Virus record (IMG/VR): IMGVR_UViG_3300020441_000006
Span: 1-55,136 of that record
Strand: one strand, 5' to 3'
DNA length: 55,136 bases
From: a virus
Lineage: Duplodnaviria > Caudoviricetes
Shown here: piece by piece, positions 1-55,136 of the stretch
Numbering within the stretch: position 1 is the stretch's first letter
How the letters are laid out: each line of letters opens with the position of its first letter
Notes under the pieces: generated by a model
What the model was told of the DNA's origin: nothing
Database searches by the model: none
What the model saw: the letters and a program-made list of their open reading frames with translations, nothing else
Program-made: the position numbers and the translations under genes

Positions 1-537
1 TATACACGTTATTATTTTGATTATAATGGCGAAAGATTAGGAGAAAAAATTGTAGGCTCTGGCATAGAAGGTGAAGCAAAACTTTACACGCCAGCCACTG
101 GTTATTCTACTTTTTTAGATAGTGCGACTAATTCGATGTATCCGGGCAGACACTCTACCCCACGAATACATGGAGATCCAATGCGGTTGGTAAATCCTCA
201 AGAAGTATATGAGCCAGACATTCAACCACATGCAGAGCCAAAAGAGCCAATACGGCGATTACCGCCAACACCGACAACTTTATCTCTTACTGATACTATT
301 ACAGATAATATTTCTACCGCTACGGGCGGAGGTTTAGGTGGTTCACCTGTTGTTGAAAAAGATAGTGTAAATGTAACAGAAACCGTTTCACCAACCACAT
401 TTGATACTGGTAATATGGTTGTGGATATGGGTGATGCTTTATCTGTTGCTAACAGTCCATTTACAAATCAAGCTGACAAAACTGCTGCACAAGATTACAT
501 AAGCGGTATAGTTAGCAATATAAGAATGCCATTTTAA
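1..537 (+). CDS. Hypothetical protein, 5'-truncated
   Basis: Frame 1 is open from base 1 (YTRYYFDYNG...) into ORF 136..537. Confidence 0.75.
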   Translation, partial: YTRYYFDYNGERLGEKIVGSGIEGEAKLYTPATGYSTFLDSATNSMYPGRHSTPRIHGDPMRLVNPQEVYEPDIQPHAEPKEPIRRLPPTPTTLSLTDTITDNISTATGGGLGGSPVVEKDSVNVTETVSPTTFDTGNMVVDMGDALSVANSPFTNQADKTAAQDYISGIVSNIRMPF

Positions 538-544
538 GGAGACA

Positions 545-688
545 ATGATGAAAAATATGATGATCGTTTTTGTTGTAAGTATGTTTTGCATTTCCTGTTC
601 TTCAAGTAATATTTCTGTAACAGCTAATATTCCTGAAACACAAGAAGTAGATATTCATATTAAAACAAAAGACAAACAAACAAATTAG
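545..688 (+). CDS. Small putative lipoprotein (47 aa)
   Basis: Not in ORF track; SD aagga, MMKNMMIVFVVSMFCISC-SSS has a hydrophobic stretch and lipobox-like Cys. Confidence 0.65.
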   Translation: MMKNMMIVFVVSMFCISCSSSNISVTANIPETQEVDIHIKTKDKQTN

Positions 689-694
689 GAGAGT

Positions 695-901
695 ATGATG
701 GAATTATTAAAAGTAGTGAAAGATTTTATTCTTTCTATTCCTTCCAGAGTTGATATCACTTCACCTGTTACATGGGCTGGTATTGGTATCGGAGTTATTG
801 GTTTGTTAATGGTAATCTTAGGCAATGTTGCTTTAGGTTTATTAACAATAATAGCTGGAAGTTTAGCATTATTTATAATCGAAAAAAATAAATCTAACTA
901 G
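695..901 (+). CDS. Small membrane protein, 2 TM
   Basis: SD ggag; two hydrophobic segments. Confidence 0.75.
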   Translation: MMELLKVVKDFILSIPSRVDITSPVTWAGIGIGVIGLLMVILGNVALGLLTIIAGSLALFIIEKNKSN

Positions 902-909
902 AGTTAATT

Positions 910-1389
910 ATGCTATCACTTTTCGGCAGTTTGCTCGGCTTCGGAACTTCTTTTCTCCCCACCCTCTTGGGATTCTTCGAGCAAGGGCAGAAAAATAAGC
1001 ACGAGTTAAGGCTTCTCGATGCGAAAGCCAAGCACGCAGAAGTTCTCAGTAAGTTAAAAATTGATGAATTAGATGCACAAGCTGATGTATCGGAATCCGA
1101 AAATCTTTATAAACATGCAGCGGAAATAGCACGAAGTAATAAATCTTCTTTTATTTCTGCTTTACAGGCGTCCGTTCGTCCTGTAGTAACATACTTCTTC
1201 TTTATTTTATTTGCGACAATTAAAGGATTGGCTGTCTATGTCGCGGTTCAAGAAGGAGAAGATGTATCTCAAGCTATATTAAGTAGCTGGGACGAGGAGA
1301 CAAAAATTTTATTTTCAACCGTCATTTCATTTTGGTTTGGCCAACGTGGAATGCGCAAAATTAGAGAGGCAATGAATGGCAAAAGCTAA
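910..1389 (+). CDS. Holin, GTA-type 3TM family-like
   Basis: N-terminal amphipathic segment, coiled region, SVRPVVTYFFF and VISFWFGQR motifs. Confidence 0.7.
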   Translation: MLSLFGSLLGFGTSFLPTLLGFFEQGQKNKHELRLLDAKAKHAEVLSKLKIDELDAQADVSESENLYKHAAEIARSNKSSFISALQASVRPVVTYFFFILFATIKGLAVYVAVQEGEDVSQAILSSWDEETKILFSTVISFWFGQRGMRKIREAMNGKS

Positions 1390-1582
1390 AACAAAAAAAA
1401 CTACGAAAAAAGCACCAGCGAGAAAAAGAGCTAGGACATCTAAAGGCAGATTTGTAGCCGATGATCCATCTACTCCTGGTAATGAAGCTTATGTATCCGA
1501 GAAACAACCTTTTAATAATAAATGGTTAGTTCCTATTTTAGTAATCGGATTAGTAGTAGCAGTATTCGTAATACAAGGTTAA
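1376..1582 (+). CDS. Basic small protein with C-terminal TM
   Basis: RARTSKGRFVADDPSTP..NEA motif, hydrophobic tail. Confidence 0.7.
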   Translation: MAKAKTKKTTKKAPARKRARTSKGRFVADDPSTPGNEAYVSEKQPFNNKWLVPILVIGLVVAVFVIQG

Positions 1583-1586
1583 CGGA

Positions 1587-3077
1587 GTGATGTCTCAACC
1601 CGATTGGGGCAAACTAGCGGAGGGGCTTTCTGGCGAGGAAGCTCGCCGCGCTCTGAAACTTAAAAAGAAACTTAATCAGTTAGAAGACAGAAGACAAAAG
1701 CAAGATACTTTTATTCCTTTTGTTAAACATATGTGGCCTGATTTTATTGAGGGTGAACATCATAAAATATTTGCTAAACAGTTAGAAAAAGTTTCTCAAG
1801 GTAAGTCCAAAAGACTTATTGTGAATATGCCACCCCGACACACTAAATCCGAATTTGCTAGTGTGTATTTCCCGGCATGGATGATGGGAAGAAATCCTAA
1901 ATTAAAAATTATTCAAGCGACACATACAACGGAACTTGCCACAGGCTTTGGTCGTAAATGTAAAGCTCTCGTGCATAGTCCACAATTTCGTGAAGTTTTT
2001 CCTGAAGTAAAAATATCTCCAGAGAGTCAAGCAGCTGGTCGATGGAATACCGTAGACGGCGGAGAGTATTTCGCTGCGGGTGTTGGAGCCGCGATCACGG
2101 GACGGGGCGCGGACTTACTTGTTATTGATGATCCGCATTCTGAGCAAGATGCATTAAGTTCTACTTCGTTTGAAGCATGTTATGAATGGTATACTTCTGG
2201 TCCACGACAAAGATTACAACCCGGAGGATCTATTGTTATTGTTATGACGCGCTGGTCAACAAAAGATTTGACAGCTGAAGTTTTAAAAATGCAATCACGA
2301 AAAGGAGCAGATCAATGGGAAGTTATAGAGTTCCCGGCTATCTTTGAAGATGATAAAGTGTTATGGCCTGGATTCTGGACACGCGATGAACTAGAAGGTG
2401 TTAAAGCTTCTTTACCAGTGTCCAAATGGTCAGCACAGTGGTTACAACAACCAACAAGTGAAGAGGCATCTATCTTAAAAAGAGAATGGTGGAAAGTTTG
2501 GGAAAAAGAAGATCCTCCTCATTGTGAATATATTATTCAATCTTATGATACTGCATTTCTAAAATCTGAGCGTGCTGATTACAGTGCAATTACGACATGG
2601 GGTGTTTTTTATCCTACAGAAGATGATGGTCCTAATATAATATTATTAAACAGTGAGAAAGGACGATGGGAATTTCCTACATTAAAACGCAAAGCGCATG
2701 AGCATTATATTGACTATGATCCTGATATGGTGTTAATTGAAGCTAAGGCGTCTGGTTTGCCTTTAACACAAGAGCTAAGGAATATGGGAATACCCGTTGT
2801 TAACTTTACTCCAGGTGGTAGAAGATCAGGACAAGACAAAGTTGCAAGGGCTAATGCCTCTGCTCCAATGTTTGAGTCTGGTCTTGTTTGGCATCCAGAT
2901 ACAGACTGGGCTGATGAATTAGTCGAGGAATGTGCATCTTTTCCGAATGGTGATCATGATGACTTGGTAGATTCAACAACTCAGGCTATATTACGCTTTA
3001 GAGAAGGAGGTTTTGTTCGTTATCCGGAAGATGAAATGGATGAGGAATCACCTCCATCACAACGCATTTATTATTAA
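1587..3077 (+). CDS. terL: Terminase large subunit
   Basis: NMPPRHTKS Walker A variant, LLVIDDP Walker B, MTRW, nuclease motifs QSYDTA, IEAKASG, FPNGDHDDLVD. Confidence 0.97.
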   Translation: MMSQPDWGKLAEGLSGEEARRALKLKKKLNQLEDRRQKQDTFIPFVKHMWPDFIEGEHHKIFAKQLEKVSQGKSKRLIVNMPPRHTKSEFASVYFPAWMMGRNPKLKIIQATHTTELATGFGRKCKALVHSPQFREVFPEVKISPESQAAGRWNTVDGGEYFAAGVGAAITGRGADLLVIDDPHSEQDALSSTSFEACYEWYTSGPRQRLQPGGSIVIVMTRWSTKDLTAEVLKMQSRKGADQWEVIEFPAIFEDDKVLWPGFWTRDELEGVKASLPVSKWSAQWLQQPTSEEASILKREWWKVWEKEDPPHCEYIIQSYDTAFLKSERADYSAITTWGVFYPTEDDGPNIILLNSEKGRWEFPTLKRKAHEHYIDYDPDMVLIEAKASGLPLTQELRNMGIPVVNFTPGGRRSGQDKVARANASAPMFESGLVWHPDTDWADELVEECASFPNGDHDDLVDSTTQAILRFREGGFVRYPEDEMDEESPPSQRIYY

Positions 3078-3092
3078 GTAAAGGAGTATAAA

Positions 3093-3497
3093 ATGCCAAG
3101 AGTCGGAAAAAAACATTTTTCTTATAATGAAGAAGGATACGAAAAAGCAAGAGCTGAAGCAGACAAAACTGGTAAGCCAATGATTACGGGTTATGCTGGT
3201 GGTGGTTCTGTTGAAGATCTTTTGGACGAAGGTTCAAGATTAGTATCTGATGCTGACAGAAGAAGAATCGCTAGAGAATATGATAGAGATTCAAAAGCTG
3301 CTAATAGAGATTTTACTTACGACCGAGCTAGTTATATTGAAGATATGACTAAAGGATCCGGAAGAAAGTTTTCTGAAGGTGGATCTGTCTACACAGAAGA
3401 AAAAACAGTTAAGCAACCAAAATCTGCTGGTGGTAAAAGTACCATGAGAGGTATGGGAGCTGCAACTAGAGGTGGTAAATTTTCTGGAGTATTCTAG
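3093..3497 (+). CDS. Hypothetical virion-associated protein
   Basis: SD aaggag; MPRVGKKHFSY start; YAGGGSV and FSEGGSV motifs; RGMGAATRG tail. Confidence 0.75.
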   Translation: MPRVGKKHFSYNEEGYEKARAEADKTGKPMITGYAGGGSVEDLLDEGSRLVSDADRRRIAREYDRDSKAANRDFTYDRASYIEDMTKGSGRKFSEGGSVYTEEKTVKQPKSAGGKSTMRGMGAATRGGKFSGVF

Positions 3498-3500
3498 AAA

Positions 3501-3713
3501 ATGGACATTGAAGATTTTTTAGATAAAGATAAAATAACTTTAGAAGAAGTTGTATCTAGAGTTATTTGTTTTAATAATGTAAAAGATAGATGTAAGTGTT
3601 TATCACCCTTAGATTGTAAAGATCATGGGGATTATAATATGTCGGCTTTATCGACAATACTTTTACTGCAAAATGTTCGATATGAAGCAGTAAAAAAATC
3701 GGAGATTAATTAA
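3501..3713 (+). CDS. Hypothetical Cys-containing protein
   Basis: Fills gap, TAATG-coupled to portal. Confidence 0.6.
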   Translation: MDIEDFLDKDKITLEEVVSRVICFNNVKDRCKCLSPLDCKDHGDYNMSALSTILLLQNVRYEAVKKSEIN

Positions 3714-6145
3714 TGGCTTCAACAGAGAGACCTTTTGGCCCCGGTGGAGAAGAAGAAACCGCTTTAGAAATAGAGCAACTTCCAGCTAATGGGCAAGTAC
3801 CTACAGACCTTTTAGAAGTTATTGAATCAGGTTCTTTTGAAACTGAGGATGGTGGTATAGAGTTTGGTCAAGAAGAAGTTATTCAGGAAATGAACACAGT
3901 TCCATTTGATGCTAATTTAGCTGATTATATGGAAGAAGACCAACTTCAAAATATATCTAATGATTTGTTAGGTGGTATAGAAGAAGATAAATCTTCACGA
4001 AAAGGTTGGGAAGAGGCTTATGAAAAAGGTATTAAATTACTTGGAACTTTAGATTCAGAAAGGTCAGAACCATTTGAGGGTGCCTCAAATGTTATTCATC
4101 CTATGTTAGCAGAAAGCGCTACTAAGTTTCAGGCTATGGCATATAAAGAATTATTACCGCCAGGCGGTCCAGTACGAACAATGATTATGGGAGATTCTAA
4201 TCCTGAAGTAGATGCTCAAGCAGATCGTGTTCAAGAATTTATGAATTATCAAATCACTTATGAAATGGAAGAATATGATCCTGAAATGGACCAGCTCCTT
4301 TACTACCTTCCATTAAGTGGTTCAGCTTTTAAAAAAGTTTATTACGATCCAACAATGGCAAGACCATGCGCTCGTTTTGTGCATGCTGAAAAATTAATTG
4401 TTCCTTATAACACTACGGACTTAGTATCTGCTTCACGCATAACACATCAACTTAGTATGAATGGTAACGATGTTCGTAAAATGCAATTATCTGGTGTTTA
4501 TAAAGATGTAGATTTACAAAGCGGTGGTTATGTTAGCACTAGCGAAGTTGAAGAAGAAATAGCAAAACAAGAAGGAATAGAAAGAACATCATTTGATAAT
4601 GATGTTTTTGAGCTTTATGAAGTTCATACATTATTAGATTTAGAAGGTTTTGAAGACTCTAGTAATGGCGAGGTAACAGGTATTAAAGTTCCTTACATAG
4701 TTACCCTTGATGCTGTTAACGGTAAAGTTTTATCTATTAGAAGAAATTATGCTGAAAGCGATCCTTTAAAAAAGCCAAGACAATATTTTGTTCATTATAA
4801 ATTTTTACCCGGATTAGGTTTTTATGGTTTTGGATTACCGCATATTATTGGTGGTGTTTCCCGTTCAGCAACTTCTATTCTCCGACAATTAATTGACGCT
4901 GGAACATTAGCAAATTTACCAGCTGGTTTTAAAGCTAGAGGTATTCGTATTCGCGATGACGATGTTCCTTTGCAGCCGGGAGAATTTAGAGATGTAGATG
5001 CTCCTGGAGGTTCATTGCAAAATTCATTGATCCCTCTCCCTTTCAAAGAGCCTTCAGGAACTTTGTTTAATTTATTAAAACTTTTAGAAGATAGTGGTAA
5101 AAATTTTGCGGCTATTGCAGATCATCCTTATCAACAAATGGATAAGAATGCTCCAGTCGGAACAACATTAGCAAATCTTGAACACGGAACGCGTGTTATG
5201 TCTGCTATCCATAAAAGATTACATTATGCACAAAAAGTAGAATTTAAACTACTAGGTGTTTTGTTTAGAGATTATTTACCACCATCTTATCCTTACATGG
5301 TAAATAATGGTCAATCGGAAGTAAAACAAACTGACTTTGATGACAGAGTTGATATTCTTCCAGTTAGCGATCCTAATATTCATTCATTGGCACAGCGTAT
5401 AGCTGTAGCACAAACTGAACTACAAATAGTTCAATCCAATCCTCAAATTCATGGACCTACTGGGCTATGGGAAGCGTACCGTAGAATGTACGAAGCCATA
5501 GGCGTAAAGAATGTGGAGCAGATCCTGCCTCCTCCTCAACAACCTCAACCGACCGATCCAGCACTCGAAAATGCTGCGGCATTGCAAGGCGGTCAATTGC
5601 AGGCTTTTGCTCCACAAGACCATGATGCTCACATAAAGGCACATACTGCTGCATTAGCTACACCTACTATTGCAACGAATCCACAAGTAGCGTCTGCTTT
5701 ACAAGCTCATATCTATCAGCACTTCTCATTTAAAGCGAAAGCTATGGCCTTAGCAGAATTGCAAAATAGTGCTGAATATCAACAATTAATGCAACAGTCT
5801 GGTGGCCAAATACCTCCTGAGCAACAGCAAGCTTTACAAGAAAAATTAGAAGAAGAAGCAGCGCTTGATATTGCTGAAATGACAGAATTATTTACTCAAA
5901 CTGTCGAACAAGATTTACAAATAGATCCACTTGTTCAATTAAGACAAAAAGAGTTAGAGTTAAAAGAAATGGATCAAGAACGAAAAGGGCAAGAATTTCA
6001 ACAACGTTTACTACATGATATAAGATCTGATGATGCTGATATTCAGGTTGATAAAGAAAGATTGCGATTGCAAGAAAAAAACATTGACGAAAGAACAGAA
6101 ATTGCCCAAGAAAGAATAGACGTTCAAAGAGAAAAACAACGATAG
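3713..6145 (+). CDS. Portal protein (P22-like, long helical C-terminus)
   Basis: 810 aa after terL; PFEGASNVIHP, GSAFKKVYYD, DAGTLANLPAGFK motifs; Q/E-rich barrel. Confidence 0.92.
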   Translation: MASTERPFGPGGEEETALEIEQLPANGQVPTDLLEVIESGSFETEDGGIEFGQEEVIQEMNTVPFDANLADYMEEDQLQNISNDLLGGIEEDKSSRKGWEEAYEKGIKLLGTLDSERSEPFEGASNVIHPMLAESATKFQAMAYKELLPPGGPVRTMIMGDSNPEVDAQADRVQEFMNYQITYEMEEYDPEMDQLLYYLPLSGSAFKKVYYDPTMARPCARFVHAEKLIVPYNTTDLVSASRITHQLSMNGNDVRKMQLSGVYKDVDLQSGGYVSTSEVEEEIAKQEGIERTSFDNDVFELYEVHTLLDLEGFEDSSNGEVTGIKVPYIVTLDAVNGKVLSIRRNYAESDPLKKPRQYFVHYKFLPGLGFYGFGLPHIIGGVSRSATSILRQLIDAGTLANLPAGFKARGIRIRDDDVPLQPGEFRDVDAPGGSLQNSLIPLPFKEPSGTLFNLLKLLEDSGKNFAAIADHPYQQMDKNAPVGTTLANLEHGTRVMSAIHKRLHYAQKVEFKLLGVLFRDYLPPSYPYMVNNGQSEVKQTDFDDRVDILPVSDPNIHSLAQRIAVAQTELQIVQSNPQIHGPTGLWEAYRRMYEAIGVKNVEQILPPPQQPQPTDPALENAAALQGGQLQAFAPQDHDAHIKAHTAALATPTIATNPQVASALQAHIYQHFSFKAKAMALAELQNSAEYQQLMQQSGGQIPPEQQQALQEKLEEEAALDIAEMTELFTQTVEQDLQIDPLVQLRQKELELKEMDQERKGQEFQQRLLHDIRSDDADIQVDKERLRLQEKNIDERTEIAQERIDVQREKQR

Positions 6146-6166
6146 AGAGGTCGGAGATGATTTATT

Positions 6167-7117
6167 ATGTTACCAAGAGCATTTTGGCGCGACTTATCTG
6201 TAATTGCACTATCACTAATAGTTGTTAGTTCTATTGTTATAGCTGAAGACAGCAACATAACAAATACGACTACGACGACTTCTACTGTTACTAGCAATAA
6301 TACCAATACAAATAATAATACCAATGTGAATCAAAGCACTAGCACAAACACGAATACTAATTTTAATACTAACAATACGACAATTTCTCAGACCAACAAT
6401 TCGACATCGAACAATACAAATGTGAACACATCAACGGTGACGAGTACGATTAATCAAACACAAAATGTTAACAACACTTCTTTGATAACTAACAACTCTA
6501 CATCAGAAAATACCAACTTGAATACCAATAATTCAACAAATGTTTCGACAAATACTAACAACAATAACAATGTTAGTTCATCAACTTCTGATGTCACAAC
6601 GAGCAACCAGAATGTAAATCAAAATACATCAACAAATGTGAACACAAATAATTCCACAAGCCAAAGTTCACAAAAAGTGACACAAAGAGTTAAGTCGCCG
6701 CCTCCTTCAGCGGTGGCTCCATCCATTATGTCTTATTCCCAGGACCTTTGTACTTCGGGGGCCTCATCGGCAGTCCAGACACAATTCTTTGGTATATCTA
6801 CCGGGAGAAGTGTACGGGACGAAAACTGCGAACGCTTGAAACTTTCCAAAGGTCTCTATGATATGGGGATGAAGGTCGCAGCCGTTGCATTACTTTGTGA
6901 GGATGCTCGCGTGTGGAGATCTATGATGCAAGCTGGCAGCCCATGCCCGTATAAAGGTAAGATAGGTGAAGAAGCAAAAATTGCATGGCAAGAAAATCCA
7001 CAAGACAGACCAGACTGGGACGAAGTAAAAAAAGAACTTACTGGTTATGAAATAAAAGCATATAGAAAAGGCGACTTCTGTAAGAAGTATCCTAAGCACA
7101 AGATATGTTCAGGCTAA
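6167..7117 (+). CDS. Exported protein with Asn/Thr/Ser low-complexity region and Cys-rich C-terminal domain
   Basis: Signal peptide, ~145 aa N/T/S/V tract, PPPSAVAP linker, six Cys. Confidence 0.85.
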   Translation: MLPRAFWRDLSVIALSLIVVSSIVIAEDSNITNTTTTTSTVTSNNTNTNNNTNVNQSTSTNTNTNFNTNNTTISQTNNSTSNNTNVNTSTVTSTINQTQNVNNTSLITNNSTSENTNLNTNNSTNVSTNTNNNNNVSSSTSDVTTSNQNVNQNTSTNVNTNNSTSQSSQKVTQRVKSPPPSAVAPSIMSYSQDLCTSGASSAVQTQFFGISTGRSVRDENCERLKLSKGLYDMGMKVAAVALLCEDARVWRSMMQAGSPCPYKGKIGEEAKIAWQENPQDRPDWDEVKKELTGYEIKAYRKGDFCKKYPKHKICSG

Positions 7118-9030
7118 TCACACTATTATTTTTAACGACATCTGCATGGGCGACTGATCCTGTATTCACAATTGGTTCTGATCCTATTATTGATATAACT
7201 GGAACCGGCACTGGATTAAGCCTTGGAGACGATTCGATGTCAGGCCTTAAAAATATCGGTTTCGACTTCACCTTCTATGATCAGACCTTCTCTCAAGTAA
7301 ATATATCTATGAACGGCTTCTTTACCTTCCAGTCAAATTTTTCTGTGCCTAGAGTAAGAAATTACAGATCGGAAACGCTCCCAGCTACTTCATTTAACTA
7401 CTCTGTCTTTCCTGCATGGTCTGATTATATTAGAAGGTCTAGTGGCAATCAATCTCCATACATACAAACATTTGGACAAACAGCAGATACAGATCAATAC
7501 TTTGTTATTATGTGGGACAATGTTTCTGAGTATAGTAATGGGTTAAAGAGTACCTTCCAAGCTATACTATACGAAACGACTAATGAAATTTCTTTTCGCT
7601 ATGATGAGCTGCGTATCCAGAATCACGATTTGACCATCGGAATCCAAGGTAACAACGAAGCCGTGACGTATATGCGGTATGAAGACACCAATAATACAAC
7701 TTTTATTGAGACAGATGATTTTAGTGTAAGTACAGCTATTGATGAGTCTTTTAGTAACCTTTCTTCTGAGTGTTTAATAGATGCAGATTTTAGTGAATTA
7801 TGTGATGTGTATGATTTAACAAATGATTTTGAAAGTGATAACTTTCTATACGGAGTAGATGAGGATATAATATTTGGTTATGACGAAGATGAAATGTTTT
7901 ATGGATACAATATGGGAGAGGATGAATTTGCAGACACCTCTACGATTGTTCTTGGAGTTGTTGGGGATAGGGGTTCTTTTAATTATAATGACGGTGATAT
8001 TTTTATCACTGATGATATTGACTTTGATTCGTTCATAGATGTAAACTTAGAAGATGATACATTATTTATACATCTTGATAGCGAGTACGATATTGAGTTC
8101 CTTGATCCATTGCCTGATTTGGAAGAAATCGACTTTTTAGAAATAGTCGAAATAGAAGAAGAAGAATTTATCCAACATTTTGAAGAAGTACAAGAAAGAA
8201 TGGAAGAAGATTTTCTTGTGTTTATGGAAGAAGAAATTTCTGAAGAAGAATTTGTTGAGGTTATAGAAGAGTTATTTAACGAAGAAGAAGCTATAGAAGA
8301 AGAGGAAGAGGCATTAGACGAAACCATTAATGAAATAACTCCAGAAGAAGTTGAAGAAGAACAAGAAGAAAAAGGAGCTACGAGAAGAAATATAGTAACA
8401 ACTAGAAATCTTGTTTCTAATCTTGTTTCTAGTGTTGTAAGGGGAAGTTACACTTCATCTAACAGTAACAGTGGTAATAATACAAGTTCCGTAAATGTTT
8501 CTAATACATCAATGGCAAATGTTAATTCACCGACAGTTTCAAACCAAGTAGCAGATAATCAGGTTCAAACTAATACAGTTTTACAATCTATTACAATTAT
8601 GCCTATGCCTGGAGTAGACAATACTCCTTCTGTTGTTATGGCCGAAGTTCAAGTAACAACTATGGAGAATCAGATAGAAAGTGTTACTTCTTCTGTTATG
8701 ACTGCATCGGAAGCAGACCAAGTAGCCGAACAAATTGTTTCTCAAAATATACAAGCTCAACAAGAAGAGAACCAAAGAAGTCAAAACGAATCAGGTGAAT
8801 ATAATGTGCAAGGACAAGCTAACCTTTTAGCTTTTATGGGTTATTCAGCCGGATTTAATGATTACCAACAAATGAATATACCAGATGCAGCTAACTGGTA
8901 CGAACCAAAAATAATATATGCAAATGTTATTTTAGATGATAATATTGCCGGGTATTATAATTTAGTTGGAACTAACTTAGACCAACAAGCTAACTTAATA
9001 CAAACACAAAATATGGAGTTTTTTAGATGA
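7105..9030 (+). CDS. Exported acidic protein with NIDO-like N-terminal domain
   Basis: Signal peptide ending AWA; GDD..IGFDFTFY..NISMNG..TFQAIL pattern; long D/E tract. Confidence 0.8.
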   Translation: MFRLITLLFLTTSAWATDPVFTIGSDPIIDITGTGTGLSLGDDSMSGLKNIGFDFTFYDQTFSQVNISMNGFFTFQSNFSVPRVRNYRSETLPATSFNYSVFPAWSDYIRRSSGNQSPYIQTFGQTADTDQYFVIMWDNVSEYSNGLKSTFQAILYETTNEISFRYDELRIQNHDLTIGIQGNNEAVTYMRYEDTNNTTFIETDDFSVSTAIDESFSNLSSECLIDADFSELCDVYDLTNDFESDNFLYGVDEDIIFGYDEDEMFYGYNMGEDEFADTSTIVLGVVGDRGSFNYNDGDIFITDDIDFDSFIDVNLEDDTLFIHLDSEYDIEFLDPLPDLEEIDFLEIVEIEEEEFIQHFEEVQERMEEDFLVFMEEEISEEEFVEVIEELFNEEEAIEEEEEALDETINEITPEEVEEEQEEKGATRRNIVTTRNLVSNLVSSVVRGSYTSSNSNSGNNTSSVNVSNTSMANVNSPTVSNQVADNQVQTNTVLQSITIMPMPGVDNTPSVVMAEVQVTTMENQIESVTSSVMTASEADQVAEQIVSQNIQAQQEENQRSQNESGEYNVQGQANLLAFMGYSAGFNDYQQMNIPDAANWYEPKIIYANVILDDNIAGYYNLVGTNLDQQANLIQTQNMEFFR

Positions 9031-9206
9031 CAGAAAGAACATACAAAACAAATTTAAAAACTTTTCAATATCCTTTACTTCACAAAGAAAAAGGTTTGGA
9101 TAAAAAATATAGAGGTTTTGATTATCCTTCAGTAACAGTTCATGAAGTAAGTTCTCAACTAGGTAGATACAGAGGTATAGAACATCAGGTAACTGTAAGG
9201 TCTTAA
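9027..9206 (+). CDS. Small protein with two YRG motifs (59 aa)
   Basis: Not in ORF track; ATGA overlap with upstream gene, abuts next ATG; KYRGFDY and RYRGIEH. Confidence 0.7.
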   Translation: MTERTYKTNLKTFQYPLLHKEKGLDKKYRGFDYPSVTVHEVSSQLGRYRGIEHQVTVRS

Positions 9207-9446
9207 ATGTCTGAAGAAGTTAAAGTAGTACAAGTAGAAAAGAAGTCTTGGTATAACAACGCTGAAGGCTTTGACAAGTGGAGAGTTTTTCCACGAATAT
9301 TAATAACATTATATGGCATTATGTTTTATAAAACTTGTGATTGGTTTATGACATTACCCGATCCAACTAATTCACAATCAGCTTTTGTATCTGTAATTGT
9401 AGGTGCTGGAGCGGCATGGTTTGGTTTGTATATAGGAAAAAAATAG
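9207..9446 (+). CDS. Small 2-TM membrane protein, holin-like
   Basis: DKWRVFPR, WFMTLPDPT, GAGAAWFGLY; two TM segments. Confidence 0.75.
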   Translation: MSEEVKVVQVEKKSWYNNAEGFDKWRVFPRILITLYGIMFYKTCDWFMTLPDPTNSQSAFVSVIVGAGAAWFGLYIGKK

Positions 9447-9455
9447 GAGGACAAT

Positions 9456-9701
9456 ATGAAAAATTTATTACCTAAACTTCAACAGTACATCACCATAGTA
9501 GGGGTGATCACGGCAATAGGCGGAGGTTTCTACACCTGGGGCCAGTTTAATTTGCGTCTTGATAATATTGAAAAAAGAAAATTTAAGAGTGTAAATATTG
9601 CGCCATTAGAAACGCAAGTAGATGGTATTGAAAAAAGATTAGATAGACTTGAAGGTAGAATGGATAAGATGGGCAATAACGATAATCCGTTAGCACAATA
9701 G
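9456..9701 (+). CDS. Membrane-anchored coiled-coil protein
   Basis: SD ggagg; N-terminal TM, heptads, NPLAQ end. Confidence 0.8.
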   Translation: MKNLLPKLQQYITIVGVITAIGGGFYTWGQFNLRLDNIEKRKFKSVNIAPLETQVDGIEKRLDRLEGRMDKMGNNDNPLAQ

Positions 9702-9710
9702 GAGATTAAA

Positions 9711-9899
9711 ATGGCAAAAGATAAAAAATGGATTCAAAAAGCTAATTTAAAAGAAGGAGCTTTTACTAAAAAAGCAAAGAAAGCTGGTTATGGTGTTCAA
9801 ACTTACGCCAGTAGAGTTTTAAAAAATCCTGAAAATTTTGACAAAAAAACTGTTCGTCAAGCACAATTAGCCAGAACATTCAAAAAAATGTCAAAGTAA
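9711..9899 (+). CDS. Small basic protein
   Basis: SD ggag; KKWIQKA..GAF..LARTFKKM. Confidence 0.8.
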   Translation: MAKDKKWIQKANLKEGAFTKKAKKAGYGVQTYASRVLKNPENFDKKTVRQAQLARTFKKMSK

Positions 9900-10184
9900 A
9901 TGGCTAAAAATATACGAAGAACAACTGGTAAAGGTGGTAATTACCGTCCTACAAAAAAAGGTGCGGGGATGACACAAAAAGGTGTTAAAGCTTATCGTAA
10001 GAAAAACCCGGGTTCTAAGTTAAAAACAGCAGTAACTGGAAAAGTTAAAAAAGGAAGTAAGGCAGCTAAAAGAAGAAAATCTTATTGCGCAAGATCATTA
10101 GGTCAATTAAAAAGAAGTAGTGCTAAAACAAGAAAAAATCCTAACTCTCGTATTAGGCAAGCTCGCAGAAGATGGAAATGTTAA
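9900..10184 (+). CDS. Small highly basic protein
   Basis: GMTQKG..NPGSKLK..RRKSYCARS..RRRWKC. Confidence 0.8.
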   Translation: MAKNIRRTTGKGGNYRPTKKGAGMTQKGVKAYRKKNPGSKLKTAVTGKVKKGSKAAKRRKSYCARSLGQLKRSSAKTRKNPNSRIRQARRRWKC

Positions 10185-10198
10185 CTAAGGAGAAATAA

Positions 10199-10333
10199 AT
10201 GAGTTTAGTAAAAAATATTAATAGAAGAAAAAAAGCTGGGACAAGTCGTTCTAAAAAGAACAGCACTATCTCTAAAAAAGCATACGCAGACATGAAGTCT
10301 GGTTGGAAGAAAAAGAAAAAGAAAAAGAAATAA
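10199..10333 (+). CDS. Small basic protein with poly-Lys tail (44 aa)
   Basis: Not in ORF track; SD aaggag; MSLVKNINRRKKAG...GW followed by 8 Lys. Confidence 0.75.
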   Translation: MSLVKNINRRKKAGTSRSKKNSTISKKAYADMKSGWKKKKKKKK

Positions 10334-10344
10334 AGGAGGTCACT

Positions 10345-10458
10345 ATGACAGAAGAAAAGAAAATTAAAAAAACTAAGACAACCAAGAAAAAAGAAAAGAA
10401 AAAAGAAATTGATAAGTATGCTAGAGCTGGTTTTGTTCAAGCTACTAAATCTAAATAG
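10345..10458 (+). CDS. Small Lys-rich protein (37 aa)
   Basis: Not in ORF track; perfect SD aaggaggt. Confidence 0.65.
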   Translation: MTEEKKIKKTKTTKKKEKKKEIDKYARAGFVQATKSK

Positions 10459-10515
10459 GTTTACATAAATCTTTTTTGGTTGACATTTGCATACAAATAC
10501 CCACTTATGTAGTAG
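10459..10515 (+). promoter_or_regulatory. Putative promoter for head-assembly genes
   Basis: TTGACA at 10480, TTGCAT at 10487, GTTTACA box at 10459; -10 element weak. Confidence 0.4.
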
Positions 10516-10713
10516 ATGCACAGTGTTGAATTAGTACAATTTATTTTGAAGATCATAAGGGAAAGAGCTTCAGAATTATCAGATCAAATAACAACTGGAT
10601 CTGTAGAAGATTGGAACATTTATCAAAACATTGTCGGTCAACTGCAATCACTAGGTTTTGTCGAGTCTGAAATCCAATCGTTAATGAATAGATTGGACGG
10701 AGAAGATGGCTAA
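10516..10713 (+). CDS. Small helical protein upstream of GroES
   Basis: GSVEDWNIYQNIVGQLQSL pattern; overlaps groES start. Confidence 0.8.
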   Translation: MHSVELVQFILKIIRERASELSDQITTGSVEDWNIYQNIVGQLQSLGFVESEIQSLMNRLDGEDG

Positions 10714-11182
10714 AAAGAAAAAATTATTTGTACCCGATAAATATACAGATGAAAAAGTAAAACCTATAACAGATGATGTTGATTATAAATCTGCTTTTGT
10801 AAAAGAAGAAGATAGATTTTTAGATCCTAAAAAACTTAATGTAGATATTAAAGAAAGATTGCCCAAGCCCACAGGATGGAGACTTATTGTTGTTCCTTAT
10901 CAAGGAAAAGCAAAAAGTGATGGAGGTATCTTTATTCCTGATAAAGTAAGAGAGCAAGAAGCTCTTGCGACTACCGTGTGTTATGTTTTAAGTACCGGTC
11001 CAGATTGTTACCAAGATAAAAATAAATTTCCAAATGGAGATTATTGTAAAGAAGGTGATTGGGTTCTTATTGCTCGATATGCCGGGACAAGAGTTAAGCT
11101 AGAAGATTTTGAAGTAAGAATTTTAAATGACGATGAAATTTTAGCAACTGTCTTAGAACCAAGTGATGTAAAAACTTTTTAG
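10706..11182 (+). CDS. groES: Co-chaperonin GroES (Cpn10) homologue
   Basis: PTGWRLIV..GGIFIP..GD.VL..YAGT..ILNDDEILA. Confidence 0.92.
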   Translation: MAKKKKLFVPDKYTDEKVKPITDDVDYKSAFVKEEDRFLDPKKLNVDIKERLPKPTGWRLIVVPYQGKAKSDGGIFIPDKVREQEALATTVCYVLSTGPDCYQDKNKFPNGDYCKEGDWVLIARYAGTRVKLEDFEVRILNDDEILATVLEPSDVKTF

Positions 11183-11191
11183 GAGAAAATA

Positions 11192-12106
11192 ATGGAAGAA
11201 AACGAATTACCAGAAGAAGAAACTGTTACTTTAGAGAAACCAGAACAAGAAGAAAGTTCTGAAACTCCAGAAGTTATAGAAACAACTGAAGAGGAAATAA
11301 CTGAAAAAGAGCTAGAAAAGAAAAAAAGTAAAGCTCAAACTAGAATTAATGAATTAACACGTAGAAGGCGCGAAGCAGAGGAAAGAGAAAATTCTGCTCT
11401 TGAGTATGCCGAAGCAATGAAAAGAAAAGCTGAAACTTTAGAATCTAAACTACATCAAACAGATGCAGGTTATGGAGCAGAGTTTGAAGCTAGAGTTAAA
11501 TCTCAGTCTGATCAAGCTGAAGCTGCTCTTCAAGAAGCTTTAGATTCCGGAGATTCTAAAAGAATTGCTGCGGCATCGCGTGCTATATCTCAGGTTGAGA
11601 TTGAAAAAGAAAGGGCTAGACTTTATAAAAATCGTTTAGAACAAAGGAGAAAAACGCAAAAAACTCTTGCTGAAATTCCTAGAGAGGCACCTCAATCTCA
11701 GCCTGTAACCCAACCAGATCCAGATCCAAAAGCTGTCACATGGTCAGATAAAAATGAATGGTTTGGTGAAGATAAAAAATTAACCAGTGTAGCAATTGGT
11801 ATTCATTCGGATTTAATTAACGAAGGTTTTGATGGATCTTCTGACGAATACTACGCTGAGTTAGATAACAGACTGGTACCTTGGTTAGGCGCTGGAGGTG
11901 TTGGAAATGGTAAAGTTGAAGAAACTGAAACTGTAAGTACAACCCCTAAATCACCTGTTGCATCAGTAACAAGTGGGAGATCAGTTGCAAAAAAACAAAA
12001 ATCTGTTAAATTAACAAGGTCCGAGTTAGAAATTGCTAATAAACTTGGTGTACCTAAAGAAGAATACGCAAAAGAATTAGTAAAACTAGAACGGAATAGG
12101 AGATAA
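11192..12106 (+). CDS. Capsid scaffolding protein
   Basis: Acidic coiled coil, N.WFG motif, C-terminal LT..E..IA.KLGV..EEYAK; upstream of capsid. Confidence 0.75.
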   Translation: MEENELPEEETVTLEKPEQEESSETPEVIETTEEEITEKELEKKKSKAQTRINELTRRRREAEERENSALEYAEAMKRKAETLESKLHQTDAGYGAEFEARVKSQSDQAEAALQEALDSGDSKRIAAASRAISQVEIEKERARLYKNRLEQRRKTQKTLAEIPREAPQSQPVTQPDPDPKAVTWSDKNEWFGEDKKLTSVAIGIHSDLINEGFDGSSDEYYAELDNRLVPWLGAGGVGNGKVEETETVSTTPKSPVASVTSGRSVAKKQKSVKLTRSELEIANKLGVPKEEYAKELVKLERNRR

Positions 12107-12108
12107 AA

Positions 12109-12612
12109 ATGCCGAAAAAAGAACAAGAATTTACGGATGAGACTACAGCTAATGAAGCAGCTGATAGATCTTCACGGAATAAAGAAACAAGAGAAGCTTC
12201 AACTCGCCCAGTGCAATGGCGGCCACCTAATAAATTGCACGCCCCGGATGCTCCAGACGGATTTGTTCATCGTTGGATTCGCGCGGAAATGTTAGGACAG
12301 GAAGATAAATCTAATGTCCATCGCCGAATGCAAGAAGGTTATGAACTTGTAAGAGCGGATGAGTATCCAGATTCTGATTTACCGGTAGCTGAAGGCAGAT
12401 ACGCGGGCATTATCGGAGTTGGAGGATTGCTATTAGCTCGGTTCCCAGAAGAATTAAGGCAACAGAGACAACAATATTATAGCGATAGATCTAACCAGCA
12501 AATGGAAGCTGTTGATAATGACTGGATGAAGGATTCAAATCCTTTAATGCCTAAAGAAAAGCCGGAAAGAAGAACACAAGTATCATTTGGTCAACCCAGA
12601 GTTGATAAATAA
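12109..12612 (+). CDS. Conserved head-module protein
   Basis: RWIR..G..D..NV..EGYELV, GGLLLAR; position between scaffold and capsid. Confidence 0.75.
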   Translation: MPKKEQEFTDETTANEAADRSSRNKETREASTRPVQWRPPNKLHAPDAPDGFVHRWIRAEMLGQEDKSNVHRRMQEGYELVRADEYPDSDLPVAEGRYAGIIGVGGLLLARFPEELRQQRQQYYSDRSNQQMEAVDNDWMKDSNPLMPKEKPERRTQVSFGQPRVDK

Positions 12613-12645
12613 TTAGTCAACTCTAAATTAAAAGGAGTTTAACTC

Positions 12646-13233
12646 ATGGCAAATAAAGATGCCCCTTTTGGTTTGCGTCCAATTAGAATGATCGGCGGCG
12701 GTGATTTTACAGGCGGCCAAGACAGATATAGTATAGCTAGTAGCTATAATACCAGTTTATACCAAGGAGATCTCGTAGAGCCTCTCACTAACGGTACAAT
12801 TGGTAGAAAAGCTGCTGGGGAAAACGATGCTGTTCTTGGAGTATTTAACGGCTGTAGATATACAAATCCAACCACCGGCACTCCGACTTGGGCCAATACC
12901 TATCAACAACCGATCGCAGCAAGTGACATTTACGCATTTGTAGTTTGTGATCCTAGTGTTGTTTATGAAGTACAAGCAGATGACACATTCCCAACAACTG
13001 ATTTATTCGGCAATTTTGATATTGTTGATAATTCACCAGTTGGAGATGTTAACTCTGGTATTTCACACGTAGAACTTGACGTCACGACAGGCAATACCAC
13101 TGCTACTCTTCCTTTGAAAGCCATTGGCATTTCTGAGGATCCAGATAACAGTGACACAGCGTCTGCTAACACCAACGTGGTCGTTACTATTAACAATTCA
13201 GTGTTTTCTGGTGGCACTGACGGTCTAGCATAG
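12646..13233 (+). CDS. Putative capsid decoration/cement protein
   Basis: MAN.DAPFGLRP start, beta-rich, directly upstream of major capsid gene. Confidence 0.65.
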   Translation: MANKDAPFGLRPIRMIGGGDFTGGQDRYSIASSYNTSLYQGDLVEPLTNGTIGRKAAGENDAVLGVFNGCRYTNPTTGTPTWANTYQQPIAASDIYAFVVCDPSVVYEVQADDTFPTTDLFGNFDIVDNSPVGDVNSGISHVELDVTTGNTTATLPLKAIGISEDPDNSDTASANTNVVVTINNSVFSGGTDGLA

Positions 13234-13242
13234 GAGGTTAAC

Positions 13243-14151
13243 ATGGCTATATCACGCGCACAACTCGCAAAAGAACTAGAACCTGGCCTCAACGCTTTAT
13301 TTGGACTTGAATATGCTAAATATGGCGACGAATCCCGAGAGATTTTTGAAACAGAATCTTCTGACAGAGCATTTGAAGAAGAAGTAATGCTCGTTGGATT
13401 TGGTAATGCTGCGGAAAAAGCAGAAGGTGCAGGCGTACAATACGACTCAGCTTCAGAAGCTTACACTTCTCGTTATACACATGAGACAATTGCTCTTGCA
13501 TTTGCTCTAACGGAAGAAGCTGTTGAAGATAACTTGTATGATCGTCTAGCAACTCGCTATACTAAAGCATTAGCTAGGTCAATGAATCACACTAAACAGG
13601 TTAAGGCAGCCAATGTTCTAAACAATGGTTTTAACAATAACTTCACTGGTGGTGACGGGGTTGAGCTTTTCTCAACTGCACACCCACTAGCATATGGAGG
13701 AACATTTGCTAACGAACCTACTACAGATGCCGATTTAAATGAAGCTTCTCTAGAAAATGCACTAATTGATATTAGTAATTTTGTAGACGAAAGAAATTTA
13801 ATCGTTGCTCTTAACGGAAGAAAACTTGTTGTTCCGTCACAACTAAGATTTGTTGCTGACAGAATACTTGAATCTACTCTTAGAGTAGGTACTGCTGATA
13901 ACGATATTAACGCTATCAGAAACACAAGTGCTGTTCCTGAAGGATATGTAGTAAATCACTTCTTAACTGATCCGGATGCATGGTTTGTATTAACCGATGC
14001 TCCTAATGGTCTGAAACACTTTGAAAGAAGCCCATTAAGAACAGCAATGGAAGGTGACTTCAACACAGGAAACATGAGATACAAAGCTAGAGAAAGATAC
14101 AGCTTTGGATGGTCTGATCCTAGAGGAATTTATGGTTCAAAAGGCGCTTAG
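13243..14151 (+). CDS. Major capsid protein (Mu gpT-like HK97 fold)
   Basis: MAISRAQLAKELEPGLNALFG, LFSTAHP, RYKARERYSFGWSDPRG; strong SD and downstream terminator. Confidence 0.92.
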   Translation: MAISRAQLAKELEPGLNALFGLEYAKYGDESREIFETESSDRAFEEEVMLVGFGNAAEKAEGAGVQYDSASEAYTSRYTHETIALAFALTEEAVEDNLYDRLATRYTKALARSMNHTKQVKAANVLNNGFNNNFTGGDGVELFSTAHPLAYGGTFANEPTTDADLNEASLENALIDISNFVDERNLIVALNGRKLVVPSQLRFVADRILESTLRVGTADNDINAIRNTSAVPEGYVVNHFLTDPDAWFVLTDAPNGLKHFERSPLRTAMEGDFNTGNMRYKARERYSFGWSDPRGIYGSKGA

Positions 14152-14170
14152 TCTTTTTTAAATTTCTGAG

Positions 14171-14201
14171 AAAAGGGTAGATTATGTCTACCCTTTTTTT
14201 T
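14171..14201 (+). terminator. Rho-independent terminator
   Basis: AGGGTAGA/TCTACCCT stem followed by T run. Confidence 0.9.
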
Positions 14202-14206
14202 GTCTA

Positions 14207-14235
14207 TTGCATTCTCCCCAAAATCTTTATATTAT
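14207..14235 (+). promoter_or_regulatory. Sigma70-like promoter
   Basis: TTGCAT-17 nt-TATTAT. Confidence 0.65.
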
Positions 14236-14241
14236 AAGGAA

Positions 14242-14287
14242 TCTTTGACGAACATGGTGTTCGACAGGCTACTCAACTGACAAGGAG
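14242..14287 (+). ncRNA. Candidate cis-regulatory 5' leader RNA (three-way junction, three GAC linkers)
   Basis: TCTTT-GAC-GAACA/TGTTC-GAC-AG..CT-GAC-AAGGA; closing stem pairs with SD. Confidence 0.5.
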
Positions 14288-14294
14288 AAAAACA

Positions 14295-14750
14295 ATGGGT
14301 ACAACAACTTTTAGTGGGCCAATTAAAGCAGGCCCAATCTCAAACACTACTGGAACAACAGTTGGCACTGATGTTGCTGATGTAGGCTATGTAACTATGA
14401 ACCAATCAGGAGTTCCTGATATTACTGGTGCAAGTAAACTTAATCAAAGAATGGCAGTTATACCTGCTAATTCACAGATTATTGATGTTATCTTAAATGT
14501 AACAACAGCTGGTGATGATACTGGAGCCGCTACTATTTCCGTAGGAACTGCAGCAGATGCAGATGCTTTTTTAAACGGCATAAACACTAAAGCAGTGGGA
14601 ACAACACATGGAACTTTAGATACTGAAGCTACTAATGTTGGAACAACTGATTTAGAAGTTCTTGCTGACTTTACTGGAGCAACTGGAGACGGAACAGCCG
14701 GTGTGGCGACTGTTACAGTTCTATATGCTCAGAACAATAATTTATCATAG
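14295..14750 (+). CDS. Putative head decoration/spike protein
   Basis: MGTTTFSGPIKAG start, IPANSQIIDV, G.A.VTV.Y; follows capsid gene. Confidence 0.65.
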   Translation: MGTTTFSGPIKAGPISNTTGTTVGTDVADVGYVTMNQSGVPDITGASKLNQRMAVIPANSQIIDVILNVTTAGDDTGAATISVGTAADADAFLNGINTKAVGTTHGTLDTEATNVGTTDLEVLADFTGATGDGTAGVATVTVLYAQNNNLS

Positions 14751-14759
14751 GAGGCTTAA

Positions 14760-15086
14760 ATGGCTGGACCAGTTAGTGTCGCAAATTTAGGAGCTAATGC
14801 TACTGAAACTATCATTAATCCACAGTCTGCAAACCCTGCTGTAAATTATGCAAGTACAATTGCATATTTTAAAGGGATTGATTTTTCTGCGGGCGCTGGA
14901 GGAGAAGGTACAGTTAATATTCAAACACAAGTAAATGGATCTTGGGCAACACAGACAACATATTCTGTTAGCGCTAATAATAATGATTCTGTTTATATTC
15001 CAGGTGACATGGGAGTTCGTTTAAAAGACGGACTGCGAGTTACTACGGATGCGAATATTGACAACGCTCAAATATACTACACGTAA
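14760..15086 (+). CDS. Putative virion structural protein
   Basis: Beta-rich, IP..GV....G..V pattern; SD ggagg. Confidence 0.65.
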   Translation: MAGPVSVANLGANATETIINPQSANPAVNYASTIAYFKGIDFSAGAGGEGTVNIQTQVNGSWATQTTYSVSANNNDSVYIPGDMGVRLKDGLRVTTDANIDNAQIYYT

Positions 15087-15098
15087 TAGGAAATTAAG

Positions 15099-15335
15099 AT
15101 GGAAATGGACTTACTATGGAATGTTGGTTTAACCATCTTAATTGCCCCCGGTACTTACGCCATTGCCAACTTATTCGTGAGGATGAATAAAGTGCAAGAA
15201 GATTTAAATGAATTAAGAGTTAAGACTGCTGAAGATTATGTGTCTAAGAAATCACATGCTGATAGTCTTGATCAATTACTAAGACGCTTTGATAGATTAG
15301 AAAATAAAATAGATAGGATGATTGAAAATGGCTAG
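15099..15335 (+). CDS. Small membrane-anchored coiled-coil protein
   Basis: N-terminal hydrophobic, EDYVSK..RFDRLENKID. Confidence 0.75.
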   Translation: MEMDLLWNVGLTILIAPGTYAIANLFVRMNKVQEDLNELRVKTAEDYVSKKSHADSLDQLLRRFDRLENKIDRMIENG

Positions 15336-15465
15336 TGGTCGTTCTCAATTTGGCACTTTAACTAGAAGATCTTTTTATAGTAAAGGCGGACCAGTAAGAA
15401 TAAAAAAAAATAAAGGATGTGGTAAAATCATGTCTAATAGAAGAAAGGCAACAAGGTATAGTTAA
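15328..15465 (+). CDS. Small basic protein (45 aa)
   Basis: Not in ORF track; overlaps both neighbours; YSKGGPV, KGCGKIM..RRK.T. Confidence 0.7.
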   Translation: MASGRSQFGTLTRRSFYSKGGPVRIKKNKGCGKIMSNRRKATRYS

Positions 15466-16145
15466 TGACATTAAGTAATTCTAAAAATTTTGAATTAAAT
15501 GTAACTGACTACATTGAGGAAGCTTATGAAAGATGTGGTTTAGAGTTACGAACAGGTTATGATTTAGAAACAGCTAAAAGATCTATGAATTTACTTTTGG
15601 CTGATTGGGCTAACCGAGGTCTTAATCAATGGACCATTCAACAAACTATTACTACTGTAACTGAAGGGGTAAATTATATTTCTCCCGGATCAGATACAAT
15701 TGATGTATTGGATGCTGTTTTAAGACGAAATGAAAATGGAACTGACACAGATATGTCTTTAGGAATGGTAAGCCGTGCCGAATTTTTAAATATTCCTGAT
15801 AAATCTAATAAAGCTAGACCGACTCAATATTTTGTAGATAAACAAATTGATCCTAAAATATATTTATGGCCTACTCCAGATAATAGTACAGATAAAATAG
15901 TTTATAATAGATTAGTAAGAATGGATGACGCTGATGCGGCAACTAATACTTTACAAATGCCTTTTAGGTTTTATCCATGTTTAGCAAGTGGGTTAGCTTA
16001 TATGCTTTCTGTTAAAAAAGCGCCTGAACGAACAGAATTATTAAAAGCTGCATATGAAGATGATATGCGAAGAGCTATTGATCAAGATGAACCTCGTTCA
16101 TCCTTTAGAGTAGCTCCAGACATGAGGAGCTTTATGATAAGATAA
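15465..16145 (+). CDS. Putative head-tail adaptor protein
   Basis: IEEAYERCG..GYDL.TA.RS.NL..WANRGLN.W, YLWPTPD; position. Confidence 0.65.
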   Translation: MTLSNSKNFELNVTDYIEEAYERCGLELRTGYDLETAKRSMNLLLADWANRGLNQWTIQQTITTVTEGVNYISPGSDTIDVLDAVLRRNENGTDTDMSLGMVSRAEFLNIPDKSNKARPTQYFVDKQIDPKIYLWPTPDNSTDKIVYNRLVRMDDADAATNTLQMPFRFYPCLASGLAYMLSVKKAPERTELLKAAYEDDMRRAIDQDEPRSSFRVAPDMRSFMIR

Positions 16146-16474
16146 TGAATTACGCTCTTGGAAAATTTGCAATTGCTATTTGTGACATTTGTGGTCAAAG
16201 ATATAAATTACATCAATTAAAAAAACAATGGAATGATTGGAAGGCATGTCCTGAATGTTATGATCCAAAACAACCACAATTAGAAATACCTACAAATACT
16301 GTAGATCCACAAGCATTATACGAGCCAAGACCTAGTATTGATGTAGAGGCTGGTGAAGGTGTGGTAAGAACAGAAAATCCTGGGTTTGTTAATTCAAAAG
16401 AAGATTTAATTGGTCATGCTTTTAGAACTAATTCTTTAAATGGACAATTAGGTAGTATAACGGTGGTAGTATAA
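16145..16474 (+). CDS. Zn-finger protein
   Basis: CDICG..CPEC, KQPQL, EPRP. Confidence 0.75.
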   Translation: MNYALGKFAIAICDICGQRYKLHQLKKQWNDWKACPECYDPKQPQLEIPTNTVDPQALYEPRPSIDVEAGEGVVRTENPGFVNSKEDLIGHAFRTNSLNGQLGSITVVV

Positions 16475-17121
16475 TGGCATACACATACACAACATTAAAA
16501 ACAGCTATACAAGATTTTGTAGAAGATTCAGGAACAACCTTTGTTGCTAACTTAGATAATTTTATACAAAATGCTGAACAAAGAATATTTAGCGAATCAG
16601 ATTTACCATTAGATAGAAAAAATTCTACGGGTAATACCACAGCTAATAATAAATATCTTTCTACTCCAGATGATTTTTTATCTACCTATAGTTTAAGTAT
16701 TGTTTCTAGTGGAACACATCATTTTCTTTTAAACAAAGATGTCAATTTTTTACAAACATTTGATCCCGATCCTGACACCACACGAGGAATGCCTAAATAT
16801 TATTCTTTATGGGATGAAAATACTTTTATACTTTCACCCACCCCGGATCAATCATATGAAGTAGAATTGCATTATTATTACAAGCCTGTTTCCATAACTA
16901 CATCTACAGATGGAACATCTTGGTTTGGTACTAATGCTCAAAACGCATTATTATATGGATCATTAGTTGAGGCTTACACCTTTTTAAAAGGTGAGCCGGA
17001 TTTAATAAAACTGTATAATGATCGTTATATGGAAGCGCTGTCTAGGGTAAAAAATCTTGGAGAGGGACGTAACCGTACAGATGAATACCGTTCAACAATA
17101 GTAAGACAAAAGGTGACTTAA
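16474..17121 (+). CDS. Putative head-tail adaptor/connector protein
   Basis: Y..L..AIQD..FI..AE.RI, PTPD..Y.VELHY, LLYGSL.EA. Confidence 0.65.
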   Translation: MAYTYTTLKTAIQDFVEDSGTTFVANLDNFIQNAEQRIFSESDLPLDRKNSTGNTTANNKYLSTPDDFLSTYSLSIVSSGTHHFLLNKDVNFLQTFDPDPDTTRGMPKYYSLWDENTFILSPTPDQSYEVELHYYYKPVSITTSTDGTSWFGTNAQNALLYGSLVEAYTFLKGEPDLIKLYNDRYMEALSRVKNLGEGRNRTDEYRSTIVRQKVT

Positions 17122-17122
17122 A

Positions 17123-17413
17123 ATGTTTACAGCAGAAGTAAAAATGAATACTGGAGATGTTAATGTTATAACAACGCAAAATAGAGGAATGACTCCAGAA
17201 GAAGTAGCTAAATTAGCTATGGATAGAATAATTTATGTTAGTGGCGATGCGCCCGATGGTATTAAAGAGCAAATTAATACTTACAAAGAAAAGCTTTTTC
17301 ATGTATTAGTTATATATATGACTCAAGCGGTTCAAAGTGATCGCACTAATGTAATAAACCTTCTTGAAAAAGAAGGACATAATTCGTTAGCTGAATCAAT
17401 AAGGAGAATGTAA
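17123..17413 (+). CDS. Hypothetical protein
   Basis: Coupled ORF in tail operon. Confidence 0.75.
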   Translation: MFTAEVKMNTGDVNVITTQNRGMTPEEVAKLAMDRIIYVSGDAPDGIKEQINTYKEKLFHVLVIYMTQAVQSDRTNVINLLEKEGHNSLAESIRRM

Positions 17414-17874
17414 TGGCAATAACGCAAGCAATGTGTAGCAGTTTTAAACAAGAATTGTTGCAAGGTCTTCACAACTTTACTAACGGAAGTGGTGGTGGAA
17501 CTACGACTAGCACTGGTACCGGGAACACATATTATGTGGCTCTCTATACTAATAGTGCTTCTCTAGACGCTACTACAACCGCATACGCATCAGGTAATGA
17601 GGCAACTGGAACAGCTTATTCAGCTGGCGGTCAGTCTCTAACTAATGTAACGCCATCACTATCTGGAACAACAGCCCTAACAGACTTTGCAGATGTAACT
17701 TGGTCTTCTAGCTCTATTACTGCTAGAGGAGCATTAATTTACAACTATAGTCTTGCTGGAAACAATGCTGTATGTGTTTTAGATTTTGGTAGTGATAAAA
17801 CAAGTTCTGCTGGAGATTTTACAATTCAATTCCCAGCTGCTGACGCAACAAACGCTATTATTAGAATAGCTTAG
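17413..17874 (+). CDS. Putative tail structural protein
   Basis: MAITQAMCSSFKQELL, ALYT, TARGALIYN, LDFGSDK. Confidence 0.7.
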   Translation: MAITQAMCSSFKQELLQGLHNFTNGSGGGTTTSTGTGNTYYVALYTNSASLDATTTAYASGNEATGTAYSAGGQSLTNVTPSLSGTTALTDFADVTWSSSSITARGALIYNYSLAGNNAVCVLDFGSDKTSSAGDFTIQFPAADATNAIIRIA

Positions 17875-17892
17875 ATTTAAAAAGGTAGGTTT

Positions 17893-19551
17893 ATGGCCCT
17901 GAAATTCTATGATAGAACCAAGGAAGAAGCTACCACAACAGGCACGGGAACATTCTCGTTATCTGGAACTGGAGCTGATGGAGGTTTTAGAGCCTTTTCA
18001 GCCGTTCATGCAACGGGTGATGAGGTCTTCTATTGTGCTGTTGATTCTTCCAATAATGCTTTTGAGGTAGGTAAAGGAACTTTAACTTCTGGTACTCCTT
18101 GGACTTTATCTAGAGCAGAAATTAAATCTTCTTCTAATTCTAACAACAAAGTCAATTTTGCCTCTGCTCCTGAAATATTTTCTACATACCCGGCTGAAAA
18201 CGCAGCTTTCTTTGATACGGATATGCCTAATAATGTTGTGGAAACAGACGCTATATTTACTGACACGTTGACAGCGGATAAAGCTCTTTCTGGACAATTT
18301 AAAGGTACATTACAGTTTAATAAATCTTATTTTACTTCTACCGATTATACAGTTGCATCAGGTCATACATTAACTGTAACAGATAGTGCTGATCTATATG
18401 CTGTTAATATCACTACATCTACGATTATGGATAGAACGGGTGACTTTACAAGCGATACAACTGTTACTGCTGATACTTTATTTTCTCCGGGAATTAATGC
18501 TTATGCTACCGTTACTATAAATAATGGTATTACAGCTACTGTATCTCCCGTTGGCACAACATTTGTTAATAATGGTAACGGAATTATTTCTGATAGTTTT
18601 CAACAAGAAGGAGGTTCTGTTAAGTGGAAATTACCGATGGCCGATGGCGCCCCTAATACCGAAATTGTAACAGACGGAGTTGGAGGATTAAAACTTAAAG
18701 GCGCATCAAGTGGAGGAGGAGCAGCAACTCCCACACCTACAGAAGAAAGATTGGTTAAAGTTTGGGATTACAATAATTATACTCCAGCTGCTCCAGTACA
18801 TGGTTTTGAATGTATGATTCCCACATCACTAGCAGCAAGTCCTAACGAAATAGAAAGTTTTCATTGGAAATTGAAATTTGTTAATTTTGGTAGCACTAAT
18901 GATACTACCGCTTCGTATAATAGTATGTTGTGTTACATCGCTCCCCTTTCCACAGCCGGTGGAAGTCCTATATTAGACAGCACGAGCGCTAATTATTATG
19001 GATATATATATTATAGAAACAGTAACAACACATCATGGACGCAAAGCTATAGTCGACAAAGCGCAAAAGATGTAACTCATAGTTATTCAGGTGGTAGTTA
19101 TGCGTGTAATGATTATGGTGTGCAACTTTGGGGGTATAATAGTAATCCGCAAATACCTTCTTGGGGTAATACTACTTATTATGGCCCTAGTATTGAAAAT
19201 AATCCATTTAGTTCAACAAACTATACTAATCAGAGAACAAATTTAAATGGCAATATTAGAATACAAAACACCATAATGAGTCCTGATTGTGATTGGGAAT
19301 TAACTTGGTCAAGTTATCAAAGCTCTTACTCTCACCGACCTGGACAGGCATGGGGAACTATGATGAATCAGCCCAATAATAGTAATACTCTGAATAAAGT
19401 TACAACTGGTCATGCTCAAGGTATTAAATTGTGGTTTTTACCGAATGATGTAAATGATTTAAGTGGCACTAATATAACTGGTGTAGTAAGTGGTAGAATA
19501 GAATGTTGGGTAACATTAAAACAATCTGCAGCTGAATTGGCAGTAGCTTAA
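17893..19551 (+). CDS. Tail fibre / receptor-binding protein
   Basis: DR.KE..TTTGTG..L..EVG.G anchor domain; LP.ADG..TDG.G.L linker; N/Y/S-rich head. Confidence 0.75.
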   Translation: MALKFYDRTKEEATTTGTGTFSLSGTGADGGFRAFSAVHATGDEVFYCAVDSSNNAFEVGKGTLTSGTPWTLSRAEIKSSSNSNNKVNFASAPEIFSTYPAENAAFFDTDMPNNVVETDAIFTDTLTADKALSGQFKGTLQFNKSYFTSTDYTVASGHTLTVTDSADLYAVNITTSTIMDRTGDFTSDTTVTADTLFSPGINAYATVTINNGITATVSPVGTTFVNNGNGIISDSFQQEGGSVKWKLPMADGAPNTEIVTDGVGGLKLKGASSGGGAATPTPTEERLVKVWDYNNYTPAAPVHGFECMIPTSLAASPNEIESFHWKLKFVNFGSTNDTTASYNSMLCYIAPLSTAGGSPILDSTSANYYGYIYYRNSNNTSWTQSYSRQSAKDVTHSYSGGSYACNDYGVQLWGYNSNPQIPSWGNTTYYGPSIENNPFSSTNYTNQRTNLNGNIRIQNTIMSPDCDWELTWSSYQSSYSHRPGQAWGTMMNQPNNSNTLNKVTTGHAQGIKLWFLPNDVNDLSGTNITGVVSGRIECWVTLKQSAAELAVA

Positions 19552-19598
19552 TGAGAAGAATTGCAAACGAATTAAATATATAGTAAAAAGGTAATATT

Positions 19599-20471
19599 AT
19601 GGCATCGTTAATAAAAACAAATAAGATAAGTACACCAGGTGGTGAAGATTTTACTCTTCCTACTACCTATCCCGCTTCTAAATCTACACTACAATCTACG
19701 AGCAGTGGGGTTTGGCAATACAAAACAGGCGGTGTTTCTACTGATCAAATGGGTTCAGGCAGTACACCAGCTGTTATTGGTGAAAGATTTTGCGATAAGG
19801 TAAGGGTAAATAATACTGTTGCTACACCTTCAACCGTTAACCTAAGTTTGACACCTGATAATACGAGTGATGTTGATAATATTGCTTGGTCAAAATTAGA
19901 ATTTGCCGGAGTGTGTTTTGATAACAATTCAGGTAATGATTATTCTCATCCTAACATTAAATTAAAAGATTCTAGTGGCACTGCTATCCTTAGTAGTAGT
20001 TTTAAACAAGCTTATAAAAAACGGGACTCTTATAATGCAGGGAATGGAAGTTATGTAAATAACAACACCAATGCGAGTTCTAACGGCTTTAAGTTGAATT
20101 ATACTTATAGCATAGCCTCTGGAAGTTTAAGCAGCGATGAAGGATTTACAAAAACTGCTGGGTGGACAGGAGCTGGATTGCTTAGTGGTATAGTTTATAT
20201 TTATTGCTTAACGCCTGCTCAAAACAGTGCAGCTGGAGATATAAATAGAAAAGGTATGATTAGAATGATTTCTCAAATAACATACAGAAATGATCGAACC
20301 TTTAGTAATTCTAGTTGTTATTTTACTCAGAATTTTAGTGATTTTTATATGAACAGTGATGGACAAACATGGAATCAGGCTACTCAACTTGATTTTTATG
20401 ATACGAATGGTAATAACATTAATGAGGGTTTGTTTTGGACATACTCTTTCCTTAATCCAAATAAAACATAG
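19599..20471 (+). CDS. Fibre/receptor-binding paralogue 1
   Basis: T.KI..G..LP..P N-terminal module and beta-rich head. Confidence 0.65.
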   Translation: MASLIKTNKISTPGGEDFTLPTTYPASKSTLQSTSSGVWQYKTGGVSTDQMGSGSTPAVIGERFCDKVRVNNTVATPSTVNLSLTPDNTSDVDNIAWSKLEFAGVCFDNNSGNDYSHPNIKLKDSSGTAILSSSFKQAYKKRDSYNAGNGSYVNNNTNASSNGFKLNYTYSIASGSLSSDEGFTKTAGWTGAGLLSGIVYIYCLTPAQNSAAGDINRKGMIRMISQITYRNDRTFSNSSCYFTQNFSDFYMNSDGQTWNQATQLDFYDTNGNNINEGLFWTYSFLNPNKT

Positions 20472-20479
20472 GATATAAT

Positions 20480-21316
20480 ATGACGGTAAGAACAGAAAAA
20501 ATACAAAGTTTAACAGGATCAGCTCCTTTAAAACTTCCTACATCTTTGCCCTCTACAAATACAACAGTTCAGGTAGACACGGATGGAACGATGACTGCGG
20601 AGTCTGGAGCAGTTACAACATTTAATACTTTAACAAATAGCGCTGGTGAAACAGGGTGGGTATGTCTAAATGTTGTAGAGCAAGATTCTTTAGCAGCAGA
20701 GATTGATGTTCAACTATCTTCAGGATCATCTGTATCCGCTTCTGATATATATATGTATAAAATACTATTTGATCTTCATGGTAGTCAAAACAGTTCAACT
20801 TCAGGACAGTATCTCTATGTAGCCCCTTTAAACGGAAGCACTAATATTTCTAATAGTAATTTATATAATGCAGGTTGGTCAGCTACCGATGGCAGTAGTA
20901 GAAGTTATGGCCCTTATGGAGGCACAGGAAGTGTTGGTTCTTATGAATTTACTACAAGTGGTATTATAGGAACGGGCAATTCTGCTGATACATATAGCGC
21001 GCAATTTGATATGTCTACAACTCAAACAAGTACCTATCCTTGGAGAGCAGGTATTTACGGTGAAATGAGGTATTACAATGGAGCCGGGTTAAGACACTTT
21101 TGTGAACAAGATATGGCTATGAATTGGAGTCACATTAATGGTAATGGTGACTGGTATCAATACAGTTACGGTTATCAAATGTATTCTAATTATTATGTTC
21201 AAAAACCTTACAGCGGTCGAACCAACACTCAATTTGCTGATGGATTTAAATTTTATAGCAATAGCAGTAATAAATGGCAGGGAAATATTCAACTTTGGGG
21301 TATTACTAAAACATAA
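20480..21316 (+). CDS. Fibre/receptor-binding paralogue 2
   Basis: Same N-terminal module; YKI.F and terminal G.IQLWG. Confidence 0.65.
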   Translation: MTVRTEKIQSLTGSAPLKLPTSLPSTNTTVQVDTDGTMTAESGAVTTFNTLTNSAGETGWVCLNVVEQDSLAAEIDVQLSSGSSVSASDIYMYKILFDLHGSQNSSTSGQYLYVAPLNGSTNISNSNLYNAGWSATDGSSRSYGPYGGTGSVGSYEFTTSGIIGTGNSADTYSAQFDMSTTQTSTYPWRAGIYGEMRYYNGAGLRHFCEQDMAMNWSHINGNGDWYQYSYGYQMYSNYYVQKPYSGRTNTQFADGFKFYSNSSNKWQGNIQLWGITKT

Positions 21317-21325
21317 GGAGAAAAA

Positions 21326-22264
21326 ATGTCGACACTTGCTACAAATAAATTAGGAACGCTTTCAGGTAATGCTGATATGACACTCCCTTCAACACGCCCT
21401 AGCGCTACCGCAGAGGGTTATCTTGATAATAATGGAAATTTAACTTTTAGTGCTGCCGGAGCAACGCCTTGTGAGTTTTATGTAACTGATGCTGGCACTC
21501 CTATGGTAACAACAGTTTATGTTGATTCTACCTACAATGATGCCACTCCTGCTGTAGGAGATTCTAATTTTAGTAACAGTTCTAATGATTATTTTGGATG
21601 GAATTTAGGACTTTGGAATTTACCTTCTGCTATACAATCAAATTATTTAGCTCAAGCAAATATGAGGTGGCTCGATTTAGATTTTACTTTTTATAATAAT
21701 GACGATCAGGGCGGCGGAACTCTTGCTTATTTTATGATTTTAAACAGAGCTGGCACAGCTCATGGTTGTAATAATGGCAATCCAAATGGAATCGGTGATA
21801 GTTATGACAGCCAAGGAGCAACAAACAATTCGTGGGAAGGTAATAGCAATTGGAGTAGAAATACAACCGCTAGTGGCTCTGGTTCTAATTCATGGTCTGG
21901 ACAATACAATCAATGGTCATCTGGCCCTTATCTGTATCAAACAAATAGTAATACCCAAATAGGACAAGCTAGTGGAAGACTGCACGTAAAGTGTGCGCCT
22001 GGAGCCTATCAAAGAGTATGGCATGATGGATATTATACTTATAATAACAGCTTTAATTATGGCCCAAACTGGTATTTTGGCGCTAAAATGCCATATCGAC
22101 AAAACACAACGTGGAGTAACTCTAATCAATACACATGGGGTGGAGAATTTGGCGGATTTAGATTAAATGGAGGTGGATCTAGTACAAATGACGCCAACAG
22201 ACAAGTGTGGCTGACTGCTGTTTTAAAATGCAGAATTAAACCAACGGCTGTTGTATCAAGTTAA
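21326..22264 (+). CDS. Fibre/receptor-binding paralogue 3
   Basis: Same N-terminal module; N/W/Y/G-rich head. Confidence 0.65.
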   Translation: MSTLATNKLGTLSGNADMTLPSTRPSATAEGYLDNNGNLTFSAAGATPCEFYVTDAGTPMVTTVYVDSTYNDATPAVGDSNFSNSSNDYFGWNLGLWNLPSAIQSNYLAQANMRWLDLDFTFYNNDDQGGGTLAYFMILNRAGTAHGCNNGNPNGIGDSYDSQGATNNSWEGNSNWSRNTTASGSGSNSWSGQYNQWSSGPYLYQTNSNTQIGQASGRLHVKCAPGAYQRVWHDGYYTYNNSFNYGPNWYFGAKMPYRQNTTWSNSNQYTWGGEFGGFRLNGGGSSTNDANRQVWLTAVLKCRIKPTAVVSS

Positions 22265-22273
22265 GGAGAGAAA

Positions 22274-22726
22274 ATGGCATATCCAACTAAAAAGACATTA
22301 ACCAAAGGTAAAATCAATGATAGAAACCCAACAACATTTGAAAGAGAGTGGAGGGATGAAACCGATGCTGAGTTAGCCGATAGACAAGCTGCTCATGACG
22401 CTTCTGTTGATAACTACCATGTTTCAAGAATTAATGAGTATATAGAGTTATTACAGGGTACAAAGTCTCAATTAGATTGGACACAATTGGTTGATGCTCC
22501 ACTAAAAAATCAAGACGAATTTACAACATATCGAGCAAGTTTAGACGCATTAGTTGCAAACAAAGGTGAATATGTGGATGGAAGTGGTGATCCAGTAGAT
22601 AAAACAGATACTTTTTGGGATGAAGGAAGTGTTTTATATGATTTTGTTCCTACAGCTCCTACTCCAGAATATAAAGATGATTACGATCCCGAAAATCCCG
22701 AAGGTCACGAACCCCCATCAGAATAG
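22274..22726 (+). CDS. Tail fibre assembly chaperone-like protein
   Basis: DWTQL.DAP..YR..L motif after fibre genes. Confidence 0.7.
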   Translation: MAYPTKKTLTKGKINDRNPTTFEREWRDETDAELADRQAAHDASVDNYHVSRINEYIELLQGTKSQLDWTQLVDAPLKNQDEFTTYRASLDALVANKGEYVDGSGDPVDKTDTFWDEGSVLYDFVPTAPTPEYKDDYDPENPEGHEPPSE

Positions 22727-22778
22727 GAGATGAAAACCAGATACTCGTATTCTTTTTTAAAATAGGATAAAATAAAAT

Positions 22779-23792
22779 ATGGCATTTGGTTTTGACTCAT
22801 ACGCACAAGACGCTTTCTCCACTTCAGGAGGAGGGCCAGTCAATGTAACTGTATCCGCTACAGGCGTAGCCGGAACAACTAGCCTTGGAGTTGTTACAAC
22901 TAAATTTGATATGGTGTTTGAGGTTACGGGTGTTCAGGCAACTGGAGCTATTGGAACTGTTAATGCGGGAGCTGGCGTCATAGTCTTCCCAACGGGTGTA
23001 TCGGCAAATGCTGAATTAGGTAACGAAACGGTCTTTGTAGGTATTCTTGTTCCCGTTAATAACACTAACCTTCTAATGACAGCAGAGTTAGGGACAGTAG
23101 AGGCGGTCTTACCGATTACTGCTGAAGTAACTGGAGTTTCTGCAACAGCTCATTTAGGGCAAGAAACGGTTGTTGCGGGTAATGTTATAGCTAAACCAAG
23201 AGGCGATGAAACATTTAATGTGACAGTTGCTAACGGTGGTAGTGGTAATGTTTATTACTTAAACTACTTTATGCAGACTACACTTGATAGTCTTCATCCT
23301 CCATTTACCTATCGCTTTGATTTATCAGACTCTTCTGTTGGAACTCATCCTTTACGATTCTCTACTACAGCAGATGGAACGCACGGAGGAGGAACGGAAT
23401 ATACAACAGGAGTAACAGTTAATGGAGTTGCTGGTAATCCGGGAGCTTATGTAGAAATTACTCTTACTGATTCTACACCACAACTGTATGTCTATTGTGC
23501 AAGCCACCCAGGCATGGGCTTCATGCTTGATATGGATTATAATGCTGAAATAATTGGAAATACCGCACTAAATAGTGTAACAATTAAAGCATCTATACTT
23601 ATTCCAGTAAATAACTCTGGAATGAATGTCTTTGGTATAGTTGGAGATGTAAATGTAACAGGCACAGCTCTTATTACTCCAACCGGAGTGAGTGCCACAG
23701 GATTTATTTCTTCTGGTCAAGTACCTGCTGTTAATGTGTGGCAAGTAATTGACGATTCGCAAACCCCAGGTTGGACGGAGATAGCAGCGTAA
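22779..23792 (+). CDS. Virion protein with V.TGV.A repeats and inserted cupredoxin-like domain
   Basis: TGV.AT..LG repeats; YRFD.SD..HPLRFS..LYVYCASHPGMG. Confidence 0.7.
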   Translation: MAFGFDSYAQDAFSTSGGGPVNVTVSATGVAGTTSLGVVTTKFDMVFEVTGVQATGAIGTVNAGAGVIVFPTGVSANAELGNETVFVGILVPVNNTNLLMTAELGTVEAVLPITAEVTGVSATAHLGQETVVAGNVIAKPRGDETFNVTVANGGSGNVYYLNYFMQTTLDSLHPPFTYRFDLSDSSVGTHPLRFSTTADGTHGGGTEYTTGVTVNGVAGNPGAYVEITLTDSTPQLYVYCASHPGMGFMLDMDYNAEIIGNTALNSVTIKASILIPVNNSGMNVFGIVGDVNVTGTALITPTGVSATGFISSGQVPAVNVWQVIDDSQTPGWTEIAA

Positions 23793-25246
23793 TGGCAAGT
23801 ACATATTCAAATTCTTTAAGATTAGAACTTATTGCTACCGGGGAACAAGCTGGTACATGGGGTTCTACCACCAATCGAAATGTGGGAACTTTATTAGAGC
23901 AAGCAATAGCTGGTTATGAAGTTATAACTATTTCTGGAGATACCACTCTTACAACAAATAATGGTCAAACAGATCAATCAAGAAATATGGTTCTTGATGT
24001 TCAAGGAACTATTGCAACAACTGCAAATATTTATATTCCAGCCCAAGAAAAATTATATGTTGTAAAAAATGGAACAACGGGTGGACAAAGTATAGCTGTA
24101 AGAACAACTGGGCCTACAGGAACAAGTGTCACTATTCCAAATGGTAAAACAACAATTTTATATGGAACGGGTTCTAATGTTTATACAGCTCTTACATTTA
24201 CTGATGATTTAGATATAGATAATATTAATTTTACAGGAAACACAATTTCTTCCACAGATACTAATGGAAATATTAATTTAACTCCAAACGGAACGGGAAG
24301 CGTGGTTCTTTCTAAAGATGTAACAGCAAGTCAAGCTTTAACAGTAACTACAAATTTAGCCGTAGATGGAAATACCACTTTAGGCGATGCCTCTGGAGAT
24401 ACAACAACAATTAATGGTAATGCTGTTTCTATTCCTAATGGATTAAACTTTGATACAAATACTTTAGTATTAGATCAAACAAATAATAGAGTGGGTATTG
24501 GACAAGCTAATCCGTCTTCTGCCCTTCATGTTGCTAATAGAACAATTACCGATGATTTTACTATAGGTGGCACGGGTGGTTATCAATTCCCTAGTTCTTC
24601 TGGAACTTCCGAACAAATTTTACAAATGAACAGTTCTGGAAATTTACAGTTTGTTGATATTGGAACAATTGGAGCATGGTCAACTGTAGGTAATGCTATA
24701 AGTGGTGGAGCAAATTCCATGACTATTTTTGGATCTGTTGCTTATGATGTATGGTGGGCTACTTATCGGTTACTTTTTGATGCTACAACTTTGACAACAT
24801 TTAGAGTTGGTTTAGTCGATTCAGCTGGTAGCCAAGTATCTGCTAGTAACATATTTAACAGCACATTTATCTACCAAGATGTTTCAGGAGCTAGTGGAGG
24901 CGCTGTAACATCAAATGCAAATAAATCTTCTAATGCAGCCACAGGAGTTATTGCTGTTGGAAGTGTCCCTACTTCATCATCAACGGAAGTAGTTGTTGAG
25001 GGAACAATGTATTTATTTAGAAACGCTCAATACTCTTCAGGAAATAATTTTGCTGGTAATGCCCAATCTACGTGTACAAAAGATGGTGGAGCAACTGGTG
25101 ATATAGGTACTACAAGTCAATGTTATATAAAGGAAGCGTCAGCAAATGCGACTGCTGTATATGGCTTAGTGTTTAGTGAATTAGGTGGCAACACCTTAAA
25201 ATCAGGATCTCGTATAGATTTATATGGCGCATCATTCCCAACTTAA
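23792..25246 (+). CDS. Tail fibre protein
   Basis: Probable start MASTYS..LELIATGEQAGTWG (TAATG coupling); GNINLTPNGTG and NNRVGIG..P fibre motifs; IDLYG end. Confidence 0.8.
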   Translation: MASTYSNSLRLELIATGEQAGTWGSTTNRNVGTLLEQAIAGYEVITISGDTTLTTNNGQTDQSRNMVLDVQGTIATTANIYIPAQEKLYVVKNGTTGGQSIAVRTTGPTGTSVTIPNGKTTILYGTGSNVYTALTFTDDLDIDNINFTGNTISSTDTNGNINLTPNGTGSVVLSKDVTASQALTVTTNLAVDGNTTLGDASGDTTTINGNAVSIPNGLNFDTNTLVLDQTNNRVGIGQANPSSALHVANRTITDDFTIGGTGGYQFPSSSGTSEQILQMNSSGNLQFVDIGTIGAWSTVGNAISGGANSMTIFGSVAYDVWWATYRLLFDATTLTTFRVGLVDSAGSQVSASNIFNSTFIYQDVSGASGGAVTSNANKSSNAATGVIAVGSVPTSSSTEVVVEGTMYLFRNAQYSSGNNFAGNAQSTCTKDGGATGDIGTTSQCYIKEASANATAVYGLVFSELGGNTLKSGSRIDLYGASFPT

Positions 25247-25254
25247 GGTAAACA

Positions 25255-27333
25255 ATGCTAGAGAATGTTCAATTCAAACCTGGAGTTATAAAAGAAGGAA
25301 CACGCTATTCAAATGAGGGTGGATGGTATGATTCTGACAAAGTAAGATTTCGTTCAGGTTTTCCAGAAAAAATAGGTGGTTGGGAGAAAAGAGGAAGTAA
25401 TACTTTTCAAGGTATTTGCCGTAGTTTAAATCAATGGGCCGCTATTGATGGAAGTCAATATATAGGTGTTGGAACTAATCTTAAATTTTATGTATCTGAA
25501 GGTGAAGCTTATAATGATATTACACCAACGAGAAAAACTTCTTCACTAACAAATCCATTTACAACTGTTAACGGATCTACTTTAGTTACCGTAACTGATG
25601 CGGGCCATAATGCTGGTCAAAATGATTTTGTAACTTTTTCAGGAAGTGGCGCTGTTGGCGGAGTTCCAGCAGCAGATTTTAACAAAGAACATCAAATAGT
25701 TACAATTATTGATAATGATAATTACACCATAAATGTAGCCACCTCGGCGAGTTCAGCAGTAAATGGAGGTGGTTCAGTTAATGCTGTTTATCAAATTAAC
25801 ACGGGTTCAGTGGACTATACAGCTGGTGTAGGTTTTGGAGCTGGTTTTTTTGGTGGAACACAAACAGGAGTGCAATCAACAACTACAACCGGAACTAATA
25901 ATGCTGGCTCTAGCACCATTAATGTAGTATCCACTGCTGGTTTTACAGTAACAGGAACAATATTAATTAATGAAGAATTAATAACTTATGGAGCATTAAC
26001 AGCTACATCTTTTACAAGCTGTACAAGAGGTCAATCAGGAACACAAGACGCAACACATACAGCTGGAGCTATTGTTCAACAAGCCGATACTTTTATTGGA
26101 TGGGGTAATGCGGCTACATCATTAACAGACGGCCAACAATTACGATTATGGGGTAAAGATAATTTTGGTGAAGATTTAGTATTTAATGTTAATAATGGCG
26201 GTGTTTATTATTGGGATAAATCAGGTGGAGTTTCTGCCCCGGCAGTTGCTTTATCTGCTAAAGCCGGAGCGGATGGATTTGCGCCAACAGTAGCGACACA
26301 AGTTCTTGTTAGTGAACTTGGTAAACATGTTATTTGTTTAGGAGCTAATGAACAAGGATCTAGTACGCAAGATCCTATGCTTATTCGTTGGTCTGACACA
26401 GAAAATCCAAATATCTGGCAAGTATTAAATGAAAATAATGCTGGTGATTATCGACTATCATCTGGTAGTAAAATTATTGGAGGGATTAAAACAAGACAAG
26501 AAATATTAATTTGGACCGACACAGCTTTATATGCCATGACTTATTCTGGTACAAATTTTGTTTTTAATTTTAGTTTAATGGATGAAGGCACTTCTATCTT
26601 ATCACCTAATGCAGCTATCAATGCTAATAATGGTATCTTTTTTGCTGATAGTGAAAACTTTTATGTGTATACCGGTTCAGTTCAAACCTTGCCATGTAGT
26701 GTAAGAAATTATGTATTTAACGATATTAATATGTCACAACGCTACAAAGTTTTTGCTGCTAGAAATGAAAACTTTAATGAAGTGTCTTGGTTTTATCCAA
26801 GTGCTGATTCTACCGAAGTAAATAGATATGTAACTTATAATTATGTAGAAAGAACTTGGGCTGTAGGTACAATGGATAGAACAGCTTGGGATGATGTAGG
26901 AACTTCTGTTACTAATCCTATAGCAGCCGGCACCAATAATTATATATATAACCAAGAAACTGGAGATGATGACGATGGATCTGCAATGACGGCTTATATT
27001 GAATCAAGTGATATTGATATTGGAGCCGGTAATCAAATGATGTTTATCAGGCGTATATTGCCAGATATTTATTTTTATGGAACATCAACTTCACAAGACA
27101 TGAATATAATTGTAAAGGTTAGAGATTATTCATCTAGTTTGAATCCTCCAACAACAGATCAAACATTTACATTTCAAACCGGAGCGAGTAACAGCGGATC
27201 TACGGGATCACAACAATTATATTCTCGCATCAGAAGTAGACAAGCTGCTTTTCGTTTTGAAAGCACTACTACAGGCCAACAATGGAGATTGGGAGGAGTA
27301 AGATTAGATATGAAACCGGATGGTAGAAGATGA
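25255..27333 (+). CDS. Putative tail nozzle / DNA stabilisation protein (beta-propeller)
   Basis: DKVRFR.G.PEKIGGW, DPMLIRWSD.E, EV.WFYPS, PDGRR end; size and position. Confidence 0.7.
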   Translation: MLENVQFKPGVIKEGTRYSNEGGWYDSDKVRFRSGFPEKIGGWEKRGSNTFQGICRSLNQWAAIDGSQYIGVGTNLKFYVSEGEAYNDITPTRKTSSLTNPFTTVNGSTLVTVTDAGHNAGQNDFVTFSGSGAVGGVPAADFNKEHQIVTIIDNDNYTINVATSASSAVNGGGSVNAVYQINTGSVDYTAGVGFGAGFFGGTQTGVQSTTTTGTNNAGSSTINVVSTAGFTVTGTILINEELITYGALTATSFTSCTRGQSGTQDATHTAGAIVQQADTFIGWGNAATSLTDGQQLRLWGKDNFGEDLVFNVNNGGVYYWDKSGGVSAPAVALSAKAGADGFAPTVATQVLVSELGKHVICLGANEQGSSTQDPMLIRWSDTENPNIWQVLNENNAGDYRLSSGSKIIGGIKTRQEILIWTDTALYAMTYSGTNFVFNFSLMDEGTSILSPNAAINANNGIFFADSENFYVYTGSVQTLPCSVRNYVFNDINMSQRYKVFAARNENFNEVSWFYPSADSTEVNRYVTYNYVERTWAVGTMDRTAWDDVGTSVTNPIAAGTNNYIYNQETGDDDDGSAMTAYIESSDIDIGAGNQMMFIRRILPDIYFYGTSTSQDMNIIVKVRDYSSSLNPPTTDQTFTFQTGASNSGSTGSQQLYSRIRSRQAAFRFESTTTGQQWRLGGVRLDMKPDGRR

Positions 27334-27506
27334 GCAGAACACCTGAACAAGTATTAACAAAAACAACTTTACCGCTCCCGGAAAGAGAGTATCAAGAATC
27401 CTATTTTAGAAGGTTAGTAGGTGATATTCAAAGGATATTTACCAGCTTACAAACACCAGAGGAAACTAGAGAAGAGTCTGAGACTTTTTCTTGGTTTATA
27501 AGTTAA
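27330..27506 (+). CDS. Small tail-module protein (58 aa)
   Basis: Not in ORF track; ATGA and TAATG overlaps; LP.P..EY..E.FSWF. Confidence 0.7.
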   Translation: MSRTPEQVLTKTTLPLPEREYQESYFRRLVGDIQRIFTSLQTPEETREESETFSWFIS

Positions 27507-27835
27507 TGGCAAGAGCCTATTTAAATATTGTGAAAAATGGTTTATCATCGGGCGATAATACAATTTATACTTGCCCACAAGGTGGACAAGCTATAGTTAA
27601 AGTTGTAAATATATATAATACCTCTGGAGGAGCTGTAACAGTTTCTACAAAAGTATTAGATAGTTCCTCAACCACTACAGGTGTATGGAACGAAACATCA
27701 GTGTCTGCAAGCACACAAGAACGAGTCCTTCAAAACGGAGAAGTTATAATTTTGGAGTCAAGTGACGTATTGAAAATAAACGCTGGGACAGGAACGGCAA
27801 TAGATTCAATAGTTTCTTTACTTCAAATAACATGA
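27506..27835 (+). CDS. Small beta-sandwich virion protein
   Basis: Start MARAY by TAATG coupling; IYTCP, ILE..D.LK. Confidence 0.7.
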   Translation: MARAYLNIVKNGLSSGDNTIYTCPQGGQAIVKVVNIYNTSGGAVTVSTKVLDSSSTTTGVWNETSVSASTQERVLQNGEVIILESSDVLKINAGTGTAIDSIVSLLQIT

Positions 27836-27842
27836 GGACAAT

Positions 27843-28979
27843 ATGGCGTGGTATGATTTTATTCTAGATACTGGTAAACAATTTTTTAAACCTCAGAATT
27901 TAATGAGTTCTTTAGGCACCGCAGGCATTATGCAATTGTTTGGTGGTGATAGTGATGATTTTAAAAGAAACTTTTTATTAAGTAATTTATCACGATCTAT
28001 GAATCCTTTATCATTAAGCGCTAAAGATAAGCAAAAAGCTTTTGCAAAATTAAGCCCTAAAGAAAAACAAGAATATACAAATTTAGCTCGTTCTGGAAAT
28101 TTAAGAAAAGAAGACTTTCAAACTTTTAAAGATTTAGGAGTTATTAAGCCTGGCGCATTTAATACTCATGAAGATTATTTACAATACTTTCAATCGAAAC
28201 AAGCTCCTTCAGCTGGTTTACCTGATTTTACTCCCCCAGAAGGTCCAAAACTAATGCGTACATCTATGGGTGGTGGATCTAATCAACCTTCCCAACAAAT
28301 AAGTACAACTTCTTATAAAGGTTTTAATGATCCAGCTGGTATATTGAGTTTACCTCAATCTCAAGGAACAAGTCGCGGTGGCGCACCGAATTATGAAATA
28401 ACAGAAGGTCCGGGAGGAACACAACGGTATTACGATCCAAAGAGCGGAAAAGAATTTATTCTTGGTGGTGATGGAAAAGTAAGCATGATAAGTCAAGGCA
28501 GTCCTCAAGCCCCCGGCTTTGGACAAGGAGGATTTAATTTTAATCAAGGTATTGGTGGATTGAATCAAGGATTCTTTGGACCACATCTTCAAAACTTTGA
28601 TCAGATTATGATGAATAAACTTTTATTAGAGGCTATTAATCCTGATTATTACAAGAAAAGAGATTTTGCAGCGGAGGCTGAAGAAAGAGATAAGAGATTA
28701 AGAAGAGAATTTAGAGCAGAAAGTTTAGATCCAATGATGTCAGGTTTTGCACGCAACATGCGTCCACGAGGATATAGCTCTGGTGGTATCACTGATTTAA
28801 CAGACGGTGGAGAATCGGCTGGCCCCGGAACAGGAACTTCGGATTCTATCCCGGCTTTATTATCTGATGGAGAATTTGTTATGACAGCTGAGGCGGTAAG
28901 AAATATGGGTAATGGTTCACGAGAAAAAGGAACTCGTAAAATGTATAATTTAATGAATAGTTTAGAAAGAAAAGCATAA
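27843..28979 (+). CDS. Putative internal virion (ejection/pilot) protein
   Basis: GPGTGTSDSIPALLSDGEFVMTA motif at C-terminus. Confidence 0.7.
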   Translation: MAWYDFILDTGKQFFKPQNLMSSLGTAGIMQLFGGDSDDFKRNFLLSNLSRSMNPLSLSAKDKQKAFAKLSPKEKQEYTNLARSGNLRKEDFQTFKDLGVIKPGAFNTHEDYLQYFQSKQAPSAGLPDFTPPEGPKLMRTSMGGGSNQPSQQISTTSYKGFNDPAGILSLPQSQGTSRGGAPNYEITEGPGGTQRYYDPKSGKEFILGGDGKVSMISQGSPQAPGFGQGGFNFNQGIGGLNQGFFGPHLQNFDQIMMNKLLLEAINPDYYKKRDFAAEAEERDKRLRREFRAESLDPMMSGFARNMRPRGYSSGGITDLTDGGESAGPGTGTSDSIPALLSDGEFVMTAEAVRNMGNGSREKGTRKMYNLMNSLERKA

Positions 28980-30067
28980 TGGCTGAAGTAGGACAATCAC
29001 AACAAACATATATGGATCCTGTAAAAAGAGAATTACTTAATTTCTTGGTACAACAGTCTATGGGTTTAATTAGCGGAATGCAACCTAAGTTAGACGATCA
29101 AGGGAATATTATTTATGGTACGCGAAAAGATTCTTTAGGAAATCCTTTACCAGAAATGGAATATGTAGGAAGACCTTTTTCACAAGATGCCGTTACTAAA
29201 CAAGTTGCACCCTTAACTGGATTAGAAACCTCCGCTTACCAAGCTGCTGGCGCTGGAGTCGGTCAATTTCTTCCTTACTTGCAAGATGCAAGAAGACTGT
29301 ATGGCGAAGCGGGAGCGCTAGAAAGAGAGCGAGTACCATTTGTTACAGAAGGTATATTAGGTACCCGTAAAGGAATGGATTTAGTAGAAAGCGCATTACC
29401 TTACTATCAAGGAATTGCTGACGAAAATAGATTTACAGAACAAGTTGCTGATAGATTAACAAAAAGATTAGAAGATAATGAAGCGAGACAATTAAGTAAT
29501 TTAGCACGAAGCGCTGGTGGATCTGGAGCTTTAGGCGGAAGTCGTTACGGAATAGAAAGAGCTAATATACAAGAAGGAACTCAAGAAGCTTTAGCTGATA
29601 GTTTAGCAAACTTGTATAACACAAATTTTCAAAATCAAAGACAAGCTGAACAAGTTGCAGCCCAAGGCATAAGTAGTTTAGGCAGCACATATGGAACTAT
29701 GGCAAGAGCTGTTCCGTCTGTTGCTCAAGGATATGGATCTGTAGCAACTGGACTTGGATCTTTAGCTGGTAACTTTGCCCAATTAGGTCAAACAGGACAA
29801 CAAATGTATGGACAAGATTTAAATACAGCTAGAACATATGGGCAATCATTAAGAGATTATAATCAAAGTTTATTAGACACACGACAATCTAATTTATATG
29901 CTGAACAATCTTTACCGTTCCAGTTATTAGGTTATATGTCAGGTGTTACAGGAAGTTTACCAAATAATCCTTACACTATATCAACTCCATTACCTAACCA
30001 AGGCGATAGTTATGGAATGGCATCCGGTATAGCTGGCGTAGGTCCGTTTGGTGGAGGGAGTGTATAA
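28979..30067 (+). CDS. Putative internal virion (DNA transfer) protein
   Basis: Q/G/A-rich helical, GALGGSR motif. Confidence 0.7.
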   Translation: MAEVGQSQQTYMDPVKRELLNFLVQQSMGLISGMQPKLDDQGNIIYGTRKDSLGNPLPEMEYVGRPFSQDAVTKQVAPLTGLETSAYQAAGAGVGQFLPYLQDARRLYGEAGALERERVPFVTEGILGTRKGMDLVESALPYYQGIADENRFTEQVADRLTKRLEDNEARQLSNLARSAGGSGALGGSRYGIERANIQEGTQEALADSLANLYNTNFQNQRQAEQVAAQGISSLGSTYGTMARAVPSVAQGYGSVATGLGSLAGNFAQLGQTGQQMYGQDLNTARTYGQSLRDYNQSLLDTRQSNLYAEQSLPFQLLGYMSGVTGSLPNNPYTISTPLPNQGDSYGMASGIAGVGPFGGGSV

Positions 30068-31629
30068 TGCATAAACCTTGGCATCAAAGATCTATGATGA
30101 AATATAATGTTGGTGGACCGGTATCAACTACACGTAAAAGACGTGGATTTGTTCCAGCAAATCCAAATATACAAACAAAAGAAGTTATTACGGTTGATGA
30201 TCAAGGGCGCCCATTATTTTTAATTCCAAGTACAAGCGGTGGTCATGCTGGTAGAAGAAAAGAACTTATTAATAGAGAAAAGATAGAAGGTATTCTTTCT
30301 AATCTTCCTGAGATAATTAGGAAACATCCACATGCTAATCGCGCACCAATAATAAAAACAGATTATGGACCATTAGGAATTTTAGGTCTTAATGTTAAGG
30401 ATGGATTAATTAATATGATTGGTAATAATAACCAAAGAGATAGAGCTGTTGCTGAATATCTTCAAGAAAACCCTGATCGCTACACTGCAATTATGGAAAG
30501 ATTTGACGGAGATATAAATAAACTATCAGAATATCTTTCATCTGATGAAGTTACGGCAGAAGACATTGAATTATTTAATCCTGAACTCACCGAAAATCTT
30601 GAGATAGCAAGTGGCACTACTGAAAACCAAGATCAGAGTGATGCAACAACAGTTAGCACTGAAGAAGAAGAACAACAAACAGACGACAATACAGAACTAC
30701 CTCCAGAAGAGCCAAAAGAAGAAACAGTGGAAGATTTTGTGAATCGCATAAGTACAGAATCTTTTATTGATAAAAGTCCAGAATACAGACCGGAGGCAAA
30801 ACGAGCTGGTAATGTAGCTCAAATGTATGGTGAAATTGCTCCAGGTCAAGTAGGTGGTTTTGGTCCGGGACTGTCCCGCGGAGCGCGGACAGCGGAGCTG
30901 CGCCAGCAAGGTATTGAAGATAAAGAAAGAGAATACGAAAAAGAAAGAGCAATAGAGATGGCTAAGTTAGCTGCTGAACCTAAATATGGAAAGTTAGTTG
31001 ATTTTAAATTAGGTCCTCTAGGAGACAGTAATTTAGTATTACAAAAATATGTAAGTAAAACCCCTGGATCAAGAGAGTCTTTAGCTGCAGAAGGATCCGC
31101 TGCTATGGTGGTTAATGAAGTTTATAATGGCATAAAAAATATTAATGCTGGTTTATCTAAAATTAATTGGTTAAAGCAAAATGCTGACGGCGCAACTGGT
31201 GGGCCGCCTGCCCTTAAATCTTTTGCCGAAAAAGCAGCGCAAGCTTTAGGAATTTCATTACCTGCGGGACAATACACTACTCAAAAAGCTGTCGTTGATT
31301 TTCTTCAATTAGAATATGCTAAACAATTATTGGGAGAAGGCGGTAAAACAATATCTAATGAAGAAAGGCAAATGGTTAGAGAAGCTTTAGGCAAACCAGG
31401 AGTATTTAATACAGTATCTGAGATGTTAGTAAAACTAGGAGAAGTGGAAGACAGACTAACTCGTAATTTAAAAGAGCATGAAAGATTTATAAATAATGCA
31501 GCAGCCGAACATCCATCTATCAATGATGCGCTAATTACTTATCAAGAAAATATAGGTGTTAGACCATCTTCTCAAAAACCAGTAGACGAAATGTCCGAAG
31601 AAGAAATTGATGCTGAGCTAAAAGGTTAA
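30067..31629 (+). CDS. Putative internal virion protein
   Basis: Helical, G..ISN.ER motif; position. Confidence 0.6.
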   Translation: MHKPWHQRSMMKYNVGGPVSTTRKRRGFVPANPNIQTKEVITVDDQGRPLFLIPSTSGGHAGRRKELINREKIEGILSNLPEIIRKHPHANRAPIIKTDYGPLGILGLNVKDGLINMIGNNNQRDRAVAEYLQENPDRYTAIMERFDGDINKLSEYLSSDEVTAEDIELFNPELTENLEIASGTTENQDQSDATTVSTEEEEQQTDDNTELPPEEPKEETVEDFVNRISTESFIDKSPEYRPEAKRAGNVAQMYGEIAPGQVGGFGPGLSRGARTAELRQQGIEDKEREYEKERAIEMAKLAAEPKYGKLVDFKLGPLGDSNLVLQKYVSKTPGSRESLAAEGSAAMVVNEVYNGIKNINAGLSKINWLKQNADGATGGPPALKSFAEKAAQALGISLPAGQYTTQKAVVDFLQLEYAKQLLGEGGKTISNEERQMVREALGKPGVFNTVSEMLVKLGEVEDRLTRNLKEHERFINNAAAEHPSINDALITYQENIGVRPSSQKPVDEMSEEEIDAELKG

Positions 31630-31631
31630 TT

Positions 31632-34600
31632 ATGGCTGATACCTTAGAATTAAAAAGAAAAAGATTAATGCTAAAAAGACAGCGAGAGTCTAATAGCGGT
31701 AATCCCAATGCTGAATCTTTTTTTAAATCAGCTCAAGTATCAGACATTCCTCAAACACAAGGAACAGATCCATCTCAATATGTAGATCAAAATATTGCAC
31801 GTTCTCCTGAAAGAGAAAAATATGACACTGATGTTGATTATTCAAGTGGAATAAAAAATCAAGGATTTCGCTGGCGATTTTCTAATTTAAATACCGACAA
31901 AGAAAGAGCTTTATTATTAAATAAAGAATTAGGCCCTCAAAAAGAATTTTGGGATGTAGATAGATCAGGAAGATTTATTCTTACGACTTCTGGAAGACAA
32001 AAATTAGGTGATGAAGGAGAAGGTAAAATAGCTATTGATGAGGAGGGATTGAGCTGGAGTGATGTTACAGACTTTGTTGGTCAAGCTGGTCTTCCCATTT
32101 TAGGCTCTATTTTAGGAACAGTTGGAGCTGTCATAGCTGCACCTGTTGCCGCTCCATTGCTAGCGGCAAGTGCGGGAGCGGGGCTAGGAGCTGGTTTGTT
32201 TTCTTTTGCAGATGAAATGCAACAAAAAGGACGAGGTGTAGCAGATGAAGATTTTAATGAATATGGAAAAAGAGCGGCAATAGAATCAGCTTTAGGTGCT
32301 GGCGGTGAACTAGTTGGCGGTGTTCTTTTTAATACTATTAGAAGATTAGTTAAAAAGAGTGGCGGAACCGGAACCGGTCTTGTTAAAGATGTATTTTTAG
32401 GTAAAGGTGCTACAGAAGAAGGAATTGAAAGAGCAGCTCAATTAAGAAGTTTAGTTGAGTCAGAATATACACCTGACATTACAGCCGAAGGATTAAGTAA
32501 CAGACCTATTATGGGTATTAATGTAAGAATAGCTGAAACACTTTTCCCCGGTAGAATAGAAGAAAATGCTCAAGTTTTAAGAAAAAGAATAGCCGACCAA
32601 TTATTTGATGGAAGAGAAGACTATTTAGATATTAAAGCTTTAGAAGAAATGGTAGAGCAATTTGAAAAAGGAAAATTAAGAATTGGAAGTGAAACAGTAG
32701 AACTAGCAGAACAAGATATTAAAAATTATCTTACTTCAGCTTATGATAATATTTTACAAAAGGTGGAAACAGAAGGATTTGATCCAGCTCAAGCAGCTAA
32801 ACAGTTAAGTGAAGTGCAACAAGCTTTTCATAAAACAATGGATGATACATTTTTAGCTATCGACATAGATATGGGAATGGCAAATAGTAAGTTACTTGAA
32901 ATTGAGGATTTAGGAAAAACTTTAGAAGAATTTGATGATACTATAATTTTGAAAACACAAACTCCGTTAGATGGAGGTGGGCCTGTTGGTCCCGCTTTTA
33001 TAGCACCAACAAATTTTAAAAATATGTTAAATGCTACTTTGGAACAATCAGGAGGAGATCCAAACGTAATATCTAACACAATCATTAAAAAGATTTTAGA
33101 ACCAGATCCTGAAAAAGGAGGTCTTTCTCATTTAACTTTAAGACAAGTAAACGCAATAAGATCATATATAAATAGTTTTGATGCAGAAAAAGCTATTGGT
33201 GGAGATGCTTCAACATTTGGATTAGGAAAATTAAGAGAAGCTTTAGATGATGATATTGCTCTTGCAGCTAATAAAATAAGAGATGTTAATACATCTTTAA
33301 AAGGTAAAGCTAAACTTAATGAGAACGAAAAACTTTTAAGCGATGCTTTTAAACAAATGGAAAAAAGCGTAGATGATTTAGAAAAAGCTCAATTAAATTA
33401 TGCAGACTTCATGACGCATCAGGATGACGCATCCATTAGGGCTATGGTTCGTAGTGTAGTAAATGGTGAAGCTGCGACCGGAGATTATATAAATACTTTA
33501 TTAAATGATCCTAATGCAATGGCTAAATTTTTAAGTGGAATAAGAAAAGCAAAATCAAGTGAAGGATTTAAAGGTGTCCAAGGTAATTTAGTTGAACCAC
33601 CAACATTTACAAGAGGAGAACAAGCAACTTTAGAAAGCTTTGCTACTAGAGCCGGAAAAACTTTAGAAGAAGTAGTAGATGATGTTACTCAAAAAATGGA
33701 AACTCCTGGCGCTCTTAAGACACAAGATGAAATAACAATAAAAAACATTATAGAAAGAAGTAATACACGAAAACAAAACTTTGAAGAGTTTGGTAGATCT
33801 ATGACAGATACATTACCAGCTTTAGAAGATAAAAGTATTGAAATATTACAAAAGAAATTTTTTCAGAACGCAATTAAAAAAGCAACTGTTGATGGTAAAT
33901 TTGATGTAAGAAAATTTGGACAATACATAGATAGTTTTAATGCTAAACCTAGAGTTGCAAAAGGATCTGAACCGGGAACAGCCGGAGCGGGATTTATAGA
34001 TAAATCTTTTGAAAATAAAACTTTTTTTGAAATGCTTTTTCCTGATGGAAAAGGTATGGAGATGATAGAAAGTATTCAAAAATTAAATAGAAATATTGCT
34101 GACGGAGAAATCGATAATTTTACATTTATAGCTGATGATCTTCTTTTAGATAGCACAGCCCCTAACGCAGGTGGTGTTCAAATAGATGAATTAATTAGTA
34201 GGTTAAAAGAAGGAAAAGAATTATCAGAAACTTTAGTTGGGCCTCAATCTGCAAAAATGACAGATCTTGCAGAAAACCAAACAGGAAGTCAAGCACTACG
34301 CTATATTGCGGGGAGAAGCCCCGGCGAACAAGTGCAATATTTTAAAGCAGCTGATAAACATATAAAAAAATTAAGAGAGGCTGGAAAAACTACTTTAGCT
34401 GATGAATATGATGTATTTAGAACTAATGTAAGAGATTTATTATTAGCTCGCTTAATTGATAGAGGATCTGGGAATGCTACCGATGATGTATTTAATGTTT
34501 TAGATCCTAGAAAATTAAAAAGAATATTGTCTGGTGAGGGAAAAATAGCTGGATATTCAGATAATGACTTAGATTTAATTTTTGGTAAAGGTATGAATTT

Positions 34601-35270
34601 TACTGATAAAAAAATATTTGGCAAACAACCTAAAAATTTTACAGATGCAATTAAGTTAATAGGTGAAGAGGCTGAATTAGTTTCTTCATTAGGAGGGGGA
34701 AGTAAACAACGGGGTGTAGGACTACAAGCAGCTACAGCATCTACTAATGTTGCTGGTGGTTTTTTAGGAGGAAACAGAAGACAAGCATGGAACGGTTTAA
34801 CAAAAATAGGAAGAGCAATGGTAATGGCTCGTACAATTCAATCGCCAGCCTATATGAAATGGGCGCTTACTCCTCCTAAAACTTTAGCACAAATGAAAAA
34901 AGCTAGAGTAGCTTTACGCGATGCTTTTATCCAAAGTTTAAATAGAGTTGTAGGATCTGGAAGTAAAGCTGCTGTTGGTGAAGTTAATGAATTAATTCAA
35001 GAAGAGGTAAAACCTCGCGTAGAAGAAGTGACAGAAAAAGTAACTGAATCTGTAAGACCAGAAACACAAGGTGGTCCAGAAGTAGAAAGAGATGAAAGAG
35101 CTGTAGAAATACAAACTCCTCGAATACCTATACCTTCTCCTCAAGAAATATCTTTACGCGGTCCAGCAATGGATTTATCTTCAGGTAATATAGAACGAGA
35201 TATTGCACTTGGGGCTGCGGGAACGAATCCGACAACACAAGCACTATTAAGAGCAAGAGGTAGAGCATAA
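31632..35270 (+). CDS. Large putative ejection protein
   Basis: 1212 aa, G/A-rich hydrophobic segments near N-terminus, helical remainder. Confidence 0.65.
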   Translation: MADTLELKRKRLMLKRQRESNSGNPNAESFFKSAQVSDIPQTQGTDPSQYVDQNIARSPEREKYDTDVDYSSGIKNQGFRWRFSNLNTDKERALLLNKELGPQKEFWDVDRSGRFILTTSGRQKLGDEGEGKIAIDEEGLSWSDVTDFVGQAGLPILGSILGTVGAVIAAPVAAPLLAASAGAGLGAGLFSFADEMQQKGRGVADEDFNEYGKRAAIESALGAGGELVGGVLFNTIRRLVKKSGGTGTGLVKDVFLGKGATEEGIERAAQLRSLVESEYTPDITAEGLSNRPIMGINVRIAETLFPGRIEENAQVLRKRIADQLFDGREDYLDIKALEEMVEQFEKGKLRIGSETVELAEQDIKNYLTSAYDNILQKVETEGFDPAQAAKQLSEVQQAFHKTMDDTFLAIDIDMGMANSKLLEIEDLGKTLEEFDDTIILKTQTPLDGGGPVGPAFIAPTNFKNMLNATLEQSGGDPNVISNTIIKKILEPDPEKGGLSHLTLRQVNAIRSYINSFDAEKAIGGDASTFGLGKLREALDDDIALAANKIRDVNTSLKGKAKLNENEKLLSDAFKQMEKSVDDLEKAQLNYADFMTHQDDASIRAMVRSVVNGEAATGDYINTLLNDPNAMAKFLSGIRKAKSSEGFKGVQGNLVEPPTFTRGEQATLESFATRAGKTLEEVVDDVTQKMETPGALKTQDEITIKNIIERSNTRKQNFEEFGRSMTDTLPALEDKSIEILQKKFFQNAIKKATVDGKFDVRKFGQYIDSFNAKPRVAKGSEPGTAGAGFIDKSFENKTFFEMLFPDGKGMEMIESIQKLNRNIADGEIDNFTFIADDLLLDSTAPNAGGVQIDELISRLKEGKELSETLVGPQSAKMTDLAENQTGSQALRYIAGRSPGEQVQYFKAADKHIKKLREAGKTTLADEYDVFRTNVRDLLLARLIDRGSGNATDDVFNVLDPRKLKRILSGEGKIAGYSDNDLDLIFGKGMNFTDKKIFGKQPKNFTDAIKLIGEEAELVSSLGGGSKQRGVGLQAATASTNVAGGFLGGNRRQAWNGLTKIGRAMVMARTIQSPAYMKWALTPPKTLAQMKKARVALRDAFIQSLNRVVGSGSKAAVGEVNELIQEEVKPRVEEVTEKVTESVRPETQGGPEVERDERAVEIQTPRIPIPSPQEISLRGPAMDLSSGNIERDIALGAAGTNPTTQALLRARGRA

Positions 35271-38002
35271 TGGCAGAAAATAAAACAGGAATAGGTGGAT
35301 TATATTCAAGCGGTTATGGCCCCTACATGACACGAACAGACGCTCAATTTGTTAGAAGACCAGCTCAGAATTTTATGACTGGTCAAAATCTTCAGAACCC
35401 TCCATTGGACATTTTTGATGTTACGATGAATCCCGATCAATTCTTTGGCGGTTCAGGAACTGGAACATTTAATCAACAATTTGAAGGAAGCGTACGACGT
35501 CCCGGATTAGGATCAGGTAATCCTAATTTAGGAGATCCAACCTTTGGTGGTGGGACCGTCCCAGGTGGCGGGGGTGCCGGGAACACCGGCGGGGGAGGAT
35601 CTGGAGGTTCTGGAGGCGGCGGAGGCGGCGGAGGTGACGGCGGCGTCATCATAGGCCCCGGACCAGGCGGAGGTGGTGGTGTTGATTTAGAATTACCCGT
35701 AGTTAAAGGGCCTGGGACTGGTGAACAAATATTAGGGCTGTTGATTGGAGCCGGTCTTTCAGCTGCAATGCCAACAATTATTAGTAAATTATCAAGTGGA
35801 ATGGGTTTTGGTGATTTATCAACAGAAGAACAAATTAAAATTAATCAAGCTTTAAATCAAACTGGCTATGATATGAGTGCTAATTTAACGAATATTATTG
35901 ATAGTAAAATAGATCCAATAATTGAAAACAATATTGAAACTAAATTTGAAGAAGATTTATATGATAATTTAGAGCCTGATGACGATATATTTGGAGCAGA
36001 TGATAATTACACACGTTTAGATGACATGACAAATGCGGCCATAGATAGTATGTTGCAAGCAGAGGAAGATAATCTTGGTCCAACAGAAAAAGTAACTGTT
36101 TATGAAGTTGATGATCCTACTTCTTTTACGGGTGATTTAACAAATTTAGCTGGAGACAGTGTAGAGTTTATTACAGGAACTGGTGCAGGCGTAGATAGAC
36201 AAGGTAATGTTTATGTTGAAGAGGTAGAAACAACTGCTGACGCAAGTCAAGTAGAAGAAATGAATCAGTTAGAAGATGATCTTAAAGAAGCGGGTTATAC
36301 TGATAAAGATATTTTAAATATTCAAAGTAATGACGCTCTTTATCAATCTTTATTAAGCAAGGCTATAGGTGTAGACGCTTTAGATTTTCTTATAGGCGGA
36401 GACAAAGGAAAAATACCAGTAGTAAAAGATTATGAAATTGAAACTTTTGTAAGTGGTGGTGACGAATTAGATGTAGGGACATCGCAAGATAATGAAGATA
36501 TTTTTAGTTTAGAAGAATCGTCTAGTGATGATTTTATGTCCGATGAAAATTTAATAATGGATGAAGCTGGTAATTTTTATAAGAAAAATTCTTTAGGAAA
36601 ATTAGTAAAAATAACTCCGTCAATCGCATCCGGCATAACAACTCTTGGATTAGGTGATCCGTCTAATGTTAACGAAATAGTTAAAATATTGGATCCGTTA
36701 GAATTTACTGAGGCAGGCGCTTCAAATATAGCTGGTGAAGGAACTGGAATTTTTTATAATGATCCCGGTATGACGAAAGCAGAAAGCCTTATATCATCTC
36801 TGGGAGATTCGTCTACTTATACTTTAAACGAAGCTGGAAATTATGTAAGTAAAAATACAGGAAATGTTATTTCTTCTGCGGAATATAATGATTTAGTAAA
36901 CGCGGAAGAGGCAGTAGATACATTTGATGAAGGCGGAGGTATATTTGATTTCCTAAGCAAAGGTGGCGGAGATGTAGCTGGTTATAAAGGTGGCTTAAAT
37001 GTTGGAGAAGGAATATCTGTTGGTTTATCAGCATTACAACTAGGTAAAGCTATTAAAGATGGAGATGCTGTAGGTATGGCATCTGGAACTTTGGGTATTA
37101 TAACAACACTTGCAGGTATCGGAGGATTACCCGGAATAGCAATAGGGATGGCTCCAGCGCTTATGCAAATGGCACTTGGAGGACCAGAACCTTATACAGT
37201 TGGAACTGAAGCTACCGTAAGAGATGATGGATATGTAGATATTAAACCTGTATATGACGGAGGTCGTGAAATTGATACAGTAAAAACATTGGTGGGATCC
37301 GCTGACAAAGTAAATAGTATTATCTTCCAAGCTAAATTAGAGGGAATAGATGTTGGTATAAATGATGAAGGAGCAAAAGCTATTTCTGATGCTACTACAT
37401 TTACAAGTATGCCAGGAGGAAAAGAGAAAAGTGGTGTTGGATATGTCGGCCAACAAATTGAAGAGTTAGGCGGTTCAGATGCTGTTGCTACAAACGCTCT
37501 TATGAAAGCTATTGAAGTGGGTGGAGTAACTGGAGATGTTGAGGCTTTTGCAGAAATAGTAAATAGAGAAAAACCTGATGCATTTGATGAAGGCGGATGG
37601 GGTAAATTAAATAACCAAATAGATCTTATTAATAATGCTGTCGATAGTGGATTAATTCCAGACGCTACAAGAAATTATGGAAAACCAGATAATGTAGTTG
37701 GATATAGAAATCCGGATCTCAATAATATATGGGATGACGCTGGCACTCCAGATGATTTTAGTGATGATGAATTAATATTTGCTGCACCATTCTCAAGCCA
37801 AGCATTATCTCAAGCACCTGGACTTCAAAACATTAGTTTAGGAAGTGACGAAGAAGTTGATAAATTTAATGCAATGATTGAAGCTAACAGAAAAGCTGAT
37901 GATATCACTGAAGTTATAGCAAACTTACAAGGTGCTGGTTATGATGGCTTTGCCGATTACTTTGTTGATGAACTAGATAAAAGAAACGAAGGATCTATTT
38001 AA
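35270..38002 (+). CDS. Large acidic Gly-rich protein of unknown function
   Basis: 910 aa, poly-Gly tract, hydrophobic segments; coupled to previous gene. Confidence 0.7.
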   Translation: MAENKTGIGGLYSSGYGPYMTRTDAQFVRRPAQNFMTGQNLQNPPLDIFDVTMNPDQFFGGSGTGTFNQQFEGSVRRPGLGSGNPNLGDPTFGGGTVPGGGGAGNTGGGGSGGSGGGGGGGGDGGVIIGPGPGGGGGVDLELPVVKGPGTGEQILGLLIGAGLSAAMPTIISKLSSGMGFGDLSTEEQIKINQALNQTGYDMSANLTNIIDSKIDPIIENNIETKFEEDLYDNLEPDDDIFGADDNYTRLDDMTNAAIDSMLQAEEDNLGPTEKVTVYEVDDPTSFTGDLTNLAGDSVEFITGTGAGVDRQGNVYVEEVETTADASQVEEMNQLEDDLKEAGYTDKDILNIQSNDALYQSLLSKAIGVDALDFLIGGDKGKIPVVKDYEIETFVSGGDELDVGTSQDNEDIFSLEESSSDDFMSDENLIMDEAGNFYKKNSLGKLVKITPSIASGITTLGLGDPSNVNEIVKILDPLEFTEAGASNIAGEGTGIFYNDPGMTKAESLISSLGDSSTYTLNEAGNYVSKNTGNVISSAEYNDLVNAEEAVDTFDEGGGIFDFLSKGGGDVAGYKGGLNVGEGISVGLSALQLGKAIKDGDAVGMASGTLGIITTLAGIGGLPGIAIGMAPALMQMALGGPEPYTVGTEATVRDDGYVDIKPVYDGGREIDTVKTLVGSADKVNSIIFQAKLEGIDVGINDEGAKAISDATTFTSMPGGKEKSGVGYVGQQIEELGGSDAVATNALMKAIEVGGVTGDVEAFAEIVNREKPDAFDEGGWGKLNNQIDLINNAVDSGLIPDATRNYGKPDNVVGYRNPDLNNIWDDAGTPDDFSDDELIFAAPFSSQALSQAPGLQNISLGSDEEVDKFNAMIEANRKADDITEVIANLQGAGYDGFADYFVDELDKRNEGSI

Positions 38003-38211
38003 GACGGCGTAGATAAACCTATTGATTCAATACCACTAACAGAAACATCTTCATCTTTACCAAATTCATTATTCCATTGAAATCTAATTAATTGATTTAA
38101 AACAGATATTTGTGTCTTACCTGAATGCTTGGCCATAATTCTTAAACGAGCTAGATCCTCTGTATATATTCTAGCCGTTGAATAGCTTTTTTCTTTTTTG
38201 TTTTCTGCCAT
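37999..38211 (-). CDS. Putative ribbon-helix-helix transcriptional regulator
   Basis: STARI strand followed by two helices (LRIMAKHSGKTQISVLNQLI); divergent from replication operon; SD aaggag. Confidence 0.6.
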   Translation of the reverse strand: MAENKKEKSYSTARIYTEDLARLRIMAKHSGKTQISVLNQLIRFQWNNEFGKDEDVSVSGIESIGLSTPS

Positions 38212-38376
38212 GTTACTCTCCTTAAAAACAGTTTACATTATATATATATTGTATCAGTTTACAAGATTACAAAAAAAATATTTTTTTTTACTTGTATTAC
38301 AAATGTAAACGATATATAAAAATCAAAACGGTGAAAAAAATCGCCAACTTATTAACTACTTATAAAGGATTAAAAA
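38212..38376. promoter_or_regulatory. Divergent promoter region with three GTTTACA boxes
   Basis: Plus TTGTAT-17-TATAAA; minus TTGTAA-16-TATAAT; boxes at 38231, 38257 and 38304 (reverse). Confidence 0.7.
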
Positions 38377-38853
38377 ATGCAAAAAAAAACATGCAACAAG
38401 TTTAGTAAACTTAAAATTAACGAATTGTCAGAACAAGAGGTTGTAGAAAATCTTTTCCTTCTTACTCAACAACAAAGAGAAGATAGAAATACTGCCTCTA
38501 AACTCAGGAGTGCCTTACATAGATATGATGGGCAACGCTTGATGGCACGGCTGCAAGACGATGGAGTGGATACCGGAACGAGAACCTTCGATCACGTTGA
38601 TGGTTTCAAAGTTGAAGCCTCACTCACTCCAAAAGTACAATGGGATCAAGAACTGCTTTCTAAAGCATTTGATGATCTACAGCAGAAACACGGAAGTGAT
38701 GCTGCTAAACATTACGCTGATGTAAAATTAAGTGTGAGCGAACGCAATTATAAAAACGCTCCTCCTGAGATTAAAAATATACTTCAAAAAGCACGAACAG
38801 TTGTAGTGCCTGATGAAGCGTCTTTTAAAATCACTGAAAACAAGGGAGAATAA
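38377..38853 (+). CDS. Conserved recombination-module protein
   Basis: K.TGT, KV.WDQ..L, VSE..Y..ART motifs; precedes AAA ATPase. Confidence 0.75.
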   Translation: MQKKTCNKFSKLKINELSEQEVVENLFLLTQQQREDRNTASKLRSALHRYDGQRLMARLQDDGVDTGTRTFDHVDGFKVEASLTPKVQWDQELLSKAFDDLQQKHGSDAAKHYADVKLSVSERNYKNAPPEIKNILQKARTVVVPDEASFKITENKGE

Positions 38854-38854
38854 C

Positions 38855-39694
38855 ATGGAAATAATTTCAGCTAATGAAAGATTAAATGCCGATTATGGTG
38901 CTAAAGTAATGTTACTTGGCGAGCCGGGCATTGGTAAAACAACACAGATACTATCATTAAATCAAGAAAGAACATTGTTCTTAAATATTGAATCTGGTGA
39001 TCTATCTGTTCGTAATTTTAAAGGTAAAACTTTAGAGCCAAGAGATTGGGAAGACTGTAAAGATATTGCAGTTTTATTAGGCGGACCGGATCCAGCTGTG
39101 ACAGTATCAACCATGAGTTATAGTCAAGAACATTATGATAGAGTGGCTGCGAAATATCCAGATTTTGCAAAAGAAATTAAGGATGGTAATTTATATGATA
39201 CTTTATTCGTAGACTCTATCAGCGTAGCATCTCGATTATGTTATAAATGGGCAGAGCAACAACCAGACGCTCAAACAAAAGGTGGCACTATAAACACAAT
39301 GAAAGTTTATGGACAACTTAGAGTTGAGTTAGTGAGTTGGGCTACTCATTTACAACATATAAAAAACAAGAATGTAATCTTTGTAGGCATTCTTGATAAG
39401 AAAAAAGATGAGGCGGACAGAGACTATTATGAAATACAATTAGATGGTACTGCGCGTAACATCATTCCGGGTATTGTTGATGAACAATTATGTTACATCA
39501 CGATACCTGATCCTAATCAAGATCCAAATCAACCTAAACAAATGATAAGAAAATTTGTCTGTAACAGAGACAACATTTGGGATCTACCAGCTAAAGATCG
39601 TTCTGGTAAATTAGAGCTTTTAGAAGAGGCTCACTTAGGCAATGTATTAGTAAAAATAACAGATAATAAACAATATACAAATCAGGAGAGATAA
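38855..39694 (+). CDS. AAA ATPase (AAA_24 / Sak4-like)
   Basis: GEPGIGKT Walker A, LFVDSIS Walker B, AKDRSG; start chosen from SD gggag. Confidence 0.85.
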   Translation: MEIISANERLNADYGAKVMLLGEPGIGKTTQILSLNQERTLFLNIESGDLSVRNFKGKTLEPRDWEDCKDIAVLLGGPDPAVTVSTMSYSQEHYDRVAAKYPDFAKEIKDGNLYDTLFVDSISVASRLCYKWAEQQPDAQTKGGTINTMKVYGQLRVELVSWATHLQHIKNKNVIFVGILDKKKDEADRDYYEIQLDGTARNIIPGIVDEQLCYITIPDPNQDPNQPKQMIRKFVCNRDNIWDLPAKDRSGKLELLEEAHLGNVLVKITDNKQYTNQER

Positions 39695-39695
39695 T

Positions 39696-40430
39696 ATGAA
39701 TATGAATTTAACACAAGTAAACACTGAATCAACTTCAGCATCAACAGAAAGGACTTTAATAGCCGATAAGACTATTGTTCCGGTAAAATTAACATTACAA
39801 GATCCAAGTAAAAATGTTGATGAAGCGGGTATGCCTAGGAAACCTGAGCAAATTGTTCCGAACAATCCTTATGAACATTATTCCTCTCAACAAACAGGTG
39901 ATAACAGAACTCGATATTTAAGAGCAAGATTTGATGTTATCGCCGGACCAAATGAAGGATCTAGTTTTTGGCAAAACTTTACTGTCTTTCATGCAGATCC
40001 TAATAACATAAGTTTAGATATAACAAGAGAAAATTTAAGAGCTTTTGTGTGTTCTAATTATAATATTTCTTGGAAAGATGATTCACCTGAAGCGGGTAAA
40101 TTATTTAATCAAGTGGGTAATGGATGGGATTTTTTAAACGGACTTCATGCTGTTGTTAAAGTAAAATTACAGCCGGGAAATGTAAAGAATGATGGATCTG
40201 GTGATAAGTGGCCTGATAGTAATGAGATATCTTACATACATGCTTTAGATAGAGGTACTGATATTTATTATCAATATGCTCAAGCTTTTGGTGTCATGCA
40301 AGGTCAAGCTGCCCCGACACCTCAACCAGCACAACCGCCTGTTCAAGAGCAAGTAACACAAAATGTTCCTCCAGCTCAACCAGCTCAACCAACATCAGAT
40401 AAACCTGATTGGTGGAAACCACAGGATTAA
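39696..40430 (+). CDS. Putative ssDNA-binding protein (DUF669-like)
   Basis: YL...F.VI.GP..FW, NEI, P/Q-rich tail ending P.W; follows Sak4-like gene. Confidence 0.65.
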   Translation: MNMNLTQVNTESTSASTERTLIADKTIVPVKLTLQDPSKNVDEAGMPRKPEQIVPNNPYEHYSSQQTGDNRTRYLRARFDVIAGPNEGSSFWQNFTVFHADPNNISLDITRENLRAFVCSNYNISWKDDSPEAGKLFNQVGNGWDFLNGLHAVVKVKLQPGNVKNDGSGDKWPDSNEISYIHALDRGTDIYYQYAQAFGVMQGQAAPTPQPAQPPVQEQVTQNVPPAQPAQPTSDKPDWWKPQD

Positions 40431-40699
40431 TGATGGAATTAAGTAAGAGCATGCTTACTAAGATGGGTACTGTTATTAAACTCATGGAAGAACTTCATAA
40501 TGAAATACTTGAGTTTCATGAGATCAACCCTCATCTTTTTAAAGAAAGTCGAGGAAGAAAAAAATTTAGTGACAAAGCTGAAACAATTTTAAAGTTAAAA
40601 TCTGAAGGTTTATCAAATGTTCAGATTGGTAAAGAAGTAAATTGTTCAAATCAATATGTATCTCAAGTCATCCGCAGATCTGCGAATGGCGCAAAGTAA
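40430..40699 (+). CDS. HTH DNA-binding protein
   Basis: GLSNVQIGKEVNCSNQYVSQVI. Confidence 0.75.
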   Translation: MMELSKSMLTKMGTVIKLMEELHNEILEFHEINPHLFKESRGRKKFSDKAETILKLKSEGLSNVQIGKEVNCSNQYVSQVIRRSANGAK

Positions 40700-41249
40700 G
40701 TATCGCAAGAACTCTAAGGGGGGCGCTCCAGGTTATGTTGACACCCTTAACATTAAAGCCTCCCTTAGAAACCTAAATATAACAAGCACGGGGTTAAAGA
40801 GTTGTTCTTCGTGTCATAACATAGGACATCATGGTTTTGGCAAATCAGATGTTTTTAACAAAGATATGAAATGGTTTTGTTGTCCTATGTGTCTCGCAAA
40901 AGAAGGAGTAAAAATGAAATATGATTGGAGGGATAGGCAACCTGATTTCGCCACAGTCGATATGGGCCATTTACCAGATGCATTAAAAGAATGCTTGCCT
41001 CAGGTTTTTAAATTTTTAGAAGAAAAAAATTTGTTAAACAAAACATTACATGAATTTAGTAGAGAAGAAATATTTGATTTAATTTATAATTTACACATGA
41101 TTTTTAAATCTATAGAGCCAGAGGCTTTTATGATTTTTCATAGAGAAGTTATTGATGATTGGTTTTATAAAAAATATGAAAAACCTTTTACCAAAGAAGA
41201 AGAAGAAAAAATTGATGATGAAGAAATTGATGATCCAATACCATTTTAG
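40686..41249 (+). CDS. Zn-binding protein with SSB-like acidic tail
   Basis: CSSC..FCCPMC; ends EIDDPIPF. Confidence 0.65.
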   Translation: MAQSKYRKNSKGGAPGYVDTLNIKASLRNLNITSTGLKSCSSCHNIGHHGFGKSDVFNKDMKWFCCPMCLAKEGVKMKYDWRDRQPDFATVDMGHLPDALKECLPQVFKFLEEKNLLNKTLHEFSREEIFDLIYNLHMIFKSIEPEAFMIFHREVIDDWFYKKYEKPFTKEEEEKIDDEEIDDPIPF

Positions 41250-41258
41250 GAGCTTTAA

Positions 41259-42011
41259 ATGTGGAATCTTTCAACCGTCCCAAATGAGGGAGATGTTTCT
41301 GATCGTATTAACCCCTATGTTAATCACGCATTAGAATTAAAAAACAAAGACGAACCGATCCGAGGGTACATAGGTGGTTCTAATATAGGAACAGCATGTA
41401 CACGAAAATTACAATATCATCTTGAAGGACAACCAAGAGATGAGAATAACCCTTTAAAAGGCGATACATTACGAATTTTTCAAGCCGGGCATACTTATGA
41501 AGAAATGCTTACCTTGTGGTTAAGAAACGGCGGCTTTGACTTAAGAACACATGATAGAAAAGGCAGACAATTTTCTTTTGAAACTGCTGAAGGAAATATA
41601 AAAGGTCATGTCGATGGCATTGTTGCAGGCGGACCTTTAGGAATTAAATATCCCATGTTATGGGAGTGTAAAAGTGCTAACGATAAAAATTTTAAATCGT
41701 TTCAACGCAAAGGTGTAGCACGACATAATGTTTTATATCATTCACAAATTGTTGTTTATCAATACTATATGAACTTGATGGAACACCCGGCATTGTTTTC
41801 CGTGGTAAATAAAAACACGCAAGAATTATATCATGAGTTAGTTCCTTTTGATTCTAAACTTGCGCAAGAATGTATTGATAAGGCTGTATCAGTAATAAAA
41901 GCGACAAAAGCAAAAGAGAGGCTTCCCCGCATTGCATTTGAGAGGGATCACTTTTCTTGTAGGTTCTGTGATTTTCAAACGCATTGTTGGGAGACGGAAA
42001 GTGAACTTTGA
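41259..42011 (+). CDS. Cas4-like PD-(D/E)XK exonuclease
   Basis: S.IG..C.R, GHVDG, WECKS, Q...Y, C..C.F...C Fe-S cysteines. Confidence 0.88.
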   Translation: MWNLSTVPNEGDVSDRINPYVNHALELKNKDEPIRGYIGGSNIGTACTRKLQYHLEGQPRDENNPLKGDTLRIFQAGHTYEEMLTLWLRNGGFDLRTHDRKGRQFSFETAEGNIKGHVDGIVAGGPLGIKYPMLWECKSANDKNFKSFQRKGVARHNVLYHSQIVVYQYYMNLMEHPALFSVVNKNTQELYHELVPFDSKLAQECIDKAVSVIKATKAKERLPRIAFERDHFSCRFCDFQTHCWETESEL

Positions 42012-44088
42012 TTTACGACATGTAAAGACTACTGCTGAAGCACCGCCTCAACAAGACTTTGATTTAGATAAATTTAAATCCGATTGTCAGTCGAGATTAC
42101 CCCACATACTTCAACATCTTTTACCTAATGGTAAGATTAGGGGAGAGGAATTTGTGTGTGGGGATTTACATGGTGGCCCCGGAGATTCTTGTTCGTTTAG
42201 TTTAAATAAAAACACGCCTGGATTAGGCGGAGAGTTTAACGGCGGCAAAATGTTCGGAGACTTCATAGATCTATGGCAACATGTAAAGAATTGTGATTTC
42301 CAAGATGCGGTAAAAGATATTGGAGATTACATAAGTGTACAGACATCGCGCAAGCCGGTGCAAAGCGTGGCGCCAGCCACGCGCGAGGTCGTGAGTTCTA
42401 AAAAGCATATATATAAAGATGAGAATAATGAAATCATCTGTTATGTAATGCGAAAAGAATTTAAGGGTGGAGATAAGACATTTTATCCTGTGCTTCCTTC
42501 TGGAGAGAAAAAGTTCCCACAAGTTCGTCCATTATATAATCGCGAGAACATTGCAACATGTTCTACTGAAGATATGATTGTATTAGTGGAGGGAGAAAAG
42601 TGTGTGGACGCTCTTAGGGAAGTTGGTATTACAGCTACTACAGCTATGGCTGGATCGAATGCACCTGTTTCCAAGACCGATTGGTCCCCCTTAGATGGGC
42701 GTAATGTTGTTATATGGCCAGACAATGATGAGTCTGGTTTGAAATATAGCACTGCCGCAGCATCGCATCTTTTAACTTTGTGTAATACTGTTCGGGTTTT
42801 ACAACCGGAGCAAGGAAAGCCAAAAGGATGGGACGCAGCAGACGCTATCGCTGAAGGATTCGATATTGAGTCCTTTCTTTATAAGAAAGATACCGATGTA
42901 AAGATTATCAATCTTCTCGATGATAGTCTATCGGTTTCTCAATATAAGGAAGGTCAAGCTCCTCAATTTGAATACCTTCTGGATAACACATTACCCCGAG
43001 GTGTCGCTGGCGTCATCGCTGCCGCCGGCGATACCGGTAAAGGTATGTTAACTTTAGATTTAGGATTAAAGCTTGCCTATGGTAAAGTTGGATATGATAC
43101 AGCTTTCGATGCAACGCTGAGACAAAATGGATCTGTGGTTATGTTAACGGCTGAGGACGAAGCTGCGGAGATCCATAGAAGAATAGAGGGTGTTGATTTT
43201 AACGGAAGACGATTTTCTGAAACGGGATATGATTTAAAAATATTACCCTTTCCTAACTATGGTGGAGTAAGACCAATTATTATTCCAACACGAAAAGGAT
43301 TTGAAGCCACGGAAGAGTGGGAAGAGATTATAGCACAAATAAAGAAGATTGACGATTTAGTTCTTGTAGTCATAGATCCATTAGCATCATTTGTATATGT
43401 CGATATTAATGCGGATCCAGCAGCCGGGGCATTTGTTACGGGACACTTCGCAAGACTTGCAGCCGAAACGAACGCCACATGGCTCTTGGTGCATCATATG
43501 GCAAAAATGGATATGAAGAACCCGGTAACAACACCTGAGCATGCACGAAACTTAATTCGTGGTACTTCAGCTATTGTAGATGGTCTTCGATTTGCATTTG
43601 CATTATGGACTCCACCAGAAAGCGAAATGAAACATTTATGTAAAATGCTCCGGATAGATTTTAAAAGAAATAAAATTGTTAATGGTGCTGTTGTGAAGAG
43701 TAATGGACCAGCCGATAGAGAGATCCGAACATTTGTCAGAAACTCGCATAGCGGATTACTTGAAGGGCGTAGTTCAGATCTTCAACTTGCACGTCGTGGT
43801 AGAGATTATGAATTAGATGAATTAATTCTATGTGTTAAACAAGCTGCATTAGAGGGCAAACCTTTCACACAAACAGGTAAAGCCAATGGCATTGGTCATC
43901 ATAAAGAAAGACTAACACCAGAACTACAAGAGAAAGGTATAAACCATTTAGAAAAAATGGTGCAAACTTTAATTGATCAAGACAAGATTGTAAAAGCATC
44001 AGCGCCCGGAATGAAACCGCGTGTCTGGTTAGATGTTCCTGACGGACCTTTTGCAACGGGACTTGGAGAATTTGAGCCGGGATCGTAA
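42001..44088 (+). CDS. Primase-helicase (Toprim + RepA/AAA_25 helicase)
   Basis: VEGEK, WPDND, GWDAAD Toprim; GDTGKG, AED, VIDP, LVHH, RGTSA helicase motifs; GTG start assumed. Confidence 0.9.
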   Translation: MNFDLRHVKTTAEAPPQQDFDLDKFKSDCQSRLPHILQHLLPNGKIRGEEFVCGDLHGGPGDSCSFSLNKNTPGLGGEFNGGKMFGDFIDLWQHVKNCDFQDAVKDIGDYISVQTSRKPVQSVAPATREVVSSKKHIYKDENNEIICYVMRKEFKGGDKTFYPVLPSGEKKFPQVRPLYNRENIATCSTEDMIVLVEGEKCVDALREVGITATTAMAGSNAPVSKTDWSPLDGRNVVIWPDNDESGLKYSTAAASHLLTLCNTVRVLQPEQGKPKGWDAADAIAEGFDIESFLYKKDTDVKIINLLDDSLSVSQYKEGQAPQFEYLLDNTLPRGVAGVIAAAGDTGKGMLTLDLGLKLAYGKVGYDTAFDATLRQNGSVVMLTAEDEAAEIHRRIEGVDFNGRRFSETGYDLKILPFPNYGGVRPIIIPTRKGFEATEEWEEIIAQIKKIDDLVLVVIDPLASFVYVDINADPAAGAFVTGHFARLAAETNATWLLVHHMAKMDMKNPVTTPEHARNLIRGTSAIVDGLRFAFALWTPPESEMKHLCKMLRIDFKRNKIVNGAVVKSNGPADREIRTFVRNSHSGLLEGRSSDLQLARRGRDYELDELILCVKQAALEGKPFTQTGKANGIGHHKERLTPELQEKGINHLEKMVQTLIDQDKIVKASAPGMKPRVWLDVPDGPFATGLGEFEPGS

Positions 44089-44089
44089 T

Positions 44090-44335
44090 ATGAATGTAAA
44101 ATATATCATAACAATTGAAATAGAGATGAAAGAAAAAACTCCTGATTGGAGTAAATGGAAAGATGTAGAAATTATTGGTATGGATCCTCCGAAGATTTTT
44201 AACATTAAGAGTTTTAATATTACTCATTTAGTTAAAAATTTAGAAAGAATATGTAAAAAATACTTAATGAAGGGAGATAAGGCCGAATTTAATGTAGATG
44301 TAACCGAAATTAGCCTAAAAGACGATTTAAACTGA
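44090..44335 (+). CDS. Hypothetical protein
   Basis: ORF directly after primase. Confidence 0.6.
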   Translation: MNVKYIITIEIEMKEKTPDWSKWKDVEIIGMDPPKIFNIKSFNITHLVKNLERICKKYLMKGDKAEFNVDVTEISLKDDLN

Positions 44336-44405
44336 TTACAGACGATTTAGGTGTTTTGGGACTTGTAGTATATACTAACTGCTTAAAACGAAAGAGAAGC
44401 GATTT

Positions 44406-44690
44406 ATGGAAGAAAATTTATTAAAATGGGATGGTTTCAATTCAGCAATCATCGGTATAGGTGAAAGATCCGGGTTCCCGGATGTTATTGTCTATGATTA
44501 TTATAGAATGGTCGGAATCTACATGGAAGACAGAGGAGCAAGTCAAGAAGAGGCGGAAGATTTTATCGACATCAATATTGTCGGTCACAATATAGGAGAG
44601 CGTACTCCTATTATTATTAAAACCGGTCCAGAGGGAATAGATCACCCGGAAGATACGCAGCTGGACATTAACTTTGAAATGGAGAATTAA
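44406..44690 (+). CDS. Conserved phage hypothetical protein
   Basis: DGF..AIIG..VYDY..EEA..NI.G..GE.TP. Confidence 0.8.
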   Translation: MEENLLKWDGFNSAIIGIGERSGFPDVIVYDYYRMVGIYMEDRGASQEEAEDFIDINIVGHNIGERTPIIIKTGPEGIDHPEDTQLDINFEMEN

Positions 44691-44915
44691 ATGAACATTG
44701 TTTATACAATACGAAATTTTTTATGTTTCCGCTGGTTATGGAAAGAGAGTAAAGATACAAAAATTTTAAAAAGCGTCATGCATAATTGGGATCTGTTTGG
44801 TGACAAGATGGAATTGAGCTTACCTGAATTTGCAAAACGCATGGAGGCTCTGAGGATCCAATATTATGGCAAGCCACGCGACATACCGCATGAATTTGAC
44901 GATGATGTAAACTAA
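44691..44915 (+). CDS. Hypothetical protein
   Basis: SD ggag, abutting ORF. Confidence 0.6.
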   Translation: MNIVYTIRNFLCFRWLWKESKDTKILKSVMHNWDLFGDKMELSLPEFAKRMEALRIQYYGKPRDIPHEFDDDVN

Positions 44916-44939
44916 GCAAACTAGACATCTTTCTCAAAT

Positions 44940-45428
44940 GTGTGTAGTTTTGCATGGGTGAGTAAGAAGAGAAAAACGAACCAAAAACAATTGGGCCGCA
45001 TGGGCGAATTGTTGGCTGCCCTAGAGCTAGAGGGAATGGGGTACGAAACCTCCCTTGTAGACGCCCCCGGCTACGACCTGATTGTCAATTACAATGACAG
45101 ACCATTACGGATCCAAGTAAAGAGCGGCCATCCTTTTGCGAAGAACGCAACATCAAAAACAAAACGCTATACATATCAAACGAATGTGGGTGCGGAAAAG
45201 CGCCCGCTAGGGCGCGCGAGTGCGGATATATTATGTGTAGTAGCATCAGATCTTAGAAAATGTTTGTTTATAATCGTTCCAAAGAAGGGATTTGCTACAA
45301 GCTTAAAGATGTATCCATCTGCTTTTGCAGAAGATAATGTAATGCAAGAGTCTTGGGAAAAGTGTTTAAAAAAATTGGCCCCTAGTAGAGAGGAAACTAG
45401 GGACCGTTGTGGCTGCAATCGTGGTTAG
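44940..45428 (+). CDS. PD-(D/E)XK endonuclease (I-Ssp6803I/PDDEXK_5-like)
   Basis: G..GE, YDLIV, RIQVKS; start uncertain. Confidence 0.75.
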   Translation: MCSFAWVSKKRKTNQKQLGRMGELLAALELEGMGYETSLVDAPGYDLIVNYNDRPLRIQVKSGHPFAKNATSKTKRYTYQTNVGAEKRPLGRASADILCVVASDLRKCLFIIVPKKGFATSLKMYPSAFAEDNVMQESWEKCLKKLAPSREETRDRCGCNRG

Positions 45429-45484
45429 GTTTAATGTTATTTAAAGGGAGTTAAAAAACATTAGATGAGTCCTTCGTCCACTTA
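45368..45484 (-). ncRNA. Candidate sRNA or structured 3' UTR with CUCCCU loop and terminator
   Basis: 12/13-bp stem 45432-45463 with loop CTCCCT; terminator stem 45377-45405 plus U tract. Confidence 0.45.
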
Positions 45485-45515
45485 ATACTAGATGTAGTTT
45501 AATACGCAGTGTTCG

Positions 45516-45596
45516 TCAAGATGTTGATTGTGCAATAATGCTTAAAAATGTCGCAATACCTAGCATCATAACTAAATAAAATTCAAGAAATGTCAT
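45516..45596 (-). CDS. 26-aa single-TM peptide
   Basis: SD aaggagg; MTFLEFYLVMMLGIATFLSIIAQSTS. Confidence 0.55.
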   Translation of the reverse strand: MTFLEFYLVMMLGIATFLSIIAQSTS

Positions 45597-45701
45597 ATTC
45601 GCCCTCCTTTTCTGTTTCAATAGCTCTCTTCTTCCTTGTGCCGCAAGTTATAGAATAATCTACAGACAGAAGGCTGACCTCCACTCCAACATTGGATAAA
45701 T

Positions 45702-45726
45702 GAAAAAGTGCGGATATAAACGCACT
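45702..45726 (-). terminator. Rho-independent terminator
   Basis: AGTGCG/CGCACT stem followed by T run on minus strand. Confidence 0.55.
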
Positions 45727-45796
45727 CAATATGTTAATCCTAAGTGAGCGATAGTGTAATTTACTCGAAAAGAGCCTTCCTCAAAATAACCTCCTA

Positions 45797-46087
45797 TTAT
45801 CTTTTAGAGGGAACGAAGGCTTCAAAAGATGAGAAAACGGCGTGTGCTATCTTCTTGGCTGTATCAAAATTATCAAAACTTAACTGTACCTTGTTAGCCT
45901 TGCCGCTTTCTATCTCCAGAGTGGTTGGTAAAGAATGATAAAACCTCATTGTATCTTCTTTTGCCGGTATTATAACCGTTACCTTTATTTGTCCTGCCTC
46001 CTTGGTCCATTGTAATCCGTCTTTTACCTGGTCTTCAATGTAACCTAGTTCCTCTAATGTTTTGTGTACTTGCGTACTCATATGCAT
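45797..46087 (-). CDS. Hypothetical protein
   Basis: SD gagg, 96 aa. Confidence 0.7.
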   Translation of the reverse strand: MHMSTQVHKTLEELGYIEDQVKDGLQWTKEAGQIKVTVIIPAKEDTMRFYHSLPTTLEIESGKANKVQLSFDNFDTAKKIAHAVFSSFEAFVPSKR

Positions 46088-46124
46088 AATTTCCTCACTT
46101 TTTTTTGTAATTTCTATATTGACT

Positions 46125-46256
46125 TTAACTTTTTTTTCCTTTATTCGCGCGCGATGTAGAAGACATAGAAACGGCTATTTTCCAAGATTCAATAGTTCTT
46201 TTATTACATCTTGGACACGAATTAGTTTGTAATTTTTTACATAAATCACAGGCCAT
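46125..46256 (-). CDS. Small Zn-finger peptide (43 aa)
   Basis: Not in ORF track; MACDLC..CPRC. Confidence 0.5.
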   Translation of the reverse strand: MACDLCKKLQTNSCPRCNKRTIESWKIAVSMSSTSRANKGKKS

Positions 46257-46262
46257 ATCTAA

Positions 46263-46529
46263 TTAATATTTAATAGTGTATTTTAAAAGAGCTGCATCAT
46301 TCATTGGTTTTGACATATTCTGCAATTCTTTTTCTTGCTTTCTTCTTTCATTAGCTTGCTCTCTTCTTTCATTAGCAACGACTAAAGCATCCCCGGCCTG
46401 ATTAATTAATTGAATTAAAATATCAAGATCCATAGGAATTTTTATACAATCTTTATTAGCATTACTAACTATTAAATATTCGCTATTAATGCTGACAAAT
46501 TTCATTTCATCCATACCTTCAAGATCCAT
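46263..46529 (-). CDS. Hypothetical protein
   Basis: SD ggagg before MDLEG. Confidence 0.65.
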   Translation of the reverse strand: MDLEGMDEMKFVSINSEYLIVSNANKDCIKIPMDLDILIQLINQAGDALVVANERREQANERRKQEKELQNMSKPMNDAALLKYTIKY

Positions 46530-46677
46530 CGTATTCCTCCTCTGCAATTTGATTCTCTACAAAAGATTCAGCATCTTCAAGTGTAGCTTTAGGGTTTTTC
46601 TTTCTGTATTCTTCCACACGCCTATCAAACTGTATTTGCTGTTGTTCGATTACCCAATCTGTAAATTTAACGCTCAT
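46519..46677 (-). CDS. Hypothetical protein (52 aa)
   Basis: Not in ORF track; SD gggag, overlaps both neighbours. Confidence 0.6.
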   Translation of the reverse strand: MSVKFTDWVIEQQQIQFDRRVEEYRKKNPKATLEDAESFVENQIAEEEYDGS

Positions 46678-46861
46678 TTCTTCTCTCCCTTACTTCTAAA
46701 AATATAACCAATGACACTAATATCAACATAAACCAAAAGACTGTTTCAATGACAAACCAATTATAATTATAAATAAATTCATCATATGACTCGGCTATTT
46801 GTTCCTCATCTACAGTAAAATTATTAAGTTTATTTATTAGAGAATGTATCCACTCTATCAC
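46667..46861 (-). CDS. Small membrane protein
   Basis: One TM near C-terminus. Confidence 0.6.
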   Translation of the reverse strand: MIEWIHSLINKLNNFTVDEEQIAESYDEFIYNYNWFVIETVFWFMLILVSLVIFLEVRERRNER

Positions 46862-47105
46862 AGCCCGGCTCCTCTACATATAATGATATTGGATCCCCAT
46901 CACTATTGTATCCAGGACCAATATAAACCGGGACACAATCTTTCTCTTCTTCTTCTTCCTCTTCAGCAGCCAATAAAATAAGGTTAGATGCAACTACCCA
47001 CATCGCTATCTTTTCCCATGACTGAGCGCGAGCATTACTAGATAAAATAATTATCATACTAAAAAAGATTAGTGCGATAATGCTTTTCCACCACCAATCA
47101 TTCAT
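46830..47105 (-). CDS. Small exported/membrane protein with poly-Glu
   Basis: SD ggagg before MNDWWW; signal-like segment ending ARA; two Cys. Confidence 0.6.
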   Translation of the reverse strand: MNDWWWKSIIALIFFSMIIILSSNARAQSWEKIAMWVVASNLILLAAEEEEEEEKDCVPVYIGPGYNSDGDPISLYVEEPGCDRVDTFSNK

Positions 47106-47280
47106 GATTTTCTTCCTCCAAAAACTGCACACACGCTTGTATTTTCTCGTTTTTTTCTCGTGCTGCTTTAACATCTCCTATAACAATAATAAATGCCATA
47201 ACAATAAGACCAACAAAATACATGCTTAATTTTTCATACCATGTAAATAACGGTTCTCTTTTCATTTTTATTTCCCCCAT
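47098..47280 (-). CDS. Small membrane protein
   Basis: One TM; in gene run. Confidence 0.6.
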   Translation of the reverse strand: MGEIKMKREPLFTWYEKLSMYFVGLIVMAFIIVIGDVKAAREKNEKIQACVQFLEEENHE

Positions 47281-47648
47281 ACTTTTGTTTTTTTTCCACC
47301 CTCATATTCAACAGCGTGGCCCTCACTGATAAGGAGCTGACAAATGTCCTGACCATCTTCTGTATATGGTATCGCTAATATTCTGCCATACTTTCCCACG
47401 CCTAATGATTTAATTTTTAATTTTTTGGCGCATAACTCTTTTAAGCGTGCGGACGCTTTTTTACCTAATGCCTTTTCAACTAAATTTCTGGTTCGCGATT
47501 CTGGTGTATCAATACCAGCTAAACGACATCTTTGTTTATGCAGTTTAACATTAAAACCAAGATCAAGAGTAACATCGATAGTGTCACCATCGACTACCCT
47601 TTCTAATTCAGCATGATATACAAATGTCTCAACTTTTTCTTTTTTCAT
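47268..47648 (-). CDS. Thermonuclease (SNase-like)
   Basis: RVVDGDT, RLAGIDTPE, KYGRIL. Confidence 0.92.
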   Translation of the reverse strand: MKKEKVETFVYHAELERVVDGDTIDVTLDLGFNVKLHKQRCRLAGIDTPESRTRNLVEKALGKKASARLKELCAKKLKIKSLGVGKYGRILAIPYTEDGQDICQLLISEGHAVEYEGGKKTKVWGK

Positions 47649-47823
47649 CTTTATCTCCCAATAATTTTTTAAATTTTTCTGTAAATTGACCATTATTTTT
47701 AGTCCACCTTTTTCTTGACGCAAGCCTTCTTAAATTTCTTGCTGTTAATCTATCTTCATCTTGAGCTTGGTTCATTGCGTCTATAAAACCTGCCCCGGAT
47801 TTAGTAACTCTTTTTTTACTCAT
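47629..47823 (-). CDS. Hypothetical protein
   Basis: Overlapping gene run. Confidence 0.6.
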   Translation of the reverse strand: MSKKRVTKSGAGFIDAMNQAQDEDRLTARNLRRLASRKRWTKNNGQFTEKFKKLLGDKDEKRKS

Positions 47824-48085
47824 TTTTTTCCCTCAATTGTTTTAAGTTTTTATCTGTAAATACGCGTAGCAACGCATCAACAGCATCGTTTTTATTTTTG
47901 AAAACATCCCTCTCCATTTCGACAAGGAAGGCTACAAAGTCTTTTCCTAACTGTATTAAATCTTTTTGATTGTGATGTGAGCGCAACTCAACTGCTATCT
48001 TTTGAAACACTTCATTTGTTTCATCATCGTTTTTATATGTATCTTTTGACTCTACATTTATATCCATATGTGATGGAAATCCCAT
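47816..48085 (-). CDS. Hypothetical protein
   Basis: SD gggag. Confidence 0.65.
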   Translation of the reverse strand: MGFPSHMDINVESKDTYKNDDETNEVFQKIAVELRSHHNQKDLIQLGKDFVAFLVEMERDVFKNKNDAVDALLRVFTDKNLKQLREKNE

Positions 48086-48153
48086 TTTTTTCTCCCTTTT
48101 TTGCAGACAAAAGTCCTTACCCCTCTAAATACTCTTCGCTATGTTGCAGCGAA

Positions 48154-48567
48154 TTACTCGTCCATCACAACATCATATGGTAGTGTTTTGCTCTTCCTTA
48201 TAACTTCCGGGGAATGAGCAACCCATTCCATAGACTGTGATGTTAAAGGGCTACGCTCTTTGATGACTGAATTTAATTGCATTTCCGGATCATAACCAAA
48301 TGGTCCTTCATTCGCTATCGAAACATGGATCCAATGAATAAAATCTTTCTTGCTCATCCTTTCTTCAGGATTCCAAGGCAAGTCAATTTTATCAGGATGC
48401 GGTGTTCCAAAATGTGCGCATCGTGCAATAGGCCACCATGATGGAATAAAAAAATCTTTACTAACACTTGCAGTGTGCTTGTAACCATTTTGATACTCAT
48501 TACGCTCCAAAACAAACTCCGTTGGAAGCGATTCACCAAGATCGTGTTTAACATTTAAAGCCTGCAT
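48154..48567 (-). CDS. Hypothetical protein
   Basis: SD aaggag, first gene after promoter-like region. Confidence 0.7.
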   Translation of the reverse strand: MQALNVKHDLGESLPTEFVLERNEYQNGYKHTASVSKDFFIPSWWPIARCAHFGTPHPDKIDLPWNPEERMSKKDFIHWIHVSIANEGPFGYDPEMQLNSVIKERSPLTSQSMEWVAHSPEVIRKSKTLPYDVVMDE

Positions 48568-48665
48568 TTATACTCCTTATGTAAACCAATTAAGTATAAT
48601 ATCTTTTATTATTTGTTTGAAGTCAAGTAAATAAAAAAATCCGTTTACTTTAAAAATAGGGTAAA

Positions 48666-48900
48666 ATGGTTCATAAAACATGGTTCATATGTATGAACGA
48701 CAGCTATCTATGAACCATTTTTCTTTGTAAGTGTTTGTTTTACTTAAATAAAAAAAATGAAATGGTTCATGGTTCATAAGGTCTTTCTATGAACCGTTTA
48801 CACTAGTTAAGTTATTGAAAAATATATATAATAATTTTTTTTGCAATCGTTCATGGTTCATGTATATATATATATAGTGGGGCGTATGAACCGCCCCCAC
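48666..48900. repeat. Iteron-like array of ATGGTTCAT-type repeats (candidate origin or packaging site)
   Basis: Ten copies in both orientations, AT-rich spacers, two IHF-like boxes, GC-rich hairpin. Confidence 0.8.
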
Positions 48901-48928
48901 ATATAAAGTAAATAAAAAAGGAGAAGGC

Positions 48929-49462
48929 ATGAAAGGGAGTAGTAAATCAGATATGAATGCAGTGATCGAGGATCCACAATCTCCTCAGTCACAGTTAACG
49001 ATGCAGCAACAAAAATTTGTGGATCTTTATTGTTCGGCTGAGGATCTGTCGCAGACGGAGGCGGCCCGGAGGGCCGGGTATAAGTATCCGGCACTATCAG
49101 GTCATCAACTACTAAGAAAGCCCCATGTGGTCGCCTGTATTGACGAGAAGAGGAGGGAAATCGGGCATAAGTATCGTATCACTCCTGAAAGAAAAGCTCG
49201 GGATCTAATTAATATTCAACACAAAGCTCAAGAAGAAGGAAAATACATAGCCGCCTTAAAGGCCATTGAGCTACAAGTTAAGCTTGCGGGACTTGATATT
49301 AAAAAATCCATAAACATTACCGGGAAGATAGATATCGACTCCATGACTGAAGAAGATATCAAGAAAGAACTAATGAATTTAGCTAAGGAAGCTGAAAGAA
49401 ATACAGTAGATCTCCCCCCGGAAAGCTTTGTTGAAGTAATCGAACCTGAAGAATCAGACTAA
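48929..49462 (+). CDS. terS: Terminase small subunit
   Basis: LT.QQ.KFV..Y..TEAARRAGY..LL.KP.V, ALKAIEL..K..G. Confidence 0.88.
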   Translation: MKGSSKSDMNAVIEDPQSPQSQLTMQQQKFVDLYCSAEDLSQTEAARRAGYKYPALSGHQLLRKPHVVACIDEKRREIGHKYRITPERKARDLINIQHKAQEEGKYIAALKAIELQVKLAGLDIKKSINITGKIDIDSMTEEDIKKELMNLAKEAERNTVDLPPESFVEVIEPEESD

Positions 49463-49605
49463 ATTATCTGCCAAAGGCATTGGATCAGGACTATCATTGT
49501 CGGGATATGTATAAAATAATGCATTGTTAGACCAAGTAAAAAACAGTAAAAGACAATTATCTTTTATACTATCCACCAGGAAAATCAATGCGACAATGTG
49601 TGATT

Positions 49606-50796
49606 TTACATTATATTTTCAAGAAAATGTTCAATAACTTTAATTGTAAATCCGTTTCCAATCATTTTATATCTTTGTGTGTTAGATACTCCCTCAGTAT
49701 AGTTATCTGGAAGTGTCTGGAGCCGTTCACATTCTAATGGTGTAAGTTTGCGCCATGAAACTTCTTTATCATTAACCCACATATTTCCATTAGAGCTGTT
49801 GGTTCTTAATGTTGTAGATTTATCTCCCGTTATTGTCTTTTTATTATAAGGATCAACAAATTCTGCATCGGGATCAGGAATATATTTTTTTACTGATAGT
49901 TTGGATATTGGTATCTTATTTCCGAGATTAACAGCCACTTTCGGTTCTGTATTGCCACCACCATGAGCATTAACTGTCGGTGATTTACCTCTTTCTGAAT
50001 AAATTCTTTTTAAAGACTCATGCCCATTTAAATCGGCCGCCACAGCCACTTGTTTCGGTGTTTTATATGTTTCTAAATATGGAGCATCAGTCGGTTCTTT
50101 GTGATATCCAGCAATAACTGTTCCTATCTTTTCATCTTTAGCTGTATAAAAACGACCTTTTCCTCTCTTAGCATTTAATACTCTATCTTTCTTTTGGTCA
50201 CTAATTTCATGTTTAGGATCGGGATGTGTTTCCAATATATCTTTCAAAACAATTCCCAAATCATCGGGCTGTTCTTGTTTTAATGGAATGTTCGTCCAAT
50301 ATAATCTTTTTCTGCTTTGCGCTGATACAAGAGATGAATTTATTTCACGCGGTTCAATACCAAATAAACTACCATTAACGCATTCAGGATAAATTTTACC
50401 TATTGCATTATTAATTACTTCTTGATGCTCCTTTTTCATTTTTACATTTTCTAGTAAAAAATATTTAGGTTTTAACTCTTCGAGCAATCTAATAAATTCA
50501 AAAAACAATACGGATCGTTCATCTTTAAATGCCTTTTGTTTCCCGGCAAATGAAAAACCTTGGCAAGGACTACCCGCAGTTAATAAATCAATATCATGTA
50601 TAAAATCTTCTCCCTTAATTTCCTTAATATCTCCAAGATGAATTGTATTCGGGAAATTCTTTCGGGTTATCTGAATTGCATATTTATCTATCTCACTCGC
50701 ATAATATTTATAAACGGGTATGCCTAAATTTTTTAAAGCAATTTGTGTTCCGCTACATCCATCAAATAAACTGCAAACTACAATGCCTTTTGTCAT
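49606..50796 (-). CDS. DNA (cytosine-5) methyltransferase
   Basis: SLFDG, GSPCQGFS, LLENV, Q.R.R.YW, LTP.ECERLQ, GNG. Confidence 0.95.
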   Translation of the reverse strand: MTKGIVVCSLFDGCSGTQIALKNLGIPVYKYYASEIDKYAIQITRKNFPNTIHLGDIKEIKGEDFIHDIDLLTAGSPCQGFSFAGKQKAFKDERSVLFFEFIRLLEELKPKYFLLENVKMKKEHQEVINNAIGKIYPECVNGSLFGIEPREINSSLVSAQSRKRLYWTNIPLKQEQPDDLGIVLKDILETHPDPKHEISDQKKDRVLNAKRGKGRFYTAKDEKIGTVIAGYHKEPTDAPYLETYKTPKQVAVAADLNGHESLKRIYSERGKSPTVNAHGGGNTEPKVAVNLGNKIPISKLSVKKYIPDPDAEFVDPYNKKTITGDKSTTLRTNSSNGNMWVNDKEVSWRKLTPLECERLQTLPDNYTEGVSNTQRYKMIGNGFTIKVIEHFLENIM

Positions 50797-51044
50797 TTCT
50801 GCTCCATAATTAATCTTTTAACAAACTCTAACCCAGTCTTAAAACCTACATTATAGTCATCACTTTCTTCGGGATCTGTTTTATTAACTGAATGAATTAT
50901 TTCGGGAGATACTAACTTTTTTTTATATAATTTTTCTATCTCCACATCTATTTTTGTTATCACTCTCATTGATTTTTTTCTTCCTCTCAAATTACTTTCA
51001 GAACTCATTTTTGGCTCGCTTAATTTCATCACGTTTTTTTTCAC
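50793..51044 (-). CDS. Hypothetical protein (start uncertain)
   Basis: ATGA overlap with methyltransferase. Confidence 0.55.
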   Translation of the reverse strand: MKKNVMKLSEPKMSSESNLRGRKKSMRVITKIDVEIEKLYKKKLVSPEIIHSVNKTDPEESDDYNVGFKTGLEFVKRLIMEQK

Positions 51045-51207
51045 ACTTATTTACTATCTCTCTTGCCAATCTTGGTTCTTGCCAATGTTTATTCCATGTC
51101 GGTCTGCACTGCTCTTCTTCCCAATCGGGCTGTGCAACACTTGATTTTAAAGCCCATATAACTTGATCTAATTGATCGGCGCTTAAATGTATGTTCTTTT
51201 TAACCAT
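50998..51207 (-). CDS. Hypothetical protein
   Basis: SD ggagg. Confidence 0.65.
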   Translation of the reverse strand: MVKKNIHLSADQLDQVIWALKSSVAQPDWEEEQCRPTWNKHWQEPRLAREIVNKCEKKRDEIKRAKNEF

Positions 51208-51397
51208 GTTTAATTTTCCTCCTAAGTTTTTTTGCTTTCATATTCTCTCTTTTAATTAGTTTATTTGCCTCCGACTGCATTGTGAATATTTCATACTTCG
51301 TTCCTATAAATTTTGTGCGATCGGGTTCAACTCTTCTATGCGACATAATTTTCCCTTTATCTTTGTTAGTTTTACCTGGCAGTAATCTCTTACCCAT
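51200..51397 (-). CDS. Small basic hypothetical protein
   Basis: Start placed at the GGAGAAGAATAATG junction motif (MGKRLL). Confidence 0.6.
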   Translation of the reverse strand: MGKRLLPGKTNKDKGKIMSHRRVEPDRTKFIGTKYEIFTMQSEANKLIKRENMKAKKLRRKIKHG

Positions 51398-51674
51398 TAT
51401 TCTTCTCCATTTTCCATAACTTGATCCTTTGAATATAATATTTAATTCTGTATAAAATTCTTCTGCTTGTTCTAACAATCTTCTCTTCTTTTATGTAAGC
51501 ATTAATAGAAAGTAAATCTTTGCAAGAACTATCATTATCAACTAATACCTCTGAAGTTTGTTCGGTTAATCCATCAACATTTTCTACAATATCTATTAAA
51601 ATTTTTGCATTAGGATTAAATTCCAATTCTTTTATTGAATATTCCAATTCATCAATTAATTCTTGTATTGTCAT
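51390..51674 (-). CDS. Hypothetical protein
   Basis: MTIQELI..L start, junction motif. Confidence 0.65.
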   Translation of the reverse strand: MTIQELIDELEYSIKELEFNPNAKILIDIVENVDGLTEQTSEVLVDNDSSCKDLLSINAYIKEEKIVRTSRRILYRIKYYIQRIKLWKMEKNNG

Positions 51675-51904
51675 TATTCTTCTCCCTCTAAAAAAACTTT
51701 ATCTCTTTCTTCTTCGGTCTTAAACCATGACCATTGAATCTCTGTTCCATCATCATTATCTATGGCATTATCTAAAGTTTGTTCTCCAAACCATTCAACC
51801 AAACCATATGTATATCCATTGTTATCATCTCTATTAAACTTGTATGCTTGTGTGTCATACCAATTAAATTTTAAACAATTTGTTATATCGTAATCAATAG
51901 CCAT
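51674..51904 (-). CDS. Hypothetical protein
   Basis: Coupled ORF; WSWFKTEEER. Confidence 0.7.
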   Translation of the reverse strand: MAIDYDITNCLKFNWYDTQAYKFNRDDNNGYTYGLVEWFGEQTLDNAIDNDDGTEIQWSWFKTEEERDKVFLEGEE

Positions 51905-52080
51905 TATTCTTCTCCTATTAACTCAGCATTCTTATAACTATCGTCATCAAAATACACATCCCCACTAATATTAAACCCTCCATCTTCAGTAAGAATTTTC
52001 CTAGCGGTTCGCTCATCATCCGCCTTGATCTCATACTCAAAATAAGATTTAACCTTAAACCTAAATATTTTATCAGCCAT
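51904..52080 (-). CDS. Small acidic protein (58 aa)
   Basis: Not in ORF track; MADKIFRFKV..EIKADDERTA..GEE; junction motifs at both ends. Confidence 0.7.
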   Translation of the reverse strand: MADKIFRFKVKSYFEYEIKADDERTARKILTEDGGFNISGDVYFDDDSYKNAELIGEE

Positions 52081-52288
52081 TATTCATCTCCTTTTCAATT
52101 TTTGTATATGTATCATGATGATAGGTTCTTCTATTTTGATATTCATCATAGACACGATCAGTATCCTCGTGATCTCCATTGACAACCATATCTAATATCT
52201 CTTCATCAGTTAAATGATCATCAACCTCAATCTCAGGATACCATGTTTCATCTCTTGAAATTTTTAGCTTAACTTTTTTCTTAACCAT
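52073..52288 (-). CDS. Small acidic protein
   Basis: Coupled ORF. Confidence 0.7.
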   Translation of the reverse strand: MVKKKVKLKISRDETWYPEIEVDDHLTDEEILDMVVNGDHEDTDRVYDEYQNRRTYHHDTYTKIEKEMNNG

Positions 52289-52470
52289 TATTCTTCTCCC
52301 TCTTTAATTTCTTCTACTCTAGAAAATGTAAAATGTGGTGTGCCAATTGGCTCAAACCATTCCCCGTCGGTTCTTTTGCCCTTATCGATAGCATCATCTT
52401 CGTTCTCTGCATCAACCACAACATAATAATCTGTGTTCTCATTAACTATGTATTTATATTTTTTAGCCAT
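52288..52470 (-). CDS. Small acidic protein (V.A..E.EA type)
   Basis: KKYK..V.E...VVVDAENEDDAI. Confidence 0.7.
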   Translation of the reverse strand: MAKKYKYIVNENTDYYVVVDAENEDDAIDKGKRTDGEWFEPIGTPHFTFSRVEEIKEGEE

Positions 52471-52482
52471 TATTAATCTCCT

Positions 52483-52938
52483 CTATGTTGCCTGACCATA
52501 TACATCTCTTTCACTTTCTTCATTGTGTTTCCAACCATTCCATAAACCCAGATCTTGCCAGGCCAGATGCAATGCTCCCTCTACATCCCAAATATCGTGA
52601 TTGTCTTCAAAAAAATACTCTTCAGGTTCACTAACATGAGATACTGTATAAGAGTAATTAGCTATGAATGGATTGTTGGTATAATTATCTACAACATCTC
52701 TTTGAAATTTTTCAAATGCATCCTCATCTTTCCAATCGGGTTTCGGGATATTATGATCCCATTCATATTTGGTAACGGTAATAATAAATGTTTCGGTTAC
52801 ACCATCTATCGTATCATCCATTGTTATGGATGCTGAATTTTTAAAAAGTAATTTAACCTTTAATAATTTTATCTTCATATCTTCTTTTGATAGAAAACTT
52901 GGAAAAGAAAATCCAATATTTATATTGTTATTAATCAT
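52483..52938 (-). CDS. Hypothetical protein
   Basis: Junction motif start. Confidence 0.65.
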   Translation of the reverse strand: MINNNINIGFSFPSFLSKEDMKIKLLKVKLLFKNSASITMDDTIDGVTETFIITVTKYEWDHNIPKPDWKDEDAFEKFQRDVVDNYTNNPFIANYSYTVSHVSEPEEYFFEDNHDIWDVEGALHLAWQDLGLWNGWKHNEESERDVYGQAT

Positions 52939-53201
52939 TATTCATCTCCCTCATCATAAACATCAATATCGTGCATAGCATTTTCCAAACAAGTATCAAC
53001 TCCCCATTGAGTTTTAAAATCACTCCAAACTGACTCTCCCGTATCTTGTAAGGTTACACTATAACCATGTGTTCCATATTCATTTTCATAGTGAAACATT
53101 TCATCGGGATCATTTATTTCGTTTATGTCTATTGATGGTTCTTGTTTATAAATATCTATAATAAAATTACCATAAACAATTTTTTGTTTAACTAATTGCA
53201 T
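52938..53201 (-). CDS. Hypothetical protein
   Basis: SD ggagg, coupled. Confidence 0.7.
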   Translation of the reverse strand: MQLVKQKIVYGNFIIDIYKQEPSIDINEINDPDEMFHYENEYGTHGYSVTLQDTGESVWSDFKTQWGVDTCLENAMHDIDVYDEGDE

Positions 53202-53467
53202 TGCTCTCCTCCTATTAATGCGTCTATAAATTCAGGATTGTTTTCTTTTAATTCTTGAATGCGATCATAATCAATGCTCGCTTTCCTTAGTGTGATGGAT
53301 CGATTATATCCATCCGTAACCGTTTGACCTGGCTCATCTTTAAATTTTAAAATGCCACTCTCAATAAAGGTATTAACAAAATATCTGCCATATGATCCCT
53401 CTAATTGAAGAAATCTTCCTTTTTCATAGGTTTCTAATGCTTGCTCATATATATTTTTTTCAGTCAT
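53192..53467 (-). CDS. Hypothetical protein
   Basis: SD gagg, coupled. Confidence 0.7.
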   Translation of the reverse strand: MTEKNIYEQALETYEKGRFLQLEGSYGRYFVNTFIESGILKFKDEPGQTVTDGYNRSITLRKASIDYDRIQELKENNPEFIDALIGGEQCN

Positions 53468-53643
53468 TATTTTTTTACCTCTCTTAAATCTTCGTGATCT
53501 GTCCCCTCTGCAAGAAAAGAAACATCATGATTTGGTTTAAGCTCAAAAAGTTTTATAGTCCCGTCATCATTTAAAAGCTCATTACCATCTTCATCTTTTT
53601 TGTAAAATTGTATATTCCACACACATATATCAAATTCAACCAC
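53467..53643 (-). CDS. Hypothetical protein (58 aa, GTG start)
   Basis: Not in ORF track; fills gap exactly; FYKKDEDGNE..DG.IK.F. Confidence 0.65.
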   Translation of the reverse strand: MVEFDICVWNIQFYKKDEDGNELLNDDGTIKLFELKPNHDVSFLAEGTDHEDLREVKK

Positions 53644-54196
53644 GATCTTTTACCTCTCTTTTTTCTAAGACTACTCCACCGCCCGCATCTTCTAATGAAC
53701 TTGGGTAATCTCTTGATCCCTCTTCCATAATTTCAAAACTATTAAAGTTTTTTAATGCTTTCATTCCTTCAATAAATCCTACTAAACCCTCAAGAGTAGA
53801 AAACCTATACCAATCTTCATGCATTACATCATGCATGCCATCCTCAAATTCTTCCTCTCCAAATTTAACATGGAGATAATATTGTTTCTTATTTTCGGTA
53901 TTCGATAAATAAGTTTTTATTGAATGCTTAAATATTTCTTTAAGAAATTCGGGGTTCGGGTTTTTGGTATTCTCTTCGTTATCTTGTAAAAGAGTTTGCA
54001 AGGTAAAGATTAATTTTGATTCATAATAGGATGGATCATTATCAAGTAATTTTTCTTTCTGCTCTTCGGTATTCTTTAATATTGCTAATTCGGTTTTCAT
54101 TGGTTCGCCTTTCCTTTCATAATTAATCGACCTGGTTCTGATATCATTATTTTTAGCCCATGCCTTCGGGCAATCTTTTTGTGGTTCGTTCTCCAA
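53636..54196 (-). CDS. Hypothetical protein (true start possibly 54100)
   Basis: Long ORF in early gene run. Confidence 0.65.
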   Translation of the reverse strand: MENEPQKDCPKAWAKNNDIRTRSINYERKGEPMKTELAILKNTEEQKEKLLDNDPSYYESKLIFTLQTLLQDNEENTKNPNPEFLKEIFKHSIKTYLSNTENKKQYYLHVKFGEEEFEDGMHDVMHEDWYRFSTLEGLVGFIEGMKALKNFNSFEIMEEGSRDYPSSLEDAGGGVVLEKREVKDRG

Positions 54197-54262
54197 TCAA
54201 AAAATATATTTTCTCTTTTTAATAATTTATTTAATTTATTATTCATGTTTTAACCTCTCTTT

Positions 54263-54913
54263 TTAGTGTAATTTATACGCAATATTTTTAACTGATTTGT
54301 CCCAGCATTTCCGACAAACTCCGCACTTGCCCGCGTTTTCATATGCTTTGCACGGATGCGCGTTCTTTGGTAATTCTTGCGCGGTTCCGTAAATTGTTGA
54401 TTTATATAAACCGTTTATTTTTTCCGTTTCTTGAATATTGGTTAAATCTAAACCGCCCTTAATACTATCACTTGAAAACCTAACAACCACGTTTTCAAGC
54501 TCGTTCATGCGATCAAGAATAGGTTTAATCTTTTTTACTTTATAACTCCGCGTTGGTATCCAATGGTTACAGTGTGGAGTATTCTTGCAAATCTCGTATA
54601 TTTTCCACGCCAAATCTTTATGGTAAATATCACCACTATCAAACCATCTAAAAAATCTTTCATTTAAATTGATATAGTTTGTCATATCTTCGGTGAACTC
54701 TTCGCGTTTCCATGCTTTGAAATTGTCCGCCCTTGCTTTCTTTACATTTTTAAAATTGTAAGTGTGTTTGTTGGCATAACAACCCGCGCACGCTGTAACC
54801 AATTCGCCTTTGGCATTCCTTGCGCCTGGACAAGTTTGAACAGCTTGCAAACTCCATGATCCGCACGGCATTTTAGAAGTTTTACTAATATTAATATAAT
54901 CTTTTATAATCAT
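54263..54913 (-). CDS. GP88-like protein (Cys-rich, radical-SAM-like)
   Basis: SKMP..SL.A..CPG..C..CYA, FRWFDSGD, HWIPTR, C.A..C..CR.CW. Confidence 0.8.
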   Translation of the reverse strand: MIIKDYINISKTSKMPCGSWSLQAVQTCPGARNAKGELVTACAGCYANKHTYNFKNVKKARADNFKAWKREEFTEDMTNYINLNERFFRWFDSGDIYHKDLAWKIYEICKNTPHCNHWIPTRSYKVKKIKPILDRMNELENVVVRFSSDSIKGGLDLTNIQETEKINGLYKSTIYGTAQELPKNAHPCKAYENAGKCGVCRKCWDKSVKNIAYKLH

Positions 54914-54940
54914 TTTTTTACCCTTATATTATTTATTTCT

Positions 54941-54977
54941 TGTAAACCATAATATAGGAATTTGAGAAGAAAAACAA
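54941..54977 (-). promoter_or_regulatory. Early promoter
   Basis: TTGTTT-17-TATTAT followed by GTTTACA box. Confidence 0.55.
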
Positions 54978-55092
54978 GAAAACAACCAAAAAAACTTATA
55001 TTATTTACTTTAATTGAAAAATAAGCATTTTTTCAAAATCTCTTATATTATTTTATATAATCAAAACCCGCGTTTTTTTATAAATAAACTAA

Positions 55093-55131
55093 GGGCGGGC
55101 AAGCCCGCCCGCCGTCCCCATATAAATGGGG
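55093..55131. other. Two adjacent GC-rich hairpins
   Basis: GGGCGGGC-AA-GCCCGCCC and CCCCAT-ATAA-ATGGGG in AT-rich surroundings. Confidence 0.7.
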
Positions 55132-55136
55132 TTCGG

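Follow-up and report, generated by a model that had tools for sequence, protein, structure and literature searches.

A co-inherited, mobile three-gene envelope module that may belong to the lysis cassettes of marine phages

Results

Gene layout of the locus

The viral stretch analysed here (IMGVR_UViG_3300020441_000006:1-55136; 55,136 nt, hereafter the window) carries at 6167-9701 a cassette of five plus-strand open reading frames, A to E, all of them present where an earlier sequence-only reading had placed five closely packed genes. A and B overlap by 13 nt, B and C by 4 nt, and the remaining gaps are 0-9 nt. The portal gene lies upstream, and the other flank holds GroES, a scaffold-like gene and the major head gene (profile matches). 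The window phage is most like HTVC023P, its closest cultured relative, with a portal 48% identical. Signal peptides and transmembrane segments were called solely from hydropathy and AxA-type sites.

910..1389, +: candidate holin ORF, 159 aa (phrog_6637, 6.7e-27; weak holin match phrog_3427, E 8e-4)
3713-6145, upstream of the cassette: portal (Pfam SU10_portal, PHROG portal)
6167..7117, +: gene A, 316 aa; signal peptide, N/T/S linker, Cys-containing helical domain
6167-6247, +: A aa 1-27, probable cleaved signal peptide (hydrophobic aa 9-27; cut between VIA and ED)
6248-6706, +: A aa 28-180, N/T/S-rich low-complexity linker (composition)
6707-7114, +: A aa 181-316, conserved Cys-containing helical domain (alignment, AF2)
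7105..9030, +: gene B, 641 aa; NIDO-like N-domain, acidic tract, conserved C-terminal region
B aa 1-16, +: predicted signal peptide (N-terminus MFRLITLLFLTTSAWA, then TD)
7192-7704, +: B about aa 30-200, NIDO-like beta-sandwich (NIDO matches of relatives, AF2)
B Cys 223 and 233, +: C-x9-C pair (sequence)
7810-8400, +: B aa 236-432, acidic tract (38% D/E, 2.5% K/R)
8401-8694, +: B aa 433-530, S/V/N/T-rich tract (composition)
8695-9027, +: B about aa 531-641, conserved aromatic-rich C-terminal region (alignments A3, A5)
9027..9206, +: gene C, 59 aa; two YRG motifs; accessory insert
9207..9446, +: gene D, 79 aa; small membrane protein
9456..9701, +: gene E, 81 aa; membrane anchor, helical stalk, NPL end
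9489-9545, +: E about aa 12-30, N-terminal membrane anchor (Gly-rich, hydrophobic)
9684-9692, +: E aa 77-79, invariant C-terminal N-P-L (alignment A4)

Four metatranscriptomic runs from four studies contain short contigs identical to parts of A, B and E; DNA carry-over is possible, and these matches, with small shares of 0.05-0.11, are not proof of transcription. The very high RNA-library depth at 8299-8445 stems from the GAA-rich acidic tract of B. Scans for sigma-70 promoters (19 sites, below the 29.7 expected from shuffled sequence) and for terminators (terminator-like matches fell inside genes) were uninformative.

Architecture of the encoded proteins

Hydrophobic N-termini with AxA-type sites, as expected from the signal peptides claimed for A and B, are conserved: among distinct full-length sequences, hydropathy places an N-terminal hydrophobic segment in 76 of 80 A, 70 of 73 B and 57 of 58 E proteins. 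None of A to E matched a characterised family, in keeping with the sequence-only reading, which had treated the module as unexplained.

The layout proposed for A (a signal peptide, an N/T/S tract of about 145 aa and a six-cysteine domain) was recovered, the tract being aa 28-180, Asn-rich and 76% N, T or S (116 of 153 residues), and the cysteines lying at positions 195, 221, 244, 260, 305 and 314. Four of the domain's cysteines (C15, C41, C64 and C80 in the numbering of alignment A2) are invariant. A matches phrog_20531 (1e-11), and its domain family comprises 5334 proteins (clusters) and is present in more than 587 IMG/VR stretches. The AF2 model is helical (pLDDT 68); a fold search of the PDB with this model returned no match at E<=1e-3, Spackle being among the structures not returned, and a search of BFVD gave only uncharacterised sequence relatives. 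The A2 profile matched no PDB sequence, and the ESM Atlas yielded only unnamed viral clusters. Because lone A-like genes are found, without B or E, in ordinary chromosomal settings of Hyphomonadaceae, Caulobacteraceae and Micropepsaceae genomes, the A domain has a role outside lysis.

For B, the claimed signal peptide and long acidic tract were both recovered, whereas the pair described as C-x8-C is C-x9-C. The conserved C-terminal region (about aa 531-641) is an addition to that description. B has 344 close homologues, and its N-domain is present in 4923 representative proteins (phmmer), often as tandem repeats in giant proteins, one of which also carries cadherin domains. Ten relatives of this domain were scanned with Pfam NIDO (PF06119): three scored above the cut-off (124.5, 59 and 46.8 bits), one just below it (23.3 bits) and six not at all, the NIDO matches overlapping the stretches that resemble B. 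The N-domain is thus homologous to bacterial repeat domains that pass the Pfam threshold and is a beta-sandwich in the model, but B itself falls below the threshold, with no Pfam match at E<=1; the NIDO-like assignment made earlier is supported only transitively, through relatives, and suggests an extracytoplasmic binding domain, no more. AF2 gave pLDDT 80-90 for the N-domain and below 50 for the remainder of B; the C-terminal region was modelled poorly (pLDDT 40-70). A PDB fold search with the full-length model gave no match, which is uninformative because its mean pLDDT is only 50, and the A5 profile gave a single, chance-level match to PDB sequences. Homology between B and the B-like proteins of cultured pelagiphages could not be demonstrated (hhalign 6%). 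A reading of the N-domains of these pelagiphage proteins as carbohydrate-binding modules received no Pfam support at E<=0.01; 'carbohydrate binding' comes solely from the GenBank label of HTVC033P gp45.

E fits the TM-anchored coiled coil described earlier, in that its putative anchor is followed by a helical remainder with weak matches to coiled-coil families, a predicted periplasmic stalk that varies in length among relatives (77-213 aa for the whole protein, against 81 aa in the window). Residues Y26, R34, E39, N77, P78 and L79 are invariant (alignment A4). Homologues include HTVC023P gp48 and, at hhalign 99.1% (E 8e-19), the group of HTVC033P gp44, HTVC202P gp26, a 132-aa protein of Mosig and CRP-207 gp73. 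The last of these, beside an A-like gene, is annotated as a 'putative lysozyme'; as it is in fact E-like, it was dropped as evidence for a link with lysis. Neither E nor its longer relatives matched a spanin family in Pfam, PHROGs or NCBIfam.

The YRG-motif peptide C does carry two such motifs; it has no match in PHROGs and a sub-threshold one in Pfam (DUF4278, 15.2 bits where the cut-off is 25.3; E 0.029). Of the two transmembrane segments claimed for D, one is clear (aa 59-77), whereas the other, a weaker hydrophobic stretch upstream, is below the standard hydropathy threshold; the protein ends in KK. It belongs to phrog_10198 (4.3e-24; alignment A6), an unannotated family, and appears holin-like by size and topology only: it matches no holin family and never lies directly beside an endolysin in the loci examined. 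Class II holins and pinholins are similarly small, hydrophobic near the C-terminus and basic at the end, and D is likewise linked to a lysis-associated module, but it differs from them in having one segment above the hydropathy threshold, an unannotated family and no adjoining endolysin. A relationship of D with HTVC033P gp49 and HTVC023P gp33 was ruled out (hhalign 0.2%), and hhalign found none with the hol3/hol164 families.

Conservation and mobility of the cassette

Co-inheritance was assessed in 70 distinct A-bearing loci, each with at least 3 kb of downstream DNA; as loci were retrieved by likeness to A or B, the sample is biased and partly related. A B-family gene or an ORF of at least 400 aa adjoins A in all 70, and 69 have an E-family gene, the exception (L123) encoding a 158-aa TM protein with an NPL end in its place. 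D is found in 48 of the 70 (upstream of A, downstream of E or on the other strand) and C in only 8. The conserved core is therefore A, B and E, which occur together almost without exception, with D as a frequent companion and C as a rare insert, so that the five-gene unit first proposed stands for its core and not for C. More distant phage-like contigs show the same order of A, a large ORF and an E-like or NPL-ending protein.

In one relative (L010), the products of A to E are 94, 84, 93, 100 and 74% identical to those of the window, while the flanking genes are far more divergent (primase/helicase 50%, Cas4-like nuclease 54%, Sak4-like protein 43%, 158-aa protein 41%), and the cassette stands at the end of the late block rather than after the portal. 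Across loci its position varies (after the portal, at the late-block end or before TerL), always co-oriented with the structural genes. These comparisons indicate that the cassette moves as a unit between phage backbones. Among cultured SAR11 phages the triad is carried by HTVC023P, HTVC033P, HTVC202P and Mosig, and is common to podoviruses and a myovirus; HTVC027P was absent from the A-like tblastn matches.

Lysis genes in the window and near the triad in relatives

The claim that the window lacks a canonical endolysin or spanin holds as far as tested. A PHROGs scan of 60 window ORFs gave neither, and no ORF of at least 25 aa with a lipobox was found in six frames (regex). Seven Pfam cell-wall hydrolase families had no six-frame match in the window (0 of 5 or 0 of 3 records overall), this search starting from a loose first filter and being liable to overlook divergent enzymes. 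Two other records at least 90% complete likewise had no recognisable endolysin by this search. Among five cultured carriers searched with two families, Mosig, HTVC202P and CRP-207 had neither Amidase_2 nor Phage_lysozyme.

The sole holin-like candidate of the window (910..1389) lies 4.8 kb from the cassette, which itself stands among head-morphogenesis genes. The candidate is 40% identical to a 152-aa Mosig protein encoded directly upstream of the Mosig A-like gene and is related to a family of 155-164 aa (hol164) found beside a phrog_7 endolysin (hhalign 85%, E 6e-6); it has no Pfam match. In other lineages members of its family are neighbours of the triad. An identification of the 164-aa holin-like family with Pfam GTA_holin_3TM received no Pfam support at E<=0.01.

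In several relatives, by contrast with the window, the triad is located in or beside a lysis cassette. An Amidase_2 gene (71 bits) lies about 0.9 kb upstream of A-like gp46 in HTVC033P, and in HTVC023P a Peptidase_M15_3 gene (55 bits) begins directly after E-like gp48. M15_3 (73 bits) is also encoded two genes upstream of A in L153, and a phrog_7 endolysin 1-5 genes past E in L061/L066, L064/L065 (L064: 2.3e-57), L130 and L148. The neighbours of the triad thus include three unrelated wall hydrolases (Amidase_2, Peptidase_M15_3 and the phrog_7 endolysin) as well as three unrelated families of small membrane proteins (D, hol3/hol164 and gp49/phrog_2524), the latter being the pattern of non-orthologous holin replacement. 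L148 has the order A, B, E, a 73-aa TM protein, Lipase_3, a lipobox ORF, hol164 and endolysin, and L140 has a 67-aa lipobox ORF overlapping E at the 3' end of that gene; these are the only two loci with lipobox ORFs near E. A Lipase_3 gene adjoins E in two distant versions of the module. With the HMMs used, a recognised lysin was present within the fetched flanks of only 5 of the 70 loci, L148, L153 and HTVC023P being added later, and at 13 of the 70 both D and hol3/hol164 genes are missing from the vicinity.

Discussion

Our results suggest, with confidence a little short of even, that A, B and E, usually accompanied by D, are a mobile envelope module of the lysis cassette, a reading based on genomic context. 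From the genes and their architecture, co-inheritance, mobility and neighbourhood, we infer that A and B are exported, that E is membrane-anchored, and that the three form a complex and act in lysis, probably at a periplasmic or outer-membrane step. The sequence-only reading had proposed an exported and membrane complex encoded as a unit; co-occurrence and joint mobility bear out the unit, while export and complex formation continue to be predictions. Its suggestion of an egress role is strengthened by context, as holin-like genes and endolysins of three unrelated types adjoin the triad in relatives; the shield and adhesion options stand alongside.

In lambda, loss of Rz/Rz1 blocks lysis only if the outer membrane is stabilised by divalent cations at millimolar levels, and seawater provides such cations. 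A step that deals with the outer layer would be essential in Mg/Ca-rich seawater, and Rz/Rz1-type spanins, absent here, perform it in other phages. In a lysis module, E would be anchored in the inner membrane and extend a helical stalk into the periplasm with the invariant NPL at its tip, and A and B would be exported by Sec. In A, a long and flexible N/T/S linker would bear a small helical domain held by disulfides, and B would combine an exchangeable lectin-like N-domain, NIDO-like in the window, with the long polyacidic tract and the conserved aromatic-rich C-terminal region. After firing of the holin, for which D may be the holin or a holin partner, A, B and E would jointly link or attack the outer envelope layers. 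A further proposal, more doubtful and put forward tentatively, is that A, B and E, none of them a lipoprotein, make up a new kind of device that opens the outer envelope at lysis in place of spanins in an abundant group of marine phages. Here the E stalk would capture the two exported proteins, one of which, through its exchangeable lectin-like head and polyacidic tract, would strip or bridge an outer membrane stabilised by cations; the device may also supply a wall-degrading activity, so far unrecognised, in window-like lineages.

Comparison with two-component spanins (lambda Rz/Rz1, T7 gp18.5/18.7) shows both likeness and difference. E has, by hydropathy heuristics, the i-spanin architecture of anchor, helical stalk and conserved end, and the module of relatives is part of, or adjacent to, holin-endolysin cassettes, where it would fill an otherwise empty outer-membrane step. 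In contrast to spanins, E is short and resembles no spanin family in sequence; a lipoprotein partner is missing from the window, and E would instead be partnered by A (316 aa) and B (641 aa), both putatively exported by Sec and neither a lipoprotein, as they have AxA-type sites rather than lipoboxes. The outer layer is also attacked by mycobacteriophage LysB and similar accessory lysis proteins, and the module resembles these in being accessory to lysis cassettes and putatively aimed at the outermost layer, with Lipase_3 next to E in two distant versions; it differs in that A, B and E have no recognised hydrolase fold or motif and the window has no lipase.

Superinfection exclusion or receptor masking is, in our judgement, an unlikely function. 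The exported proteins would then coat or block an envelope component, whether through binding of the lectin-like domain of B to a surface glycan or through inhibition by A of the wall-piercing enzyme of incoming phages, and the infected cell would be protected or the progeny spared loss on cell debris. The exported and inner-membrane location suggested by hydropathy is compatible with such a function, as is transfer of the cassette among phages likely to have hosts in common. Lineages differ in the N-domain of the middle protein (NIDO-like here; unrelated in HTVC023P, HTVC033P, HTVC202P and Mosig), as expected of a part that binds the host surface. A, as a small helical disulfide domain, is presumably somewhat reminiscent of T4 Spackle, if loosely, but the PDB fold search returned neither Spackle nor any other solved structure. 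Against exclusion, the cassette occupies late operons on the structural strand and adjoins lysis genes rather than lying in an early or lysogeny region, and has no likeness to known exclusion proteins in PHROGs or NCBIfam.

There is a small chance that the Cys domain of A or the C-terminal region of B is a new Sec-exported wall hydrolase that replaces the endolysin, with E and D as membrane regulators. Such an enzyme would account for the window and the two other near-complete records with no recognisable endolysin, and for Mosig, HTVC202P and CRP-207, but six-frame searches can overlook divergent enzymes, and HTVC023P, HTVC033P and L061-type contigs have a classical hydrolase in addition to the triad. 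Moreover, the invariant residues of the A domain (alignment A2) are mostly Cys, Gly and Pro, with no invariant Glu, and the low pLDDT of the B C-terminal region indicates poor folding.

We see only a slight chance of a role in surface adhesion or aggregation, in which the Asn-rich tract of A and the NIDO-like and acidic domains of B would be displayed outside and alter the stickiness of infected cells, as has been proposed for pelagiphage curli (T8SS) genes. The low-complexity tract of A and the NIDO-like tandem repeats of giant, presumably surface-located proteins, one with cadherin domains, are suggestive, and PMC9599517 provides a precedent for exported accessory modules in HTVC023P-type phages. 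Indeed, the curli/T8SS module of HTVC023P-type and myovirus pelagiphages is, like the present one, a multigene, exported, envelope-directed accessory module found in both podovirus and myovirus phages and apparently transferred between lineages (PMC9599517, available portion, in which the present cassette is not described). It is unlike the present cassette in its components, as A to E include no CsgF, FecR, kinase or cyclase family, and CsgG (PF03783) had no six-frame match in the window, the control being positive in 4 of 14 genomes. As for outer-membrane translocation components, neither secretin nor usher appeared in any scan; the inner-membrane anchor of E suggests periplasmic assembly, and adhesion leaves the holin/endolysin association unexplained.

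That these are ordinary virion or assembly proteins, with hydrophobic N-termini that do not direct export, is scarcely credible, since the position between portal and head genes is not conserved (post-portal, late-block end, pre-TerL) even though co-orientation with structural genes is, and the conserved AxA-type N-termini of A and B, a Cys pattern suggestive of an oxidising compartment and the lone cellular A-like genes all argue against it.

A literature search found no paper on how these phages open the Gram-negative envelope in cation-rich seawater. If the module is a lysis component, as we favour, it would be a third solution to the outer-membrane problem beside spanins and disruptin-type peptides, and would help annotators to locate lysis cassettes in marine viromes, most of whose lysis genes escape recognition. 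A function in exclusion or surface remodelling would instead bear on phage competition for the most abundant host in the ocean. In either case the module is common, as the size of the A-domain family attests, and is exchanged between backbones, and the presence of the triad in four cultured SAR11 phages opens it to direct test.

Architecture and conservation of the module

The five plus-strand genes A to E are present in the window as the sequence-only reading had noted, each either overlapping the next or separated from it by no more than 9 nt.

Genes of the module in the window
6167-7117, plus strand: A; hydrophobic N-terminus ending VIA/ED, an N/T/S-rich stretch (76% over 153 residues), six Cys
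7105-9030, plus strand: B; textbook-looking predicted signal sequence (…SAWA/TD), globular N-domain (beta-sandwich in the model, pLDDT 80-90), Cys pair nine residues apart, acidic tract of 197 residues (38% D/E), S/V/N/T-rich tract, conserved aromatic-rich C-terminal region
9027-9206, plus strand: C; two YRG motifs, no family
9207-9446, plus strand: D; match to the unannotated phrog_10198
9456-9701, plus strand: E; Gly-rich N-terminal anchor, remainder helical

Signal-peptide and transmembrane (TM) assignments for these proteins come from hydropathy and conservation, and the N-terminal hydrophobic segments are kept in 76 of 80 distinct A, 70 of 73 distinct B and 57 of 58 distinct E sequences. 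D, described as a two-TM protein, has one clear TM segment and a weak second one. The NIDO-like character of B is transitive only: three of ten scanned relatives exceed the Pfam NIDO cut-off over the same stretch, but B itself has no Pfam match. A search with the B domain reached 4923 representative proteins, many of which carry 3-14 tandem copies. For A, for E and for the C-terminal region of B, neither structure nor profile searches pointed to a function.

Related loci were collected with B (64 IMG/VR loci) and with an alignment of the A Cys domain (more than 587 IMG/VR stretches, reduced to the 80 best). Merging on identical last 300 nt of gene A left 90 distinct loci, 70 of them with 3 kb or more of sequence 3' of A.

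Genes accompanying A in the 70 distinct loci, a sample biased by its retrieval through likeness to A or B
B-family or at least 400-aa ORF directly after A: 70/70
E-family gene: 69/70
D-family gene: 48/70
C: 8/70

By these counts A, B and E are the conserved core, and their co-occurrence in relatives, a check suggested by the sequence-only reading, supports its view that an exported complex is encoded as a unit. The one locus lacking an E-family gene (L123) has instead a 158-aa TM protein with an NPL end.

E-family proteins are defined by the anchor, an invariant R…E right behind it and an invariant C-terminal N-P-L; their stalk is very variable in length, giving proteins of 77-213 aa overall. 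E has clear homologues at the equivalent position in the cultured SAR11 phages HTVC023P (gp48), HTVC033P (gp44), HTVC202P (gp26) and Mosig and in the Roseobacter phage CRP-207 (gp73), and the A domain is about 50% identical in these five carriers, within a family of 5334 protein clusters. The middle gene of the SAR11 phages is arranged like B, with a signal sequence, globular head, acidic tract and C-terminal region, and the last of these in HTVC023P gp46 has a '(F/W)YEPK-IY' motif in common with B; homology of B to these middle proteins was not significant (hhalign, 6%; tblastn, E 0.92). In CRP-207 the order is A-like gene, gp74, E-like gene and 2-TM protein. The GenBank label of its gp73 (L146 3292-3873) as a putative lysozyme looks wrong, as the protein has an N-terminal TM segment, a long coiled coil and a …DNPL end and is thus E-like.

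In some versions of the module, those of L164 (8270-9730), L158 and L165, the B-like gene is separated from the E-like one by three extra small exported proteins (about 165, 125 and 140 aa). The A-like proteins of L160 and L164 end in hydrophobic, Gly-rich residues (…GGLALLLLLL) resembling a sorting or anchor signal of the C-terminus. No Pfam match was obtained.

Genomic context

The window is an entire IMG/VR virus record (55,136 bases; estimated completeness, 94%) and has a portal gene (3713-6145) whose product is 48% identical to the portal of Pelagibacter phage HTVC023P; its remaining closest relatives are the portals of HTVC027P, of uncultured genomes of the HTVC023P type and of roseophages. 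TerL, a 134-aa ORF and the portal precede A to E; the genes that come next encode two small basic proteins, a protein of 65 aa, GroES, a scaffold-like protein and the major head protein. The cassette follows the portal in window-type relatives, precedes TerL in HTVC202P and lies near the genome end in the myovirus Mosig. In a second backbone (L010, L013, L015, L017, L024, L027 and L062) it is the last element of the late block, preceded by giant ORFs, and adjoins primase/helicase genes on the opposite strand; between the window and this backbone the cassette proteins are 74-100% identical, as against 41-54% for the common replication genes.

The neighbours of the triad in relatives include several genes of lysis type. 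HTVC033P has a 71-aa TM protein, Amidase_2 (71 bits), a 128-aa 2-TM protein and two small genes ahead of the A-like, B-like and E-like genes. In HTVC023P the A-like and B-like genes, a 51-aa protein and the E-like gene are followed at the next base by Peptidase_M15_3 (55 bits), and in L153 M15_3 lies two genes 5' of A. In L061/L066, L064/L065 and L130, A, B and E are followed by a 71-aa TM protein (in some), a membrane protein of 159-164 aa and then, either immediately or past an 80-aa ORF, a phrog_7 endolysin. L148 has, after A, B and E, a 73-aa TM protein, Lipase_3, a 67-aa lipobox ORF, a 155-aa holin-like membrane protein and an endolysin. A member of the superfamily to which these membrane proteins of 155-164 aa belong lies directly upstream of A in Mosig, L119, L134 and L151 and within about 2 kb in L034-type loci.

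Candidate lysis-related features in the window and in related loci
Window 910-1389, plus strand: membrane protein of 159 aa, phrog_6637; weak match to holin phrog_3427 (E 8e-4)
L148 9944-10678: Lipase_3 gene (class-3 lipase), 63 bits, just 3' of the E-like gene
L164 10675-11382: Lipase_3 gene, 84 bits, just 3' of the E-like gene; the L148 and L164 modules are distant versions
L140 10017-10220: lipobox ORF of 67 aa (…LIGC/S), overlapping the E-like gene (9698-10042) at its 3' end

One conserved triad thus has neighbours from three hydrolase families that are unrelated to each other and from as many unrelated families of small membrane proteins. Such a pattern is characteristic of lysis cassettes, in which holins and endolysins are replaced non-orthologously. 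The window member of the membrane-protein superfamily (910-1389), upstream of TerL, is distant kin of the family beside the phrog_7 endolysin, shares 40% identity with the protein that immediately precedes the A-like gene in Mosig and is the sole holin candidate in the window.

The statement that no canonical endolysin or spanin is recognisable in the window held in the searches that follow. In 60 window ORFs scanned against PHROGs, no endolysin or spanin family turned up, nor, beyond the weak phrog_3427 match, any holin-annotated family; one ORF (27843-28979, 378 aa) alone matched endolysin PHROGs, together with tape-measure PHROGs, through a C-terminal piece of about 45 residues (aa 310-360; 1e-6 to 1e-8). 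Amidase_2, Phage_lysozyme, SLT, M23, M15_4 and NlpC/P60 had no six-frame match in the window and four relatives' records, nor did M15_3 in the window and two relatives; three of the records searched are at least 90% complete. With these seven Pfam wall-hydrolase families no endolysin was recognisable in the window or in the records behind L009 and L027, and a lipobox scan found no lipobox ORF in the window.

Proposed function of the module

The sequence-only reading had offered egress, for example by a non-canonical spanin, a superinfection shield or an adhesion/aggregation system. The lysis-gene neighbours make egress the best supported of these, with moderate confidence, somewhat below even, and on a basis that is genomic context throughout. 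The module does not qualify as a canonical spanin, since it lacks both a lipoprotein partner and a match to any family. In one lineage only, the overlap of the E-like gene and the lipobox ORF in L140 has the same layout as overlapped i-/o-spanin pairs. Against a role in lysis, most loci have no recognised lysin nearby and the window cassette is embedded in head genes. Moreover, lone A-like genes without B or E (39-46% identity) are present in chromosomes of Hyphomonadaceae, Caulobacteraceae and Micropepsaceae (L170-L182; e.g., L172 6290-7381, in a complete Hyphomonadaceae chromosome), encoding proteins with a signal sequence, an N/G/S-rich tract, the Cys domain and a Pro-rich tail. As their chromosomal settings are apparently ordinary, the A domain is not confined to lysis, which points to a cellular origin of the domain or to a general function in the periplasm. 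The favoured description of the A-B-E set is a hitherto undescribed envelope module of the lysis cassette that may work like a spanin.

We found no description of the A-B-E module in the literature on pelagiphage spanins, holins and endolysins, on HTVC023P and HTVC033P or on phage NIDO domains. A different exported module, curli/T8SS, is reported for HTVC023P-type phages in the accessible part of one study (PMC9599517); the window differs from it in having no CsgG. In the accessible portions of other papers, curli genes and a glycosyl hydrolase of phage Melnitz are treated (PMC9004378), and lysis genes of HMO-2011-type phages are mentioned in passing only (PMC9038755). Temporal classes for HTVC027P are given in a supplement of PMC12753301.

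Two further observations concern the window itself.

Window features between the cassette and GroES
9711-10184: two small, very basic proteins, of 62 aa (phrog_20603) and 94 aa (DUF6321)
10516-10713: conserved 65-aa protein

Basic proteins like this pair also come after the module in CRP-207 and HTVC023P; a role as packaged DNA-binding or internal proteins is possible for them. Within B, the GAA-rich stretch encoding the acidic tract (8299-8445) has an RNA-library depth of 8768, compared with less than 10 elsewhere; this is a mapping artefact from unrelated short contigs and bears on abundance estimates.

Follow-up and report, generated by a model that had tools for sequence, protein, structure and literature searches.

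The window analysed here is the whole of a 55,136-bp virus record from IMG/VR, with a completeness estimate of 94%, and its features from the capsid gene to the following open reading frame (ORF) are collected in Table 1. The RNA element described below lies directly 3' of the Mu gpT-like major head gene, the placement that the Rfam family RF03012 demands, and SU10-type adaptor genes lie further downstream, at 15465 and 16474. The putative promoter has no entry in the consensus scan because its upstream hexamer, TTGCAT, matches the -35 consensus at just 3 of 6 positions. Both hexamers and their 17-nt spacing are identical in all three leaders of the window subtype (the window itself, L003 and L004), with differences at 7 of the 17 spacer positions, and this comparison gives the promoter modest backing; the transcript start that it predicts is the first base of helix Ha. 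In contigs from RNA libraries (runs X15-X18; four study codes), segments that match the window exactly span the capsid gene to 14092 or 14147 and start again at 14254-14259, with none among the matches listed bridging 14148-14253; these being contigs only, whose depth cannot rank genes, the gap is no evidence for a transcript start or for termination.

Table 1. Coordinates of the capsid gene, the leader RNA with its parts, and the downstream gene in the window
Feature	Position	Strand	Basis or remark
Major capsid protein gene (Mu gpT-like / Phage_capsid_4)	13243..14151	+	PF25209 58 bits; PF10124 Mu-like_gpT 27.5 bits (cut-off 20.1); PHROG 371
Stop codon of the capsid gene	14149-14151	+	
Intrinsic-terminator-like hairpin, 15 pairs and T-run, 3' of the capsid gene	14168..14200	+	Also in terminator scan
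Promoter-like TTGCAT (14207-14212), 17-nt spacer, TATTAT (14230-14235)	14207..14235	+	Weak -35; RNA start near 14240-14242
Whole RNA element	14239..14303	+	Match of covariance model R1, built without the window subtype
Helix Ha, 5' strand: UCUUU (14242-14246) and G of GAC1	14242..14247	+	MFE
GAC triplets	starts 14247, 14263, 14279	+	
Unpaired junction A of GAC1	14248	+	MFE and family parse
Hairpin Hb: C of GAC1, GAACA, loop UGG, UGUUC, G of GAC2	14249..14263	+	MFE; GAACA/UGUUC hairpin itself 14250-14262
Unpaired junction A of GAC2	14264	+	MFE and family parse
Arm Hc: C-G cap (GAC2/GAC3), weak AG/CU stem, 9-nt loop	14265..14279	+	MFE; AG 14266-67, CU 14277-78
Pseudoknot, 5' strand UACUCA in the Hc loop	14270..14275	+	Partner 14296-14301, duplex -5.6 kcal/mol
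Unpaired junction A of GAC3	14280	+	MFE and family parse
Helix Ha, 3' strand: C of GAC3 and AAGGA	14281..14287	+	Contains Shine-Dalgarno AAGGAG 14282-14287
Start codon ATG (14295) and codon 2	14295..14301	+	UGGGUA 14296-14301 forms the 3' side of the pseudoknot
151-aa acidic beta-sandwich protein, putative trimeric capsid cement protein	14295..14750	+	AF2 model, Foldseek, pI 4.05

The product of ORF 14295-14750 was assigned to no Pfam family and gave a marginal PHROG match only, and a profile of 31 homologues found no sequence-level match in the PDB. An AlphaFold model on the 31-homologue alignment (pLDDT 80.4) is a beta sandwich with 30 poorly ordered N-terminal residues, and Foldseek placed it nearest to capsid entries of Pam1 (7eel_H, E 1.9e-5) and KHP30 (7dn2_1, 1.1e-4), followed by a capsid entry of GP4 (8h89_J, 3.2e-4) and the 'trimeric cement protein' of KHP40 (7dou_4, 5.5e-4), with TM 0.53-0.70 across the four. 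The assignment of a putative decoration gene behind the leader, made in the original prediction from the letters, thus holds by fold. Excerpts of PMC9698820 describe the cement proteins of lambda, GP4, KHP30 and Pam1 as trimers on three-fold and quasi-three-fold axes, with 540 cement copies to 540 capsid copies in GP4; the 'cement protein' label in DSL-LC04 is, in an excerpt of PMC10611076, an annotation by nr, CD-search and HHpred. All 31 homologues are strongly acidic (K+R 3-6, D+E 10-16, pI 4.05-4.32). A small basic ORF at 15322-15465 was considered as an RNA binder and set aside, being conserved in only the two nearest relatives among the loci compared.

Conservation of the GAC junction

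Every sequence feature on which the original prediction was built was confirmed at its position, and the three-way junction that it had drawn is the exact minimum free energy (MFE) structure of 14242-14297, at -9.5 kcal/mol: six pairs UCUUUG:CAAGGA, an A, a six-pair hairpin, an A, three pairs C-AG/CU-G and an A. Taken alone, this fold is unremarkable. It is no better than chance (z -0.84; equalled or bettered by 40 of 200 shuffles), clusters of three GAC within 36 nt are in no excess on the + strand of the window (17, against 21.5 +/- 5.3 in simulated sequence), and the mean unpaired probability of the Shine-Dalgarno sequence (SD) in the nested ensemble, which holds no tertiary contacts, is 0.58. 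It is comparison with its relatives that shows the element to be biologically real.

Protein-anchored searches confirmed 494 of 599 candidates in IMG/VR and 433 of 590 in metagenomes, and the best 80 loci of the 494 and the best 80 of the 433 were used. Across about 240 related loci, the leaders retain three GACs as the joints between three helices whose sequences covary freely. Among all trinucleotides, GAC showed the strongest enrichment in a dereplicated set of 39 homologous leaders (126 copies where 67.0 were expected, z 9.8); 35 of these carry at least three GAC in their last 70 nt, and at least three were likewise present in all 11 leaders of homologues on MAG contigs (nine at 40-49% protein identity and two at 72-76%). 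The core could always be parsed as Ha5'-GAC-Hb-GAC-Hc-GAC-Ha3', in which GAC1 has its G opposite the C of GAC3 and its C opposite the G of GAC2, while the C of GAC2 lies opposite the G of GAC3. These facing bases cap each of the three helices with a G-C pair and leave over three single A residues, so that the label 'pseudo-three-fold' is apt for the junction. Since the G-C caps are nearly invariant, the evidence for their pairing comes from two variants, both compatible with it: L029, where AAC...GAU at GAC1/GAC3 gives an A-U pair, and L085, where GAU at GAC2 gives a U-G pair.

We measured the pairing both in alignments and by alignment-free anchored counts, the latter because MAFFT misplaces some elements: the second GAC stands one column off in some rows of alignments A2 and A5, and an upstream pseudoknot is misplaced in A3 (60% paired). 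For the counts, 153 loci extend at least 95 nt upstream, and in 102 of them the interval -80..+2 contains three GAC and no more, which gave 61 distinct leaders. The columns were anchored on the GACs alone, leaving no choice of register. At offsets 0-5 outside GAC1/GAC3, Ha is paired in 87, 87, 89, 69, 77 and 72% of the 61 leaders, with permuted means of 42-53%, no permutation above 67%, and four to six pair types at each position. The first pair inside GAC1/GAC2, in Hb, is formed in 85% of them against 42% when permuted, and six of the seven Hb pairs show changes on both sides, on A2 and on A5 alike.

The covariation scores agreed, at 0.247 against 0.125 shuffled in A2, 0.276 against 0.156 in A3, 0.291 against 0.110 in A4, and 0.249 against 0.095 in the model-based alignment A5 (75 distinct rows, the window included), where the whole structure is 91.8% paired versus 82.3%. 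The observed score was reached by 0 of 500 shuffles in each of the four alignments, a control that overstates independence because the leaders are kin. A conserved pseudo-three-fold GAC junction involving the SD, as proposed at the outset, is therefore borne out by GAC enrichment, anchored pairing and covariation; the proposed check by aligning homologous leaders found the GACs kept, and both the closing stem and the first hairpin covarying.

Three other readings of the same letters were discarded. An 8-codon mini-ORF in the leader (14254-14280) is present in the window subtype only. The TTGACG at 14245 was ruled out as a DNA -35 box, as its flanking helices covary and the hairpin loops of relatives are UUCG or GAAA. 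A GAC that mimics an anticodon loop or a codon was unsupported, the flanking bases being variable and the triplets lying outside 7-nt loops.

The start-codon pseudoknot, the subtypes and the Rfam family

The third arm departs from the original drawing, in which it was a hairpin of its own. As a hairpin it is not conserved (34% paired against 28% permuted in the 61 leaders); the Hc loop pairs instead with the start-codon region, and loop and codon 2 covary. The best stem between the Hc loop and the downstream sequence has a mean of 4.86, at least 5 in 42 of the 61 leaders, against 3.62 +/- 0.10 with shuffled loops and 3.92 +/- 0.09 (maximum 4.17) with permuted partners. In the group of subtypes to which the window belongs, the partner is the start codon with codon 2, as in ACCCA:UGGGU, AGCCA:UGGCU and UCCCA:UGGGA, and in the window itself UGGGUA takes in the last two bases of the start codon (UG), the whole of codon 2 and the base that opens codon 3. 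An independent sample was drawn by an RNA pattern that includes neither the loop nor the start region (80 loci fetched from at least 120 matches). Among its 45 distinct loop/start combinations, GCC went with GCN in 36 and CCC or ACC with GGN in 9, with none of the 45 discordant, and the best stem was 5.33 against 4.57 +/- 0.15 permuted. In A5, the loop/codon-2 pair is GC in 55 rows, CG in 15 and other in 4.

The same topology recurs, shifted about 20 nt upstream, in L007-, L027- and L035-like loci. There Ha has 7-9 pairs, and 7 of 10 pairs vary on both strands (A3 and A4); the Hc loop pairs with a strand ending at or in the SD, and the Hb loop pairs with a stretch that precedes Ha (36 leaders: 6.14 against 4.87 +/- 0.19 permuted), so that these leaders are double pseudoknots of about 100 nt. 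In L036- and L039-like loci, the AUG itself forms Ha (e.g., CCAUG:CAUGG), while Hc folds as a hairpin whose loop contains the SD. Every subtype parsed has the SD or the AUG within the fold or directly adjoining it, and the distance from GAC3 to the ATG is constant within a subtype, at 10-14, 0-2 or 27-39 nt. The idea that the RNA hides the SD consequently stands in part: in the window the 3' strand of Ha is the SD, but elsewhere the AUG is hidden instead, or the SD lies free 3' of the fold. Because some subtypes (e.g., L035) leave both SD and AUG accessible immediately downstream of the fold, simple occlusion cannot be a universal mechanism.

The GAC junction is not new as a motif, as one of its subtypes is already in Rfam, as the Mu-gpT-DE RNA (RF03012; type 'Gene; sRNA'; gathering score 49 bits), whose consensus comprises P1, P2, three GACs, the SD and a terminal AUG, with no pseudoknot. 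The leader of CRP-902 scores 72.3 bits against this model and neighbouring subtypes 27.7-74.5 bits. The window gave no match at the gathering threshold, nor any at E<=10 on 14100-14400, and the identical leaders L003, L004 and L083 were without a match at E<=1. Over 48 loci, 11 reached the gathering score, all of one subtype, six scored 27.7-43.6 bits, and 31 had no match at E<=1, the window subtype among them. We built a covariance model, R1, on 24 leaders of neighbouring subtypes, six of which (L001, L008, L016, L025, L063 and L071) are above the RF03012 gathering score, and left the window subtype out. Searched against the 55-kb window, R1 returned 14239-14303 as its top and only good match (30.9 bits, E 1.4e-5), the next in the genome being a look-alike of SD plus start at 14.9 bits; with this single good match, the window element is a single-copy, divergent relative of the Rfam motif. 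Other Rfam matches near the site (sraA, DapZ and others) lie on the terminator, far below their thresholds. We view 14239-14303 as a divergent variant of a structured leader RNA that is widespread among marine phages and of which RF03012 covers just one narrow subtype.

Mu-gpT-DE is an orphan motif from comparative genomics and reportedly stems from a study of 224 motifs (PMC5737381). The main text of PMC5737381 makes no mention of it, and a search of the literature for the names Mu-gpT-DE and RF03012 returned only the CaCoFold paper (PMC7657543) and its preprint, with neither name in the supplement of PMC7657543. According to an excerpt of that paper, the Rfam and ZWD versions of the motif differ, and CaCoFold finds more supported covarying pairs (PMC7657543).

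Possible modes of action

The type that Rfam gives to RF03012 would make the element a trans-acting small RNA or, as a 'downstream element', a 3' part of the capsid mRNA, and it does follow the gpT-like capsid gene: of the 80 pattern-selected loci, 65 show every part of the motif, and a capsid homologue could be detected upstream in 57. Several features argue against both. A terminator-like hairpin with a T-run separates the capsid stop from the element in 75 of 103 distinct homologous regions (by a crude detector), no terminator follows the element, and its 3' portion doubles as the SD and start codon of the gene behind it and covaries with codon 2. The intergenic length from capsid gene to ATG varies from 44 to 320 nt, and in 61 of the 80 pattern-selected loci an ORF of at least 60 aa begins 2-13 nt after a GGAG. 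We accordingly find a trans-acting or capsid-mRNA role very improbable, and the element reads as the 5' leader of the next gene rather than a 3' trailer of the capsid gene.

As such a leader, it is reasonably probable that the element acts in cis and controls translation initiation of the putative cement gene. The fold is conserved and overlaps the ribosome-binding site, and from this we infer translational control of that gene. In the proposed mechanism, the RNA between the capsid-gene terminator and the next gene would act on the initiation of the latter. Each of the three junction strands reads G-A-C, with the G closing the preceding helix, the C opening the next and one A left unpaired; in the window, UCUUUG of Ha pairs with CAAGGA, that is, with the SD, while Hb is a plain hairpin and the Hc loop knots onto the start codon and codon 2 (UGGGUA). 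With so weak a secondary structure, tight occlusion would probably need tertiary folding or a bound effector. The strictly kept junction letters, together with the weak pairing, likewise suggest that occupancy is set by tertiary folding or by the binding of an effector.

One candidate effector is a small molecule or ion, held in riboswitch fashion by a pocket of three A residues and three G-C pairs, which would stabilise the fold over the ribosome-binding site. Nine near-invariant junction nucleotides amid covarying helices, the pseudoknots and the overlap with SD or AUG would suit such a pocket, as would a weak secondary structure in need of stabilisation. The regulated gene, however, is a virion structural gene without a metabolic link, no conserved alternative (anti-sequestering) structure was seen, there is no candidate ligand, and no Rfam riboswitch family matches the window or the related leaders tested; we regard this explanation as improbable.

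The other candidate effector is the downstream protein. A cement trimer might bind the pseudo-three-fold junction, one GAC per subunit, and repress its own translation whenever no capsid takes the trimer up. The junction is formally three-fold symmetric and keeps its GAC identity while the helices vary, and the protein folds like trimeric cement proteins. What follows the RNA also fits: of the 61 ORFs behind pattern-selected RNAs, 60 begin with M-[AG]-x-[TS]-[TS]-F-x-G, 59 are basic at position 11, only 11 match the body profile of the window protein, and PHROG 36974 (function unknown) was matched by 6 of 9 sampled ORFs, in three of them over the N-terminus only. With a shared N-terminal arm and differing bodies, the RNA travels with this arm on otherwise different small proteins. 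Yet a protein of so low a pI, throughout the 31 homologues, is an awkward RNA binder, and it matches no known RNA-binding family; a role in binding the conserved capsid protein accounts for the arm equally well, and the codons at its start belong to the pseudoknot. Self-repression by the trimer therefore seems to us decidedly unlikely. Equally speculative, and given the same low credence, is its extended form, in which the three GACs would be a three-fold sensor read by the cement trimer through its N-arms, so that synthesis would be coupled to empty three-fold sites on the capsid. If true, a phage decoration protein would for the first time be seen under translational feedback coupled to assembly, and RNA and protein would recognise each other in a symmetric mode.

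Repression is in any case not obviously expected of a leader behind a terminator, because relatives of the protein by fold are present 1:1 with the capsid protein (GP4). High demand for such a 1:1 partner would favour a positive element, and the compact, knotted 5' RNA might protect or define the 5' end of the mRNA, as a stabiliser or a nuclease roadblock after read-through and processing, with effects on translation being secondary. A junction with one or two pseudoknots, conserved at its junction nucleotides and freely varying in its helices, is consistent with this, as is the predicted transcript start in the window at the first Ha base. In the L007 type, moreover, the upstream strand abuts the U-tract of the terminator in L007, L010, L022, L055 and L102 (of the 12 L007-type rows in A3), so that in the rows inspected the fold must sit on read-through RNA. 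Such a role does not account for the helices that, in most subtypes, incorporate the SD or AUG, and we consider it unlikely. Control in cis of initiation at the cement gene accordingly remains our preferred reading.

Relation to known RNAs and regulatory systems

The analysis gives an orphan Rfam 'sRNA' motif a far larger, structurally varied family of leaders, of which the motif is a narrow subtype and most of which the Rfam model misses. The family occurs in abundant marine phages, relatives of pelagiphage HTVC023P and of roseophages CRP-901/902, the latter two forming with Roseobacter FZCC0083 a cultivable phage-host system, according to an excerpt of PMC10149686. It offers a rare, formally three-fold symmetric junction and one or two pseudoknots, in a fold fused to the site where ribosomes bind the message of a cement gene, and thereby a testable function for the motif, namely control of a capsid accessory protein from an RNA behind the capsid-gene terminator. 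So compact an RNA, with a conserved core of three GACs, also invites structural work.

RF03012 is among the closest comparisons. The window element shares with it the location 3' of a capsid gene of the Mu gpT kind, a P1 whose closing pair joins the G of GAC1 to the C of GAC3 and whose 3' strand holds the SD, and a GAC-flanked P2 hairpin followed by an A/C-rich linker, the third GAC, the SD and the AUG. It differs in its SD (AAGGAG), in Ha (UCUUU, not CCU) and in a longer linker with a possible 3-bp stem. Unlike the window family, the RF03012 model is without a pseudoknot and ends at the AUG, whereas the wider family includes two-pseudoknot subtypes of about 100 nt.

The flavivirus exonuclease-resistant RNAs combine a three-way junction with two pseudoknots. 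The larger subtypes may resemble them in gross topology, with a junction, a 5' segment led into the fold and a loop pairing downstream, but the elements described here have no sequence similarity to them and no Rfam match, and they are bacterial and lie over a ribosome-binding site.

The P22 scaffolding protein and T4 gp32 limit themselves post-transcriptionally. By analogy, the same logic might apply here, with the supply of a protein matched to an assembly sink, although the RNA features differ; a literature search found no paper that joins a phage decoration protein with translational repression and autoregulation.

The S15 (rpsO) pseudoknot and three-way-junction operators belong to the autoregulated ribosomal-protein leaders. 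Unlike in these, the gene product here is acidic and the core sequence is unrelated; like them, the element places a pseudoknot or junction over the SD and AUG of the gene that it would regulate, and, on this analogy, control would be exerted on the initiation step, through a protein that has a larger assembly as its main partner.

Subtype-specific features of the leader

The mini-ORF within the leader (Table) ends on the third GAC of the three-way junction, the last two bases of its TGA stop being the G and A of that triplet. It is limited to the window's own subtype, because the loop of the first hairpin (Hb), which holds its start codon, is UUCG or GAAA in the relatives. In the double-pseudoknot subtype, where a segment upstream of the element pairs into the Hb loop, this upstream pairing strand starts within or directly 3' of the terminator U-tract in L007, L010, L022, L055 and L102. 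These five loci leave no space for a promoter between U-tract and fold, and therefore the fold must be present only on RNA that reads through the terminator.

Genes around the capsid gene

Immediately 5' of the capsid gene (13243-14151) lies a gene for an acidic protein, a position kept in the related phages CRP-902 and DSL-LC04. Further downstream, a 109-aa ORF lies between the two SU10-type adaptor genes, the first of which is preceded by a small, extremely basic ORF whose end coincides with the adaptor start at 15465. Among the homologous loci compared, this basic ORF is kept only in L003 and L004, both of the window's subtype, at 87-89%.

Features of the capsid region and leader
Feature	Position	Strand	Remarks
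195-aa acidic protein	12646-13233	+	pI 4.05; PHROG 37556 (unknown function)
Mini-ORF, 8 codons	14254-14280	+	ATG in Hb loop to TGA
47-aa ORF, TTG start	15322-15465	+	14 K+R, no D or E; pI 11.9
SU10-type adaptor gene, first of two paralogues	15465-16145	+
SU10-type adaptor gene, second of two paralogues	16474-17121	+

Marine recurrence and proteins behind the RNA

Contigs from four marine RNA-library runs (X15-X18, four study codes) match window positions 13000-15600 identically over long pieces, e.g., 1,148 nt with 0 differences. Judged by these matches, for which DNA carry-over is a possible source, the phage, or one nearly identical to it, occurs repeatedly in marine samples.

Among the loci selected by RNA pattern alone (L165-L244), the proteins encoded downstream of the RNA have in common an N-terminal arm, M-A-N-T-T-F-x-G-P-V-R-S..., but their bodies are dissimilar and their lengths vary (about 150-200 aa). 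In several of these proteins the match to PHROG 36974 is confined to the N-terminus. Such an arrangement looks like modular swapping, in which a capsid accessory protein exchanges its outward-facing part.
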